Assembly: GCA_963659735.1 (NCBI GenBank)
Contig: CAVKUP010000002.1
Coordinates: forward strand, 1 to 55,140
DNA length: 55,140 bases
Direction of reading: 5' to 3'
DNA from: a bacterium
GTDB lineage: Bacteria > Bacillota_I > Bacilli_A > RF39 > UBA660
The position numbers and the translations under genes are program-made. Shown one piece after another: positions 1 to 55,140 of this stretch. The notes under the pieces were generated by a model. That model ran no database searches. It was given only the letters and a program-made list of their open reading frames with translations, and was not told the DNA's origin. Positions within the stretch are counted from its first letter, which is position 1. Each line of letters starts with the position of its first letter.

Positions 1-31
1 ACCTATTTTATTACATATAGAATTAAATGTG

Positions 32-724
32 CTACTCCACATAGAATTTATTTATAGCCATTATTCTATATGGTTTAGCATATTTTACTTTTTCGGAAAA
101 ATCATAATACATTTCGTATAGTTTTTTTTCATCTGAAGCATTTTTCTTTAGTTTTGTTTTTAAAACCCCTTCGTTAAACGTATATTTTCGAATCCATTTT
201 CTATATGCGGCGTTATCGCTTATCCATTCGGCAATGATATATCCCGCCCCTTCAATGGCTTCATCTTGTGTTTTTACGTTTTCATTTATAAATTTTTGGG
301 TTAATGCATCTAGTGTAATGTTATTTGGAAATGACATTATTAGTTTTGCTAATGCTTCTAGACCATTTTTTATAGCTTCTGTTGCTTTTGTTTTCTTTTT
401 TTCTTTATATGGTCTATATAGATCTTCTACCTCAACTAGTTTTGCTGCATTCATTATTTGATTCTTTAATTCTTCTGTAAGTAATCCTTTTTCGTCAATT
501 AATCTAATAACATCTTCTTTACGTTCTAATAAATTTATTTGATACATATATACTTCATTTATTTTTTTTATGCTTTCCTCATCTAATCCACCTGTTACAT
601 CTTTACGATATCGTGCTATAAAAGGAATTGTATTTCCTTCTTGAAGTAAGGCTAATGTTTTTTCTATTTGTGTGTTTTTTATGTTTAAATCACTACTTAT
701 TTGTTTGATAATTTCATCATTCAT
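32..724 (-). CDS. Tex-like transcription accessory protein, N-terminal 230 aa only (full-length family members are about 700 aa)
   Basis: The N-terminus MNDEIIKQIS...IPFIARYRKDVTGGLDEE matches the Tex N-terminal helical domain. The ORF stops just after the conserved RIMAIN motif. No continuation is visible in the 31 nt left of the stop. Confidence 0.6.
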   Translation of the reverse strand: MNDEIIKQISSDLNIKNTQIEKTLALLQEGNTIPFIARYRKDVTGGLDEESIKKINEVYMYQINLLERKEDVIRLIDEKGLLTEELKNQIMNAAKLVEVEDLYRPYKEKKKTKATEAIKNGLEALAKLIMSFPNNITLDALTQKFINENVKTQDEAIEGAGYIIAEWISDNAAYRKWIRKYTFNEGVLKTKLKKNASDEKKLYEMYYDFSEKVKYAKPYRIMAINKFYVE

Positions 725-781
725 TTTATCACTACTTTCCTATAACATTATACCTATTAATCTATTTAATGTAAATAAATT

Positions 782-1984
782 CTAATATTTCTTAGAAATT
801 TTATTATTTAATAAACTTGCTTTTTTAATTATTTCAACTCCGTATTTTTGCTTAAGGTTATCTACTGTTTTTTCAAGGCTAGTACTTTGCTTTTTTGTTT
901 CTATGCTTTCAAATAATGAAACTTGGTGAGTAGGCGTTTCTACTAATTTATCTAGTCTTATTCCTATTAGTCTTACCCCATTTTCTATATTCATTTCGTT
1001 TAGTATTTCTATTGATGCTTTGTTTACTTCTTCGGCTAAGTTTATTGCATTGATTAAAGTTTTTTGATGAGTATATCGTTTAAAAAATTTATCTTTTAAT
1101 GTGACGGAAACTACATATGCATATTTATTTTGTTTACGTAATTCTAAGGATACGTTTTCGGATAAAGCAAGCAAATATAAATTCAACTGTGCTTTGTCAA
1201 ATATGTTTTTATTTAATGTTATTTCGTTTCCAATTCCTTTTTGATTATTTTGAGATGAGTTTACTATATCGGAACCTATTCCCTGGGCTTTACTTATCAT
1301 TTCTTGAGCTTGATTTTTAAAATGTTTATATAGTTGCTTTTGATTATAGTGGGCTAGGTCATAGATAGTATTTATATTTAATTTATGAAGTTTTAATGCA
1401 GTTTGTTTACCTATCCCGAATAAATCATCAACTTGTAATGGCCACATTTTATTTTTGATTTCATATGAATAGAGTGTATGAACTTTATATGGTTTTGAGA
1501 AATCTGATGCCATTTTAGCACATAGTTTGTTATTTGCAATACCAATATTTACTGTAAAACCTAGTTTATCTTTTATTTCTTTTTTTAATTTATATGCGAA
1601 TTGTAGTTCATTTCCATATAAATGTTTTACAGGTGTATAATCTAAAAAACATTCATCAATACTCATTTGTTCAATGTCTGGTGAATATGAACGGATAAGG
1701 TTCATCATATTATTACTCATTTGCTTATAAAATGAATAATTTGGTGGATATATATTTAAATTAGGACATTTCTTTTTTGCTGAATAAATTGTTTCTGCTG
1801 TCACTATTCCTAATTTTTTTGCAGGCATTGACTTTGCAAGTACTATTCCATGATTTGGCTTATCAATGCTTGCTATTATTGCATATGTATTTCTTATATC
1901 TTTTTCTCCTTGTTTTAAACGTAAAACAGCCGTCCATGATAGAAAGGCATTGTTTACATCAATATGCATGATTATTTTTTCCAT
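782..1984 (-). CDS. dinB: Y-family DNA polymerase IV
   Basis: MHIDVNNAFLSW N-terminus and SIDECFLD catalytic motif; 400 aa; AAGGAG RBS upstream. Confidence 0.85.
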   Translation of the reverse strand: MEKIIMHIDVNNAFLSWTAVLRLKQGEKDIRNTYAIIASIDKPNHGIVLAKSMPAKKLGIVTAETIYSAKKKCPNLNIYPPNYSFYKQMSNNMMNLIRSYSPDIEQMSIDECFLDYTPVKHLYGNELQFAYKLKKEIKDKLGFTVNIGIANNKLCAKMASDFSKPYKVHTLYSYEIKNKMWPLQVDDLFGIGKQTALKLHKLNINTIYDLAHYNQKQLYKHFKNQAQEMISKAQGIGSDIVNSSQNNQKGIGNEITLNKNIFDKAQLNLYLLALSENVSLELRKQNKYAYVVSVTLKDKFFKRYTHQKTLINAINLAEEVNKASIEILNEMNIENGVRLIGIRLDKLVETPTHQVSLFESIETKKQSTSLEKTVDNLKQKYGVEIIKKASLLNNKISKKY

Positions 1985-2021
1985 TTTTTCTCCTTTAATA
2001 AAAGCACACTTTGATGTGTGC

Positions 2022-2561
2022 TTATGAATAATATTTTCCTTTTTTTAAACTTCCTTTGGGCAGAAGAGCATAGACTGACGTTTGAACAAATTCATTAGCA
2101 AACGTTTTAGTTCTATCCCCTTTTTCATCGTCAATTGGATCAACCATTACTTTATAAAGTCCCAATCTTTGAGCAAATATCATATCTAGATATAATGAAT
2201 CACCCACCATCATTGTATTTTTTGGTGTACATTTTGAATCAAATAAATGATCTTTTATTAGTTTAAAATTTCCTTTAAATGGTTTCCCAGCATTTGCGAT
2301 AAATTTTATGTTTAACTTTTCAGCAACTGGTTTCACTCTTTTATATCCGCCACTTGAACATAATCCAGGTGTTATACCTGTTTGCTTTATTTTTGAAAAT
2401 AGTTCTATTAATTCTTCAGTTACTTCAGTATTATCAAATGAAAGAATAGTACAATCAACATCAAAAACAGCATATTTTATACCATTAGAATGTAATTTTG
2501 GATAATTTATGTCATATACAGTTGGCAGGTATATATCTGGAATTATTTCTGTTAAATTCAT
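2022..2561 (-). CDS. HAD-superfamily phosphatase, YqeG-like (subfamily IIIA)
   Basis: FDVDCTIL (HAD motif I variant) and MVGDSLYLDM (motif IV-like); 179 aa; GAGGTG RBS. Confidence 0.6.
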   Translation of the reverse strand: MNLTEIIPDIYLPTVYDINYPKLHSNGIKYAVFDVDCTILSFDNTEVTEELIELFSKIKQTGITPGLCSSGGYKRVKPVAEKLNIKFIANAGKPFKGNFKLIKDHLFDSKCTPKNTMMVGDSLYLDMIFAQRLGLYKVMVDPIDDEKGDRTKTFANEFVQTSVYALLPKGSLKKGKYYS

Positions 2562-2606
2562 TTTTTTTCACCTCTCGATGGAATGTATTATATCATATTA
2601 TATGTA

Positions 2607-3488
2607 TTATTCAAAATTTTTAATATATTCTAGCACTTCTTTTTTTGTTTTATTAAAATCTTCATAGTTTGTATGAAACCATTTTAGATTCATTTGATGA
2701 TTAAACCATGTGTACTGCCTTTTAGCATATTTTCTACTTTTAGTTTTAATAAGTTCTATAGCACTTTCTAAAGTTAGTTTTCCATCAAAATATTGAAATA
2801 GTTCTTTAGGACCAATCGGTGTCATTACTGCTTTAGTTTTTATTTTTAAATCGTATAAATCTTTTGCTTCTTGAATTAATCCTTGGCCTACCATTTCATC
2901 TACTCTTTTGTTTATTTTATAATAAAGTATATCCCTTTCGGTTGTTAGTCCAATAAATATTGTTTTGTAAAGTAATTTTTCATTTTTTGCTTTTTCACTA
3001 TATGGTTTTCCATTTGCATTATAGTAATTTAAGGCACTTATAATTCTTACTCTATTGTTTAGATGAATTGTGGTGTTTGGATCTACTTTTTTAAGCATTG
3101 TATAAAGTTCATCATTACTGATTCCTTCATAGGCTTCATTTAATTTGTTTTCAAATTTATAGTCATATAATGCGGCATTTATATATAGACCTGTGCCACC
3201 TACTAATATTGGTGTTTTGCCTCTTGAGATAACATCATCAATTATTTTTCTAGCATCTTTTTGATAATCAAATACTGTATAGTTTTCATTTAAATCTTTT
3301 TCATCAAATAAATAATGTTTGATTCCTTCAGTATCTTTTACTTTATTTGTTGCGATATTCATCCCTTTGTATATTTGGGTACTATCAGCATTAATAATTT
3401 CACCGTTTAATTCATGGGCTAGAAAAAGGCTTAAATCTGTTTTACCGACTGCGGTCGGTCCTGTTATAACTATTACCAATTTTATCAC
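2607..3488 (-). CDS. miaA: tRNA dimethylallyltransferase
   Basis: P-loop GPTAVGKT at the N-terminus, QIYKGMNIATNK motif, 293 aa. Confidence 0.9.
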   Translation of the reverse strand: MIKLVIVITGPTAVGKTDLSLFLAHELNGEIINADSTQIYKGMNIATNKVKDTEGIKHYLFDEKDLNENYTVFDYQKDARKIIDDVISRGKTPILVGGTGLYINAALYDYKFENKLNEAYEGISNDELYTMLKKVDPNTTIHLNNRVRIISALNYYNANGKPYSEKAKNEKLLYKTIFIGLTTERDILYYKINKRVDEMVGQGLIQEAKDLYDLKIKTKAVMTPIGPKELFQYFDGKLTLESAIELIKTKSRKYAKRQYTWFNHQMNLKWFHTNYEDFNKTKKEVLEYIKNFE

Positions 3489-4514
3489 CTACTTTATTAA
3501 CATGCTATCGCCAAATGAGAAGAATCTATATTCGTTTTTTATTGCCTCGTTATATGCTTTCATTATATTTTCTTTGCCTGCTAGTGCACTAACTAGCATA
3601 ACTAAGGTTGATTTTGGTAAATGAAAGTTAGTGATTAATTTATCAACTGCTTTAAATTTGTATCCAGGATATATGAATATATCTGTCCACCCTGAACATT
3701 CTTTAAATGTTTCATATTTATTAGCAACTGTTTCTAACACTCTAGTTGATGTTGTTCCTACACTTATTATTTTATGTCCTTTATTTTTTGTATCATTTAA
3801 TAATTCTGCGACTTGTTTGGTCATGATATAATATTCACTATGCATTTTATGTTTTGATACATCCTCGACATTAACTGGTCTAAATGTTCCAAGGCCAACG
3901 TGCAAAGTAACATAAGCTAGGTTGATGCCTTTGTTTTTTATTTTTGTAAGAAGTTCTTGAGTAAAATGAAGACCAGCTGTTGGTGCAGCTGCACTACCGA
4001 TGTTTTTTGCATATACTGTTTGATATCTATCTTTATCTTTTAGTTTTTCATGTATATATGGTGGTAGTGGCATCTCTCCTAATTGATCCAATATTTCATA
4101 TAGTATTCCTTGATATTCTAATTTAAATATTCTAATACCTTCGTCTTTTGTTTCTTTACATATGGCTTTTAATTTCCCATTTGCGAATGATATAATAGTA
4201 CCTACTTTTATTCTTTTTGCAGGTTTTGTTAAACATTCCCAAGTATCATTTCCTTCATCTTTTAATAATAAAACTTCTACAACGGCATTTGTTTCTTCTT
4301 TAACTCCGTATAATCTTGCGGGCATGACTTTTGTATCGTTTAAAACTAATGTATCACCTTTTTCAAGATAATCAATGATATCTGTAAAGTGTTTATGATT
4401 TATATCACCTGTTTTTTTATCTAAGACAAGTAGTTTTGATGAATCACGCTTTTCTAATGGGGTTTGAGCAATTAGTTTTTCTGGTAAATAAAAGTCAAAA
4501 TCATCTGTTTTCAT
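3489..4514 (-). CDS. queA: S-adenosylmethionine:tRNA ribosyltransferase-isomerase
   Basis: [27 protein letters not shown]-terminus typical of QueA; 341 aa; abuts miaA. Confidence 0.92.
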
Positions 4515-5508
4515 ATTTATCCTCCATTTCTTTTTTCAAATGTTTATATGCCTTTTCGGTTACTACTCTTCCCCTATTTGTTCTTTTTAAAAAGCCATTT
4601 TGAAGAAGGTAAGGTTCGTAAACATCTTCGATTGTTGACGCTTCTTCACCAATAGATGATGCAAGCGCGTCAATACCTACTGGACCACCATTAAATCTTT
4701 CAATGATAGCATTTAATAGATTATAATCTGTTGCATCTAGTCCATAATCATCTACCTTTAGTTTTTTTAAGGCTAATTTTGTTATTTCTAAATCTATATT
4801 ACCTTTACCCATAACTAAGGCGTAATCACGAACTCTTTTAAATAGTCTATTGGCTATTCTTGGAGTTCCTCTGCTTCTTCTAGCTAGCTCTAAGGCTGCC
4901 GATTCATCAATATTTGTTTCTAAAACTCTACTTGTTCTTAATACGATATCTTTTAGTTCTTCTTCTGTATAAAAGTTTAGCTTAGAAACTATTCCAAATC
5001 TATCACGTAAAGGTCCTGTTAAATCACCTGCTCTTGTGGTTGCTCCCACTAATGTGAATGGCGGAAGGTCTATTGTAATATTTCTACTTGATGAATCTGA
5101 TCCAACGATGATATCTAATTTAAAATCTTCCATGGCAGAATATAATATTTCTTCAATGAATCTAGGTATTCTATGAATTTCATCGATGAACAGTACATCA
5201 CCTGGTTCTAATGTTGATAAAACCGCAGCAAGATCACCACTTTTTTCAATGGCTGGACCGCTTGTTGTTTTTATGTTTCCTCCCATTTCATTTGAAATAA
5301 TATAAGCCATTGTTGTTTTACCTAGCCCTGGTGGGCCATAAAGTAAAACGTGGTCTAGAACTTCATCACGCATTTTAGCCGCCTTCATGAATATATCTAG
5401 ATTTTCTTTTAATTCACTTTGACCAATATATTCTTCTAAGGATTCTGGTCTTAATGAAATTTCATTGTCTTCTTTTTTCTTTTCACCGCTTATAATTCTA
5501 TCATCCAT
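4501..5508 (-). CDS. ruvB: Holliday junction branch migration ATPase RuvB
   Basis: Walker [15 protein letters not shown] Walker B region, 335 aa, downstream of ruvA. Confidence 0.95.
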
Positions 5509-5519
5509 TTTTTACCCCC

Positions 5520-6065
5520 TTATTTTAATAGTAATTTTAGTGATTCTTTAATTTGATTTTCAATACTTAATGAACTATCTACTTTTTTTACTACTTTGTT
5601 TATATCGGTGTTTTTATAGCCTAAGCTTTTTAGAGCATCAACAAGTTCGTCATTAATTACTACCTCTTCTTTTGAAGGTGTTAATTTCCCTTTTAAATCT
5701 AATATTATTTGTCGTGCTAGTTTATCACCAATTTTAGGAAATTTTTTTAGATATAAAATATTTTCTCTTTCGATTGCATCAATCACCGCACTAGGAGATG
5801 ATGCAAGCATTGGTAGTGCCATTTTACACCCTAATCCCTTAACTGAAGTTAATTTTAAAAACAATTGTTTTTCTTCAGTTGTTTTAAAGCCATATAGACT
5901 AATTTCATCTTCTCTAACGTATTGATATAGATATATTGTATATTCTTTATCCATTTCAAATGAATATGGATTTGATGTGTGTATTAAATATCCAATTCCA
6001 TTATTGTCTAAAACAATATAATCACTTTCTATTTCTTTTATATAACCTTTTATATATGCATACAT
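5520..6065 (-). CDS. ruvA: Holliday junction DNA-binding protein RuvA
   Basis: MYAYIKG N-terminus and SVKGLGCKMA helix-hairpin-helix. I prefer the ATG at 6065 (AGGGTG RBS 6 nt upstream) over the GTG at 6074 in the ORF track. Confidence 0.9.
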   Translation of the reverse strand: MYAYIKGYIKEIESDYIVLDNNGIGYLIHTSNPYSFEMDKEYTIYLYQYVREDEISLYGFKTTEEKQLFLKLTSVKGLGCKMALPMLASSPSAVIDAIERENILYLKKFPKIGDKLARQIILDLKGKLTPSKEEVVINDELVDALKSLGYKNTDINKVVKKVDSSLSIENQIKESLKLLLK

Positions 6066-6150
6066 TTTAAACACCCTATTACATTATAACACGAACAAGT
6101 GTTATTACAAATTATTTTATTGAATTTATTTTTATATAAAAAAAGAGTAT

Positions 6151-7419
6151 TTACTCTTTAAATTCAAATTCATAATCTAATATTTTAATAATATCACCAT
6201 CTTGAGCACCTAATTGTTTTAATTCATCGTCAATTCCCATTTTTCTTAATTTATTTGAAAATCTTAATACTGCCTCATCAGTATCTAATCTACTCATTAT
6301 TAATAATTTTTCAATTTGTTTACCACTAATTATCCATGAATTATTGTCTTTTTTAATTTTATATGGTTTTTCTTCTTTAAATTTATATATAACATGACTT
6401 TCAAATTTATCACTATTGTATAGTTCTTTTTTAGGAATATTATCTAGCGTATCAGCAATTACATTTAATATTTTAGAAATTCCTTCCCCATTGATAGCCG
6501 ACATTTCATATATTTGTTTATTTACTTTTTGTTTAAATTTTTCCAGATTTTTTTTAGAATCAGGCATATCCATTTTATTTGCAATGATAATTTGTGGTTT
6601 TTCTAATAATTTTTTATCAAAACTTTCTAATTCTTTATTTATTGTTATGTAATCATTATAAGGATCATTTGTATATCCACTCATATCAATTATGTGGGCA
6701 ATAACCCTTGTTCTTTCAACATGCTTTAAGAATCTATCACCTAATCCATGACCTAATGAAGCCCCTTCAATTAATCCAGGTAAATCAGCAACAACAAAAC
6801 TACGATTATCATTTGTTTTAACTACTCCGAGATTGGGCTTTAAAGTTGTGAATGGATAGTCAGCAATTTTAGGACGTGATGCAGATATTTTTGATATAAA
6901 TGTTGATTTCCCAACGCTTGGCATTCCTACTAATCCTACATCAGCCATTAGTTTTAGTTCTATTTTTATTTTTATTTTTTCTCCCGGTTCGCCGTTTTCT
7001 GCATAATGAGGTGCGGGATTTGATTGTGTGGCAAACGCCATGTTTCCTCTACCTCCACGTCCACCTTTTGCAATTACGAACTCTTCTTCAGGTTGTGTTA
7101 GATCAGCAATTACTAAATTAGTATCATAATCAGTTACAACAGTTCCTTGTGGGACAGGAATTATTATATTTTCAGCATTTTTTCCATGCATTCCTTTTCC
7201 TAGCCCATTTTCCCCATGATGTCCTTTGATTATTTTTTTATATTTAAAATCAACTAATGTATTAAGTCCTGTATCTACTTTAAATATAATGTCTGATCCT
7301 TTTCCTCCGTTACCACCAAAAGGACCACCCATGGCAACATATTTTTCTCTTCTAAATGCAAGGCATCCATCACCACCAGATCCTGCAATTAGTTCCACTA
7401 TTGCTTCATCTATAAACAT
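6151..7419 (-). CDS. obg: GTPase Obg/CgtA
   Basis: Glycine-rich Obg fold (GGDGCLAFRREKY, GGNGGKGSD), G1 motif GMPSVGKST, C-terminal OCT-like domain, 422 aa. Confidence 0.95.
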   Translation of the reverse strand: MFIDEAIVELIAGSGGDGCLAFRREKYVAMGGPFGGNGGKGSDIIFKVDTGLNTLVDFKYKKIIKGHHGENGLGKGMHGKNAENIIIPVPQGTVVTDYDTNLVIADLTQPEEEFVIAKGGRGGRGNMAFATQSNPAPHYAENGEPGEKIKIKIELKLMADVGLVGMPSVGKSTFISKISASRPKIADYPFTTLKPNLGVVKTNDNRSFVVADLPGLIEGASLGHGLGDRFLKHVERTRVIAHIIDMSGYTNDPYNDYITINKELESFDKKLLEKPQIIIANKMDMPDSKKNLEKFKQKVNKQIYEMSAINGEGISKILNVIADTLDNIPKKELYNSDKFESHVIYKFKEEKPYKIKKDNNSWIISGKQIEKLLIMSRLDTDEAVLRFSNKLRKMGIDDELKQLGAQDGDIIKILDYEFEFKE

Positions 7420-7493
7420 AATAATCCGCTCCTAACTAAGTATATTATACATTAGAATATTAATAATAACAAGAAAAACACGCATAAGCGTGT

Positions 7494-7961
7494 TTATTTC
7501 CAATGTATTGTAGCATCTTCTGCACCCCATGGAAAGCCTGATAATGTTCCTGTGTCGGATGTTTTAATATAGAATATTATTCCATCATTTTCTTGAAATG
7601 CATCCGATGAAATTTCTATTATATTTGATTGTATTGTTATGTTTACTAATGATTTATCTTTAAAGGCTGCAGGACCTATGGTGTCTACTAATTTACCATT
7701 AATTACCGTTGGTATAAAAACTGTTTTATCACAATCTATACTATAATCGGTTATTGTGATGTTCCCATTGGAATTTGATGTATATGTAAAGCAAGATGTA
7801 TCAGTTGTTAGATTTTGTACATCATCTAAGGCACTTTCTTTTATTTTATCGTTGCTTAATTTATGGCTTGATAATATTGATACCGTTGATGCTACTAAAG
7901 CCAAAAAAACTGATAGTATTCCATAAAGAAGAGCGGAAGAAACAAAGCCATTTTTTTTCAT
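7494..7961 (-). CDS. Small exported or anchored protein with a pilin-like N-terminus (no Glu at +5) and BspA-type leucine-rich repeats
   Basis: The N-terminus MKKNG-FVSSALLYGILSVFLALV resembles a prepilin leader plus hydrophobic helix. The C-terminal half reads FIPTVINGKLVDTIGPAAFKDKSLVNITIQSNIIEISSDAFQ, which fits the LRR_5/BspA repeat pattern. Confidence 0.5.
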   Translation of the reverse strand: MKKNGFVSSALLYGILSVFLALVASTVSILSSHKLSNDKIKESALDDVQNLTTDTSCFTYTSNSNGNITITDYSIDCDKTVFIPTVINGKLVDTIGPAAFKDKSLVNITIQSNIIEISSDAFQENDGIIFYIKTSDTGTLSGFPWGAEDATIHWK

Positions 7962-8207
7962 ATTAATCCCCTTACCTTTTATAAAAATTATACTCTATTT
8001 GTTTATTTAAGGCAAGTGGGCCTTTTAACTGTATTGATGAATTTTTTTATCATATAGTGTTAGTGGTGATAGTATGAGGAATATTTGGTATGGCAAGGGT
8101 AAATGGCCTTTATTATGTGTATGATTATTCTTTTATATCAAATTTTAATTACTATTTTTATAGTATCAAGATTTAACGTATTTTTGATATTTATTTTTTT
8201 AGTTTTT

Positions 8208-9095
8208 CTATGTTTTTGTATTTTTAAGATTATGTTTTGAAAGTTCATTTGCTTTTATTATTATGTTTATCATTTTGTTTATTTTTTTACAGTTTTGATA
8301 TTCGGATAATTTAAAATCAATTAATAATGGCTGTGTAATTAAAATATAAAATAATTTTCTTTCATCTTCTAATAGTGGATAATGTTTTTCGTATATTTTA
8401 ATTATTGTTTCAAAGTCAAAATCTAAAGCATGATTTAAATATAATTTATATAAATCAAATACTGGTGAGGCTATTTTTGCTTTATCCCAACTAGTTAAAT
8501 ATGGTTTATCCGATATGATAAAATGTGAAAGATCTAAATTATTATGTATGATAACGCGACGTTCTTTTTTCTTTTCTTTGATATGACTATACCAATTGTC
8601 TAAATTTTCTTTATTTTGATTTAACGATTTGTATATAATTGATATATTTCTAGCAAGTAAGTATTGTGATGGCGACATATAAACTTTACTTTCGATGATG
8701 GTTATCATATCTGTATAATATGTATACAAATAGCTTATATTATTATTTAAATCTTCATATATTTTTTCATAATAATCTAAATCAATTTCTTTATAATGCG
8801 TTGTTTTAGAATGTAAAAGTGCGACCGTTTTGATTAAGTCTATTATTTTTTGCTCATCTGGAATAGAAAGATTATCTATATACTGCGTTAGCTGGTATTC
8901 TTCATTAATATTGTTTAAAAAATGTGGTAAATATTCATAGTTACGGGATTTTAAGTAGTCAAATATTTGATTATTTAGTTTTCCTTCTTTGTATACAAAT
9001 GAATTATTTGTAGTTTTTATAATTATTATTTTTCCATTTTTTTCATATCCAATAGGTTTTATATTATAATTTTTTAAAATTTTATTAAGTTTCAT
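8208..9095 (-). CDS. CotS/YsxE-family spore coat protein (kinase-like fold)
   Basis: 295 aa with an HNNLDLSHF catalytic-loop-like motif. It overlaps the upstream LysM/SpoVID-like gene by 11 nt, mirroring the Bacillus spoVID-ysxE order. Confidence 0.55.
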   Translation of the reverse strand: MKLNKILKNYNIKPIGYEKNGKIIIIKTTNNSFVYKEGKLNNQIFDYLKSRNYEYLPHFLNNINEEYQLTQYIDNLSIPDEQKIIDLIKTVALLHSKTTHYKEIDLDYYEKIYEDLNNNISYLYTYYTDMITIIESKVYMSPSQYLLARNISIIYKSLNQNKENLDNWYSHIKEKKKERRVIIHNNLDLSHFIISDKPYLTSWDKAKIASPVFDLYKLYLNHALDFDFETIIKIYEKHYPLLEDERKLFYILITQPLLIDFKLSEYQNCKKINKMINIIIKANELSKHNLKNTKT

Positions 9096-9684
9096 TAGAT
9101 GGTATTATTATTTTATCGAAAATATTTAAGTTATTTAGATTATTATATTTTTCTAGCTCTTCTTTTGTTACCCCATATTTTTCAGATATTAATAAGACTG
9201 TATCATTTTCTTTGACAACATGAACTTTGTATGTGACATATCTTTCATTATTATCTAAATCTGAAAATACTGATTTTATGCTTTCTTCTTCTACTTTATT
9301 TTCTTCTGCTTCATTATTTATTATGTTTTCTTCTAATTTAGTTTCTCTTACTTTTTCAATTTCTTTCAAGCCATCAATAGATATTTCAATGCTGATTGAT
9401 AACATTTTATCATCTTTTATTTCATAGTAAAAATCATTAATATCTATTGTTATATCTGAGGTGTTATATTTTTTATCAATACTAATATCAAATGGAAGAT
9501 TGTATTCAAAATTATCGGTTGTTAGGCTTGCGGATGAAATTTTATAAGTTCCGGTTATTTTAAATTCCCCTGATATTAAGTTTTTATCTTTTAATTTTAG
9601 ATTATGATCTAAAGATATACTACTAATTTGTGCTAAAGTGTTTTCAAATAAAATGTCCTTGTTAAATGGAACAATTTTTTTCAT
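9085..9684 (-). CDS. SpoVID-like sporulation protein with C-terminal LysM domain
   Basis: C-terminal LysM (YKVHVVKENDTVLLISEKYGVTKEELEKYNNLNNLNIFDKIIIP). The N-terminal region (VPFNKDILFENTLAQISSISLDH...ISGEFKITGTY) resembles the SpoVID N-domain. Confidence 0.55.
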   Translation of the reverse strand: MKKIVPFNKDILFENTLAQISSISLDHNLKLKDKNLISGEFKITGTYKISSASLTTDNFEYNLPFDISIDKKYNTSDITIDINDFYYEIKDDKMLSISIEISIDGLKEIEKVRETKLEENIINNEAEENKVEEESIKSVFSDLDNNERYVTYKVHVVKENDTVLLISEKYGVTKEELEKYNNLNNLNIFDKIIIPSNET

Positions 9685-9714
9685 TTAAATCCCTCCCTAT
9701 ATAAGATATATGCA

Positions 9715-10317
9715 CTATAGTAATAGATTTTCATAAATTTTTGTTGCGTTATCAAAGTTTGTTTTATTCCATATATTTTCTAAATACAATTCTTTTTCAT
9801 TTTTATATTTTAAATAATAAGCATGTTCCCACATGTCAATTGCAAAAAGAGGTATTAAATTATATGTGTATGATGTCTCTTGATTTGGAAGGTTTATAAT
9901 TGATAAGTTTCCCTGACTATCTGTAACTAAGAAAGTATAACCACTTCCTGTTAATATTTTTGCTTTTGAAATGAATATATTTTTGAAATTTTCAAAATTT
10001 TTATATGTTTCAGTTATTTTTTTTTGAAGTTTGCCTTTTGGATTTGATTTTTGTTTATTTAAACTCATAAAATAAAGTTCATGATTTAAAACGCCACCTG
10101 CATTGTATAATGTTATGCCTCTTTTTTCTAGTGGTAATTCTTCTATTTTTTTAGGTATATCTTCTAGTTTAATTCCTGATATTAATTTATTTAAATTGAA
10201 TAAATATTTTTTATAATGTTTGTTGTAGTGGATATTAACTGTTTGCTCATCGATGTATGGCTGTAAATCGTTATAGTCATATGGTAAGATTATACTATTA
10301 TACATTTTTTCACCCAT
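9715..10317 (-). CDS. sodA: Fe/Mn superoxide dismutase
   Basis: LPYDYNDLQPYID, HYNKHY and DMWEHAYYLKY motifs. The true start could be the internal ATG (MYNSI). Confidence 0.9.
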   Translation of the reverse strand: MGEKMYNSIILPYDYNDLQPYIDEQTVNIHYNKHYKKYLFNLNKLISGIKLEDIPKKIEELPLEKRGITLYNAGGVLNHELYFMSLNKQKSNPKGKLQKKITETYKNFENFKNIFISKAKILTGSGYTFLVTDSQGNLSIINLPNQETSYTYNLIPLFAIDMWEHAYYLKYKNEKELYLENIWNKTNFDNATKIYENLLL

Positions 10318-10365
10318 TAGATTATATTAATTTAAAAGAAAAAAAGTACTAAAACATACTAATAA

Positions 10366-11277
10366 TTATATAAATATTTTATCTAGCTGACTGTTTGGAA
10401 GTAACATTTTGACTTTTTTTTCTATTTTTATTTCATATTCTTTTGATTTGTTGTCAAATTCTTCACCATCTATACAAAATCTTTTTTTAGGTTTGTCTTT
10501 TAGTTTTATTTTTAAATGATCAGTTTTAAAAAAATAGAATCCTGGAACTTTTGTTATATCACTTGTTTTAACATAATATAAGCTTTTAATAATATCTTTT
10601 CTTGTTGATATATTGGATACTAACACTTCAAATTTATTATCATTCATTTTTACATCTTGGAGTATTTCTAAGCCACCCATTCTAGATGCATTACATATTA
10701 AAATAAATGAATAAAGCCCTGTATATTCTTTTCCATTAGCATTCAATGTCATTTCGAATAATTGTGTTTTTTTATTGAAGGATTTGATGGCATTTATCAT
10801 ATAGGCAAAGTATCCTAAATTTTTTTTTAGCTTTCTAGGTGTTTCGTATGCTATATCAGTAAATTTACCAAGTCCTGCCACATATACAAATGGGGTTTCA
10901 TTTATTGTACAAATATCTATTTCTTTTACTGTACCATTTAAAATCATTTTTAAATTTTGAATTGGATTTTTTACCATTCCAAACATAGCACCCAGATCGT
11001 TTGTTGTGCCGAGTGGTATATGTGTTAATAATAATTTTTTCTTTCTTTTTAAGTTTCCATTTACTACTTCATTAAATGTGCCATCACCACCTAAAGATAT
11101 TACTAAATCTATATCATCATCAAGATTTGATATAATTTCTTTAGCATGACCACGATGATTTGTAAATTTAACTTGTGTATCATAACCATATTCATTCAAA
11201 ATTTTTTTAAATTTTGAAATATAAATTTCTTTTTTGTTATTTCCGCTATTCGGATTACAAACAACTACGCTTTTCAT
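10366..11277 (-). CDS. Diacylglycerol kinase-family lipid kinase (YegS/BmrU/DagK type)
   Basis: GGDGTFNEV motif, 303 aa. Confidence 0.8.
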   Translation of the reverse strand: MKSVVVCNPNSGNNKKEIYISKFKKILNEYGYDTQVKFTNHRGHAKEIISNLDDDIDLVISLGGDGTFNEVVNGNLKRKKKLLLTHIPLGTTNDLGAMFGMVKNPIQNLKMILNGTVKEIDICTINETPFVYVAGLGKFTDIAYETPRKLKKNLGYFAYMINAIKSFNKKTQLFEMTLNANGKEYTGLYSFILICNASRMGGLEILQDVKMNDNKFEVLVSNISTRKDIIKSLYYVKTSDITKVPGFYFFKTDHLKIKLKDKPKKRFCIDGEEFDNKSKEYEIKIEKKVKMLLPNSQLDKIFI

Positions 11278-11330
11278 TTGATATCACCTAATCTATAATA
11301 TAATAAATATATGAAATTTATATAGAAACT

Positions 11331-11813
11331 TTATTTATTATTTTTTATTTTTTTATAATATTTATCTATTTTATCTTCCATTAAAACATATTTGTCATTT
11401 TTATTATCATTTCCAAAGTTAAATGTAAATAAAGCTTTTTTTAACATTCTAATTTCTGATATTGTTAATTTTTCAAGCCATGGGTCAAAATTTTTTTCAT
11501 ATATATTTTTAATCATATCCATAAATATATCACATTCATATTCATGAATTTTGGCCGAGATTTTTCCGATAATTTCATAATAATCATAATTCATAAAAAT
11601 CATGATATCTAAGATTTCACATAATTCATCATAATTACATTGTGAGATATAATCATTAAGTGTGTCATTTCTATATGCATTTATTATTTTTTTTAATAAT
11701 TTATAATAATGTATTCTACTTTGATTTTCTTCATAAGCCTTTTTTACTTCATCAAAGCTATAAATACCATTGTCATCTTTTGAAATAACTCTGTCAATTT
11801 TTAATTTTTCCAT
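11331..11813 (-). CDS. Hypothetical protein, 160 aa
   Basis: Long ORF on the dominant coding strand. No motif recognised. Confidence 0.4.
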   Translation of the reverse strand: MEKLKIDRVISKDDNGIYSFDEVKKAYEENQSRIHYYKLLKKIINAYRNDTLNDYISQCNYDELCEILDIMIFMNYDYYEIIGKISAKIHEYECDIFMDMIKNIYEKNFDPWLEKLTISEIRMLKKALFTFNFGNDNKNDKYVLMEDKIDKYYKKIKNNK

Positions 11814-11909
11814 ATTTGTTCCTCCAACTATATAATAATATTTAGAATTAGAAATGTCAAATAGTTAAGCGTTAAGTTTTCATTGCAATTTTAAATTATA
11901 TAAATATTT

Positions 11910-12710
11910 TTAACCAAGTGTTATATCCAATATCATCGTAAGTATAAACCCAAATGATAAACCGATTATTGATAAATTATTTTGTGATTGCTTTTTAGCC
12001 TCAGGTATAAGTTCTTCTACTATTACATAAATCATTGTACCTGATGCGAATGATAATAAATAAGGTAATATTGGAACAACTAAATTAGTTAACAAAATTG
12101 TAATAATAGCGAATAGTGGTTCTACTATACCACTAAGTGTACCAATAATAAATGACTTTGTTTTAGAATAATCTTTTTTTAATGGCATTGATATAATTGC
12201 ACCTTCAGGAAGATTTTGAATTGCTATTCCAAAAGAAAGCGCGAATGCAGCCGCTAATGTTATACTGCTATTTTTTGCTAATGCACCTGCAAATGAAACA
12301 CCAACAGCCATTCCTTCTGGAATATTATGAAGCGTAATTGCAAGTACAAATTTTTTTGATTTAGATAATTTATTATGTGCTTCATTTTCTTTATTTAAAT
12401 TAGGTATTATAAAATCTAAAAATAGTAAGAAAAATATTCCTAAAAAGAAACCTACTGATGCTGGAATCCATGAAATAATGTTTTGCTTATTTGCCATTTC
12501 TATTGATGGTAATAATAAAGACCAAATCGATGCACCTAACATAACACCCGAAGCAAATTTCAATAAAAATTTTTCTAATGTTTTATTAATACTATTTTTC
12601 ATTAAAAAAACCGCGGCTGAACCAATTGTTGTTCCAATAAAAGGAGTTAATAAACCTATTAATAAATTCATATAATCACCTGCATTTTTATTCTGATATA
12701 TGATATTCAT
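11910..12710 (-). CDS. ZIP-family divalent metal transporter
   Basis: Polytopic protein with HNIPEGMAVG and QNLPEGA motifs typical of ZupT-like ZIP proteins. The start may be the internal Met (MNLLIGLL). Confidence 0.8.
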   Translation of the reverse strand: MNIIYQNKNAGDYMNLLIGLLTPFIGTTIGSAAVFLMKNSINKTLEKFLLKFASGVMLGASIWSLLLPSIEMANKQNIISWIPASVGFFLGIFFLLFLDFIIPNLNKENEAHNKLSKSKKFVLAITLHNIPEGMAVGVSFAGALAKNSSITLAAAFALSFGIAIQNLPEGAIISMPLKKDYSKTKSFIIGTLSGIVEPLFAIITILLTNLVVPILPYLLSFASGTMIYVIVEELIPEAKKQSQNNLSIIGLSFGFILTMILDITLG

Positions 12711-12741
12711 ATATAAATATGGTGTTACTTATTTATTCAAT

Positions 12742-12766
12742 AAAAAAACGGATATTATCCGTTTTA
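12742..12766 (-). terminator. Rho-independent terminator after the YfcC-like gene
   Basis: ACGGA/TCCGT stem flanked by an A-run and a T-run (aaaaaaacggatattatccgtttt). Confidence 0.5.
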
Positions 12767-12774
12767 AATCAATT

Positions 12775-14367
12775 TTATAATAGTGTTAAAATACCACATA
12801 CTAGTAAAACTAATAGGAATGTTATTAAAATAAATTTCCATATGTATTTGATCCATTCTTTATAAGAAACATCAAATAAACTTAAACCTGCAATTAGTAC
12901 AACACTTGTTGGGAATATCATCATTCCAATTGCGTATACTGATTGAATAAGTAATCCAGCAATTGATAATGAAGATGCATCAAAACCACTTACATATGAT
13001 GTTAAATTAGCAAGTAAATAATATAAATCATTAAAGAAATAACTTCCCAATAATGATGCAACTGCTGTTGTTATAACATTAAATCCATCAGTTAATCCAA
13101 ATATTTTAGCATTAATTGTATCTACTAATGTACCTGTTCCATTATAAGAAGCTTGATATAAGATAGATAAAATAACACTTGCCAATGCAGCATAGATAGC
13201 TGTTGGAAGATATTTTTTAACACCCGCAATGAAGCTTTCAATATAGTCATTAAAGCTAACTTTGTAAATCCAAGCTAAAATACCTGATGTAATTATCAAT
13301 GTACAAACAAAATCAATATTGCTCCAATATCCCAATTGTGAAATACCACTTAAAAGATTTTCGAAAATTTTAAATCCTTTAATTTTAACTCCCATAATAG
13401 CATCATGCATATTATTAAATACATCGATACTAAATGAATAGTACCAGTTATACATACCTATTAAACAAATAATTAACATAAGTATGAAAATAATAACCAA
13501 TGGTACAGCACTAACTTTTGATTTGCTAGATACTTTCTTAACTGATTTTGTAACAGCTAAGGCTTTTGTATTTCCTTTTGTTGTTTTTTTCGTAGTAGCC
13601 TTTTTTGTAGTTTTTTTAGCAGGTTTTTTTACTGCTTTTTTGCTATCGTCTTTAGCTGATTTTTTTACAGTTTCTTTAGCTGATTTTTTTACAGTTTCTT
13701 TAACCATTTTTTTCTCTTCTTTAGCAGTTTCTTCTGCTTTTTCCTCTTTATTCTTTTTAGGCGTTTTTTTACTAGCCATTAAGATTACTAAAATTAATCC
13801 AGCTATTAAAATAACTAATAAAATAAGTTTTGCAACAATTTGGTTGTTCATATCTAAGGATAAAATGTTTTTAGTATATCCTGTAATATTGAAACCATAA
13901 GTTGACGCAACAGAACCTAATAAAAGGCCACCTACAGTTGATGCTAGTACTGTAACTTTGTCATAATTCATAGCAAATAGTACTGTAGCAAATAATGGTA
14001 CTAATACAAATAATGGAATTACAAGTCCAGTAAGTGATGATAATACTGTAAATAAAATAACAGTTAAAATTAAGAATCCTCTTTCTTTTCCATCAAATGA
14101 TTTTCTCATTTTATCAGTAACTTTTTCTAAAGCTCCCGTTCTTTCCATAACTCCATAAAAGCCACCAATAGTAGCAAATACTACACCGTATAAAACAAAT
14201 GTAATAAATGATTGTACAGGCGCATTAAATAAATCAATTAAACCAACAGGATCAATACTGCTTGTAGTTAATTTACCACTTGAATATGTGCCTACAGGAA
14301 TAAGCCAACTTAATACTACAAATATTAAGAATGATATTCCAATTACCTTAAGTAAATTTCGTTTCAT
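12775..14367 (-). CDS. YfcC/DcuC-superfamily membrane transporter with a lysine-rich insertion
   Basis: Polytopic, with a YfcC-like N-terminus (WLIPVGTYSSG...VLYGVVFATIGGFYGVMERTGALE). About 88 aa of KKxAKK-type low complexity sits at aa 199-286. Confidence 0.7.
   Translation of the reverse strand: MKRNLLKVIGISFLIFVVLSWLIPVGTYSSGKLTTSSIDPVGLIDLFNAPVQSFITFVLYGVVFATIGGFYGVMERTGALEKVTDKMRKSFDGKERGFLILTVILFTVLSSLTGLVIPLFVLVPLFATVLFAMNYDKVTVLASTVGGLLLGSVASTYGFNITGYTKNILSLDMNNQIVAKLILLVILIAGLILVILMASKKTPKKNKEEKAEETAKEEKKMVKETVKKSAKETVKKSAKDDSKKAVKKPAKKTTKKATTKKTTKGNTKALAVTKSVKKVSSKSKVSAVPLVIIFILMLIICLIGMYNWYYSFSIDVFNNMHDAIMGVKIKGFKIFENLLSGISQLGYWSNIDFVCTLIITSGILAWIYKVSFNDYIESFIAGVKKYLPTAIYAALASVILSILYQASYNGTGTLVDTINAKIFGLTDGFNVITTAVASLLGSYFFNDLYYLLANLTSYVSGFDASSLSIAGLLIQSVYAIGMMIFPTSVVLIAGLSLFDVSYKEWIKYIWKFILITFLLVLLVCGILTLL
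13651..13698. repeat. Two exact tandem copies of a 24-bp unit inside the lysine-rich insertion
   Basis: tttagctgatttttttacagtttc occurs twice and encodes ETVKKSAK twice on the minus strand. Confidence 0.8.
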
Positions 14368-14486
14368 TTTTCCTACCTCCCAGTAGCATTATATCAAAAA
14401 AACCTTATAATATAAAGCTTTTTTACATAAATTAACATATTTTCATAAGTTTTTCACATATATGATATAATTAATAAGGTGATTTT

Positions 14487-15425
14487 ATGAAAAACTTTAA
14501 TTTTTCAAATACAAATAAAAGATATCATACCCTAGATTATTTTTATAAGCAAAAGTTTGGGTGTAAAGTTTGTAAAATTAGCTTAAATGCTGGTTTTACA
14601 TGTCCTAATATTGATGGTACATTATCTAAAAATGGTTGTATTTATTGTTCAAAATCAGGTTCTGGAGAATATGGTGGCAATCCAAAAGAAGACTTAATAA
14701 AACAATTTAACAATATTAAAAAAATAATGGATAAAAAATGGCCTAATAGTAAATATATTGGTTATTTTCAAGCAAGAACTAATACATATGCCCCTTTAAA
14801 TGTTTTAAAAGAAAAATACGAAAGTATTTTAAATTTAGATAATGTTGTTGGACTTTCTATTGCAACTAGACCCGATGCCATAACTGACGAATGTCTAGAT
14901 TATTTGGAAAAGTTAAATAAAAAAACTTTCTTAACAATAGAATTAGGTCTGCAAACTATCCATAAAAAAACTAGTATATTGATAAATAGATGTCATGATT
15001 TAAAATGTTTTGAAGAAATGGTAAAAAAACTTAAACAAAGAAAAATTTTTACAGTCGTTCATATTATAAATGGTCTTCCTTATGAAACAAAAGATATGAT
15101 GATTAAAACTGTTAAATATTTAAATAAATTAGATATAGATGGTATTAAAATTCATATGTTATGTGTTTTGAAAAACACACCATTGGAAAAATTATATAAA
15201 ATTAAGCCATTTCCTATTTTGTCAAAGGATGAATATGTCGATATTGTTATTAATCAATTAGAATGTTTAAATCCTAAAATTGTAATACAAAGATTAACCG
15301 GTGATCCATTAAAAGAAGATTTAATTGAACCTACTTGGACAACAAAAAAAATAGATGTTTTAAATAGTATTGATAAACAAATGGTTGAAAAAGATGTTTA
15401 TCAAGGCGACAATTTAAAAATCTAA
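14487..15425 (+). CDS. Radical SAM protein, TIGR01212/YtqA-like family
   Basis: Cys-rich N-terminus (CPNIDGTLSKNGCIYCS), 312 aa. Confidence 0.8.
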   Translation: MKNFNFSNTNKRYHTLDYFYKQKFGCKVCKISLNAGFTCPNIDGTLSKNGCIYCSKSGSGEYGGNPKEDLIKQFNNIKKIMDKKWPNSKYIGYFQARTNTYAPLNVLKEKYESILNLDNVVGLSIATRPDAITDECLDYLEKLNKKTFLTIELGLQTIHKKTSILINRCHDLKCFEEMVKKLKQRKIFTVVHIINGLPYETKDMMIKTVKYLNKLDIDGIKIHMLCVLKNTPLEKLYKIKPFPILSKDEYVDIVINQLECLNPKIVIQRLTGDPLKEDLIEPTWTTKKIDVLNSIDKQMVEKDVYQGDNLKI

Positions 15426-15429
15426 ATAA

Positions 15430-15780
15430 TTAATCTTTGGGATTAAACAAAAGAGACATAAAAAATGAAAACACAATGGCTGCACTAATACCAGCTGCTG
15501 TTAAGTCTAATGTCCCTCCAAAAAGTCCAATAGCCCCTTCGTTTGTATAACCTTGAAGAGCTCCGTGCGTAAGCATATGACCGAAACTTGTTATAGGAAC
15601 TAAAGCTCCACCTGATGCCCATAAAACAAATTTATCATAAATATTAAATACATCTAAAAAAGCTCCTATAACAACAAAAATAACAGTTATATGTCCTGGC
15701 GTTAATTTACTCTTATCTAAAATAATTTGAGCAAGCATGCAAATGATACCAGCAAATAAAAATGCATTTAAATAGATCAT
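15430..15780 (-). CDS. spoVAE: Stage V sporulation protein AE (SpoVAEb type)
   Basis: 116-aa membrane protein overlapping spoVAD by 4 nt, in the conserved spoVAC-AD-AE order. Confidence 0.8.
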   Translation of the reverse strand: MIYLNAFLFAGIICMLAQIILDKSKLTPGHITVIFVVIGAFLDVFNIYDKFVLWASGGALVPITSFGHMLTHGALQGYTNEGAIGLFGGTLDLTAAGISAAIVFSFFMSLLFNPKD

Positions 15781-16763
15781 ATTAATGCCTCCAAACTAAT
15801 TGCATGACTTATAGCAGGAATCGTTAATTTTTGATTTACCATGGTTGGATTCATTAAAGCTCCTGTTGCAATAAGTAATACTTTTTTATATTTACCTTTT
15901 TTCATTAAATCAAATATATAACTATAAGTTACTAATGGTGCACATACCGGTCCACTTGCCCCTGCATAAACTGGTTGTTTTTTTAAATCATATAGCATAA
16001 CTCCTGTATCATTATAATTTTTTAAAGTGATATTGTAATTACTTTGAAGATATTCTTTAAATATTTCTTTTCCATATATTCCAAGATCACCAGTTAAAAT
16101 TAAATCATAATAATCAGCATTACGGTTTGTATCAATTAAATGTTTATTAATAGTATCAGCTGCTGATTTTGCCATAACGCCTCCCATGTGATAGACGTCT
16201 TTAATATTTGAATCAATGACTTTTCCTATAGTTCCACTTTCTATTTTTATTTTTGATAATGTTTTAGAAATAATTGCTCCAGCAGCACCAGTTGATGTAA
16301 ATGTTGTTGTTTTTCTTTTAGGCCCACCATACTCAACTGGATATCTATATTGTTTTTCTGCCGAATTATTATGAGATGATGTGAATGCTACAACTTTATT
16401 TAAACCATTTTGAATTAAAATTGATCCCAATATTAAGCCTAATACGCTTGTACTACAAGCAGAATATATACCTATGAAGCTATTTTGATAATCTTTCATT
16501 GCATAATTAGAAGCAACAATTTGATTTAACAAATCTCCACCGATAAATACATCTATTTCATTTTTGTTAATTTTACTTTTCTTTAATAATATTTCAATAC
16601 AATCTTTAATTAATTTTATCTCTGCTTGTTCCCATGTTTTTTGATTAAAGTATAAATCTTTATAACATAAATCAAAATATTTACCTAATGATCCTTTAGC
16701 TTCATATGGACCGGTTACTGTAGCTGCTTCGTTTATAAATATGTTTTCAAATTTAAATGTCAT
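15777..16763 (-). CDS. spoVAD: Stage V sporulation protein AD
   Basis: 328 aa with a thiolase-like fold and an ACSTS motif. Flanked by spoVAC and spoVAE with 4-nt overlaps. Confidence 0.88.
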   Translation of the reverse strand: MTFKFENIFINEAATVTGPYEAKGSLGKYFDLCYKDLYFNQKTWEQAEIKLIKDCIEILLKKSKINKNEIDVFIGGDLLNQIVASNYAMKDYQNSFIGIYSACSTSVLGLILGSILIQNGLNKVVAFTSSHNNSAEKQYRYPVEYGGPKRKTTTFTSTGAAGAIISKTLSKIKIESGTIGKVIDSNIKDVYHMGGVMAKSAADTINKHLIDTNRNADYYDLILTGDLGIYGKEIFKEYLQSNYNITLKNYNDTGVMLYDLKKQPVYAGASGPVCAPLVTYSYIFDLMKKGKYKKVLLIATGALMNPTMVNQKLTIPAISHAISLEALI

Positions 16764-17191
16764 ATAAGTCCAATCACCATCCTTATTAAACTAAAGACGA
16801 TACTACTAATAACACCAAATATAATAACGGCTCCTGATAGTTTTAACATATTTGATCCAATTCCAGTAACTAATCCTTCTTTTCGATATTCTAATGCGGC
16901 ACTCATTGTTGCGTGAGCAAACCCTGTTATTGGAATGATTAAACCACATTTACAAAAATTTACCATTTTGTCAAAAAATCCTAAGCATGTGAAAAGACAA
17001 GATAAAAAAATTAAGGTTATAAGCATACATACTGTAGCATCCTTTGTAGGAATTTTTAGGTAAAATGAATATACATCTATTAATGCTTGTCCAATAATTC
17101 CCATAATACCGCCAGTAATAAAAGATATAAAAGCATTTTTTAAAATATCTTCTTTAGGTGTGTTTTTTTTTACAATATCTTGATAATTCAT
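16760..17191 (-). CDS. spoVAC: Stage V sporulation protein AC
   Basis: Four-TM protein. I prefer the ATG at 17191 (MNYQDIVKK) with a GGGAGG RBS over the TTG at 17206 in the ORF track. Confidence 0.85.
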   Translation of the reverse strand: MNYQDIVKKNTPKEDILKNAFISFITGGIMGIIGQALIDVYSFYLKIPTKDATVCMLITLIFLSCLFTCLGFFDKMVNFCKCGLIIPITGFAHATMSAALEYRKEGLVTGIGSNMLKLSGAVIIFGVISSIVFSLIRMVIGLI

Positions 17192-17236
17192 AATATTTCC
17201 TCCCAAAATTATTATGAACTATTAAAATATGTTTAT

Positions 17237-17261
17237 ACAAAAAAAGATACATTTGTATCTT
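17237..17261 (-). terminator. Rho-independent terminator directly after the pilin gene
   Basis: On the minus strand AAGATAC-aaat-GTATCTT is followed by TTTTTTTG. The stem overlaps the pilin stop codon. Confidence 0.7.
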
Positions 17262-17655
17262 AGCATGCATTTTTTGAATATTCATAACTATATTTATTTT
17301 GAGAAGTATAGGTAACGATAACACTTCCATTAAAAATTTCAAAATTTTCATCTTCTTTAGTACTTCCCTTTTTATATTTTGGGTTTTTTATATCTTCGGT
17401 TGTTAATAATCCTACTTTTTTCATTTCACTTACTGATAAACAATAAAAGCTACCTTCAGTTTGACTTGGAAGTTTTAAAGAATTTTTTGACATGTATGTG
17501 CGAGCTACATTTTCAATTGTTTTTACCTGTTCATTATATGCTTTTTCTTTTGAAAAATTTAAAGCACTATTTACTGATGGAATAGCTATTAAAGCTATCA
17601 AACCAATTAAAACTATTACACCTAAAAGTTCAATTAAGGTAAACCCTTTTTTCAT
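17260..17655 (-). CDS. Type IV pilin / pseudopilin (prepilin-type N-terminal methylation domain)
   Basis: MKKG-FTLIELLGVIVLIGLIALIAIP is a canonical class III leader with Glu at +5. I prefer the ATG at 17655 behind an AGGTGG RBS. The mature protein would be about 126 aa. Confidence 0.85.
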   Translation of the reverse strand: MKKGFTLIELLGVIVLIGLIALIAIPSVNSALNFSKEKAYNEQVKTIENVARTYMSKNSLKLPSQTEGSFYCLSVSEMKKVGLLTTEDIKNPKYKKGSTKEDENFEIFNGSVIVTYTSQNKYSYEYSKNAC

Positions 17656-17672
17656 TTCTACCACCTATTTTA

Positions 17673-17701
17673 ATTATAAAGTTTTACCTATTTATTGTCA
17701 A
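17673..17701 (-). promoter_or_regulatory. Consensus sigma-A-type promoter for the pilin gene
   Basis: The minus strand reads TTGACA, a 17-nt spacer, then TATAAT. The -35 box overlaps the stop codon of the sigma-factor gene. Confidence 0.6.
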
Positions 17702-18345
17702 TTATATGTCTTTTTTAATTTTGTTAAAACCTTCTTTTCACGTCTTGAAATGTCAACTTGAGTAAGTCCTAATAAATTTGAAAGTTCAGTTTGCGTTTTA
17801 TCATTAAAATACCTTTCGTACATTATAGTTCTTTCAGGTTCTTCCAATGATTCCAATTCGTTTTTTAAAAATATATAATCATTCAAATCAATATCGTTTT
17901 GTGCAATCAAATCATAAAAATTTAAATTTTCATAAATTTCATTTTCTAGGCTATAGCCATCTGACTTATAATTTTCAATTCTTTCTAAATCACTTATAGG
18001 AATATTTAAAAATTCACTTAACTGTTTAATTGAAGGTTCGCACATATATTCTTGTTGTAATAAGCTTTTTGCTTTTTCTAATTTAGTTTTAAGAGATACT
18101 AAATCTTTATTAAGTTTTATTGTATGATTTTCTCTTATAAATTTCATAATTGATCCAAATATATATGGATATGCATATGTTGTAAATTTGGTTTGTCTTT
18201 GGGCATCAAAATTATAATATGCCTCTACCATTCCAAGACATCCTGCCTGAAATAAATCTTCTTTTATATCATTTCTATTAATTTTTTTAATAATACTATA
18301 TATTAAATTTTGATTTTCAATAATTAAATTTTCTAATGAATCCAT
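17698..18345 (-). CDS. Group 3 sigma-70 family factor, SigF/SigG/SigB-like
   Basis: DLFQAGCLGMVEAYYNFD, FTTYAYPYIFGSIMKFIREN and RYFNDKTQTELSNLLGLTQVDISRREKKVL align, from memory, with B. subtilis SigF regions 2-4. 215 aa. Confidence 0.8.
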   Translation of the reverse strand: MDSLENLIIENQNLIYSIIKKINRNDIKEDLFQAGCLGMVEAYYNFDAQRQTKFTTYAYPYIFGSIMKFIRENHTIKLNKDLVSLKTKLEKAKSLLQQEYMCEPSIKQLSEFLNIPISDLERIENYKSDGYSLENEIYENLNFYDLIAQNDIDLNDYIFLKNELESLEEPERTIMYERYFNDKTQTELSNLLGLTQVDISRREKKVLTKLKKTYN

Positions 18346-18440
18346 CTATCCCTCCTTATTAAATTTTGAAATTACATTTTATCATCACCAAAATTACTTT
18401 AGCACATCATCAAATAAAATAAAATAAATTCGACATAACT

Positions 18441-18465
18441 AGAAAAAATACGCCAGTAGCGTATT
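18441..18465 (-). terminator. Rho-independent terminator after ftsK
   Basis: On the minus strand the AATACGC/GCGTATT stem is followed by TTTTTTC. Confidence 0.65.
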
Positions 18466-20652
18466 TTAATTTTCTTCTTTGACTAAAACTTCACGAGGTT
18501 TAGCACCATTAGGTGGTCCAACAATTCCTCTTTCCTCTAAAAGGTCTATACATCTAGCAGCTCTATTATATCCTAATCTAAATCTTCTTTGTAAAAGTGA
18601 GGCACTAGCTTTACCTTGTGATATAACAAATTGTCTTATTTCATCGTATAAAGGTTCTTCATAATCATCTGATTTATCAACCATTGTAGTTGCACCTTTA
18701 TCTTCTTCTGAAACAGTTAGCGAATTGTCATACATAGCTTTTTGCTGAGATATTGTATAATCAACAACGGCTTTTATTTCATCATCGCTAATAAACGTTC
18801 CCTGAACACGAGTTGGAATACTTTCTCCTTGTGGTAAAAATAACATATCACCTTTACCCAGTAATTTTTCAGCTCCACTCATATCTAATATTGTTCTTGA
18901 GTCTATACTACTTGATACAGCAAATGAAATTCTTGATGGAATATTAGCTTTAACAACACCAGTAATTACATCAGTACTAGGTCTTTGTGTGGCAACAATT
19001 AAATGAATACCAGCAGCTCTAGCCATTTGTGTTATTCTCATTATTGAATCTTCAACTTCCTTAGCTGCTACTAACATCAAATCAGCAAGTTCATCAATAA
19101 TAACAACAATATATGGAAGTCTATTTATTTTTTCATCATCAGGCAAGCTTTCGTTTTTCTTATCAATGTAAGCATTATAACCTGCTATATTTTTTGTTTT
19201 ACTTGCTTCAAACAAATCATATCTATCTTCCATTATTTTTACTATTTTTTGTAATACAATATTGGCTTTTTTAGGGTCTGTAACAACTGGTGTTAATAAA
19301 TGTGGAACCCCATTATACATTGAAAGTTCAACTTTTTTAGGGTCTACTAAAACTAATTTTACTTCTTCTGGTCTAGTTCTCATTAATAGTGATGTTATCA
19401 TACTATTAATACATACCGATTTACCTGAACCAGTAGAACCTGCTACTAGTAAATGCGGAGTTTTATCTATTTCACACCATACAGGATTTCCCATGATACT
19501 TTTTCCAAGAGCAACTAATAATTTAGAATTTTCCTTTGTTTTAGGTACTGCTTCTAATATTTCTCTTACAGCAACTGCCATAATTGATTTATTAGGTAGT
19601 TCTACACCAACTGTTTTTTTGCCTGGAATTGGAGCTTGTATACGTACATCTTTAGCGCCTAATTCTAGAGCTATTTCTTTATTTAAAGCTGTTATTTTAG
19701 AAAGTCTTGTTCCTGATTTAATTTCCAATTCATATTGAGTAACTGAAGGTCCGATATTTGCAGCTACAACCTTAGCAGACACACCAAAATCTTTAATAAC
19801 TTTTTCTAATTCAACTACATTTGATTTTATAGAATCTTGATTAGCTTTGATAGCTTCTTTTTTTATTTTTGGTTTTAATAAAAGTCCCATAGGTGGTTTA
19901 TGGTATTCTTTATTATAAGTAGGAGCAGGTTCTTCTTTTATTTCGGGTTCTTTTACTTCTACAGGTTTCTCTTCTTTAGTCTCTATTTCATCTGCTGAAG
20001 ATATAATAACCTTCTTTTCTTCTTCAAATTCCTCTTCAGCTTTTTCAGCAGCATCATGCGCCTTACGATTAATACTTACTTCTTTTAGTTTTTTAGCTTT
20101 ATTTAAAGTTGCTGCTACAGCATCATAAATAGAAACACCAGTAAACATAATTGTGCCACAAATTATTAAAGCAATACATACTACCTCAGTTCCATTTAAA
20201 GTAAGCAATTTTACACCGATAATTGAAAATAGTGCTCCTATCATACCACCGCCTTGAATGTCTGATGTATGTTTAACAAATTGCATTAAATTATCTATTG
20301 TCGTTGTAATTATATCCCATGATGATAAACTTTTATCAAGCTGTTCAATATATTTAGCATGTGATAAAATTAAAACACCTAAAATTAATATATATAAACC
20401 AACTAATCTTGAGGTTAATAAATCTGGTTTTTCTCTTTTTATCATCATATAAACTCCACAAGCACCAGTGGCAATTAAAGGCAGAATATACCAACACCCT
20501 GCTAGAAATCCCGCAAATCCTTTAATAATATCAGCTGTTATACCGAATGGGCAGCATCCTATTATCATGATTAAAATAAGCCCTATTCCTTTTAATTCTA
20601 TACTATATGAAGCTTGTGTTTTAGTTGTTTTTCTACTTTTCTTTTTTGCCAT
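18466..20652 (-). CDS. ftsK: DNA translocase FtsK/SpoIIIE
   Basis: N-terminal TM domain, acidic linker, motor domain with Walker A GSTGSGKS, C-terminal winged-helix gamma domain. 728 aa. Confidence 0.9.
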   Translation of the reverse strand: MAKKKSRKTTKTQASYSIELKGIGLILIMIIGCCPFGITADIIKGFAGFLAGCWYILPLIATGACGVYMMIKREKPDLLTSRLVGLYILILGVLILSHAKYIEQLDKSLSSWDIITTTIDNLMQFVKHTSDIQGGGMIGALFSIIGVKLLTLNGTEVVCIALIICGTIMFTGVSIYDAVAATLNKAKKLKEVSINRKAHDAAEKAEEEFEEEKKVIISSADEIETKEEKPVEVKEPEIKEEPAPTYNKEYHKPPMGLLLKPKIKKEAIKANQDSIKSNVVELEKVIKDFGVSAKVVAANIGPSVTQYELEIKSGTRLSKITALNKEIALELGAKDVRIQAPIPGKKTVGVELPNKSIMAVAVREILEAVPKTKENSKLLVALGKSIMGNPVWCEIDKTPHLLVAGSTGSGKSVCINSMITSLLMRTRPEEVKLVLVDPKKVELSMYNGVPHLLTPVVTDPKKANIVLQKIVKIMEDRYDLFEASKTKNIAGYNAYIDKKNESLPDDEKINRLPYIVVIIDELADLMLVAAKEVEDSIMRITQMARAAGIHLIVATQRPSTDVITGVVKANIPSRISFAVSSSIDSRTILDMSGAEKLLGKGDMLFLPQGESIPTRVQGTFISDDEIKAVVDYTISQQKAMYDNSLTVSEEDKGATTMVDKSDDYEEPLYDEIRQFVISQGKASASLLQRRFRLGYNRAARCIDLLEERGIVGPPNGAKPREVLVKEEN

Positions 20653-20784
20653 TTATAAATTCTCCTCACTAGTTTAATTATATCATTTTCATTTGAAAAA
20701 CTAAATAAAACATAATTAATTGACACAATTTTTACAATAAAAATCTAGTAAAAATATTAAAATTAATATATAATATTATTGTTT

Positions 20785-20860
20785 GCTGGAATAGCTCAGT
20801 AGGTAGAGCAACTGTTTCGTAATCAGTAGGTCGCGGGTTCAATCCCTGTTTCCAGCACCA
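20785..20860 (+). tRNA. tRNA-Thr (anticodon CGT)
   Basis: Hand-folded cloverleaf: acceptor GCTGGAA/TTCCAGC, anticodon loop TTCGTAA, T-loop TTCAATC, encoded CCA end. Confidence 0.85.
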
Positions 20861-20872
20861 TTTTATAGTAAT

Positions 20873-20895
20873 AAAGCCTTAATCGGCTTTTTTTA
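20873..20895 (+). terminator. Terminator after tRNA-Thr
   Basis: AAGCC-ttaatc-GGCTT followed by a T-run. Confidence 0.6.
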
Positions 20896-20902
20896 TTGCA
20901 TA

Positions 20903-20926
20903 ATAAAACCCTTGATAATCAAGGGC
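20903..20926 (-). terminator. Terminator after the CAT-anticodon tRNA
   Basis: On the minus strand the CCCTTG/CAAGGG stem is followed by TTTTATT. Confidence 0.6.
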
Positions 20927-20937
20927 TAATATCATAA

Positions 20938-21014
20938 TGGTGGACCCTGATGGACTCGAACCATCGACCGCCCGGTTATGAGCCGGATGCTCTAACCAAC
21001 TGAGCTAAGGGTCC
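20938..21014 (-). tRNA. tRNA with CAT anticodon (Met elongator, or more likely the lysidine-modified Ile2 type)
   Basis: Reverse complement is GGACCCTTAGCTCAGTTGGTTAGAGCATCCGGCTCATAACCGGGCGGTCGATGGTTCGAGTCCATCAGGGTCCACCA, which gives a clean cloverleaf. The acceptor and overall sequence resemble E. coli ileX as I recall it. Confidence 0.85.
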
Positions 21015-21032
21015 AACTCAATTGACTTCTAT

Positions 21033-21061
21033 ATAATATCACATTAATTTACAATATGCAA
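21033..21061 (-). promoter_or_regulatory. Promoter for the CAT-anticodon tRNA
   Basis: Minus strand reads TTGCAT, 17 nt, then TATTAT with an extended TGn. It ends about 19 nt upstream of the tRNA 5' end. Confidence 0.5.
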
Positions 21062-21077
21062 GAAGTTAATTGCTTTT

Positions 21078-21491
21078 TTACACTTTATTTATCATATTTA
21101 ACAAATTAATTTTAAATTTGTCTTTATCTGAATGTTCTTTAGAAAGCATGACACCTTTATAAGTAACAAGTTCAGATTGATGTCCTTCACTTAAAATATC
21201 TTTGGGAAGTAAAGTTATAAGAGTAACGGTTTTATTATTATCATCAACAACATAATTTAATTTTACAGCCCCATGAACTTTAACAAATAAAGCATCAGTA
21301 GGAAGTTTTACTTCATAAGTTTTTATATTATTTTCTTCCTTAACAATGGAACCTAAAAATTCTCCATCTTTTAATTTAGGATAATATTCAAAATAAAGTT
21401 TTTTATAGGCTAACATATTATATTTTTTTAAGGAACTTTCAAGCTTTTTAAATTCATTTTCGTTTTGATAACCAAAAACATATTTTTCCAT
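21078..21491 (-). CDS. Hypothetical protein, 137 aa
   Basis: ORF on the coding strand. The segment KLNYVVDDNNKTVTLITLLPK weakly recalls the RelE/ParE core strand pattern. No partner gene is present. Confidence 0.4.
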   Translation of the reverse strand: MEKYVFGYQNENEFKKLESSLKKYNMLAYKKLYFEYYPKLKDGEFLGSIVKEENNIKTYEVKLPTDALFVKVHGAVKLNYVVDDNNKTVTLITLLPKDILSEGHQSELVTYKGVMLSKEHSDKDKFKINLLNMINKV

Positions 21492-21619
21492 TGTTATTCA
21501 CCTTCCTTCACTACTATACACTACTATAATAACATATATGTTTATTTAAAACAATTATTTCAAATTATTTAAAATAAAATTTGACACTTATTTGAAAATA
21601 AAACTAGGTTACCCCAGTT

Positions 21620-22489
21620 TTACTTCATTTGTTTAGCTACTTCTTCAGCAAAGTTTTCTTCTCTCTTTTCCATTCCTTCGCCCACTTCAAAACGGTACAT
21701 TAGTTTAATTTTACCACCATTATTTTTAACATATGTTTTTACGTTAACATCGCTATCTTTAACGAATGGTTGTTCTTCTAAGCAAATTTCTTTAAAGAAT
21801 TTTTGAACACGTCCATTAACCATTTTTTCAGCTATTTCAGCAGGTTTTCCTTCATTCATAGCTTGCTCTTTTAAAACAGTTTTTTCTTTTTCTACAACTT
21901 CACTAGGGACATCAGCTTCACTTACATAAGTTGGTCTCATTGCAGCAGCATGCATAGCAACATCCTTAGCAACTGTCTCATCAGTTCCTTCAGCAACTAT
22001 TAAAACAGCAATTTTACCACCCATGTGAATATATTCTCCAAAGCTTTCATTATCGTTTTTACTTACTTTAGCAAATCTTCTTAGTGATAATTTTTCACCA
22101 ATTTTAGCAGTTTTAGCAACAATTAAATCATTAATAGTTCCCTCTTCATAAGGTAAATTTAAAACTTCTTCTAAAGAATTTGCATTATTTTTTATGATAG
22201 TTTCTAATGTAGCTTTTACAAGTTCTTGGAATTCAGCATTTTTAGCAACAAAATCAGTTTCAGAATTCATTTCTAAAATAGCAGCATCATTTCCATCAAC
22301 TAAGATAGCAGCAATACCTTCAGCAGCTATTCTATCAGCTTTTTTAGCAGCTTTAGAAATTCCCTTTTCTCTAAGCCAGTCAATAGCTTCTTCAATATTA
22401 CCGTTTGTAGCTTCTAATGCTTTTTTGCAATCAAGCATTCCAGCTCCAGTTTTTTCTCTCAAATCTTTTACTAGACTTGCACTTACCAT
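21620..22489 (-). CDS. tsf: Translation elongation factor Ts
   Basis: VKDLREKTGAGMLDCKKALEATNGNIEEAIDWLREKG UBA-like N-terminus; 289 aa; downstream of rpsB. Confidence 0.95.
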   Translation of the reverse strand: MVSASLVKDLREKTGAGMLDCKKALEATNGNIEEAIDWLREKGISKAAKKADRIAAEGIAAILVDGNDAAILEMNSETDFVAKNAEFQELVKATLETIIKNNANSLEEVLNLPYEEGTINDLIVAKTAKIGEKLSLRRFAKVSKNDNESFGEYIHMGGKIAVLIVAEGTDETVAKDVAMHAAAMRPTYVSEADVPSEVVEKEKTVLKEQAMNEGKPAEIAEKMVNGRVQKFFKEICLEEQPFVKDSDVNVKTYVKNNGGKIKLMYRFEVGEGMEKREENFAEEVAKQMK

Positions 22490-22513
22490 AAATATCTCTC
22501 CTTTTTATTATAA

Positions 22514-22534
22514 AAAGGTGATTTAATCACCTTT
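22514..22534 (-). terminator. Intercistronic hairpin between rpsB and tsf (possible attenuating terminator)
   Basis: AAAGGTGAT/ATCACCTTT stem followed on the minus strand by TTTATAAT. Confidence 0.4.
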
Positions 22535-22539
22535 ATAAA

Positions 22540-23556
22540 CTATTTTAAAGCTTCAATTAAGTCAGCTTTTTTCATAGTAGAATATCCTTTAATATCTTTA
22601 GATTTTGCTAAATCACGAAGTTCAGCAACTGTTTTTGAACTTAAATCTTCTTTAACGGCTTTTTTAGGTTCAGATTTAACTTCTTTCACTTCTGCTTTTT
22701 CTTCTTTTTTATTACGGTTATCTACTCTATCAGATGATTTATTAAAATTTCTTCGATCACGACGTTCAAATCTTGGTCTTCTATCTTCTTTACGTTTAAC
22801 TGTTTCTAAGGCTTTTTTCATAATATCTTCGCCTTTTTCATCTTTACGTGCTTCAGATGTATAATCAACAACTTTACCACCATTAGCTTCTACAATAGCA
22901 TTAGCCATAACACCAGTAATTAATTTAACGGCTCTAATAGCATCATCATTACCAGGTATTACATAATCAACCATATCAGGATCACAATTAGTATCAACTA
23001 TACCAAATACTGGAATATTTAAGATTCTTGCTTCTCTAATAGCAATTTCTTCTTTAGATGGATCTACAATAAACATTGCTTGTGGTAATTTATACATATC
23101 TCTAATACCACATAATAGTTTATTTAATTTATCATATTCTTTCTTTATTTGAACAACTTCTTTTTTAGGAAGTAATTCAAAAGTTCCATCTTTTTCCATT
23201 TTTTCGATTTGTTCTAATCTTTTAACTCTTCTTCTGATTGTTTTAAAGTTAGTTAATGTTCCACCTAACCATCTTTCATTAACGTAATAAGATTCACTTC
23301 TTAATGCTTCTTCCTTTACAGCTTCTTGTGCTTGTTTTCTTGTTCCAACAAATAAAACTTTACCACCATTAGCTGCAATTTCTTTTAAAGCTGCATAAGC
23401 TTCTTCGATTTTTTTTGCTGTTTTTTGTAAATCAATAATATAAATATCATCTCTAGCTGTAAAGATATATTCCTTCATTTTAGGATTCCATCTTTTAGTT
23501 TGGTGTCCGAAATGTACACCTGCTTCTAATAAATAACTCATAGACACAACGGCCAT
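22540..23556 (-). CDS. rpsB: 30S ribosomal protein S2 with a ~100-aa C-terminal extension
   Basis: [19 protein letters not shown] core. 338 aa versus about 240-260 typical. The tail is K/R/E-rich and ends in a Rho_N/SAP-like motif, [30 protein letters not shown]. Confidence 0.95.
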
Positions 23557-23661
23557 AATTCATTCCTCCTTTTGTTATTCCTCTGAATATTTCAAAATTA
23601 CTTCACCAAATGGCACTAGAAGTAAAAATTCATATTCATGTAATTTAAAAAAGCCAATAAT

Positions 23662-23689
23662 ATTATAACATATTTATTAGCTTTTACAA
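23662..23689 (-). promoter_or_regulatory. Candidate rpsB promoter
   Basis: Minus strand reads TTGTAA, 16 nt, then TATAAT preceded by TGn. Confidence 0.45.
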
Positions 23690-23706
23690 GAAAAATATTA
23701 ATTTTT

Positions 23707-24567
23707 TTAATTTGAAATATAGTTTTTAAAATTGTCAGTTTGATATGTTTCATTATTTGTTTTCCATAAAACAGAAACATTATATTTTTTTATAAATTCT
23801 TTCCCTGAATCAATGTCCATTAAATATAGGGTGTTTGCTATCATATTAGCTGTTAAATTATCATTAGCAATTACAACAACCATATCATATTTTTCTTCTT
23901 TTTTACTTGTTTTTGGATTTACCATATAACTTTTAAAACTATCATTTTTTCTAGTTGCAACAGCCTTATTTTCTAATTTTAAAATGCTCATTACTTTTTC
24001 ATTATCTAATAGACTAATTTTATATTTATTTTTGTCATATCTTTTTCCTACTGTTATATCACCGTCTTGATTTACAATGTATTTTTTTATGTTATTTTGT
24101 TTAAAATAATATATAACATCATTAGTAGCATATGCACTTATAATATTTTCAAAATTATAGTTTATATTTTCTTTACCTATTTTATCTATTTTACTCGTAA
24201 ATGTATATTCTTTATTATTTTTTATATTTTCAAGTAAATCGCCACTTGTTATATCAATATATCCATTTGTATTATAATATAAAAGTTTACCATATTCTAA
24301 TAATGAGTTCATATTTTCATTTAATTTTTTTTGATTTAGTTTTTTATTATAATTTGTATATTTTTTGTATATATTATTTATATCTTTGGTTACTTTATTT
24401 TTATCTATATTATCATATATTTTATACGTTATTGTTTCATTAAAATAATTAAAACTTTTAAGATAAATTTCTTTTTTGTTAAAAAATAAAATCCATATAA
24501 ATAAAACTATAATAATAAATAATATTATATAGTTTCTTTTTTCTAATATTTTTTTTAAAGTTTTCAT
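23707..24567 (-). CDS. Divergent ApbE-like (FAD:protein FMN transferase family) membrane-anchored protein
   Basis: N-terminal TM anchor. Segments NQDGDITVG, VATRKNDSFKSYMVNPKTS and VVVIANDNLTANMIANTL parallel ApbE blocks (NLGGDI, VATSG..HIIDPRTG, ..ADALATA), but several canonical residues are substituted. Confidence 0.45.
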   Translation of the reverse strand: MKTLKKILEKRNYIILFIIIVLFIWILFFNKKEIYLKSFNYFNETITYKIYDNIDKNKVTKDINNIYKKYTNYNKKLNQKKLNENMNSLLEYGKLLYYNTNGYIDITSGDLLENIKNNKEYTFTSKIDKIGKENINYNFENIISAYATNDVIYYFKQNNIKKYIVNQDGDITVGKRYDKNKYKISLLDNEKVMSILKLENKAVATRKNDSFKSYMVNPKTSKKEEKYDMVVVIANDNLTANMIANTLYLMDIDSGKEFIKKYNVSVLWKTNNETYQTDNFKNYISN

Positions 24568-25577
24568 TTAACAAGGTCCTTTTCCAAAACATATTCATAT
24601 ACCTTTTTAAGTTCATATCCTATTTTTTTGATATCACGGTCGCGTGCTACTTTATAACCTTCTTTTGTTAAATCAGGTAATTTTCCTTCTATGATTTTCT
24701 TTATTTTTTCTTCAAATTCATCAATATTTTTTGCTTTATATATATTAACGCCATCTATAAGCCATTCATCATAAATTGGAATATCACTTACTAATGTTTT
24801 GGCTTTCATAGCTAAAGCTTCCAATAAAACTATGCCTTCTGTTTCTTCTTTGGTTGGAAATATATATAAATCACATCCAGCATAAGCATCTTTTAATTCA
24901 TTACTTTTAATATATCCAGGAAAAAAACAATTACTAGTTTTATTTCTCATAGCTTCTTTTATTTTAACTGGAACTAAAGCTGGATTGGTATAACCAAACC
25001 AAACAAACTTATATTGAGGAAGTCTTCGTGCTAGTTCAATAAATTCTAAAATGCCTTTTCTTTCGATATATAAACCAACTGAAATAATTATTTTATCATC
25101 TTTAGTAAAACCATATTTTTTTCTAAATTCCTCTGGTTTAGCTTTTTTTATGTCAAAAAATTCTAAATCAATTCCATTTGATATAGGAATAATTTCTTTA
25201 TTTAAATCATATTTTTCTAATACTTTTTTTGAATAAGGAGTTGGCGTTATTAATAAATCTGCAGAGCCATAGCAAATTTTTAACCATTTTCTAAAAAGTG
25301 GTGAAACACCATTAGATAATTTAAATGAATTTCTAAAATCTTCTTCTGTTGAATGGGCATGGAAAATCACTTTTTTACCATTTTGTTTACATTTTTTTGC
25401 AAGCATTAAACTTTCTGGAAAAATGGTATTTATATGAACAATATCAAAATCGTCATTTGGATTAGTTGTATATGGAATATGCATTAAATCCAAGGCTTTT
25501 TTTTGATGAACAATTGCTCTTCCTACCCCACTTTTTTCTACTTCTTTAAATTTACCTGTGTGCAACAATATCTTCAT
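24564..25577 (-). CDS. GT4-family glycosyltransferase (possibly glycolipid synthase)
   Basis: EETEGIVLLEALAMKAKTLVSD fits the E-x7-E motif. 337 aa. 4-nt overlap with the downstream gene. Confidence 0.8.
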   Translation of the reverse strand: MKILLHTGKFKEVEKSGVGRAIVHQKKALDLMHIPYTTNPNDDFDIVHINTIFPESLMLAKKCKQNGKKVIFHAHSTEEDFRNSFKLSNGVSPLFRKWLKICYGSADLLITPTPYSKKVLEKYDLNKEIIPISNGIDLEFFDIKKAKPEEFRKKYGFTKDDKIIISVGLYIERKGILEFIELARRLPQYKFVWFGYTNPALVPVKIKEAMRNKTSNCFFPGYIKSNELKDAYAGCDLYIFPTKEETEGIVLLEALAMKAKTLVSDIPIYDEWLIDGVNIYKAKNIDEFEEKIKKIIEGKLPDLTKEGYKVARDRDIKKIGYELKKVYEYVLEKDLVK

Positions 25578-25585
25578 AATTCCTC

Positions 25586-25807
25586 CTAGTTATTTACATT
25601 TACTAGTATAACATCTTTGCCAATTTTGTCAATTTGCTTCCACTTGATTTTAGTAGTTCCACCACTGAAAAAAATAAATTTTCTTCTTTGTACATTCATT
25701 TCAATTATTGTTCCTTCTTTATCAATATTTATATCAATTATTGTTCCTATTTTTTTTCCATCAAAAACATTTATTATGTCTTTTGATTGCATATCAGAAA
25801 GCATCAT
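25586..25807 (-). CDS. YlmC/YmxH-family sporulation protein (PRC-barrel)
   Basis: 73 aa. LSDMQSKDIINVFDGKKIGTIIDINID is typical of YlmC/YmxH. Confidence 0.75.
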   Translation of the reverse strand: MMLSDMQSKDIINVFDGKKIGTIIDINIDKEGTIIEMNVQRRKFIFFSGGTTKIKWKQIDKIGKDVILVNVNN

Positions 25808-25866
25808 ACTACCACCTAATTAATTATATTTATTTTATTTATTAATATGAGTATAAATCATTATTT

Positions 25867-26412
25867 TTAATTTACGGATAAACAGGCGTGGTCAATTGTA
25901 CCTGTAATGAGTCTACTTACCTTAGTAACAATTAATTCAGGATTTTCCTGCATCCCATTTTCTATCCAATTTAAAACAATAGAAGTAAATGAATATTTAT
26001 AAAAATTTGTTATAAATTTTTTATCTTCTTCTTTTAATTTTTTTCCTTTAGACTTCTCAACTATTTCACTATATATTATTGGATAGACTAAACTATATAA
26101 ATTATTTCTTAACACCTCTGAAGAAACAGAGTGATAAATATTTTTTACAAAGACTTTTTCATCTTCCATCACTTTAAAAATAAGTAAAAATTTATCTTCC
26201 CATTTTTCACATTCAGCTTCTATACTGTCAAATTCATCTATACAAATCCATTCAATTAAATCTCTAATATCTTTAAAATGATAATAAAATGTTTGTCTAT
26301 TTATATCACATCTACAAGCTATATCATTGACTGTAATTTTATTAAATGTTTTTTCTTTTAATAAATCTTTAAAAGTATAAGCTATTGCTTTTTTTGTAGT
26401 TAAACTGCTCAT
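25867..26412 (-). CDS. TetR-family transcriptional regulator
   Basis: HTH region ITVNDIACRCDINRQTFYYHFKDIRDLI. I prefer the ATG at 26412 (MSSLTTKK) behind AAGGGTGA. Confidence 0.8.
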   Translation of the reverse strand: MSSLTTKKAIAYTFKDLLKEKTFNKITVNDIACRCDINRQTFYYHFKDIRDLIEWICIDEFDSIEAECEKWEDKFLLIFKVMEDEKVFVKNIYHSVSSEVLRNNLYSLVYPIIYSEIVEKSKGKKLKEEDKKFITNFYKYSFTSIVLNWIENGMQENPELIVTKVSRLITGTIDHACLSVN

Positions 26413-26462
26413 TGTATCACCCTTAATATTATACATTAAAAAATATGAAAATAAATCATATT

Positions 26463-28253
26463 TTATTTAAACAAGCCGCTTTCTTTAAATAATATTTCAA
26501 GATCAGTTCCTTTAATTTTCTTTTCAACTATTTTTATAACTTGTTTTTCGGCAAATGATAATGGTAAATCTTCAACTGATTTTTTATCAACCGCATAATA
26601 ACAAGCTCTTAAAAGCTGTCTTACATCATATTTACTACCCCATACTTCAGGAACGGCTCTATCTATTTTTAATAAGGTATAAACCGCTTCCATGCCTGTA
26701 CGTATTGAATACTCTGTTGTAAATATTGTGTCTCTTGGCGTTTCTGCAAACTGTCCAATGAATGCAAAGTTAATTGATTCATTTGGTACTACAAGTGGTC
26801 TATCTTTTTCTTCACGTGGTTGGAAAAAAGCATTTATATATGGCATATAACATGTTGTTGTATTACATTTATCTGCATACTTTTCAATTTCGTTAGTATT
26901 AATTCCAATATGGTATAACCATTCTTCACATACTTCTTTTCCTGTGCATGTTTTTATTTTTTTATTTACAAAATTACCTATTTTATCAGTATTTAATGCA
27001 TATACCCAAACTAAAATGCTATTTTTATTTTGCGATTTAAATTGAGGCTGTCTATTAATTGTCCAAGACAAATACCAATTTTCCATGCTATCTTTTACAG
27101 TTACAATTCCTCCTGTTGTAACCTTTCCTTCTCTTGGGTCACGTTTACAAATATTTATGATGTGTTTAATTATATCATCATCTGTTACTTCTATAGTTGC
27201 ACTCATCCAATTTGTTAAACTTTCATTACCGCAGAACTTATCTGGATTACCAAATTCGCCGTTATTAGCTTGGCTTGCTATATTTTTCCATAAATCCCAT
27301 GATTCACCACACCCATTTTTTATGACAGATAAATCAGGCGTATTATTTTGATCTCCATAGCAAGATGTATCTGTGCAACAGCCATTTGTAATAAATACTA
27401 AATCATCTTCTGTTAAATTTATTTCTTTTTCTTGATTATTATTTTCATATATAATTTTTTTTGCTAATTTTTTATTTTGTTTAGATTCAAATATAACATT
27501 TTTAACATCCACTTCATATTCAATTTTTACACCATTTTTTTCTAAATATTTTGTAAGTGGTAAAATCATTGATTCATATTGATTATATTTAGTAAATCTT
27601 AATGCTGAAAAATCAGGCAATCCATCTATATGATGAACGTATCTACATAGATATCTTTTCATCTCTAGTGCAGATGACCATTTTTGAAATGCAAACATAG
27701 TTTGCCAATATAACCAGAAATTTGTTTTCCAAAACGAATCTGGTAAAACATCTGATATTTTTTTATTTTCTAAATCTTTCTCTGGCGTAATAAATAATTT
27801 AGAAAGTGCTAGTGCAGATTTTTTATCTAAATTAAATAATTTATCAGTATGAGCATCTTCACCACAATTTATGGTAGCTCTACATAATGAATAATTTGGG
27901 TCGTGTTTATTAAGCCAATAATATTCATCTAATACAGATACATTTGGTGTTTCTATTGATGGAACAGTTCTAAACATATCCCACATACATTCAAAATGAT
28001 TATCCATCTCACGGCCACCACGCATATAAAATCCTTTGGTAATATCCTTTCTTCCATCACATGAACCTCCAGCTAAATCTAATTTTTCTAGCAAATGAAT
28101 ATTTTCACCTTTCATTTGTCCATCTCTAACTAAATAAAATGCTGCTGAAAGTCCAGCTAAACCTGTACCAATTATGTAAGCAGATTTTTTGTCTACTCCT
28201 TCTGGTTTTTCTGGTTTGGCAAAAGCCTCATATGTTCCTGATCCATAATACAT
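26463..28253 (-). CDS. ohyA: Oleate hydratase (MCRA family, FAD-dependent)
   Basis: MYYGSGTYEAFAKPEKPEGVDKKSAYIIGTGLAGLSAAFYLVRDG N-terminus is characteristic. 596 aa. Confidence 0.9.
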   Translation of the reverse strand: MYYGSGTYEAFAKPEKPEGVDKKSAYIIGTGLAGLSAAFYLVRDGQMKGENIHLLEKLDLAGGSCDGRKDITKGFYMRGGREMDNHFECMWDMFRTVPSIETPNVSVLDEYYWLNKHDPNYSLCRATINCGEDAHTDKLFNLDKKSALALSKLFITPEKDLENKKISDVLPDSFWKTNFWLYWQTMFAFQKWSSALEMKRYLCRYVHHIDGLPDFSALRFTKYNQYESMILPLTKYLEKNGVKIEYEVDVKNVIFESKQNKKLAKKIIYENNNQEKEINLTEDDLVFITNGCCTDTSCYGDQNNTPDLSVIKNGCGESWDLWKNIASQANNGEFGNPDKFCGNESLTNWMSATIEVTDDDIIKHIINICKRDPREGKVTTGGIVTVKDSMENWYLSWTINRQPQFKSQNKNSILVWVYALNTDKIGNFVNKKIKTCTGKEVCEEWLYHIGINTNEIEKYADKCNTTTCYMPYINAFFQPREEKDRPLVVPNESINFAFIGQFAETPRDTIFTTEYSIRTGMEAVYTLLKIDRAVPEVWGSKYDVRQLLRACYYAVDKKSVEDLPLSFAEKQVIKIVEKKIKGTDLEILFKESGLFK

Positions 28254-28447
28254 ATATTATCCCTCCTTGTATGATCACTTAAGATTGTATTATTTTTAAA
28301 AATCTTATTCAATAAACATTTTATCTAGTATGTAAAAATAACAAGACAATAAATTAAAATTGGAGTAATATCTATACATGAATAGTAAAATATATAAAAT
28401 TTATTTCACGTTTAAATTTTTTTACTTACCAAAGAAAGTCACATCTT

Positions 28448-30220
28448 TCATTCCTCCAATATAATTATTTTTCTAATATCATCTACTATATTTTCTTTAG
28501 TTATACCATTTTCTTTTAACAACTCATTAACATCATACTTATCATAAAAATCTTTTTTTATTCCATAATTTTTTACTTTTATGTTACTTTCGCCATAAAA
28601 TCTTGCTATTTTTTCACCAAATCCACCATCTAATATTCCATCTTCAAGTGTTATTACCACACTATGATTTTGTTTTAATTTTTCTAACAATTTTACATCT
28701 AACCCTGTAATATATCTTGGATTTATTAAAGTAGCATTTATATTTAATTTATTCGATATTTCTTTTTGAACATCTTCTCCCAATTGATAAAAATCTCCTA
28801 AAGCTAATATAGCTATTTTTTCGCCTTGTTTTTCTATTTTATATTTATTTAAATTACTATAATCTTTTTCTATTTCTCTATCATCTTTTATTATTCCATT
28901 GCAAGGAACACGCACTGCAACTGGATGATTATTTTGTTCAATACTCCAGTCTAACATTGCAAAATATTCTTCTTTTGAAGTAGGAGCTAAATAAACCATA
29001 TTAGGTATATTAGAAATTAATGGTATATCAAATATTCCCAAATGAGTAACATCATTCATTCCAAATACAGATGCTGTGTTTACTATAATTGTTGCGGGAT
29101 TGTTATTTATGCATAAATCTTGAGATAATTGATCATACGTTCTTTGCATAAAACTAGAATGTGTTGCAAATACAGGCTTTCCACCATTTGCAGCGATTCC
29201 AGATGCCATTGCAATACCATGTTCTTCCGCGATTCCTACATCGACAAATTGATTTCCTGCAATATTCCTTTTTTCTTTTGTAAATCCAATATTTTTAGGA
29301 ACTCCAGCAACTATTGTTACTACCTTTTCATCTTTCTTCATCTTTTCTAATAAATAATTTGCCGTTAACTTTCCATAATCTTCTCCATCAAAATTGAATT
29401 TTAGTTTTCCTGTTTCAATATCAAAAGGCATAGTATAGTGCCAATTTTCTTTATTTTTTTCAGCAAATTCATATCCCTTACCTTTTTGGGTATTTATATG
29501 AACCACTATTGGATGAGCTATGTCTTTTACTTTTTTAAATGTATCTATTAGTTTTTCTATGTTATTACCTTCATCAACATACACATAATCTAATCCCATT
29601 GCTTTAAATAGGTTACATTTATTTGTTCCATTTGTTTCTCTAAGTTCTTTTAGATTTTTATATAATCCTCCATGATTTTCGGCAATTGACATATCATTAT
29701 CATTTACTACAATTATAAAATTAGTTTTTTGTTCACCAACAAAATCTAATCCTTCTAATGCCTCTCCACCACTTAAAGAACCATCACCAATAACTGCAAT
29801 TACATTATAATTTTCATTTTTTAAATCTCTTGCTTTAGCTAACCCAGATGCTAAACTTATTGACGTTGAAGTATGCCCTATTCTAAAAAAATCATGTCTA
29901 CTTTCATCTTGATCTGTATATCCTGTAACATCATTATACTTATTTTCATATATAAAAGCATCTTTTCTTCCAGTTAATATTTTGTGAGTATAGCTTTGAT
30001 GTGATACATCAAATACTATTTTATCTGTTGGTGAGTTAAATACATAATGCAAAGCAATTGTTGCCTCTACCATACCAAAATTAGGTCCAAAATGGCCCCC
30101 ATGAATACTTAGCTTTTTTAATAATATTTCTCTTATTTCTAAGCTCAATTTCTCTAGTTCTTCTTTCGATAAGCACTTTAAGTCTTTAGGCTCATTAATT
30201 TTATTCAATATTTCTAACAT
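28448..30220 (-). CDS. dxs: 1-deoxy-D-xylulose-5-phosphate synthase-like transketolase-family enzyme
   Basis: GGHFGPNFGMVEATIALHYVF, VSHQSYTHKILTGR, TPP motif IGDGSLSGGEALEGL. 590 aa. Confidence 0.8.
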   Translation of the reverse strand: MLEILNKINEPKDLKCLSKEELEKLSLEIREILLKKLSIHGGHFGPNFGMVEATIALHYVFNSPTDKIVFDVSHQSYTHKILTGRKDAFIYENKYNDVTGYTDQDESRHDFFRIGHTSTSISLASGLAKARDLKNENYNVIAVIGDGSLSGGEALEGLDFVGEQKTNFIIVVNDNDMSIAENHGGLYKNLKELRETNGTNKCNLFKAMGLDYVYVDEGNNIEKLIDTFKKVKDIAHPIVVHINTQKGKGYEFAEKNKENWHYTMPFDIETGKLKFNFDGEDYGKLTANYLLEKMKKDEKVVTIVAGVPKNIGFTKEKRNIAGNQFVDVGIAEEHGIAMASGIAANGGKPVFATHSSFMQRTYDQLSQDLCINNNPATIIVNTASVFGMNDVTHLGIFDIPLISNIPNMVYLAPTSKEEYFAMLDWSIEQNNHPVAVRVPCNGIIKDDREIEKDYSNLNKYKIEKQGEKIAILALGDFYQLGEDVQKEISNKLNINATLINPRYITGLDVKLLEKLKQNHSVVITLEDGILDGGFGEKIARFYGESNIKVKNYGIKKDFYDKYDVNELLKENGITKENIVDDIRKIIILEE

Positions 30221-30477
30221 TTCTATCCTCCCTTTTAATGTGAATTTATATTATTCTCTTATCACATATATTATATAACACTTAAAGTCAGCTCTAAGTC
30301 AATAGCCTTTATAAATTTTGTATAAAAAATTTTATTCTAAACTTTCTTTTTAATCTCACTACATTTTAAAAATTAGAACTTTCAAACACCTACTTTATTT
30401 AATTTCAATATGTGTTAAAATTAATGTATGAAATATTTTATAATTCTATCAACTAAATTATAACATTTATTTCACGC

Positions 30478-30508
30478 AAAAAGCAGCAAGTAAATTTGCT
30501 GCTTTTTA
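30478..30508. terminator. Bidirectional Rho-independent terminator
   Basis: aaaAGCAGCAAgtaaatTTGCTGCTtttt, with an A-run and a T-run on either side. Lies downstream of the 362-aa gene. Confidence 0.55.
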
Positions 30509-30613
30509 ATATCAAGTTTTCACAAAAATTAAATGTTTTTTATTGTTGTTTTTTTCGAATTTTTTATATTATCATTTGTTATTATAGAAATTTAAAATTT
30601 AAATATTTTTAAT

Positions 30614-31702
30614 TTAAGCCACTAGCCGGTATGGAACATTGGCCGTTCCTTTACCTTTTAGATTAATGTCAGAGGATAAGTAAAATACTGGAAGTGTACT
30701 AATAGTTTCCAAAGGTGTGAAAACTTCGAATTTGCCATCATAGCTAATATGATACACGTGACAATTAAAATAATAAGAATTTGGTGAAATTGTTAATAAC
30801 CAATTAAAGTTAATAGAATTAAATATCCAATTGGTTGCTTTACATGTGGTATAATTTGTATTGTTTAGACTAAATGAACCACACTGCTCTACATTTGTAT
30901 TTGTTTTTATGTAATCGCTTATTGTCATTAATCCTATTTTCCCTTTCCATTTATATGTTTGTTCTTGAGCTACTGTATTTGCTAGATTTGTTTCACCCAT
31001 TTGAACTAATCCTACATTAAATATATGATTTGTTATTTTATTTTGAACATCTGTAGACAATGTATTTAACCATGTACTATTTAAATATGTATTCATATAT
31101 GCCTCTTTTTCTGGTAGATTATATAAGGTAGTTCCTTCTATTACTTTGGGCATTTGTGTTATATTGTTTCCTGATGAATCTAACATAGTTGTCCTGCTTC
31201 CCCATATGTTACAACCATAATATTCTGATTCAGTTCCATTATTTCGGTAACAATAATCTGTAGATATATTTGTGTATCTTGTTCCAGCAACAGAATTTCT
31301 ATCCGTAACTCCTGATATACTCGATATATATCCTAAATCAAAAGGAATTCCTACGACACCTCCATTTTTTATTACTTTGAGAGTTCCATCTGATTCTATG
31401 GATATTATTCTATATATATCATTGTCTAATTTTATATAATTATTAGGTGTTTTCCCTTTATATATGTACCTTCCCGTTTCTGTATCATCTACATATAATC
31501 CATCTCCAGAAGTTACCACGGTTTTAATTAAATCATTAATTTTCATTTCCTTCTGAACAATATTCCCTTTAGCTTTTAAAGTAATATTAGTTTGAAACGC
31601 AGCATATCCAACAGATAAAAATAGTACTAAAAAAATCGATAAAGTTGTAATTATTTTCTTTTGTCTCTTATCTTTTCTTTTTAATCTTCTTCTCATATTC
31701 AT
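30614..31702 (-). CDS. Membrane-anchored or secreted protein carrying the same Cys-rich C-terminal domain as the 487-aa prepilin
   Basis: Basic N-terminus plus one hydrophobic helix (KKIITTLSIFLVLFLSVGYAAFQTNITLKAKGNI), with no G-F-x-x-x-E prepilin motif. Residues ~60-362 align with residues ~190-487 of ORF 40960-42423, including an identical 44-aa block. Confidence 0.65.
   Translation of the reverse strand: MNMRRRLKRKDKRQKKIITTLSIFLVLFLSVGYAAFQTNITLKAKGNIVQKEMKINDLIKTVVTSGDGLYVDDTETGRYIYKGKTPNNYIKLDNDIYRIISIESDGTLKVIKNGGVVGIPFDLGYISSISGVTDRNSVAGTRYTNISTDYCYRNNGTESEYYGCNIWGSRTTMLDSSGNNITQMPKVIEGTTLYNLPEKEAYMNTYLNSTWLNTLSTDVQNKITNHIFNVGLVQMGETNLANTVAQEQTYKWKGKIGLMTISDYIKTNTNVEQCGSFSLNNTNYTTCKATNWIFNSINFNWLLTISPNSYYFNCHVYHISYDGKFEVFTPLETISTLPVFYLSSDINLKGKGTANVPYRLVA
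31158..31282. repeat. 125-bp block identical to 41522-41646
   Basis: Base-by-base comparison of gttatattgtttcctgatgaatc...gtgtatcttgt in both loci. The flanking sequence is much more diverged. Confidence 0.85.
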
Positions 31703-31712
31703 AACACCACCT

Positions 31713-31741
31713 GTATCAAAGATTATCTTATTCTTTGATAC
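31713..31741 (-). promoter_or_regulatory. 10-bp-stem hairpin abutting the RBS of the 362-aa gene; contains the left copy of a 15-bp inverted repeat
   Basis: GTATCAAAGA-9 nt-TCTTTGATAC sits immediately 5' of AGGTGG-n-ATG on the minus strand. Confidence 0.5.
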
Positions 31742-31867
31742 TCTAAAATTTTAATTTGCCTATATTTTACAAGAAAATCCTAAAATTAAAATTTCAATCT
31801 TTTATTCATTTTTTGGACATTCAGTATTTGCTTTTTTCCCTTATATTTGTTATGCTTAAAGCAAATT

Positions 31868-31906
31868 AAAAGATTCGTAGAATAAGATAATCTACGAAAT
31901 CTTTTT
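31868..31906 (-). terminator. Terminator after cadA; contains the right copy of the 15-bp inverted repeat
   Basis: AGATTCGTAGA/TCTACGAAATCT stem with T-runs on both strands. Confidence 0.55.
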
Positions 31907-31933
31907 ACATCAAATTTACAAAAATTATATTTT

Positions 31934-33742
31934 TTATGAATCAAATTTGTATTTCAATATTCTTAAAGCATTAAATATAGCCAATATAGTAACACCCACA
32001 TCAGCAAATACAGCTGACCACATGCTGGCAAACCCTAAAGCTGATAAAATCAAAATACAAACTTTAACTGTTATTGCAAATATTATATTTTCTTTAACAA
32101 TTTGCATTGTTTTTTTTGATATCTTAATTGATGAAGCTATTTTAGAAACCTCATCTGTCATAATTACAATATCACTAGCTTCTACTGCAGCATCACTTCC
32201 TAATCCTCCCATAGCAACACCAATATCAGATAAAGCTAAAACTGGAGCATCATTTATTCCATCACCTACAAATAATAATTTACCATTTATAGATTTCATT
32301 AATTTTTCTACATAAGACACTTTATCTGCAGGAAGAAGATTAGAATGATATTCGTCTAATTTAAGTTTAAAGGCCACATCTTTACTTATATTTTCATGAT
32401 CTCCTGTTAACATAACAATTTTAATATTACCTTCTTTTAATGATTCTACTGCTTTATATGAATCCTTTTTAATTTTATCTGAAATTAATATATCTCCAGC
32501 ATATTTACCATCTATAGCTATATATAAATTAGTTCCTATTTTTTCATTTTGTTTATATTCAATATTATTTTCTTTCATGAATTTTTCATTACCTACTAAT
32601 ATCCTTTTACTATCAACTATGGCTTCAACACCTTTTCCAGATATTTCTTTAAAGTTTAAAATTAATTTTTCATTTATTTTTTCTTTATAAGCTTTTTTTA
32701 ATGAAAGAGAAATTGGATGATTAGAATAGTATTCCGCATATGCGGCATATTTTAAAATATTATTTGATGATATATCATTAATTTCTTGAACTTCAAACAC
32801 TCCTTCAGTAAGGGTTCCTGTTTTATCACAAACTACAGTATCTACTTTAGATAAAGTTTCTAAATAATTACTGCCTTTAATTAAAACACCTATTTTAGAA
32901 GCCGCACCTAATCCACCAAAAAATGACAAAGGAACAGAAATAACCAAAGCACAAGGACAAGAAACAACTAAAAATGATAAAGCTCTATAAATCCACACAT
33001 TAAAAGATTCATTAAAAAATAAAGGTGGTATAAGTCCTAAAAGAAAAGCTAAAAACACAACAATTGGTGTATAATATTTAGAAAATTTACTAATAAAATT
33101 CTCAGACTTAGATTTTCTATTACTTGCATTTTCAACCAAATCTAAAATTTTACTGGCAGTAGATTCAAAAAATTTTTTATTTACTTTAATTTTTAAGACA
33201 CTACTATTATTAATGCATCCACTTAAAACTTCATCGTTTTTTTCTACCTTTCTAAAAACAGACTCACCTGTTAAGGCTAAAGTGTTTAAATAAGAACTTC
33301 CTTCTATAACAGTACCATCTAAAGGAATTTTTTCACCTGGTTTAACAATAATAACTTCATTAAGTAAAACTTCATTAGGATCTACTTTTATAACTTTATT
33401 ATTCCTATAAACATTCGCATAATCAGGTCTTATATCCATAACAGAAGAAATAGCTTTTCTAGATTTATCGCTCGCATAATCTTCAAACAATTCACCAATT
33501 TTATATAAAATCATAACAAATGTAGCTTCAGGATATTCTTTTATACAAAAAGCACCAATAGTGGCAATAAGCATTAAAAAATTCTCATCAAAAATATCAC
33601 CTTTTAAAATATTTTTAAATGCTTTAAAAATAACTTCATATCCCGAAATAATATAAGCAATAAAATATAAAAAATCAATTTTAAATATATACGCAAGTAA
33701 AACTAAGAAAGAAGATATAATTATTTTAATTAAATCATTCAT
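31934..33742 (-). CDS. cadA: Heavy-metal (Cd/Zn/Co-type) P1B-type ATPase
   Basis: CPC motif (VVSCPCALVISVP), DKTGTLT phosphorylation site, GDGINDAP hinge. 602 aa with no N-terminal HMA domain. Confidence 0.9.
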   Translation of the reverse strand: MNDLIKIIISSFLVLLAYIFKIDFLYFIAYIISGYEVIFKAFKNILKGDIFDENFLMLIATIGAFCIKEYPEATFVMILYKIGELFEDYASDKSRKAISSVMDIRPDYANVYRNNKVIKVDPNEVLLNEVIIVKPGEKIPLDGTVIEGSSYLNTLALTGESVFRKVEKNDEVLSGCINNSSVLKIKVNKKFFESTASKILDLVENASNRKSKSENFISKFSKYYTPIVVFLAFLLGLIPPLFFNESFNVWIYRALSFLVVSCPCALVISVPLSFFGGLGAASKIGVLIKGSNYLETLSKVDTVVCDKTGTLTEGVFEVQEINDISSNNILKYAAYAEYYSNHPISLSLKKAYKEKINEKLILNFKEISGKGVEAIVDSKRILVGNEKFMKENNIEYKQNEKIGTNLYIAIDGKYAGDILISDKIKKDSYKAVESLKEGNIKIVMLTGDHENISKDVAFKLKLDEYHSNLLPADKVSYVEKLMKSINGKLLFVGDGINDAPVLALSDIGVAMGGLGSDAAVEASDIVIMTDEVSKIASSIKISKKTMQIVKENIIFAITVKVCILILSALGFASMWSAVFADVGVTILAIFNALRILKYKFDS

Positions 33743-34109
33743 CTAAATCAGCTCCTTTATGGTTAATATGCTTTAAACCTATTTCAAATAATTTAACTAT
33801 GTGATCATCATCTAAAGTATAGTAAACTTCTTTACCATCTTTTCTACATTTAACAATATCATTTTTTCTTAAAATAGCTAATTGATGAGAAACCCTTGAT
33901 TTAGTCATATTTAATACATTTGCTAAATCACAAACACACATTTCATCTTGATCTAATGCAAATAATATTCTACACCTTGTAGTATCACCTATTAATTTAA
34001 ATAATTCGGCTAATTTATTCATTATGTTTTCATTAGGCATTTTTTTCAAAACATCATCTACTTTATCTTGATGAATTACATTACAATCACAAAAAAATTT
34101 ATTATTCAT
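33735..34109 (-). CDS. cadC: ArsR/SmtB-family metalloregulator (CadC-like)
   Basis: MCVCDLANVLNMTKSRVSHQLAILRKNDIV wHTH. I prefer the ATG at 34109 (MNNKFFCDCN) behind AGGAGG. It overlaps the cadA start by 8 nt. Confidence 0.85.
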   Translation of the reverse strand: MNNKFFCDCNVIHQDKVDDVLKKMPNENIMNKLAELFKLIGDTTRCRILFALDQDEMCVCDLANVLNMTKSRVSHQLAILRKNDIVKCRKDGKEVYYTLDDDHIVKLFEIGLKHINHKGADLDE

Positions 34110-34141
34110 CAGTAACCTCCTAAAATTATTATATGTAACAG

Positions 34142-34185
34142 TTGAATAACCATTCAATTAAATTATAGTTGAATAATCGTTCAAC
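34142..34185. promoter_or_regulatory. Two tandem palindromic operator-like sites upstream of cadC-cadA
   Basis: TTGAATAACCATTCAA (34142-34157) and GTTGAATAATCGTTCAAC (34168-34185). These are TGAA..TTCA-type dyads as used by ArsR/SmtB repressors. Confidence 0.5.
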
Positions 34186-34319
34186 TGTCAATAAATAATG
34201 TGGATTTTTTGAGTAAATTATAAAAATAACTAATATACTTTATACTTGTTATACACTAATTCTAATGATAATATGTTTTGTAGTTATTTAATTATAAATA
34301 ACATAAAATTAATTAGGAG

Positions 34320-35696
34320 TTGATTAAATTGTTTAAATATGAAACAAATTCAAAATTAATAAAAAAAGGTCAAACCTTTGTCGCAATCAAAGGTTATACA
34401 GTAGACGGACATGATTATATAAAAAATGCCGTTGAAAATGGAGCAAGTGAAATAATTGCAGAAAAAAATGTAGACTGTGGTGTCCCAGTTACCGTAGTTA
34501 AAAATTCAGCTGAATACTATCAAAACTTATTAGTTAAAGAATATAAAGATGAATTTAAAGATTTAAAATTAATTGGAATTACTGGTACTAATGGTAAAAC
34601 AACAAGTGCTTATTTAACTTATCAAATGCTTAATTTACTTGGTAAAAAAACCGCATACATCGGTACAATTGGTTTTATATGTGATAATAATGTAAGAAAC
34701 TTACCAAACACATCGCCAGAAATTTTAACAACATATAAACTACTTATGGAAGCTAAAGAGAAAAATTGTGAATATGTTGTTATGGAAGTAAGTAATTTTG
34801 CCTTAGAACTTAAAAGATGTGAAGGATTAAAATTTGATTGTGCATCATTTACAAACTTAACAGAAGATCATCTTGATTATCACAAAACAATGGAAAATTA
34901 TATGAATGCGAAATTAAAATTAACTGATTATGTTAAAGGTGTTTTAACTGTTAATATTGATGATGAAGTAAGTAAAAAATTTATAGAAAAATATAAAAAT
35001 ACAAAAACTTATGGATATAATAAATCTGATTTTCAAATATTAAATGATGATATTTATCCAGATCATACTGATATAGATTTTAAAATAAATAACAAAAATT
35101 ATAAAGTAACAACAAATCTAACAAGTAAATTCAATGTATATAATTACTTTACAATGTTTTCAATCATTTATGAGTTAGGTTTTAACCCAAATGAAATAAT
35201 AGAAAAAACAAAACAATTAAAAGCCCCAAAAGGAAGATGTGAAACATATAAAGTTAAAAATGGATTTGCTGTTATTGATTATGCCCATACACCTGATGCC
35301 GTTTTAAAAGTTGTTACTGCATATAAAGAACTTTCAAAAGGTAAAGTAATTACCTTAGTTGGTTGTGGTGGTGATAGAGATCCTATTAAAAGACCAATAA
35401 TGGGACAAATAGCCTCAAACTATAGTGATTATGTTATATTTACAAATGATAACCCAAGAACCGAAAATCCAGAAAAAATTATGGAAGATATTTTAAAAGG
35501 TGTTAAAAAAACAAACTATGAAGTTTGTTTAGATAGAAAGCAAGCTATTATAAAAGCCTTAAATATGATAAAAGAAAATGACATTGTATTATTACTTGGT
35601 AAAGGTCATGAAGACTATCAAATTATAGGACATAATAAAATTCATTTAGATGATTGTGAAGAAGTAAAAAAATATATAGAAAAAACTGAAAATTAA
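34320..35696 (+). CDS. murE: UDP-N-acetylmuramoyl-L-alanyl-D-glutamate--2,6-diaminopimelate ligase
   Basis: GITGTNGKTT P-loop. The DNPR motif (FTNDNPRTENP) suggests meso-DAP specificity. TTG start after AGGAG. Confidence 0.88.
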   Translation: MIKLFKYETNSKLIKKGQTFVAIKGYTVDGHDYIKNAVENGASEIIAEKNVDCGVPVTVVKNSAEYYQNLLVKEYKDEFKDLKLIGITGTNGKTTSAYLTYQMLNLLGKKTAYIGTIGFICDNNVRNLPNTSPEILTTYKLLMEAKEKNCEYVVMEVSNFALELKRCEGLKFDCASFTNLTEDHLDYHKTMENYMNAKLKLTDYVKGVLTVNIDDEVSKKFIEKYKNTKTYGYNKSDFQILNDDIYPDHTDIDFKINNKNYKVTTNLTSKFNVYNYFTMFSIIYELGFNPNEIIEKTKQLKAPKGRCETYKVKNGFAVIDYAHTPDAVLKVVTAYKELSKGKVITLVGCGGDRDPIKRPIMGQIASNYSDYVIFTNDNPRTENPEKIMEDILKGVKKTNYEVCLDRKQAIIKALNMIKENDIVLLLGKGHEDYQIIGHNKIHLDDCEEVKKYIEKTEN

Positions 35697-38218
35697 TCAG
35701 TTTTTTTTAGTTTATATAATATATTTAAAGCCTCTATTGGCGTTACAGAAAGAGGATCTATTTTATCTAACACCTCTTCTACCCTAGATTTTTTAGGTAT
35801 TAAATCGTCTAATGGTAAAGCCTCTTGAATTTTTAAATCTCTTTTATTTTCTTTATTTTCATAAACTTTTAATATATCATCAGCTCTTTCAATAACTGAA
35901 GTTGGAAGATTTGCTAATCTAGCAACATGAATACCATAACTTTTATCAACACTTCCATCTTTAATCTTATGTAAAAAAGTAATTTTCCCATTCTCTTCAT
36001 ATGCACTTACATGAATGTTTTTTAAATGATTTAATGTTTTATCTAAATCAGTTAGTTCATGATAATGAGTTGAAAAAAATGTTTTACCATTAATATTTTG
36101 ATGAATATATTCTAATATTGCTTGAGCTAAAGCCATTCCATCAAAAGTAGCAGTACCTCTACCTAATTCATCAAATAAAATTAAACTCCTATCGGTTGCA
36201 TTTAAAATAGCATCAGCTGCTTCTTTCATCTCAACCATAAATGTAGACTCACCACTTACTAAATCATCAGAAGCACCAATTCTTGTATAAATTGCATCAA
36301 ATATAGGTAATCTAGCTTCACTTGCAGGAACAAAACATCCAATTTGTGCCATTATAGCAATAATTGCCATTTGTCTCATATAAGTTGATTTACCAGCCAT
36401 ATTAGGACCCGTTATTAATAATATATTAGTATCTTTATCCATAATAATATCATTACTAACAAATTCTTTTGAAATTACTTTTTCAACTACAGGATGTCTT
36501 GCATCTTTAATGTAAAGCTCATTTTCAGTAATCTCTGGCCTTACATAATTATTTACCTCTGATATAGTCGCAAAAGAAGTTAAAACATCAATTTCACTTA
36601 TTATCCTCGCACTATTTTGTAATTTAGGAATATATTTTTTAACCTCATCTTTAATTTTAATAAATAACTCATACTCTAAATTAATTATCTTCTCTTCCGC
36701 ATTCAATATTAAAGCTTCTTTTTCCTTTAAAATAGGACTTATATATCTTTCACAGTTTGCTAAAGTCTGTTTTCTTTGATAACCCCATTCATCTTTAACT
36801 AAATTAATATTTCCCTTACTAATTTCAATATAATATCCAAAGACCTTATTATAAGCAACCTTTAAATTCTTAATGCCAGTTTTTTCTCTTTCTTCCCTTT
36901 CAAATCTAGCAATAAAATCTTTACCACCTTTTCTTAAATCTTTAAGTTCATCTAACTGCTTATTATACCCGTCTTTAATTAAATATCCTTCCCTTATCGT
37001 AACTGGAGGATTTTCATAAATACTAATTTCTAATAAATCATATAAATCATTAAAATCATCCAATTTATTATAATTTAATTTTTCTAATATTTCATTTATT
37101 AAAGGAAATACCTTTAAAGAGGCTTTCAACTGTAACAAATCCTTGCCATTAACATTTCCAAAAGCAATCTTGCCACTTAATCTTTCCAAATCATAAACTT
37201 CATCTAATAACTTTTCTAAATCACTTTTTAAAATAAACTCTTTTAATAAAACATCAACCATATCATATCTTTTTTCAATTTTATCTTTATCAATTAAAGG
37301 ATTTAAAACATAATTTTTTAACCTTCTCGCACCCATAGCTGTTTTAGTTTTATCTAAAAGCCAAATTAAAGAATAATTTCTTTGTTTCAACCTTAAAGTT
37401 TCAATTAATTCTAAATTTCTTTTAGTATGAACATCCATCTTTAAATGATCTTTAAATTCCCTTATTTGAACAGTTTGAAGATGATCTAAACTTCTTTTTT
37501 GATTATGGATAATATAAGCAAGTAAATGTTTAATTGAAATAATATATCTTTGATCAATAATATCTTTATAAATATATGAATATTCATCAGTAACCTCATC
37601 AGTAATAGTTATAGTTAAATGAAATTGTTCTTTTAAAATAGAGTAAATATTTTTATCAACCTTACTATCTAAAATAACCTCTTTCACATTTAAATTAATA
37701 ATTTCAGAAATAACATTAGAACTATTATGAGGTAGTAAAAATGTATAAATCTCACCAGTAGAAACATCCGCATAACTTATAGAATAACCATGTTTAAAAT
37801 CACATAAAGAAAGAATATAATTAAAATCATTAGCCTTTATATTATCTACTTCCATATTTGTACCACTACTAACAATTTGAACAATACCTCTTTTTACAAT
37901 ACCTTTTGTATTTTTAGGATCCTCTAATTGTTCTACTATACCAATCTTATGACCACCTTCAATTAATTTGTCAATATATCCACTAGCCGCATGATAAGGA
38001 ATACCACACATTGGAATACGTTCCTCTAACCCTGCAGACTTACCAGTTAAAGTAAGTTCTAACTCATGGCTTACCTTAATCGCATCATCAAAAAACATCT
38101 CATAAAAATCGCCTAATCTAAAGAAAATAATTAAATCCTCATTTTCATTTTTTATCTCTAAATATTGTCTCATCATAGGCGTTACTTTACTTATATCTAC
38201 ACTTTTTCTGTCCATCAA
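35693..38218 (-). CDS. mutS: DNA mismatch repair protein MutS
   Basis: TPMMRQYLEIK N-terminus, Walker A GPNMAGKSTYMRQ, 841 aa. Confidence 0.95.
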   Translation of the reverse strand: MMDRKSVDISKVTPMMRQYLEIKNENEDLIIFFRLGDFYEMFFDDAIKVSHELELTLTGKSAGLEERIPMCGIPYHAASGYIDKLIEGGHKIGIVEQLEDPKNTKGIVKRGIVQIVSSGTNMEVDNIKANDFNYILSLCDFKHGYSISYADVSTGEIYTFLLPHNSSNVISEIINLNVKEVILDSKVDKNIYSILKEQFHLTITITDEVTDEYSYIYKDIIDQRYIISIKHLLAYIIHNQKRSLDHLQTVQIREFKDHLKMDVHTKRNLELIETLRLKQRNYSLIWLLDKTKTAMGARRLKNYVLNPLIDKDKIEKRYDMVDVLLKEFILKSDLEKLLDEVYDLERLSGKIAFGNVNGKDLLQLKASLKVFPLINEILEKLNYNKLDDFNDLYDLLEISIYENPPVTIREGYLIKDGYNKQLDELKDLRKGGKDFIARFEREEREKTGIKNLKVAYNKVFGYYIEISKGNINLVKDEWGYQRKQTLANCERYISPILKEKEALILNAEEKIINLEYELFIKIKDEVKKYIPKLQNSARIISEIDVLTSFATISEVNNYVRPEITENELYIKDARHPVVEKVISKEFVSNDIIMDKDTNILLITGPNMAGKSTYMRQMAIIAIMAQIGCFVPASEARLPIFDAIYTRIGASDDLVSGESTFMVEMKEAADAILNATDRSLILFDELGRGTATFDGMALAQAILEYIHQNINGKTFFSTHYHELTDLDKTLNHLKNIHVSAYEENGKITFLHKIKDGSVDKSYGIHVARLANLPTSVIERADDILKVYENKENKRDLKIQEALPLDDLIPKKSRVEEVLDKIDPLSVTPIEALNILYKLKKTD

Positions 38219-38241
38219 ATCACCTTCTGGTATTATACCAC

Positions 38242-39237
38242 TTAGCTTAATTTTTTTAAATAACCTAATGCTTCTTCAAACGTTTTTACACAAACTATAT
38301 CAATATCATAATTATATTTTTCTTTTATTTTTTTAGCTTCTTTATAATTTTCTAAAGGCACTAAAAATATATCAGCTTTATTTTTATAAGCACCTATTAA
38401 CTTATACTTAACACCACTTATCTCACCAACATTACCATCCTCATCAATCGTACCAGTTCCAACAACCTTTTTACCACCAGTTAAATCAATCTTATTTAAA
38501 TTAGAATATATAGTAAGTGTAAGCATTAAACCACCAGATGAACCAGATTCAGATTTTTTAAAATTAAACTTAATATTTTTATTAGATTTTATATCAAATG
38601 TTTGTGTAATTACAGCTCCAACTTTAGGACTATTACTAACATTAATTAAAGTAGCCTTCCTAACTTTATTTTTTCCATTTATATTCTTAACATTTATTGT
38701 AACCTTATCACCTATTTTTTTAGATGCAATATATTCAAATAATGTATTTTTATTATCAATATTTTTTCCATCAACCTTTAATATTTGATCACCTATTTTT
38801 AAATTCGTATTAGCCTTTTCATCAATATAAGTAATATATACCTTATTATTTGTAATCTTATAATTAATATTAGAATTCTTATAAGCAACTAATAAAGCCG
38901 TATCATTAGCCTCTTCTAAAAGCATCTTATTACGATACTCCATTTCTTTAATAGTTTCATTATCACTCTTAACATCAGTCTCTTTTTCTACATCCCAATT
39001 ATCATTTATAAAAGAATAAAGAAGTAATGCTGGAGTTGCATGAATCTCAGAAACATATGCCATATTTAAACTACCCTTCATACTAAAAGTAGAATTTATT
39101 TTATCCTTAGTATTTATAAGACCACCTGGTGCGGATATATAATATGGTAAATTAATTAGGAAAAAACATAAAATTAAAACATAAACTAAAATAGCTTTAT
39201 AATAATCTTTAATAAAATTTTTTATTTTTTTAAACAT
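38242..39237 (-). CDS. PDZ domain plus Lon-like (S16) protease domain protein, YlbL/SepM family
   Basis: N-terminal TM, PDZ (IGDQILKVDGKNI), and a C-terminal SGSSGGLMLTL Ser-protease motif of the Lon_C type. Confidence 0.75.
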   Translation of the reverse strand: MFKKIKNFIKDYYKAILVYVLILCFFLINLPYYISAPGGLINTKDKINSTFSMKGSLNMAYVSEIHATPALLLYSFINDNWDVEKETDVKSDNETIKEMEYRNKMLLEEANDTALLVAYKNSNINYKITNNKVYITYIDEKANTNLKIGDQILKVDGKNIDNKNTLFEYIASKKIGDKVTINVKNINGKNKVRKATLINVSNSPKVGAVITQTFDIKSNKNIKFNFKKSESGSSGGLMLTLTIYSNLNKIDLTGGKKVVGTGTIDEDGNVGEISGVKYKLIGAYKNKADIFLVPLENYKEAKKIKEKYNYDIDIVCVKTFEEALGYLKKLS

Positions 39238-39283
39238 ATTTACTTCCTTTCTTTAATAAATTTATTTACTAAAAGGTGAAATT

Positions 39284-40255
39284 ATGAAAAAAATCACAAG
39301 CATAATAATTATGATAATATTAATTTTTATTGGTTTTGAAATATTAACCGAATCAGAAAGTATCTTAAATTCAGTTAATTTTTCTCTAAACATCTTTAAA
39401 AATAATATTTTCCCTTCCCTATTTCCATTTTTTGTTTTATCTAACCTATTAATAAAATGTGGACTTCCAGAATTTATGGGATGTCTATTTAAAAACATAA
39501 TGAATAAACTATTTAAAATAAAAGGAATAACAGCATTCATATTCTTTATGAGCATCCTATCAGGAAATCCCTCAAATGCGAAATATACAAAAGAACTTTA
39601 TTTAGAAGGAAAAATAAATAAATACGAAGCAACAAAAATACTATGTTTTACCTGCTTTACTAATCCCTTATTCATACTAGGAACAATATCATATACATTT
39701 TTAAATAATAAAGAAGTTGGTATTCTCATATTAATATGCCATTACCTAGGAAATATAATAATAGGACTAGCATTAAGAAACTACCATCCGTCAAAAGAAG
39801 AAAAAGAAAAAACAAGCCTTAAAAAAGCAATACGTGCAATGCACCAAAAAAGAATCAGTAATAAAGAAAGTTTTGGTATTATCATTACTAATTCTTTAAT
39901 TAATAGTATTAATACATTACTTTTAATATTAGGCGTCATCACCATGTGTTTAGTATTAACCACAATAATCGATAATAACCTAAATTTAAATAGTATATTT
40001 CAAAGTACTTTAAATGGTTTTGTTGAAATAACTCAAGGATTAAAATATATAAGCCTTGAACAAATACCATTAAAAATTAAAGCCGTATTAACTGTAATGA
40101 TATTATCATTCTCAGGTTTCAGTATCCATATTCAAATCATGAGCATCCTATCAGATACAGATATAAAATACCTACCATTTTTGTGCTCTAGAATATCCCA
40201 TGCCTTAATATCTTCATTATTAATGTTTTTACTATTTGATATATGTATACTATAA
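39284..40255 (+). CDS. Sporulation integral membrane protein YlbJ-like (nucleoside-recognition-domain family)
   Basis: Polytopic, 323 aa. Its position next to a ylbL-like gene matches Bacillus. Confidence 0.65.
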   Translation: MKKITSIIIMIILIFIGFEILTESESILNSVNFSLNIFKNNIFPSLFPFFVLSNLLIKCGLPEFMGCLFKNIMNKLFKIKGITAFIFFMSILSGNPSNAKYTKELYLEGKINKYEATKILCFTCFTNPLFILGTISYTFLNNKEVGILILICHYLGNIIIGLALRNYHPSKEEKEKTSLKKAIRAMHQKRISNKESFGIIITNSLINSINTLLLILGVITMCLVLTTIIDNNLNLNSIFQSTLNGFVEITQGLKYISLEQIPLKIKAVLTVMILSFSGFSIHIQIMSILSDTDIKYLPFLCSRISHALISSLLMFLLFDICIL

Positions 40256-40693
40256 AATATTATAATAATAAACCGCTTTATATTCATATGGCTTATTTAA
40301 ATTATCACTTTTTAAATTAAACTTTACCTTTAAAAAACAGTTTTTTCCTTCACAATTATTATTTAATTCATAATCAGATATACCAACACCATCTGGTAAA
40401 TTAAAATTTTGATTATTAATAGTAACACTATTATTATTAATAACTATTTTACTTTCATCACTAATTGTACAAGTATTATTACTACAACTAATGACCTGTG
40501 AATTTGAAGATAAATTAACTTTTATATTTTTTGAAATAACTCCCATTTTTTCTTGTATTGTTGTCTTTAAAGAAGTTTCTATGAAAACATCTTTTATTTC
40601 TATAAGAACTTCAAAAAGAAAAACAACAATAACCATTGTTAAAGCAAATGAAGCTATTAATTCAACAACAGTAAATCCTTTATTGTTTTTCAT
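40250..40693 (-). CDS. Type IV pilin / pseudopilin, 147 aa
   Basis: MKNNKG-FTVVELIASFALTMVIVVFLF is a canonical prepilin leader with Glu at +5. AAGGAGG RBS. Confidence 0.8.
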   Translation of the reverse strand: MKNNKGFTVVELIASFALTMVIVVFLFEVLIEIKDVFIETSLKTTIQEKMGVISKNIKVNLSSNSQVISCSNNTCTISDESKIVINNNSVTINNQNFNLPDGVGISDYELNNNCEGKNCFLKVKFNLKSDNLNKPYEYKAVYYYNIL

Positions 40694-40761
40694 AATCTAC
40701 CTCCTTAATTATATAGATTAAAGCTAATTTCTTCTGTAAAAAAGATAACATTATAGCTAAA

Positions 40762-40789
40762 ATTGACACAAAAGTAACTAAAACTATAA
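40762..40789 (+). promoter_or_regulatory. Orphan consensus promoter (TTGACA-16-TATAAT) pointing into the GC-rich element
   Basis: Exact hexamers at 40762-40767 and 40784-40789. No plus-strand ORF follows. Confidence 0.5.
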
Positions 40790-40796
40790 TCAAATT

Positions 40797-40951
40797 TTAA
40801 CTTTAACGTTTTTATATTAGCATTTATAAAATGTGGATAAGACCTGTTCAGACTTGTGTTGCACTTGGGGCCTGAACTTTTGGCGAGGCATGCGCTTCGC
40901 TAGCCTCGCTCATGCACCTCCTTCGGAGGCTTACGAATGTTCTTCGTTTTT
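40797..40951 (+). ncRNA. Candidate structured small RNA or RNA element (strand uncertain)
   Basis: Four consecutive hairpins: 40845-40876, 40882-40908, 40916-40928, and 40932-40946 followed by TTTTTT. My hand count gives about 55% G+C over ~105 nt, in a very AT-rich background. Confidence 0.3.
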
Positions 40952-40959
40952 TATTAGTC

Positions 40960-42423
40960 TCAATTCAAAGTATATGGACTACCCTCAGTTCCTTCTCCTG
41001 TTAATGTGATATCAGATGACAGATAGAAAGCTGGAAAAACACCGTAAGTGTTGACCGCATCGGCACGACTATCCAAATCACCTTCACCGCCATAGACACC
41101 AAACACATCGCAAACATCTTCACCCGAAGGCGGTGTGATTGTCCAAAGTTTACCCTTCTTTGTCTTTGTTGAAGATATCCAATTATATGTGGTACTGTTG
41201 ATATAACAATTATAACTTTCCTCATATGAAAAAATACCATGTGTACAGTAGATTGAATCTGTACTTGCATTTACATAATCACTCACATTTATTAACCCTA
41301 CTTTACCTTTCCATTTATATGCTTTCTCTTGAGTTATTGTATTTGCTAATGTTCCTTCCAAAGCATGAACTAATCCCACATTAAACAAATGCGTTGCTAT
41401 TCTACTTTGAACAGTACTTGATAAACTATTATACCAATCATTATTTAAATATGTATTCAAATATGCTTCTTTTTCTGGTAGATTATATAAGGTAGTTCCT
41501 CCTACTTCTCTTGGCATTGTTGTTATATTGTTTCCTGATGAATCTAACATAGTTGTCCTGCTTCCCCATATGTTACAACCATAATATTCTGATTCAGTTC
41601 CATTATTTCGGTAACAATAATCTGTAGATATATTTGTGTATCTTGTCCCAGCAAGAGAACTTGCATTAGATTCAAATGCTCCATATCCTAAATCAAACGG
41701 CATATCTCCAATACTACCATTTTTGATTACTTTTAATGTTCCATCTGACTCTACTGCTATTATTCTATACATATCAGAACCTAAAGTAATGTAGTTATTT
41801 GGATTCCCTCCTTTATAAACACACCTTCCTGTTTCAGTAGTATCCTTATATAATCCATCACCTGATGTAACAGTATCATTATTACATAACTCAACACCCG
41901 TAATACTACTATTTTGTTTACTAGAATCATTCATTGCTACTGTCGCAAAAGTTCCATCATTAAATTCAGCAAGCAACCTTCCTTTATTTTCCACCTTAAC
42001 AGCTGATATTTTATTAATAAAATCACGCATAGATTGAGATATATTATCATCATCATTATTATTAACATAATTTTTTATATTCAATATATCAGAAGAAGTG
42101 TAAATTACTAATTTCGCATCCATAGCTTCTAATAGGTCATTACAAAATGTACTATAATTAACGTTTATTTGACAAGTTTCATCTTTATATATAATTGTAT
42201 AAGGCTTATCAGAAGAAGTTTCAATTTTAATATTATTAGTACTTATATAATTACTAAGGGAGCCTAAATTATAAATAGACTCAACATTATTATAACTGTA
42301 GGTTGTCTTATAATTTGTTACTACATTTCTAAATTGAACAAAAAGGAAAATTAAAATTGTCAAAACAAAAGTAGATACAACTAATGACTCAGCTAATAAA
42401 AATCCCCTATTATTTCTATTCAT
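40960..42423 (-). CDS. Large prepilin-type protein (487 aa) with a Cys-rich C-terminal globular domain
   Basis: MNRNNRG-FLLAESLVVSTFVLTILIFLF has Glu at +5. The C-terminal ~300 aa is paralogous to ORF 30614-31702. Confidence 0.75.
   Translation of the reverse strand: MNRNNRGFLLAESLVVSTFVLTILIFLFVQFRNVVTNYKTTYSYNNVESIYNLGSLSNYISTNNIKIETSSDKPYTIIYKDETCQINVNYSTFCNDLLEAMDAKLVIYTSSDILNIKNYVNNNDDDNISQSMRDFINKISAVKVENKGRLLAEFNDGTFATVAMNDSSKQNSSITGVELCNNDTVTSGDGLYKDTTETGRCVYKGGNPNNYITLGSDMYRIIAVESDGTLKVIKNGSIGDMPFDLGYGAFESNASSLAGTRYTNISTDYCYRNNGTESEYYGCNIWGSRTTMLDSSGNNITTMPREVGGTTLYNLPEKEAYLNTYLNNDWYNSLSSTVQSRIATHLFNVGLVHALEGTLANTITQEKAYKWKGKVGLINVSDYVNASTDSIYCTHGIFSYEESYNCYINSTTYNWISSTKTKKGKLWTITPPSGEDVCDVFGVYGGEGDLDSRADAVNTYGVFPAFYLSSDITLTGEGTEGSPYTLN
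41522..41646. repeat. 125-bp block identical to 31158-31282
   Basis: Base-by-base comparison. Confidence 0.85.
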
Positions 42424-42521
42424 AAAATTTTACTCCTTTTTCAATTGTTTTTATTCTGAATATATTATATAATAGATTAGGGATAAAATCTAGTCCTAAA
42501 AGAACAAAGGAGCTTGATAAA

Positions 42522-43847
42522 ATGATTAGAACATTTGATTTTGCAAAGATGCCAATAGTTGATATTATAAATGAAATATTTGTTGATTCTGCTAAAAGAA
42601 ATGCGAGTGATATTCACTTTGATCCATATGAAGAATATTTATTAATTAGAATTAGAATTGATGGTATTTTAATGGATTATGCGAAAGTACCTAACGAGCA
42701 CAGAGATTATTTAACTACTAGAATTAAAACAATATCTAGAATGAATATAACCGAATCAAGATTACCACAAGATGGCGCAATTAAAGATACAATAAACGGT
42801 GTTGATTTAGATTTGCGTGTTTCAGTATTACCTGTTAGTACAGGAGAAAAAATAGTTATTCGTATTTTAGATTATACAAGAAGTATGGCGGGATTAGAAG
42901 AATTAGGCTTTAATGATGAAAATTATAAAAAAATACTAGAAATGATTAGTGTCCCAAATGGTATTATTTTAGTTACAGGGGCAACTGGAAGTGGTAAAAG
43001 TACAACTGTATATTCTATGCTTCAATATTTAAATACATCAGAAACAAATATAATTACAGTTGAAGATCCAATTGAAATGGATATTAAAGGCATCAACCAA
43101 GTTCAAACAAATTCTAAAATAGGTTTAACCTTCGCAACAGCATTAAGATCTATATTAAGACAAGATCCAAACATCATAATGATTGGAGAAATACGTGATA
43201 CCGAAACAGCAAAAATAGCCGTCAGAGCGTCAATAACTGGACACCTCGTACTTTCTACATTACATACAAATACAGCCCTAAATACCATTGAAAGATTAAT
43301 TGATATGGATGTTCAAAGATATTTACTGGCATCCGCATTAGAAGGTGTTGTTTCACAAAAATTAGCAAGAAGTCTATGTGAACATTGCCGTACGTTAAGA
43401 AAAACAAGTGATTATGAAAAAGCTATTTTTAAAACAGTATTAGGAAAAGATGTCGATGAGATATACGATGCTGAAGGATGTGAACATTGTCATGATGGTT
43501 ACAAAGGACGTGTTGCCATTCATGAAGTTTTAAGAATAAATCAAAATATTCGTGATGAGTTAAGTAACAATGCTGATAAAGAAAAAATAAGACAATTAGT
43601 TTATGGCGGTAGTAATGTTATTACAATGTTACAAGATGGTTTACAAAAAGTAGTTGAAGGAAAAACTACATTTGCAGAAATTTTAAAATTGATTGAATTA
43701 GAAGACGATGATAAAATTAGTAACAACACTTCATTAAAAGAAGCTATCATGGAAACAAAAGAAGCTATGACTGCTAAAGAAAAACAAACAAGTGAATTTT
43801 TAGGTACTAAAAATATTTATTCTGCCGATGATGTTGAAGAATTATAA
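42522..43847 (+). CDS. GspE/PilB/ComGA-family secretion/pilus assembly ATPase
   Basis: Walker A GATGSGKST, Asp box and Walker B (IIMIGEIRD), His box (TGHLVLSTLHTN), tetracysteine CEHC...CEHC. 441 aa with no N1 domain. Confidence 0.9.
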   Translation: MIRTFDFAKMPIVDIINEIFVDSAKRNASDIHFDPYEEYLLIRIRIDGILMDYAKVPNEHRDYLTTRIKTISRMNITESRLPQDGAIKDTINGVDLDLRVSVLPVSTGEKIVIRILDYTRSMAGLEELGFNDENYKKILEMISVPNGIILVTGATGSGKSTTVYSMLQYLNTSETNIITVEDPIEMDIKGINQVQTNSKIGLTFATALRSILRQDPNIIMIGEIRDTETAKIAVRASITGHLVLSTLHTNTALNTIERLIDMDVQRYLLASALEGVVSQKLARSLCEHCRTLRKTSDYEKAIFKTVLGKDVDEIYDAEGCEHCHDGYKGRVAIHEVLRINQNIRDELSNNADKEKIRQLVYGGSNVITMLQDGLQKVVEGKTTFAEILKLIELEDDDKISNNTSLKEAIMETKEAMTAKEKQTSEFLGTKNIYSADDVEEL

Positions 43848-43888
43848 ATTTTATAATTCTTTTTTAATAGAAAAAATATGAATAAAAT

Positions 43889-44353
43889 TTATTCATATTT
43901 TGCTATTGCCTTAGTAACAACACTTTTAAAATTACCTTTGGCCACGGCGGTAATAGTTCTTGTTTCGCCAGATTTTAAAGTATCACCAATATTTCCTCTT
44001 AATGTAATTACAGTATTATCATCTTTATCTTTTAACACAATATTAACATCTGATATGTTATTATCTGTATCAGTAGTATTAGTAACATCAGCAGAAAAAG
44101 TGGTATAACCATTTTCTGTTATTAAGGAAATATTTGAAAATTTTAAACCTTCATAAACCTCTTCTTTGATAATTCCCTCTTTTGTATTAGCTACTATACC
44201 TGAATCAGTTTTATCGGCAATTTTACTTTTATTTATTAATTTGTTAGATATAGTAAATCCAGCAATTAATGCAATAATTACAGCTAATATTGCAATTAAA
44301 TAATTTCTATACTTCTCTACAAATTCCAATACCTGCTTTTTTGAATTGTTCAC
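43889..44353 (-). CDS. Hypothetical single-pass membrane protein with a beta-rich extracytoplasmic domain
   Basis: TM helix LIAILAVIIALIAGFTI, then a T/N/D-rich ~100-aa domain. Confidence 0.4.
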   Translation of the reverse strand: MNNSKKQVLEFVEKYRNYLIAILAVIIALIAGFTISNKLINKSKIADKTDSGIVANTKEGIIKEEVYEGLKFSNISLITENGYTTFSADVTNTTDTDNNISDVNIVLKDKDDNTVITLRGNIGDTLKSGETRTITAVAKGNFKSVVTKAIAKYE

Positions 44354-44408
44354 ACATATCCCTACTTTCTAACAATTATTATAAGGGATTTTTAAAATAA
44401 ATTCAATA

Positions 44409-44846
44409 CTATAAAAAAGTTTTTAATTTTTCAATATATTTTTCTCCAAAATCCAAAAGATTTTTACCCAACAAAATTATTTTTTTATCAGCCGTTTTTT
44501 CATATTTTTCAATATTTTTAGTTAATTCTAAATTTCCCATTGTAAGTCCTTTTATTAACATATCAGCAATATTTGTATCACTGTTATCTTCAAGCATTTC
44601 TTTATTTATACTTAACTTTGACATTGTTTTAGTCATAAGTCCCAAATCTTTTACTTGAAGCTTATGTTTTTTTAATAATTTTTCAGTTTCTAAGGAATAT
44701 TTTTCGTAATTTTTTTTAATTTCAAAAAGCAAATCTAATATTTTATTTTCTTTTCCTTTTAAACAATTTAGTAAATCAATTGTACTTTGTAAACCCATAC
44801 TACTTGTTTGATAAATATAAGTTAATAATTCTTCATTTTCATTCAT
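44409..44846 (-). CDS. Hypothetical helical protein (~145 aa)
   Basis: ORF on the coding strand. I prefer the ATG at 44846 behind AAAGGAAG. Confidence 0.4.
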   Translation of the reverse strand: MNENEELLTYIYQTSSMGLQSTIDLLNCLKGKENKILDLLFEIKKNYEKYSLETEKLLKKHKLQVKDLGLMTKTMSKLSINKEMLEDNSDTNIADMLIKGLTMGNLELTKNIEKYEKTADKKIILLGKNLLDFGEKYIEKLKTFL

Positions 44847-44907
44847 ATATTTTCTTCCTTTCAACTATATTATTAATCAAAATAAAAAAAATATACAAAA
44901 AAGAGCT

Positions 44908-45624
44908 TTAAAGCTCCACATTATGATATACATGTTGTACATCTTCAACTTCATCTAATAAACTAAGCATTTTTTCAAATGTTTCTTTATCTTCACCAGT
45001 TAAAGTTACTTTTTCTTTAGGTAACATACTTATTTCATCTAAATCAAATTCAACTTGTGGCAGTTTAGATAAAACAGCTTCTTTAATATTATTTAAATCA
45101 TTAGGTGCGCCATAAATAATCACTTCATCATTATCCACTTCAATATCATTAATATCTAATCCAGCTTCTAATATAGCATCTAATGTTTCTTCTTCAGTTA
45201 AACCTTTAAAACTTACAATGCATAAATGATCATACATATAACTAACGCTTCCTTGTGAACCCATTTTAACATGACACTTATTAATAACAGCCCTTACATT
45301 TGAAACGCTTCTATTAACATTATCAGTTAAACAAGAAATTATAGCAGTTGAACCAGCTGGTCCAAATATTTCATAATTTGCAACTGTATAAGTTTCATCC
45401 GCACCACTATTTACCTTTTCAATAGCTCTATTAACAATATCATTTGGCACTTGATCTTTTTTAGCCTTTTCAACTAATCTTTTTAAAGAAGGATTTCCTT
45501 CTAATTCCACACCACCATTACGGGCAGCTTGATAAATTTCTTTTGCATACATTGAATATAATTTAGCTTTTGCGGCTCCTGTTTTTTGAATACTAGCCTT
45601 TCTTACTTCATATGCTCTTCCCAT
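44908..45624 (-). CDS. yebC: YebC/PmpR-family transcriptional regulator
   Basis: MGRAYEVRKASIQKTGAAKAKLYS N-terminus. 238 aa. Confidence 0.9.
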   Translation of the reverse strand: MGRAYEVRKASIQKTGAAKAKLYSMYAKEIYQAARNGGVELEGNPSLKRLVEKAKKDQVPNDIVNRAIEKVNSGADETYTVANYEIFGPAGSTAIISCLTDNVNRSVSNVRAVINKCHVKMGSQGSVSYMYDHLCIVSFKGLTEEETLDAILEAGLDINDIEVDNDEVIIYGAPNDLNNIKEAVLSKLPQVEFDLDEISMLPKEKVTLTGEDKETFEKMLSLLDEVEDVQHVYHNVEL

Positions 45625-46301
45625 GTTAAACTTCCTTTCTGTGCTTTTTTTAAAGCATTTTTTGCAGCTTCTTGTTCAGCCGACTTTTTACTATGTGATA
45701 TACCTTGACCATATATAATACCATCAATTACAACGTTTATCGTAAACTCTGGATTATGAGATGGCCCAGTTTCACTTACCAATATATATTCTAAACTCTT
45801 TTTATCAGTTTGAACATATTCTTGCAATAATGATTTATAATCATCAAAGAAATCAACTTCACGATTTTCAATTAATGGAATTACAAATTCATAAAAAAAT
45901 TCTTTAGTTTTTTTTAAACCTTGATCTAAATATAAGGCACCTAAAAATGATTCAAATATGTCAGAAACAATTGCTTTACTATATTTGCCACCATTGTCTG
46001 CTTCACCTTTACCTAATTTTAAATATTCATTTAATCCCAATTTTATTGAATACTCATAATTTGCAGTTTCACATACATAATGAGCTCTTATTTTAGTCAT
46101 TTGACCCTCATCATATTTATCACTTTTGTATAAATAATCACTCATAAGTAATTCTAAAACGGCATCACCCAAAAATTCTAAACGTTCATAACTTTTAACA
46201 TTATTTTCATTAGAATATGAAGTGTGTGAAAATGCTGTTTCATATAAATTAATATCATTTGGTTTAATTTTTAATTTTTCAAATAATTCCATCGTAATCA
46301 C
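45603..46301 (-). CDS. rnc: Ribonuclease III
   Basis: ERLEFLGDAVLEL signature and a C-terminal dsRBD (SKKSAEQEAAKNAL). Confidence 0.92.
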   Translation of the reverse strand: MITMELFEKLKIKPNDINLYETAFSHTSYSNENNVKSYERLEFLGDAVLELLMSDYLYKSDKYDEGQMTKIRAHYVCETANYEYSIKLGLNEYLKLGKGEADNGGKYSKAIVSDIFESFLGALYLDQGLKKTKEFFYEFVIPLIENREVDFFDDYKSLLQEYVQTDKKSLEYILVSETGPSHNPEFTINVVIDGIIYGQGISHSKKSAEQEAAKNALKKAQKGSLTWEEHMK

Positions 46302-46340
46302 CTTTAGTATTATAACATTTATTTATAAACTTTAAAAGTA

Positions 46341-46367
46341 AAAAATTAAAGAGAGTAGCTACTCCCC
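46341..46367 (-). terminator. Possible terminator after the thioester-domain adhesin gene
   Basis: On the minus strand a GGAGT-agct-ACTCT short stem is followed by a T-rich run. Weak. Confidence 0.35.
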
Positions 46368-47624
46368 TTAATTTTTCTTAACATTCATTTTTTTATCTCT
46401 ATAAATAATAACTCCTACACCACCAGCAATAATTACTAAACCTACGCCTAAAATAATTAAAGGAACACTGGCAGCAGTATTTGGAACATCAATTGTAGTT
46501 CCACAATCCCATGCACCATATAATGTCATATTATTATTTAAAGCAGTACCATCAGTCCATTTTCCAGTTAAATTATCTTTGGTATACCATCCATTAAACT
46601 TACAATTTTCTTGTCTTGTTGTTAATTCTTTTTCTTGGTTATATTTAGTACCTTTATCATAACAACTTGTTCCAGGTGTTGGATCAGTTAAGTTAGCATC
46701 TGGTTTTACATTACCAACTATAACATAATTAACGCAAACTTTAGGTTTATCAACTTTAGCAGTTAAACTAATTGATTTTGATAAATCAGTATTATCTGTA
46801 TATAAAACAGCTAATCTTTGATATGAAGTATCAGAAGGTTGATAAATATATGCTTTGGTACTAGTACCTTTTGCTGAAACATTTACTTTAATTGTAGTTG
46901 TTTGTCCTAATGCATTTGATGGAATTTTAACTAAGAACTTTTCACCTGCATTAAATGTAGTTTGAGTTTTTCCTGATGTACTTGTAACAATTGTACCAGT
47001 AGGTGCTCCTGTTACTTCAACTGAATAAGCCGTAGTACCAGTTAATGTTGTTGTAATTTCTTTTGAAACAAAGTAATTACCATCACTAGATAAATCCATA
47101 TTAGTATTACTTATACTTACGTCTAATGATGCCTGTTCGTTTGCTTTAGCTGTTTTTGCAGCATTTACCAAAGCTTTTATAGAATCTCTAAGTCCATATG
47201 GATCAGCAGAATTGGTTGTAAAATCAGCACTTAAACTACCACTTTGTCCAGTTTCAGCTAAATACCACCATAAAGCCGCTTGAGTAATGAACCTATCTTG
47301 ATCATTGTTTCCCTTTATTGATTTGTATGGATAACCATTTTCTAAAATATACCTGACACCATTGTCAGCTTCTTTAACTAATGAAACATTAGTTGTTTTT
47401 TCTGGCCATTTCTTTTCAACATCCATGCAATATGCAACTTTTCCATCGGATGTTCTAAATTTAGCCCATTTATAATTTTCTCCAATGTATGATACCATTA
47501 CTCCTTCTCTACTAATAGTAGGATTATTAGGAGCAGCATTTACCATTGGAATGCTAGTAACAGATAAAACTACAACTAACAAGAAAGTACAAATTATACT
47601 ATAAAATTTTTGAATTGTTTTCAT
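46368..47624 (-). CDS. Surface adhesin with thioester (TQxA) domain, Listeria-Bacteroides-type repeat and a VPNTA-type sorting signal
   Basis: Signal peptide. VAYCMD Cys plus FITQAALWWY (TQxA) pair. FNGWYTKDNLTGKWTDGTALNNNMTLYGAW repeat. C-terminal VPNTAAS, then a hydrophobic helix, then YRDKKMNVKKN. Confidence 0.75.
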   Translation of the reverse strand: MKTIQKFYSIICTFLLVVVLSVTSIPMVNAAPNNPTISREGVMVSYIGENYKWAKFRTSDGKVAYCMDVEKKWPEKTTNVSLVKEADNGVRYILENGYPYKSIKGNNDQDRFITQAALWWYLAETGQSGSLSADFTTNSADPYGLRDSIKALVNAAKTAKANEQASLDVSISNTNMDLSSDGNYFVSKEITTTLTGTTAYSVEVTGAPTGTIVTSTSGKTQTTFNAGEKFLVKIPSNALGQTTTIKVNVSAKGTSTKAYIYQPSDTSYQRLAVLYTDNTDLSKSISLTAKVDKPKVCVNYVIVGNVKPDANLTDPTPGTSCYDKGTKYNQEKELTTRQENCKFNGWYTKDNLTGKWTDGTALNNNMTLYGAWDCGTTIDVPNTAASVPLIILGVGLVIIAGGVGVIIYRDKKMNVKKN

Positions 47625-47641
47625 AACGATTCCCCCTTACT

Positions 47642-49492
47642 TTAACGTGTCCTTCCTTTAGGTTCATTTACTTTAGTTTCCTCACCATAAACTTTTCTAT
47701 TTATTTCTCTCATTATTGCATCTACTTGTTCATCAATGCTCATAGTTTTATTATGATTGACTTTAGCAATCTCATTCGCTTTTATATCTGCATTTTTTTC
47801 AAAATCAAACTCTTTTTCATCTTGAAGTTTTTCATCCTTCTTCTTCTTAGAGCTTGTAAGGCCTGCTGCAGCAATAGCTGCACCACCAAGTTCTAAAAGT
47901 CCTGGTAAATTAATAGTAGGATCACCAGTTTGAGGTAAAACCTCTTTGTGTTCCGGAGTTGGCTCTGGATCAGGTGTTGGCTCTGGAGTTGGCTCTGGAG
48001 TTGGCTCTGGCTCTGGCTCTGGATCTGGCTCTGGATCCGGAGTTGGTTTTGGATCTGGATCTGGATTAGGTTCATCCTTGCTAGGCTTTAAATCTGGCAC
48101 GGCATCTGGGTCTTCAGATGTTTTCTTGTTTTCTTCTAGCTGTTTAACATCACCAATTATAAAATCATAAGTAGTCAAAACATTGCCATCTTGATCCTTA
48201 ATTATGTAATAACCTCCATCAGTAGTTACAAAAGTATAATCACCAATAGTTGTAGTTCTTTCAGTATACCCTGCCTCTTTCATTTCATCTGTTGGTGCAT
48301 CTGGCAATATACCTGAAAAAACTTTAGCATCTGCAGGTAATTTCCCTTCTTTTTGTAATACTGAAATTAAGTCCTGTAGTTGAGCGTTTGAAAGCCCTAC
48401 ACCACCTTGTCCTAAGACGTAATATGTGCCATCTTGTGACTTCATAAGAATATATTGATTATCTTCAACGGTAACTTTATTATCAACAGTATCTTGTGAA
48501 TTTTGTTTTTCATCAACAGAATTTTCATTAGAATTAGTAGTTTCTGTTGTTTTTTCATAAGTTTGCTTATAAACAACATTTCCTTCAGCATCCATAATTA
48601 TAACATTACCATCTTGATAATCAACTGTATAACCAGTGTCAGCAATTTGAGCTTGTCCAGATGCTAAAATGTAATCCAAACTATATGCTGTTACATCAAT
48701 AGAATTAAGATCATAGTATTGACTTAACTGTTCGGCCAAATCAACAGTTTCTGGCACATTTCCAACAATTGTAAGATGACCATCTTTTTCAATAGCATCA
48801 TACCCATTAAAATGTCTAACATTAGAATTTTTAGATATTACTTGCTCTGCTGTTTCAGTTTGAACATCTTCTGATTTTGTTTGTTCTACCGTTTCAGTTT
48901 GAACATCTTCTGATTTTGTTTGTTCTACCGTTTCAGTTTGAACATCTTCTGATTTTGTTTGCTCTGCTGTTTCAGTTTGAACATCTTCTGATTTTGTTTG
49001 TTCTACCGTTTCAGTTTGAACATCTTCTGATTTTGTTTGCTCTACTGCCTCAGTTTGAACATCTTCTGATTTTACTTGCTCTGCTGTTTCAGTTTGAACA
49101 TCTTCTGATTTTACTTGCTCTACTGCCTCAGTTTGAACATCTTCTGATGTTGCTTGCTCTACTGCCTCAGTTTGAACATCTTCTGATATTGCTTGCTCTA
49201 CTGCCTCAGTTTGAATATCTTCTGATATTGCTTGCTCTACTGCTTCAGTTTGAATATCTTCTTGATTATCATATGTTTGTTCCGTAGAAGTTGGTGTTGT
49301 TGTATCTGCTATGTTATTTTCAGCTGCTCGTACAACATTTGGAGATAATAATGTACCAACAAACGCAACGGTCATGGCACCAATGCCAACTTTATTTTTA
49401 TTATCTTTTAAAAACTGTGATAATCTTTCTTTTATTGAAGCACCTTCAATATATGCCGAATTAATTTTTTCGTTAAACAATTTAAGTTTCAT
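47642..49492 (-). CDS. Repeat-containing LPQTG surface protein with an extended C-terminal tail
   Basis: Long signal peptide, eleven 13-aa acidic repeats, a P(E/D/T) spacer, LPQTG, a hydrophobic stretch, KKKK, then ~61 further residues. Confidence 0.75.
   Translation of the reverse strand: MKLKLFNEKINSAYIEGASIKERLSQFLKDNKNKVGIGAMTVAFVGTLLSPNVVRAAENNIADTTTPTSTEQTYDNQEDIQTEAVEQAISEDIQTEAVEQAISEDVQTEAVEQATSEDVQTEAVEQVKSEDVQTETAEQVKSEDVQTEAVEQTKSEDVQTETVEQTKSEDVQTETAEQTKSEDVQTETVEQTKSEDVQTETVEQTKSEDVQTETAEQVISKNSNVRHFNGYDAIEKDGHLTIVGNVPETVDLAEQLSQYYDLNSIDVTAYSLDYILASGQAQIADTGYTVDYQDGNVIIMDAEGNVVYKQTYEKTTETTNSNENSVDEKQNSQDTVDNKVTVEDNQYILMKSQDGTYYVLGQGGVGLSNAQLQDLISVLQKEGKLPADAKVFSGILPDAPTDEMKEAGYTERTTTIGDYTFVTTDGGYYIIKDQDGNVLTTYDFIIGDVKQLEENKKTSEDPDAVPDLKPSKDEPNPDPDPKPTPDPEPDPEPEPEPTPEPTPEPTPDPEPTPEHKEVLPQTGDPTINLPGLLELGGAAIAAAGLTSSKKKKDEKLQDEKEFDFEKNADIKANEIAKVNHNKTMSIDEQVDAIMREINRKVYGEETKVNEPKGRTR
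47939..48109. repeat. Low-complexity Pro-Glu/Asp/Thr-coding tract (wall-spanning spacer)
   Basis: ggctctgg/ggatctgg-type hexanucleotide periodicity. Encodes PDPDPKPTPDPEPDPEPEPEPTPEPTPEPTPDPEPTP. Confidence 0.8.
48824..49252. repeat. Eleven tandem 39-bp repeats (13-aa units, QTE[AT][VA]EQ[ATV][IKT]SED[IV])
   Basis: Read directly from the DNA and the translation. The last unit is degenerate. Confidence 0.9.
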
Positions 49493-49548
49493 AAATATCC
49501 CCCATTTCTAGATAGAAAGATTGCATAAACCCCTCTTATTTGTGGCAT

Positions 49549-49577
49549 ATAATACCACCAAACATATTATTTGTCAA
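49549..49577 (-). promoter_or_regulatory. Strong promoter candidate for the LPQTG/thioester adhesin pair
   Basis: Minus strand reads TTGACA, 17 nt, then TGgTATTAT (extended -10). Confidence 0.5.
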
Positions 49578-49705
49578 ATTAACACATTTCTATAAAAATA
49601 CACTTAAATTATAACAAAATAAATTATTAATTTCCATATGTATTACAAATATTTACACATTTTTTTACAATAATAATTTTTTCATTAAATAGGTTAAATG
49701 CTATG

Positions 49706-50572
49706 TTATTTTTTTAAGCATAATGTCTTATTGTTATTTTTACTATAAGGTTCAATACCCATACAATATTCAGCATTTTCATAACTTGCACTAAAACCTT
49801 GTAATAAATAATATTTAAATAAATCATTAACAGATTTTTCAAAGTCAATTAAAGTGTTATTACCAGAAAACATATCTTCATATTCTTCTTGTTTTAAAAC
49901 TTTAAAAACACCACATGAAAAATTTTGCCCTAAGTCATTTTTAAAAGTTAATCTAAATGATGCATCAAAAAGTACAGCCGGAGCAACACCATATCCATGA
50001 GGAAAAATAATATTAAATGCATGATTTTGATTATCTCTTTTTCCTACAACGTATTGTGAATCAACACCCAAAATTTTGAACATATTATGAACTAGCCCAG
50101 CCTTTTCAGAGCAAAATCCACAATTTCTTTTATAAAATTCCTTTATTGATATATTTTCTATATTTTTATTCATTGCATGGTAATAAATTGCTTGTCTATC
50201 CATTAATGATCCAAACATACAACTTTTAACTTTATTATTTAAAAAATACTTATCAATTTCAACCACTATTGGTGAAAATAAATACAATTCTGTTAAATAT
50301 GATTTTTCTTCAACTAAAAATTTTATCAATTCTAAATAAGGCAAAATATCATCATAAACCAAATTGGGACATGCCTTGTCTTTTAATGACGCAACTGGCT
50401 TAAATTTTACTTTGCTTGAAATATAATCATCAAAAGTAGTTGTATATCCTTGACCAGCAGTTTTTTCTTCAGCTATCATCTCCAATTGTGCAATTCTTTT
50501 TTTTACAAATTCTTCTATTTCCTCGTCTGATTTCAATTCAAAAATTTTTTCTCTGATTTCTTTTTTAGTCAT
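49706..50572 (-). CDS. Cytoplasmic transglutaminase-like / papain-fold protein
   Basis: No signal peptide. CGFCSEKAGLVHNMFKILGVDSQYVVG...NHAFNII...AVLFDAS matches the Cys-His-Asp spacing of the transglutaminase-core fold. Confidence 0.5.
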   Translation of the reverse strand: MTKKEIREKIFELKSDEEIEEFVKKRIAQLEMIAEEKTAGQGYTTTFDDYISSKVKFKPVASLKDKACPNLVYDDILPYLELIKFLVEEKSYLTELYLFSPIVVEIDKYFLNNKVKSCMFGSLMDRQAIYYHAMNKNIENISIKEFYKRNCGFCSEKAGLVHNMFKILGVDSQYVVGKRDNQNHAFNIIFPHGYGVAPAVLFDASFRLTFKNDLGQNFSCGVFKVLKQEEYEDMFSGNNTLIDFEKSVNDLFKYYLLQGFSASYENAEYCMGIEPYSKNNNKTLCLKK

Positions 50573-50672
50573 AAAACCACCTTATCTTTATGTTTAAAAT
50601 TAATTCCCTTTCTAAAACCGGTATTATAAATCATTTTTTAATAATAATCAAATTAAACAACTAAAAAAAGGC

Positions 50673-51326
50673 TTATTTAGCCTTTAATTCAAATATTTTA
50701 TCTGCTTGATTACATACATTTTCAGAATGAGTTACTATAATTATGCATTTATTTTCTTTTTTAGCAAGATTCTTAAATATTTTTAATATATCGTTTTCTG
50801 TTTGTTTATCTAAATTACCCGTAGGTTCATCTGCTAAAATCATTTTGGGATTATAAGATAAACTTCTAGCAATTGCTACTCTTTGCTGTTCACCACCAGA
50901 CAACTTTAATACTTTTCTATCCTTTTGACTTTCTTTTAAATTCACACTTTTCATAAGTTCTATAGCTTTATTAACTTTATCATCTATTTTAATGTTACTA
51001 ATATTCATTGATAAAATTATGTTTTCTATGGCTGTTAAATGTGGAAGTAAATTATAACTTTGAAAAATTATTCCAATATCACTACTTCTATATTTATCCA
51101 AATCTAAAGATTTCAACGCTTTTCCATCATAGTATATTTCACCTTCATAATTATTTTCTAAACCACTAAGTAATGAAAGTAATGTAGTTTTACCACTACC
51201 ACTTTTACCTTTTATGGCATATACTTTTCCTAAGGAAAATTCATAATTAATATTTTTTAAAACATAATCATCTTTATCCGCATCTTTATATCTATATGAT
51301 ACATTTTTTAATTTTAATAAACTCAT
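50673..51326 (-). CDS. ABC transporter ATP-binding protein (MacB/LolD/FtsE type)
   Basis: Walker A GKSGSGKTT, signature LSGGEQQRVAIAR, Walker B ILADEPT. 217 aa. Confidence 0.9.
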   Translation of the reverse strand: MSLLKLKNVSYRYKDADKDDYVLKNINYEFSLGKVYAIKGKSGSGKTTLLSLLSGLENNYEGEIYYDGKALKSLDLDKYRSSDIGIIFQSYNLLPHLTAIENIILSMNISNIKIDDKVNKAIELMKSVNLKESQKDRKVLKLSGGEQQRVAIARSLSYNPKMILADEPTGNLDKQTENDILKIFKNLAKKENKCIIIVTHSENVCNQADKIFELKAK

Positions 51327-52736
51327 CTATGATCTCTCCTTTAATATTGTAAGTGGTGAAAATCTCTGAATACTTATAATTGCACTAGAGCAGGATATAA
51401 ATGTAATTACTAATCCAATGCCTAACAATTCCAATAAAACTTTTAAGTCAACAGTTGCATTAATACTACTAAACTCTTCTACCTTTGCCACACCTTGAAA
51501 TTTCGATTGTTTATCATCTTTCTGACCAAAATTATTTTCAATATTTTGTGTTTGCCTAGAAGATGATGATATTTCATTTTTAAGTAAATAATTAGATACA
51601 GGAACAGAAACACTTGCTCCTAAAGAAGCTCCTAATATTAATGATATAACAGCCACTATTAAAAGTTCATATATAAATTGTAAAGCCACCTTACTTTTTT
51701 TCATACCTATTGTTCTAAGCACTCCAATTTCATACTTTCTTTCTCTTATATTTATCATATTGATTATAAATAAAACTACAGTACCAATTATTAACGTAAT
51801 TATTAAAAATGTCACTGAAAATGTTTTAACATTAGATATAGTTTGAGTTGCATTTTCAACTTGATCTAAATTAGTCTGAACAGATAAATTATCATCTAAT
51901 CCTTTTTTTCTAAGTTCATTTTCAAATTTATTTACTACTTTACTACTTGTTAAAATAAAAGTTGGATTTACATTAACAGATAATTCACTGTCGTCTTCTA
52001 AAACTTTATTTACAAAATTTGTATTTGTAATAATTGTATTCGCAGAATTTGAAAACATTGACATACTATCAGAAGATGCTTCTTCATAAATACCTGTTAC
52101 AGTAAGTTCATAAGTTTTTGTCTCATCACTTGGATCTTTTATAGTTATCTTATCACCAACAGATATATTGTTTAACGTAGCAAGTTCACTATTTATAATG
52201 CATGAATCATTTGAAAAATCACTATCTACCTTTCCTTCTTTTATTTTATAATTTCCTTCAACAAAATCATTCATTGCATCTAATGAAGAATAACCAGTTA
52301 AAGTAAAATCACTAGATTGTTCTTGCTTTTCAGGTCCTTTACCTTTATCATCTTTTTCACTATCAGCTTTTTCTAAATTACTATTCACACCTACTTGCAT
52401 GCTATAATAATAACTTTTTACATATTTACTTTTACCATACTTTTCAATATCAGACACAGTTATTGACTCTATATTTGAAAATTTATCTTTCATATCCTCT
52501 TTTGACTGTTCTTTATTATCTTTATCAAAATCTTTCATCATATTTTCTCTATTGATACTAATGGTAGCCTCAGTTTGATATTTATTTTTATAAGAATTAA
52601 TTAACTTATTTGATGAATTAGTAATAGCGAGGGTAATAGATGTCGCACATGCAATTACTAATATAATAATTCCTATTAAAATATTTCTTCCCTTATTTCT
52701 TACAATTGATGTAATAGCATTTTTTAATATATACAT
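51327..52736 (-). CDS. ABC transporter permease, FtsX/MacB-type (4 TM with a large extracytoplasmic domain)
   Basis: TM1, then a ~270-aa external domain, then 3 TM with an FtsX-like motif. Contiguous with the ATPase gene. Confidence 0.85.
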   Translation of the reverse strand: MYILKNAITSIVRNKGRNILIGIIILVIACATSITLAITNSSNKLINSYKNKYQTEATISINRENMMKDFDKDNKEQSKEDMKDKFSNIESITVSDIEKYGKSKYVKSYYYSMQVGVNSNLEKADSEKDDKGKGPEKQEQSSDFTLTGYSSLDAMNDFVEGNYKIKEGKVDSDFSNDSCIINSELATLNNISVGDKITIKDPSDETKTYELTVTGIYEEASSDSMSMFSNSANTIITNTNFVNKVLEDDSELSVNVNPTFILTSSKVVNKFENELRKKGLDDNLSVQTNLDQVENATQTISNVKTFSVTFLIITLIIGTVVLFIINMINIRERKYEIGVLRTIGMKKSKVALQFIYELLIVAVISLILGASLGASVSVPVSNYLLKNEISSSSRQTQNIENNFGQKDDKQSKFQGVAKVEEFSSINATVDLKVLLELLGIGLVITFISCSSAIISIQRFSPLTILKERS

Positions 52737-52844
52737 AAAATCTTCCTTTCACACTAAAAATATATTGTTTTCATGTGAAAGTATTATGGTTTAAATGTGA
52801 AAATTGTGTTAAAAACGGTTTAAGTTCAGATTATTTAAATGTTT

Positions 52845-53145
52845 TTACATAAGCACCATAATTTTACAGTCATACGTTGTAATACTTTTATCTTCTAAAA
52901 AATCACCTTCAAAATTAATAAAAGGTTCAGACAAATTTAATTCATCACACTTATCCATTTACATTATTTTAGGTATGCCTTTATATCAAAATAGTAATCA
53001 ATATATGGTTCTAATTTTTTACCACCTATTTCAAAAAAAATTCTTCTTAAAACTACATAACTATTAACAATGCCATTTAAATCAATTAAAGCAAAACATT
53101 TAATCTAAAAACTAAAATCTCAATTTTTTTAATTATCTTTATCAT
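52845..53145 (-). pseudogene. Decayed small ORF (about 100 codons spread over three frames)
   Basis: A strong GGGGGG RBS and ATG open a 19-codon frame (MIKIIKKIEILVFRLNVLL). Coding-like stretches continue in two other frames: IKCFALIDLNGIVNSYVVLRRIFFEIGGKKLEPYIDYYFDIKAYLK and MDKCDELNLSEPFINFEGDFLEDKSITTYDCKIMVLM. Confidence 0.3.
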
Positions 53146-53182
53146 AGCCCCCCAACCTTTCTATAATTTTTTCTTATAAAAC

Positions 53183-53208
53183 GAAAAAATCAATCATTTC
53201 TGATTGAT
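53183..53208 (-). terminator. Rho-independent terminator
   Basis: On the minus strand ATCAATCA-gaaa-TGATTGAT is followed by TTTTTCGTTTT. Confidence 0.55.
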
Positions 53209-53319
53209 ATCCATCCAAAAGTTCGAATAATTCGAACAGATTTCCCAATGGTGCCCTTATGGTGGAAGTTCAATAACCCATAAAAGCAAAAAGAATATAG
53301 ATAGTAATAACTACTAACT
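53209..53319 (-). ncRNA. Candidate leader or small RNA between a promoter-like site and the terminator
   Basis: Contains a perfect 8-1-8 palindrome GTTCGAATAATTCGAAC (53221-53237) and an ATATAG...CTATAT hairpin. No known riboswitch core recognised. Confidence 0.2.
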
Positions 53320-53325
53320 ATATTC

Positions 53326-53354
53326 ATTATATCACTTTTTTACAAAATTATGAA
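53326..53354 (-). promoter_or_regulatory. Promoter-like site downstream of rsgA
   Basis: Minus strand reads TTCATA, 17 nt, then TGaTATAAT (extended -10). Confidence 0.4.
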
Positions 53355-53421
53355 GAATAAATGCATAATAATGTATATTTTTTTTATATTTTTACTTGTC
53401 TCCATGAAATAATTTATCTAA

Positions 53422-54507
53422 TTAGTTTTTTTTATCTGGCGTAACTTCAGCAAGTATTTCATCATAGTTTTTAACATTTAAGACATCTGACATAATTCTT
53501 AAATAACTTTCATATCTATCTGCATTTATAAGCCCACCAGCAACACCTTGTTTAATAACACATGAATCATATGGTTCATTATAGTGTAAGCAATCATTGT
53601 ACTTACATTTTCCTCTCCACATGTCTAGTTCAGGAAAATAATCTTGTATTTCTATTGGACTAAATGACGATACATCTAATGCTCTAATACCTGGAATATC
53701 AATAATAGATGAATTATCATCCCAAACATAATATTTTGAAGCAGTTGTTGTATGACGACCTCTTTTTGATTTATCACTTACATGACTTGTTTTAATTTCA
53801 TCATCATCCATTATTGCATTAGTTAAACTACTTTTACCAACACCACTATTACCTACAAAAATTGCTTGTTTTCCAGATAAATATTTTTTAATTTCTTCTA
53901 CACCAATATTCTTATATGTTGAAGTTTCTACTATTGGAATACCAATTTCACGATAAACATCTAATACTTCATCTTCATACTCAGTCTTTAAATCACATTT
54001 ATTTAAACAAATGATTGCAGGTATATTACTATCTTGTAATATCATTAAATATCTATCAATAAATTTAGGATGTAAAGGCGGTTCTTTTGCTGCTACTACT
54101 ATAACAGCTAAATCTACATTTGCTGCAATATTTTTTGTTAATCCAATATCATCTAATCTTGTACTGTCTTTTTTTACTCTTGATAAAATAGATGTTCTTT
54201 TTAATAAATTAGTTATTGTAAAATTATTTTCATTTTGTGATAAACAAACTTTATCACCAGGGAAAATAACTTGATTACAAACCATATTAATGTCTTTTCT
54301 TAATTTTGCTAATACAACATCACCATTATATAATATGTAAGCATCATCATATCTAACTTCTATAACAACACCATAGTCAGAAGATTGATCAATAACAAAA
54401 TCTTCTACTTTTTCCTCTTTTTTTCCAAAAGCTCTTTCCTTAGCTCTTTGTTTTTTTTCCATGCTTTTTTTTGTTTTAAAACTATCATAAGCATTATAAT
54501 GTGGCAT
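53422..54507 (-). CDS. rsgA: Ribosome small-subunit-dependent GTPase A with a K/E-rich N-terminal extension
   Basis: Circularly permuted GTPase order (NKCDL before GNSGVGKSSLTN), GRHTTT, and a C-terminal Cys cluster (CKYNDCLHYNEPYDSC). 361 aa. Confidence 0.85.
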   Translation of the reverse strand: MPHYNAYDSFKTKKSMEKKQRAKERAFGKKEEKVEDFVIDQSSDYGVVIEVRYDDAYILYNGDVVLAKLRKDINMVCNQVIFPGDKVCLSQNENNFTITNLLKRTSILSRVKKDSTRLDDIGLTKNIAANVDLAVIVVAAKEPPLHPKFIDRYLMILQDSNIPAIICLNKCDLKTEYEDEVLDVYREIGIPIVETSTYKNIGVEEIKKYLSGKQAIFVGNSGVGKSSLTNAIMDDDEIKTSHVSDKSKRGRHTTTASKYYVWDDNSSIIDIPGIRALDVSSFSPIEIQDYFPELDMWRGKCKYNDCLHYNEPYDSCVIKQGVAGGLINADRYESYLRIMSDVLNVKNYDEILAEVTPDKKN

Positions 54508-54526
54508 TCAGCTCATCTCCTATCAT

Positions 54527-54861
54527 TTAAAGTTCTTTTTCCATTCTAATTGAATGTTCATTGAATCCATTAGAATTTGTTTCTTTTAATAATTCACTTT
54601 GTTCTGCAGTTATTTTATATTCTATAACACTGCAACCTAATTCTTTAATCTTATTTTCAATAATAAGATTAATTTTTGAAAACAATTCCTTTGATTTTAA
54701 TACTATTGAATAAACTATTGACTGCCATCATTGTTTTTCTCTAATAACAAAAAATATTCTTCCCATTTACTTCAATTTAAACATTCTAATAAATCTTTAG
54801 CACCATAATTCTTTACAAATTCTAATATATCCTTATTATTTTTATAATTCTCAACTGTCAT
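54527..54861 (-). pseudogene. Decayed small ORF (~110 codons) with an in-frame TGA and a frameshift
   Basis: GAGGTG RBS plus ATG at 54861 gives MTVENYKNNKDILEFVKNYGAKDLLECLN, then TGA (54772-54774), then SKWEEYFLLLEKNNDGSQ stop. Another frame continues QSIVYSIVLKSKELFSKINLIIENKIKELGCSVIEYKITAEQSELLKETNSNGFNEHSIRMEKEL. Confidence 0.35.
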
Positions 54862-54928
54862 AGGAATCACCTCATTTATATTCAATATTATACCACTTTG
54901 GTTATAAATTTGATACTATACTAGATTA

Positions 54929-55108
54929 ATATTCCTTCCAAAGCAACTTTTTTAAATCTGATGGAACATCTATATTATCATCTAAATCAAAATACTTTAC
55001 TTTTTTTCCATCTCTTGAAAATATTATACAATTATCATTCCACTCAATAATATTTTCCCTTCTAACTTTACCAATAGTTGTATCCCCCGAGTTTGACAGT
55101 TGTATGTT
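54929..55108 (-). pseudogene. Start-less ORF fragment (60 codons), probably the 3' part of a disrupted gene running off the window
   Basis: Open frame NIQLSNSGDTTIGKVRRENIIEWNDNCIIFSRDGKKVKYFDLDDNIDVPSDLKKLLWKEY with no ATG/GTG/TTG start. The upstream sequence is open in a different frame. Confidence 0.25.
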
Positions 55109-55140
55109 TTAAATTATCTTTATTACTAAGTAAAATCTAG

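Follow-up and report, generated by a model that had tools for sequence, protein, structure and literature searches.

A divergent minor pilin and ATPase locus in an uncultured gut bacterium is probably one half of a dispersed type IV pilus system

The pilus genes at positions 40250-43847 of the window (the whole stretch of DNA analyzed, 55 kb) probably represent half of a type IV pilus (T4P) system that is dispersed but complete, and we infer that its missing parts belong to the same system elsewhere, not to a second system with its own ATPase. The host is an uncultured gut bacterium near the genus CAG-822/Ca. Coprosoma (family CAG-822, order RF39, Bacilli). Two minor pilin genes, encoding proteins of 147 residues (40250-40693, minus strand) and 487 residues (40960-42423, minus strand), lie divergently from the gene for a 441-residue extension ATPase of the GspE/PilB/PilF type (42522-43847, plus strand). 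A sequence-only reading of the same DNA had described two prepilins facing an orphan GspE-family ATPase, and we found the genes to be real, with all ORFs intact and the coordinates and motifs as it gave them. As the pilin-pilin-ATPase order recurs in about 70 species-level genomes, within the conserved synteny mutS-Lon/PDZ-ylbJ-pilin-pilin-ATPase, these features are not due to chance.

The ATPase matches Pfam T2SSE with 416 bits. A motif check confirmed the previously noted Walker A motif (GATGSGKST, residue 153) and zinc-type tetracysteine (CEHC at 286 and CEHC at 320), and also located an Asp box (EDPIE, 181), a Walker B motif (IIMIGEIRD, 218) and a His box (239). The protein lacks the N1 domain, its alignment covering positions 107-484 of the GspE profile and 179-560 of the PilB profile, and has a C-terminal tail of ~50 residues past the T2SSE domain. 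Its NCBIfam scores (GspE 485, PilB 465, and ComGA 258 bits) are all below the equivalog cut-offs, which for ComGA is 300, and its sequence matches in the PDB were EpsE (357 bits), PilB (336), PilF (318), and PilT (133). The ATPase is under purifying selection in the window's clade, with a dN/dS of 0.04-0.07 relative to L002-L004, a value equally low in yebC and rnc. In one subclade (L010-L016 and L019) both minor pilins are gone from the locus and the ATPase is kept, with a dN/dS of 0.02-0.07, from which it follows that the ATPase is independent of these two pilins specifically, a point against the reading we favor.

Downstream of the ATPase gene are convergent and unrelated genes, as had been noted, encoding an FxLYD-domain protein and a 151-residue protein, followed by yebC and rnc. 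Strong Shine-Dalgarno sequences precede both pilin genes, and the 98-bp region between the divergent 487-residue pilin and ATPase genes (42424-42521) presumably holds divergent promoters, as judged from the gene positions; a promoter scan found 27 sites where 32 were expected. The two pilin genes are 266 bp apart, compared to 3-20 bp in other species. A G+C-rich patch (40800-41160, 44-50% G+C against a background of 20-30%) spans the last ~65 codons of the 487-residue pilin gene and the spacer behind it, and has within it a four-hairpin element (40830-40965, minus strand; -47.7 kcal/mol, z = -5.9); searches of Rfam and of phages and plasmids with the element or patch gave 0 matches.

The larger minor pilin had been judged to be mostly not pilin, and it indeed consists of a pilin module of ~175 residues (about 41899-42423), with the class III leader MNRNNRG/FLLAES (the slash marking the cleavage site), and a C-terminal DUF6273-like module of ~300 residues (residues ~185-487, about 40963-41871). 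The leader residues G-1, F+1, and E+5 are kept in 61/61 homologs from the clade whose locus lacks pilC, and a weak NCBIfam match to ComGD (E 1e-6) was found at the N-terminus. Across species the N-terminal part of ~170 residues is conserved among homologs with overall lengths of 150-919 residues, and the dN/dS of the pilins (0.43-0.52) is below 1. The orthologous pilins are modular, bearing DUF6273, DUF285, ALK_LTK_GRD, Laminin_G_3, ricin-B, LRR, or Ig-like modules in different species.

The DUF6273 profile falls below threshold for the module of the 487-residue pilin, and is matched by 32 of 60 family members. Structure prediction, which had been suggested as a check, gave a model of the 300-residue module with a pLDDT of 92.6, and its matches show a predicted lectin-like (DUF6273-type) fold. 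The sole significant structural match was PDB 9qa6, the IgA peptidase of Thomasclavelia ramosa (Foldseek E 5.6e-09, 319 columns), and sequence comparison did not confirm which of its domains is the one matched. Seventeen phage proteins, many of them named as DUF6273, receptor-binding, or tail proteins, also match the model at E <= 1e-3; sequence identity in the structural matches is <=17% and the TM-scores are 0.4-0.46. The IgA peptidase has an enlarged C-type-lectin-like N-terminal domain of ~290 residues, whose function is unknown (PMC12237041), and this domain and the pilin module match in size. The window also encodes a non-pilin paralog of the module (362 residues, 30614-31702, minus strand), which has a signal-anchor N-terminus ('...VGYAAFQTNITLKAKG') of the type that predominates in the module family, and aligns with 53% identity over 352 residues (E 1e-117). 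Over 126 bp the two genes are 100% identical (31157-31282 and 41521-41646), which marks the paralog as having either given or received a gene-conversion tract.

The 147-residue minor pilin, with the leader MKNNKG/FTVVELIASF, passes the Pfam N_methyl cut-off narrowly (21.5 vs. 21.2 bits) and carries no extra module in this genome; its orthologs elsewhere are 132-572 residues long, with Laminin_G_3 or other modules. Its leader is kept in 55/59 homologs, the remaining four having Ala at -1. Only two minor pilins are present at the locus, an observation that counts against the reading we favor; many systems have four.

The sequence-only reading had placed further pilin-like genes across the window, and the pilin genes are indeed scattered, though one of the two further genes is non-canonical: a systematic motif scan of the 55 kb yielded three canonical class III leaders and no more. 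The gene at 17260-17655 (minus strand) encodes a short canonical type IV pilin of 131-134 residues (131 from the ATG; leader MKKG/FTLIELL; N_methyl 24.8 bits), located between a sigF-like gene and spoVAC/AD/AE, with sub-threshold matches to GspG (E 3e-10) and ComGC (E 5e-8). In locus L091 a homolog is directly after pilD. We consider this pilin the window's best candidate for the major subunit, a role that is unproven because its relative P0557 (601 residues) is modular, with a DUF6273-like module. The 155-residue pilin-like protein encoded at 7494-7961 (minus strand) begins KKNG/FVSSA, without Glu at +5, and has a BspA-type LRR (LRR_5 match below threshold); none of its homologs were found near pilus genes in other loci, and its membership in the pilus system is uncertain.

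The lack of a neighboring platform or peptidase gene was borne out for the whole window: neither a T2SSF nor a Peptidase_A24 gene, nor a remnant of either, was detected in the 55 kb by ORF reading, by phmmer with E. coli HofC/GspF/GspO, or by tblastn with the PilC/PilD of the lineage. Similarly, no pilC or pilD is within 10 kb of the ATPase gene in the 48 species of the window's clade. The comparison of synteny across relatives, however, did not support the interpretation of this as a minimal, non-standard, platform-less architecture. The sister clade has a compact module in the order pilin, pilin, ATPase, pilD, pilC, yqfQ. In 23 loci, and also in L090, L091, and L096, pilD and pilC come immediately 3' of the ATPase gene, and the products are identified by their Pfam domains (two T2SSF; A24_N_bact and Peptidase_A24). 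The 48 species on the window's side, none with adjacent pilC/pilD, all fall into one clade of the ATPase tree, and its sister clade is compact with three exceptions; this pattern indicates a single ancestral rearrangement. Stand-alone BipA-yqfQ-pilC-pilD loci exist in the CAG-822 family, including in Ca. Faecisoma merdavium, and the gene order of L086 is that of L090 minus the ATPase-to-Lon block. The lineage platform scores higher for GspF (267 bits) and PilC (242) than for ComGB (122, cut-off 240), and has an N-terminal extension of ~250 residues. The low dN/dS of the ATPase and the invariant cleavage motif lead us to believe that the peptidase and platform are very probably encoded elsewhere in the genome.

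An alternative that we regard as possible, though not likely, is that the locus encodes part of a monoderm Com pseudopilus, with the ATPase as ComGA, the minor pilins as ComGD- and ComGF-like proteins, and the pilin at 17260-17655 as ComGC, and that DNA capture for natural transformation outweighs adhesion. The host is a member of the Bacilli, L086 and L087 have comEA and comEC ~6 kb downstream of pilD, the weak ComGD and ComGC matches fit, and the parts list (ATPase, platform, peptidase, and pilins, with no PilMNO or PilT gene in ~90 loci) resembles that of the Com pilus (PMC10191384). Against this are the profile scores of the ATPase and platform given above, the presence of two locus-linked minor pilins rather than four (ComGD-GG), and profile searches with both pilin modules, in which none of the solved structures matched was a Com minor pilin. 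In addition, the lectin/adhesin modules of the minor pilins change between species, which suggests the binding of ligands other than DNA. DNA capture and adhesion are not mutually exclusive.

It is improbable that pilC and pilD were truly lost from the window's clade, leaving an ATPase that works without a canonical platform or serves another function. Consistent with loss are the absences in the window and around the ATPase gene in 48 species, the strong constraint on the ATPase that persists in the subclade without the adjacent pilins, and L076, from which pilD-pilC-yqfQ has been cleanly excised within the compact order. Two PilC searches and the cluster listings also showed, among the matches listed (up to 120), no PilC on any of at least six complete chromosomes of 1.3-1.5 Mb that carry near-clade ATPases, and neither gene was found for the genus-level clade of the window, which also counts against the reading we favor; the stand-alone pilC-pilD clade accordingly appears to be a sister group and not the window's genus. 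As the matches listed were limited to 120, and PilC identity at the relevant ATPase divergence is 48-65% and could fall under the search cut-offs, this is weak evidence of absence. Moreover, the window is about 4% of a ~1.4-Mb genome, and a platform and peptidase are present in every characterized type IV filament system (PMC10191384). About 40 species of the window's clade keep Gly-1, Phe+1, and Glu+5 without exception, as would be expected only of pilins that are still processed by a prepilin peptidase and assembled into filaments. That the genes are a decaying remnant, out of use in a reduced genome (1.3-1.5 Mb in relatives), is highly improbable and disfavored, despite the dispersal of the pilus genes, the subclade without both pilins, and the truncated DUF6273 fragments in L011, L012, and L046, given the intact ORFs with Shine-Dalgarno sites, the dN/dS values of the ATPase and pilins, the invariant leader motifs, and the retention of the arrangement through a deep radiation of 48 species.

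We return to a dispersed but complete T4P system, for which we propose the following scheme. The ancestral module would have been compact, with two minor pilin genes divergent from the ATPase gene and pilD, pilC, and yqfQ following the latter on the opposite strand, and a single break between the ATPase gene and pilD in the common ancestor of the window's clade would have left the ATPase and minor-pilin half beside ylbJ, Lon/PDZ, and mutS, with the pilC-pilD half somewhere beyond the 55 kb. PilD would cut the G/F leaders, and the hexameric ATPase would drive PilC to polymerize a short major pilin, our candidate being the product of 17260-17655. The two minor pilins would prime assembly and come to lie at the filament tip, where the 487-residue pilin may display its lectin-like DUF6273-type module as a putative adhesin. 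Swapping of the module between species, and gene conversion with the non-pilin paralog inside this genome, could diversify binding specificity. The suggestion of an uncharacterized adhesive pseudopilus variant thus retains its adhesive role as plausible, but not its variant status, since there is ample precedent both for dispersed pil genes and for adhesive pilins of modular build (PMC8179133, PMC10191384).

No more than four core proteins are common to all type IV filament systems (PMC10191384), and adhesive pilins that are modular and probably exposed at the tip have been established (PMC8179133); a swappable lectin-like module on a pilin is an already known route to sticky pili. The T4P of Streptococcus sanguinis, likewise a monoderm, has modular minor pilins, PilB with a vWA and PilC with a ConA-like lectin module (Raynaud et al., 2021, PMC8179133; PMC9934059). 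Both systems fuse a class III leader and small pilin module to a bulky binding module, relatives of the window's pilins carry Laminin_G_3 (ConA-like), ricin-B, and other lectin-type modules, and tip-exposed adhesion would be expected here also. Unlike in S. sanguinis, the module has a DUF6273-like, C-type-lectin-like fold rather than vWA or ConA, the genes are dispersed rather than in one pil locus, and neither PilT nor PilMNO nor a second major pilin was seen. With the Com pilus (ComGA, ComGB, ComC, and ComGC-GG) the system shares its restricted set of component types and Bacilli hosts, but it differs in the profile affinities of its ATPase and platform, the tetracysteine motif kept by the former, the N-terminal extension of the latter, and the modularity of its minor pilins. 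In 9qa6 and the gut phage DUF6273 proteins the domain is on a protease or phage tail, whereas here it is on a pilin. CofB (ETEC), TcpB (V. cholerae), ComZ (Thermus), and GspK (T2SS) are low-abundance subunits encoded beside machinery genes, for which a tip position has been proposed (PMC8179133); no sequence similarity of the window's pilins to them was detected, their extra-domain folds are unrelated, and their hosts are diderms with secretins, yet they share with the window's 487-residue protein the architecture of a pilin module followed by extra C-terminal domains.

Two prepilin genes on the minus strand stand opposite the gene for a 441-aa ATPase of the T2SSE family (42522-43847, plus strand; Pfam 416 bits), as the sequence-only reading had it. 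These genes encode a 147-aa prepilin (40250-40693; MKNNKG/FTVVELIASF, the slash marking the Gly-1/Phe+1 junction) and a 487-aa prepilin (40960-42423; MNRNNRG/FLLAESLVV), and each has a good Shine-Dalgarno site. A promoter scan showed no excess of sites (27, with 32 expected). A motif scan of the window identified exactly three canonical prepilins, these two and a 134-aa pilin (17260-17655, minus strand; MKKG/FTLIELL), all with a class III signal peptide, i.e., a basic leader, Gly-1, a hydrophobic alpha-1 and Glu+5. Of the two places at which further pilin-like genes had been proposed, 17260-17655 therefore holds a genuine prepilin gene and 7494-7961 does not, as the latter encodes a 155-aa LRR protein without Glu at +5. 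Also in keeping with the earlier reading, the ATPase gene is followed by convergent, unrelated genes (for an FxLYD-domain protein and a 151-aa protein, then yebC and rnc), and no platform or peptidase gene lies nearby: neither a gene nor a remnant of either was found anywhere in the 55 kb when all ORFs were read and E. coli HofC, GspF and GspO were used as queries, or when lineage-specific PilC and PilD were compared with the window by tblastn.

The gene for the 134-aa pilin sits between a sigF-like sigma-factor gene and spoVAC/AD/AE (window 17260-18345), a placement shared with the homologous locus L030 (15338-16848) of a relative; Bacillus has spoVAA/AB at the corresponding position. We considered a link of this pilin to sporulation and dropped it, as the order sigF-pilin-spoVA is not kept beyond the window and L030. 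In another relative's locus, L091, a homolog of the 134-aa pilin follows pilD directly. This pilin is the strongest candidate for major subunit, an assignment that we can only infer because P0557, a close relative of this protein, is itself modular.

The gene order mutS - Lon/PDZ - ylbJ(+) - pilin(-) - pilin(-) - ATPase(+) is found in about 70 of the 80 species-level loci compared. In 23 of those ~70 loci the ATPase gene is directly succeeded, on the other strand, by genes for a Peptidase_A24 protein and a long T2SSF protein and then by a yqfQ-like gene, and three more contigs have the same compact ATPase-pilD-pilC-yqfQ arrangement. The recurrence of this adjacency leads us to conclude that the ancestral unit was a compact one of pilin, pilin, ATPase, pilD, pilC and yqfQ. 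In the ATPase tree the species on the side of the window, 48 in all, group as a single clade, and in none of them (0/48) does pilC or pilD occur within 10 kb; thus neither the platform, with its two T2SSF repeats, nor the peptidase (Peptidase_A24) is encoded in the window or within 10 kb of the gene in these 48 species, and both lie beside the ATPase gene in the sister clade. That sister clade is compact apart from three isolated losses of adjacency, one of which, L076, reads ATPase-trmK-sigA-dnaG, i.e., the compact order minus pilD-pilC-yqfQ. The grouping of these 48 species in a single clade thus points to one old rearrangement as the origin of the window's "orphan" arrangement. The "minimal, split, platform-less" architecture proposed earlier did not survive this comparison of 80 species-level loci: the arrangement is derived rather than a new architecture, and its appearance results from a limited window and an ancient rearrangement of a module that is compact in the sister clade.

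Several other features of these loci were noted. The protein P0489 was considered as belonging to locus L041 and was rejected, as it represents a different, compact locus. The terminal Mur-ligase gene of L084 did not match the mutS-adjacent Mur-ligase gene of the window, and their orthology is not supported. Upstream of mutS, the loci L012 (1456-4268) and L013 (567-3396), and also L014, L016, L019, L027 and L032, all from close relatives, carry a separate Tad/Flp-type module encoding a CpaF-like ATPase (442 aa), a ParA/TadZ-like protein and two TadE-like proteins; this module is missing from the window at that position.

When the lineage PilC was used as query against the protein database, a large clade of PilC proteins emerged whose genes form stand-alone loci with no ATPase gene within 10 kb. 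These loci have the form (FtsK-LexA-SNase-)BipA - yqfQ(-) - pilC - pilD, and one of them is from Ca. Faecisoma merdavium (genus CAG-878), a member of the same family as the window organism. In addition, the locus L086 has the gene order of the compact locus L090 without the ATPase-pilin-pilin-ylbJ-Lon block. The stand-alone loci and the comparison of L086 with L090 therefore demonstrate that the separated halves occur in family CAG-822. The yqfQ-like gene is always divergent from pilC, in compact and stand-alone loci alike. PilC platforms are usually about 400 aa in length; those of this lineage (L050:12148-14067, L052:12463-14763, P0023 and others) have 586-820 aa, with a hydrophobic N-terminal extension of ~250-300 aa before the first T2SSF repeat.

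The pilins themselves also bear on the location of the missing genes. Gly-1, Phe+1 and Glu+5 do not vary among homologs of the long pilin (61/61) and are kept in 55/59 homologs of the short pilin, the four exceptions having Ala at -1, and this conservation extends through the whole clade that has no adjacent peptidase gene. It is maintained in proteins that evolve fast, yet below neutrality (dN/dS 0.43-0.52). One would expect these residues to be retained only in pilins that are still cleaved by a prepilin peptidase and built into filaments, and the invariant Gly-1 is consequently an indirect sign of a prepilin peptidase in the genome. All characterised type IV filaments share four core proteins: pilins, peptidase, extension ATPase and platform (PMC10191384). 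Given this rule and the conservation of the motif, we consider it very likely that pilC and pilD are encoded elsewhere in the genome of the window organism.

The alternative is that the genus-level clade CAG-822/Coprosoma truly lacks a PilC-family platform and an A24 peptidase, its ATPase and cleavage motifs having nonetheless been long conserved. If so, the filament motor would work with a non-homologous partner, or the ATPase would have a new role. Near-clade ATPases are present on at least six complete chromosomes of 1.3-1.5 Mb, and among the best 120 matches listed there was no PilC from a complete near-clade chromosome or a near-clade MAG. Where the ATPases have diverged to the relevant degree (70-74% identity), the PilC proteins are 48-65% identical, and a near-clade PilC could drop below the search cut-offs. 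We regard true loss as improbable, and the dispersed pilus, with pilC and pilD outside the window, as the reading to be preferred.

The close relatives in a collection of species-representative genomes are uncultured gut Bacilli with chromosomes of ~1.3-1.5 Mb, including Firmicutes bacterium CAG:822 and Ca. Coprosoma. The latter corresponds to GTDB genus CAG-822, family CAG-822, order RF39 (PMC8035907). The window contains the sporulation genes spoVAC/AD/AE, a sigF-like gene and ylbJ, and the host is, judging by its spoVA, sigF-like and ylbJ genes, a monoderm spore-former. The C-terminal part of FtsK has 82% identity to split-type contigs, a value that is uncalibrated as a marker of relatedness. 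Nine contigs that are clearly of the RF39/CAG-822 lineage (L002, L003, L028, L036, L039, L049, L057, L063 and L071) occur in MAGs labelled Sphaerochaetaceae, Oscillospiraceae, Muribaculaceae or Ignavibacteriales, and these odd labels are probably due to mis-binning or mislabelling in public records.

The ATPase is an extension ATPase of the GspE/PilB family by its motifs, having Walker A (GATGSGKST), an Asp box (EDPIE), Walker B (IIMIGEIRD), a His box and two CEHC motifs. Its closest solved structures are the extension ATPases EpsE, PilB and PilF (318-357 bits), as opposed to 133 bits for the retraction ATPase PilT. It has no N1 domain, the alignment starting at position 107 of the GspE profile and position 179 of the PilB profile, and it misses all of the NCBIfam equivalog cut-offs (GspE 484.8/630, PilB 464.8/676 and ComGA 257.9/300 bits). 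The exact window ATPase was seen on only one other short contig. Within the immediate clade of the window its dN/dS is 0.04-0.07, a constraint equal to that on yebC and rnc. In the subclade of loci L010-L016 and L019 both minor pilin genes are gone from between ylbJ and the ATPase gene, with no prepilin ORF within 10 kb on either side; the ATPase there is intact (dN/dS 0.02-0.07) and has gained a longer, N/Q-rich C-terminal tail. That a subclade whose loci lack both minor pilin genes keeps a constrained ATPase indicates that the enzyme can do without these two particular pilins, in keeping with an accessory-subunit role for them. The tail past the T2SSE domain (43720-43847 and the L010-L019 homologs) has two conserved parts, SL(S/K)EAIMETKEA and an acidic end (DDVEEL in the window, ESLDI in relatives), joined by a variable linker.

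The suggestion that most of the 487-aa pilin is not pilin was upheld. Its orthologs range from 150 to 919 aa and are conserved only over the first ~170 residues, leaving a C-terminal module of residues ~185-487; orthologs of the second pilin likewise have 132-572 aa. The C-terminal additions vary by species and include DUF6273 (10 of the 32 proteins scanned), DUF285, an ALK/LTK glycine-rich domain, ConA-like Laminin_G_3, a ricin-B lectin, BspA-type LRR and Ig-like domains. The protein is thus a modular pilin, combining a pilin leader (IPR012902/N_methyl-type) with an independently folding module that is also found outside pilins. The family of the window module comprises 1,133 representative clusters at E <= 1e-3, and its members are mostly non-pilin proteins in which the module follows a signal anchor with GYAAF(S/Q)T; among the 150 best representatives, ten carry it on a pilin module, of which there are two kinds. 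Pfam DUF6273 is matched by 32 of 60 family members (best E 5.7e-09). The window copy reaches 18.5-19.5 bits (E about 1e-3) against a gathering threshold of 23.5, in the second half of the module only, and is a divergent relative of DUF6273 rather than a scored member.

The single-sequence AlphaFold model of the 487-aa pilin had a pLDDT of 35.6, with confidence confined to the N-terminal helix (residues 3-44). When the 303-aa module (residues 185-487) was modelled alone from an alignment of 60 sequences, the pLDDT was 92.6 and the pTM 0.92. The only significant match of this model among solved structures was 9qa6, the Thomasclavelia ramosa IgA peptidase (E 5.6e-09 over 319 columns); sequence and profile searches of the PDB with both pilin modules and the binding module found nothing significant. 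The IgA peptidase has an enlarged C-type-lectin-like N-terminal domain of ~290 residues that is dispensable for catalysis (PMC12237041), and its size suggests that this domain is the part of 9qa6 matched by the model. The model also matches 17 gut-phage proteins, among them several with DUF6273, receptor-binding or tail-protein annotations. Modular pilins are widespread, with >1,200 proteins in 264 architectures, and a role as adhesins exposed at the filament tip has been proposed for them (PMC8179133). The adhesive role suggested earlier is hence a reasonable reading, and one to which the predicted fold now lends structural support.

A paralog of the module is encoded at 30614-31702 (362 aa; 53% identity, E 1e-117), behind a signal anchor and without a pilin module. 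The two genes share a tract of 126 bp that is 100% identical (41521-41646 and 31157-31282; chance expectation about 5e-10) between flanks of ~80% identity. An identical tract in diverged flanks indicates gene conversion between the pilin gene and its non-pilin paralog, probably a recent event in the shuffling of this binding module between two formats of display. A G+C-rich patch (40800-41160; 44-50% as opposed to a background of 20-30%) takes in the 3' end of the gene for the 487-aa pilin (~65 codons) and the adjoining spacer, and the spacer between the pilin genes is 266 bp in the window compared with 3-20 bp in other species. An element of the spacer (40830-40965, minus strand) folds into four hairpins (-47.7 kcal/mol, z = -5.9); the patch and spacer had no Rfam, phage or plasmid match.

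Further surface proteins are encoded in the window and in relatives. Downstream of rnc (46368-49492) lies an adhesin pair, one a thioester-domain (TED) protein with a Listeria-Bacteroides repeat and the other a 616-aa protein with ~13 tandem EDVQTE(A/T)VEQ repeats, a Pro/Glu/Thr-rich stalk and an LPQTG sortase-type motif; the latter diverges very fast, with 80% identity to its counterpart in L002 and 40-50% to those in L003 and L004. In L097:4453-12725 (Ca. Faecisoma merdavium DVJX01000085.1) a cluster inserted directly after pilD encodes three 215-aa paralogs, a SipW-like signal peptidase, a DUF5305 protein and a 1,328-aa DUF6273 protein, which suggests a second, SipW-dependent route for display of the same module family.

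RF39, an uncultured order prevalent in the gut, has reduced genomes, and we found no published work on its surface organelles. Within family CAG-822, members have retained a minimal PilB/PilC-type pilus with minor pilins that bear species-specific lectin-like modules. The gene content suggests that these modular pili may be a route of attachment to hosts, mucus, food particles or other microbes, and these small-genome bacteria are probably partner-dependent. Three forms of display are seen for the DUF6273-like module: on pili, behind SipW-type signals and on phage receptor-binding proteins. Through the match to the IgA peptidase structure, this domain of unknown function acquires a binding role that can be tested. 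For annotation, the lesson is that the simplest account of an "orphan" ATPase found with pilins in a MAG window is that a standard system has been rearranged and one part of it is in view.

Among known systems, the Com pilus, with its major pilin ComGC and four minor pilins ComGD-GG encoded in the comG operon, has an equally small parts list, and no PilMNO or PilT genes occur in any locus examined here. In some relatives comEA and comEC lie near pilD, so the pilus may also have a role in DNA uptake. However, the ATPase is not a ComGA equivalog (257.9 bits, cut-off 300), PilC of a relative (P0023) scores 122.5 bits for ComGB (cut-off 240) and 267 bits for GspF, and both motor proteins score higher against PilB/GspE and PilC/GspF than against ComGA/ComGB. 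The ComGC and ComGD scores are also sub-threshold (33 bits, cut-off 75, and 29 bits, cut-off 70, respectively), the two locus-linked minor pilins are not in an operon with the ATPase gene, and the lineage platform has its unusual ~250-aa N-terminal extension. The minor pilins have predicted lectin-type modules, which favour adhesion as one main function. A type II secretion system, which has a GspE equivalog, a secretin, GspC/L/M and an outer membrane, does not fit the GspE score (484.8 bits, cut-off 630) or the monoderm host, and no GspC/D/L/M genes were found in any locus. The dispersed type IV pilus finds its likeness in Streptococcus sanguinis, where PilB and PilC follow the same modular-pilin strategy as the 487-aa pilin (PMC8179133); what is new here is limited to the lineage, RF39, and the type of module carried on a known kind of pilin.
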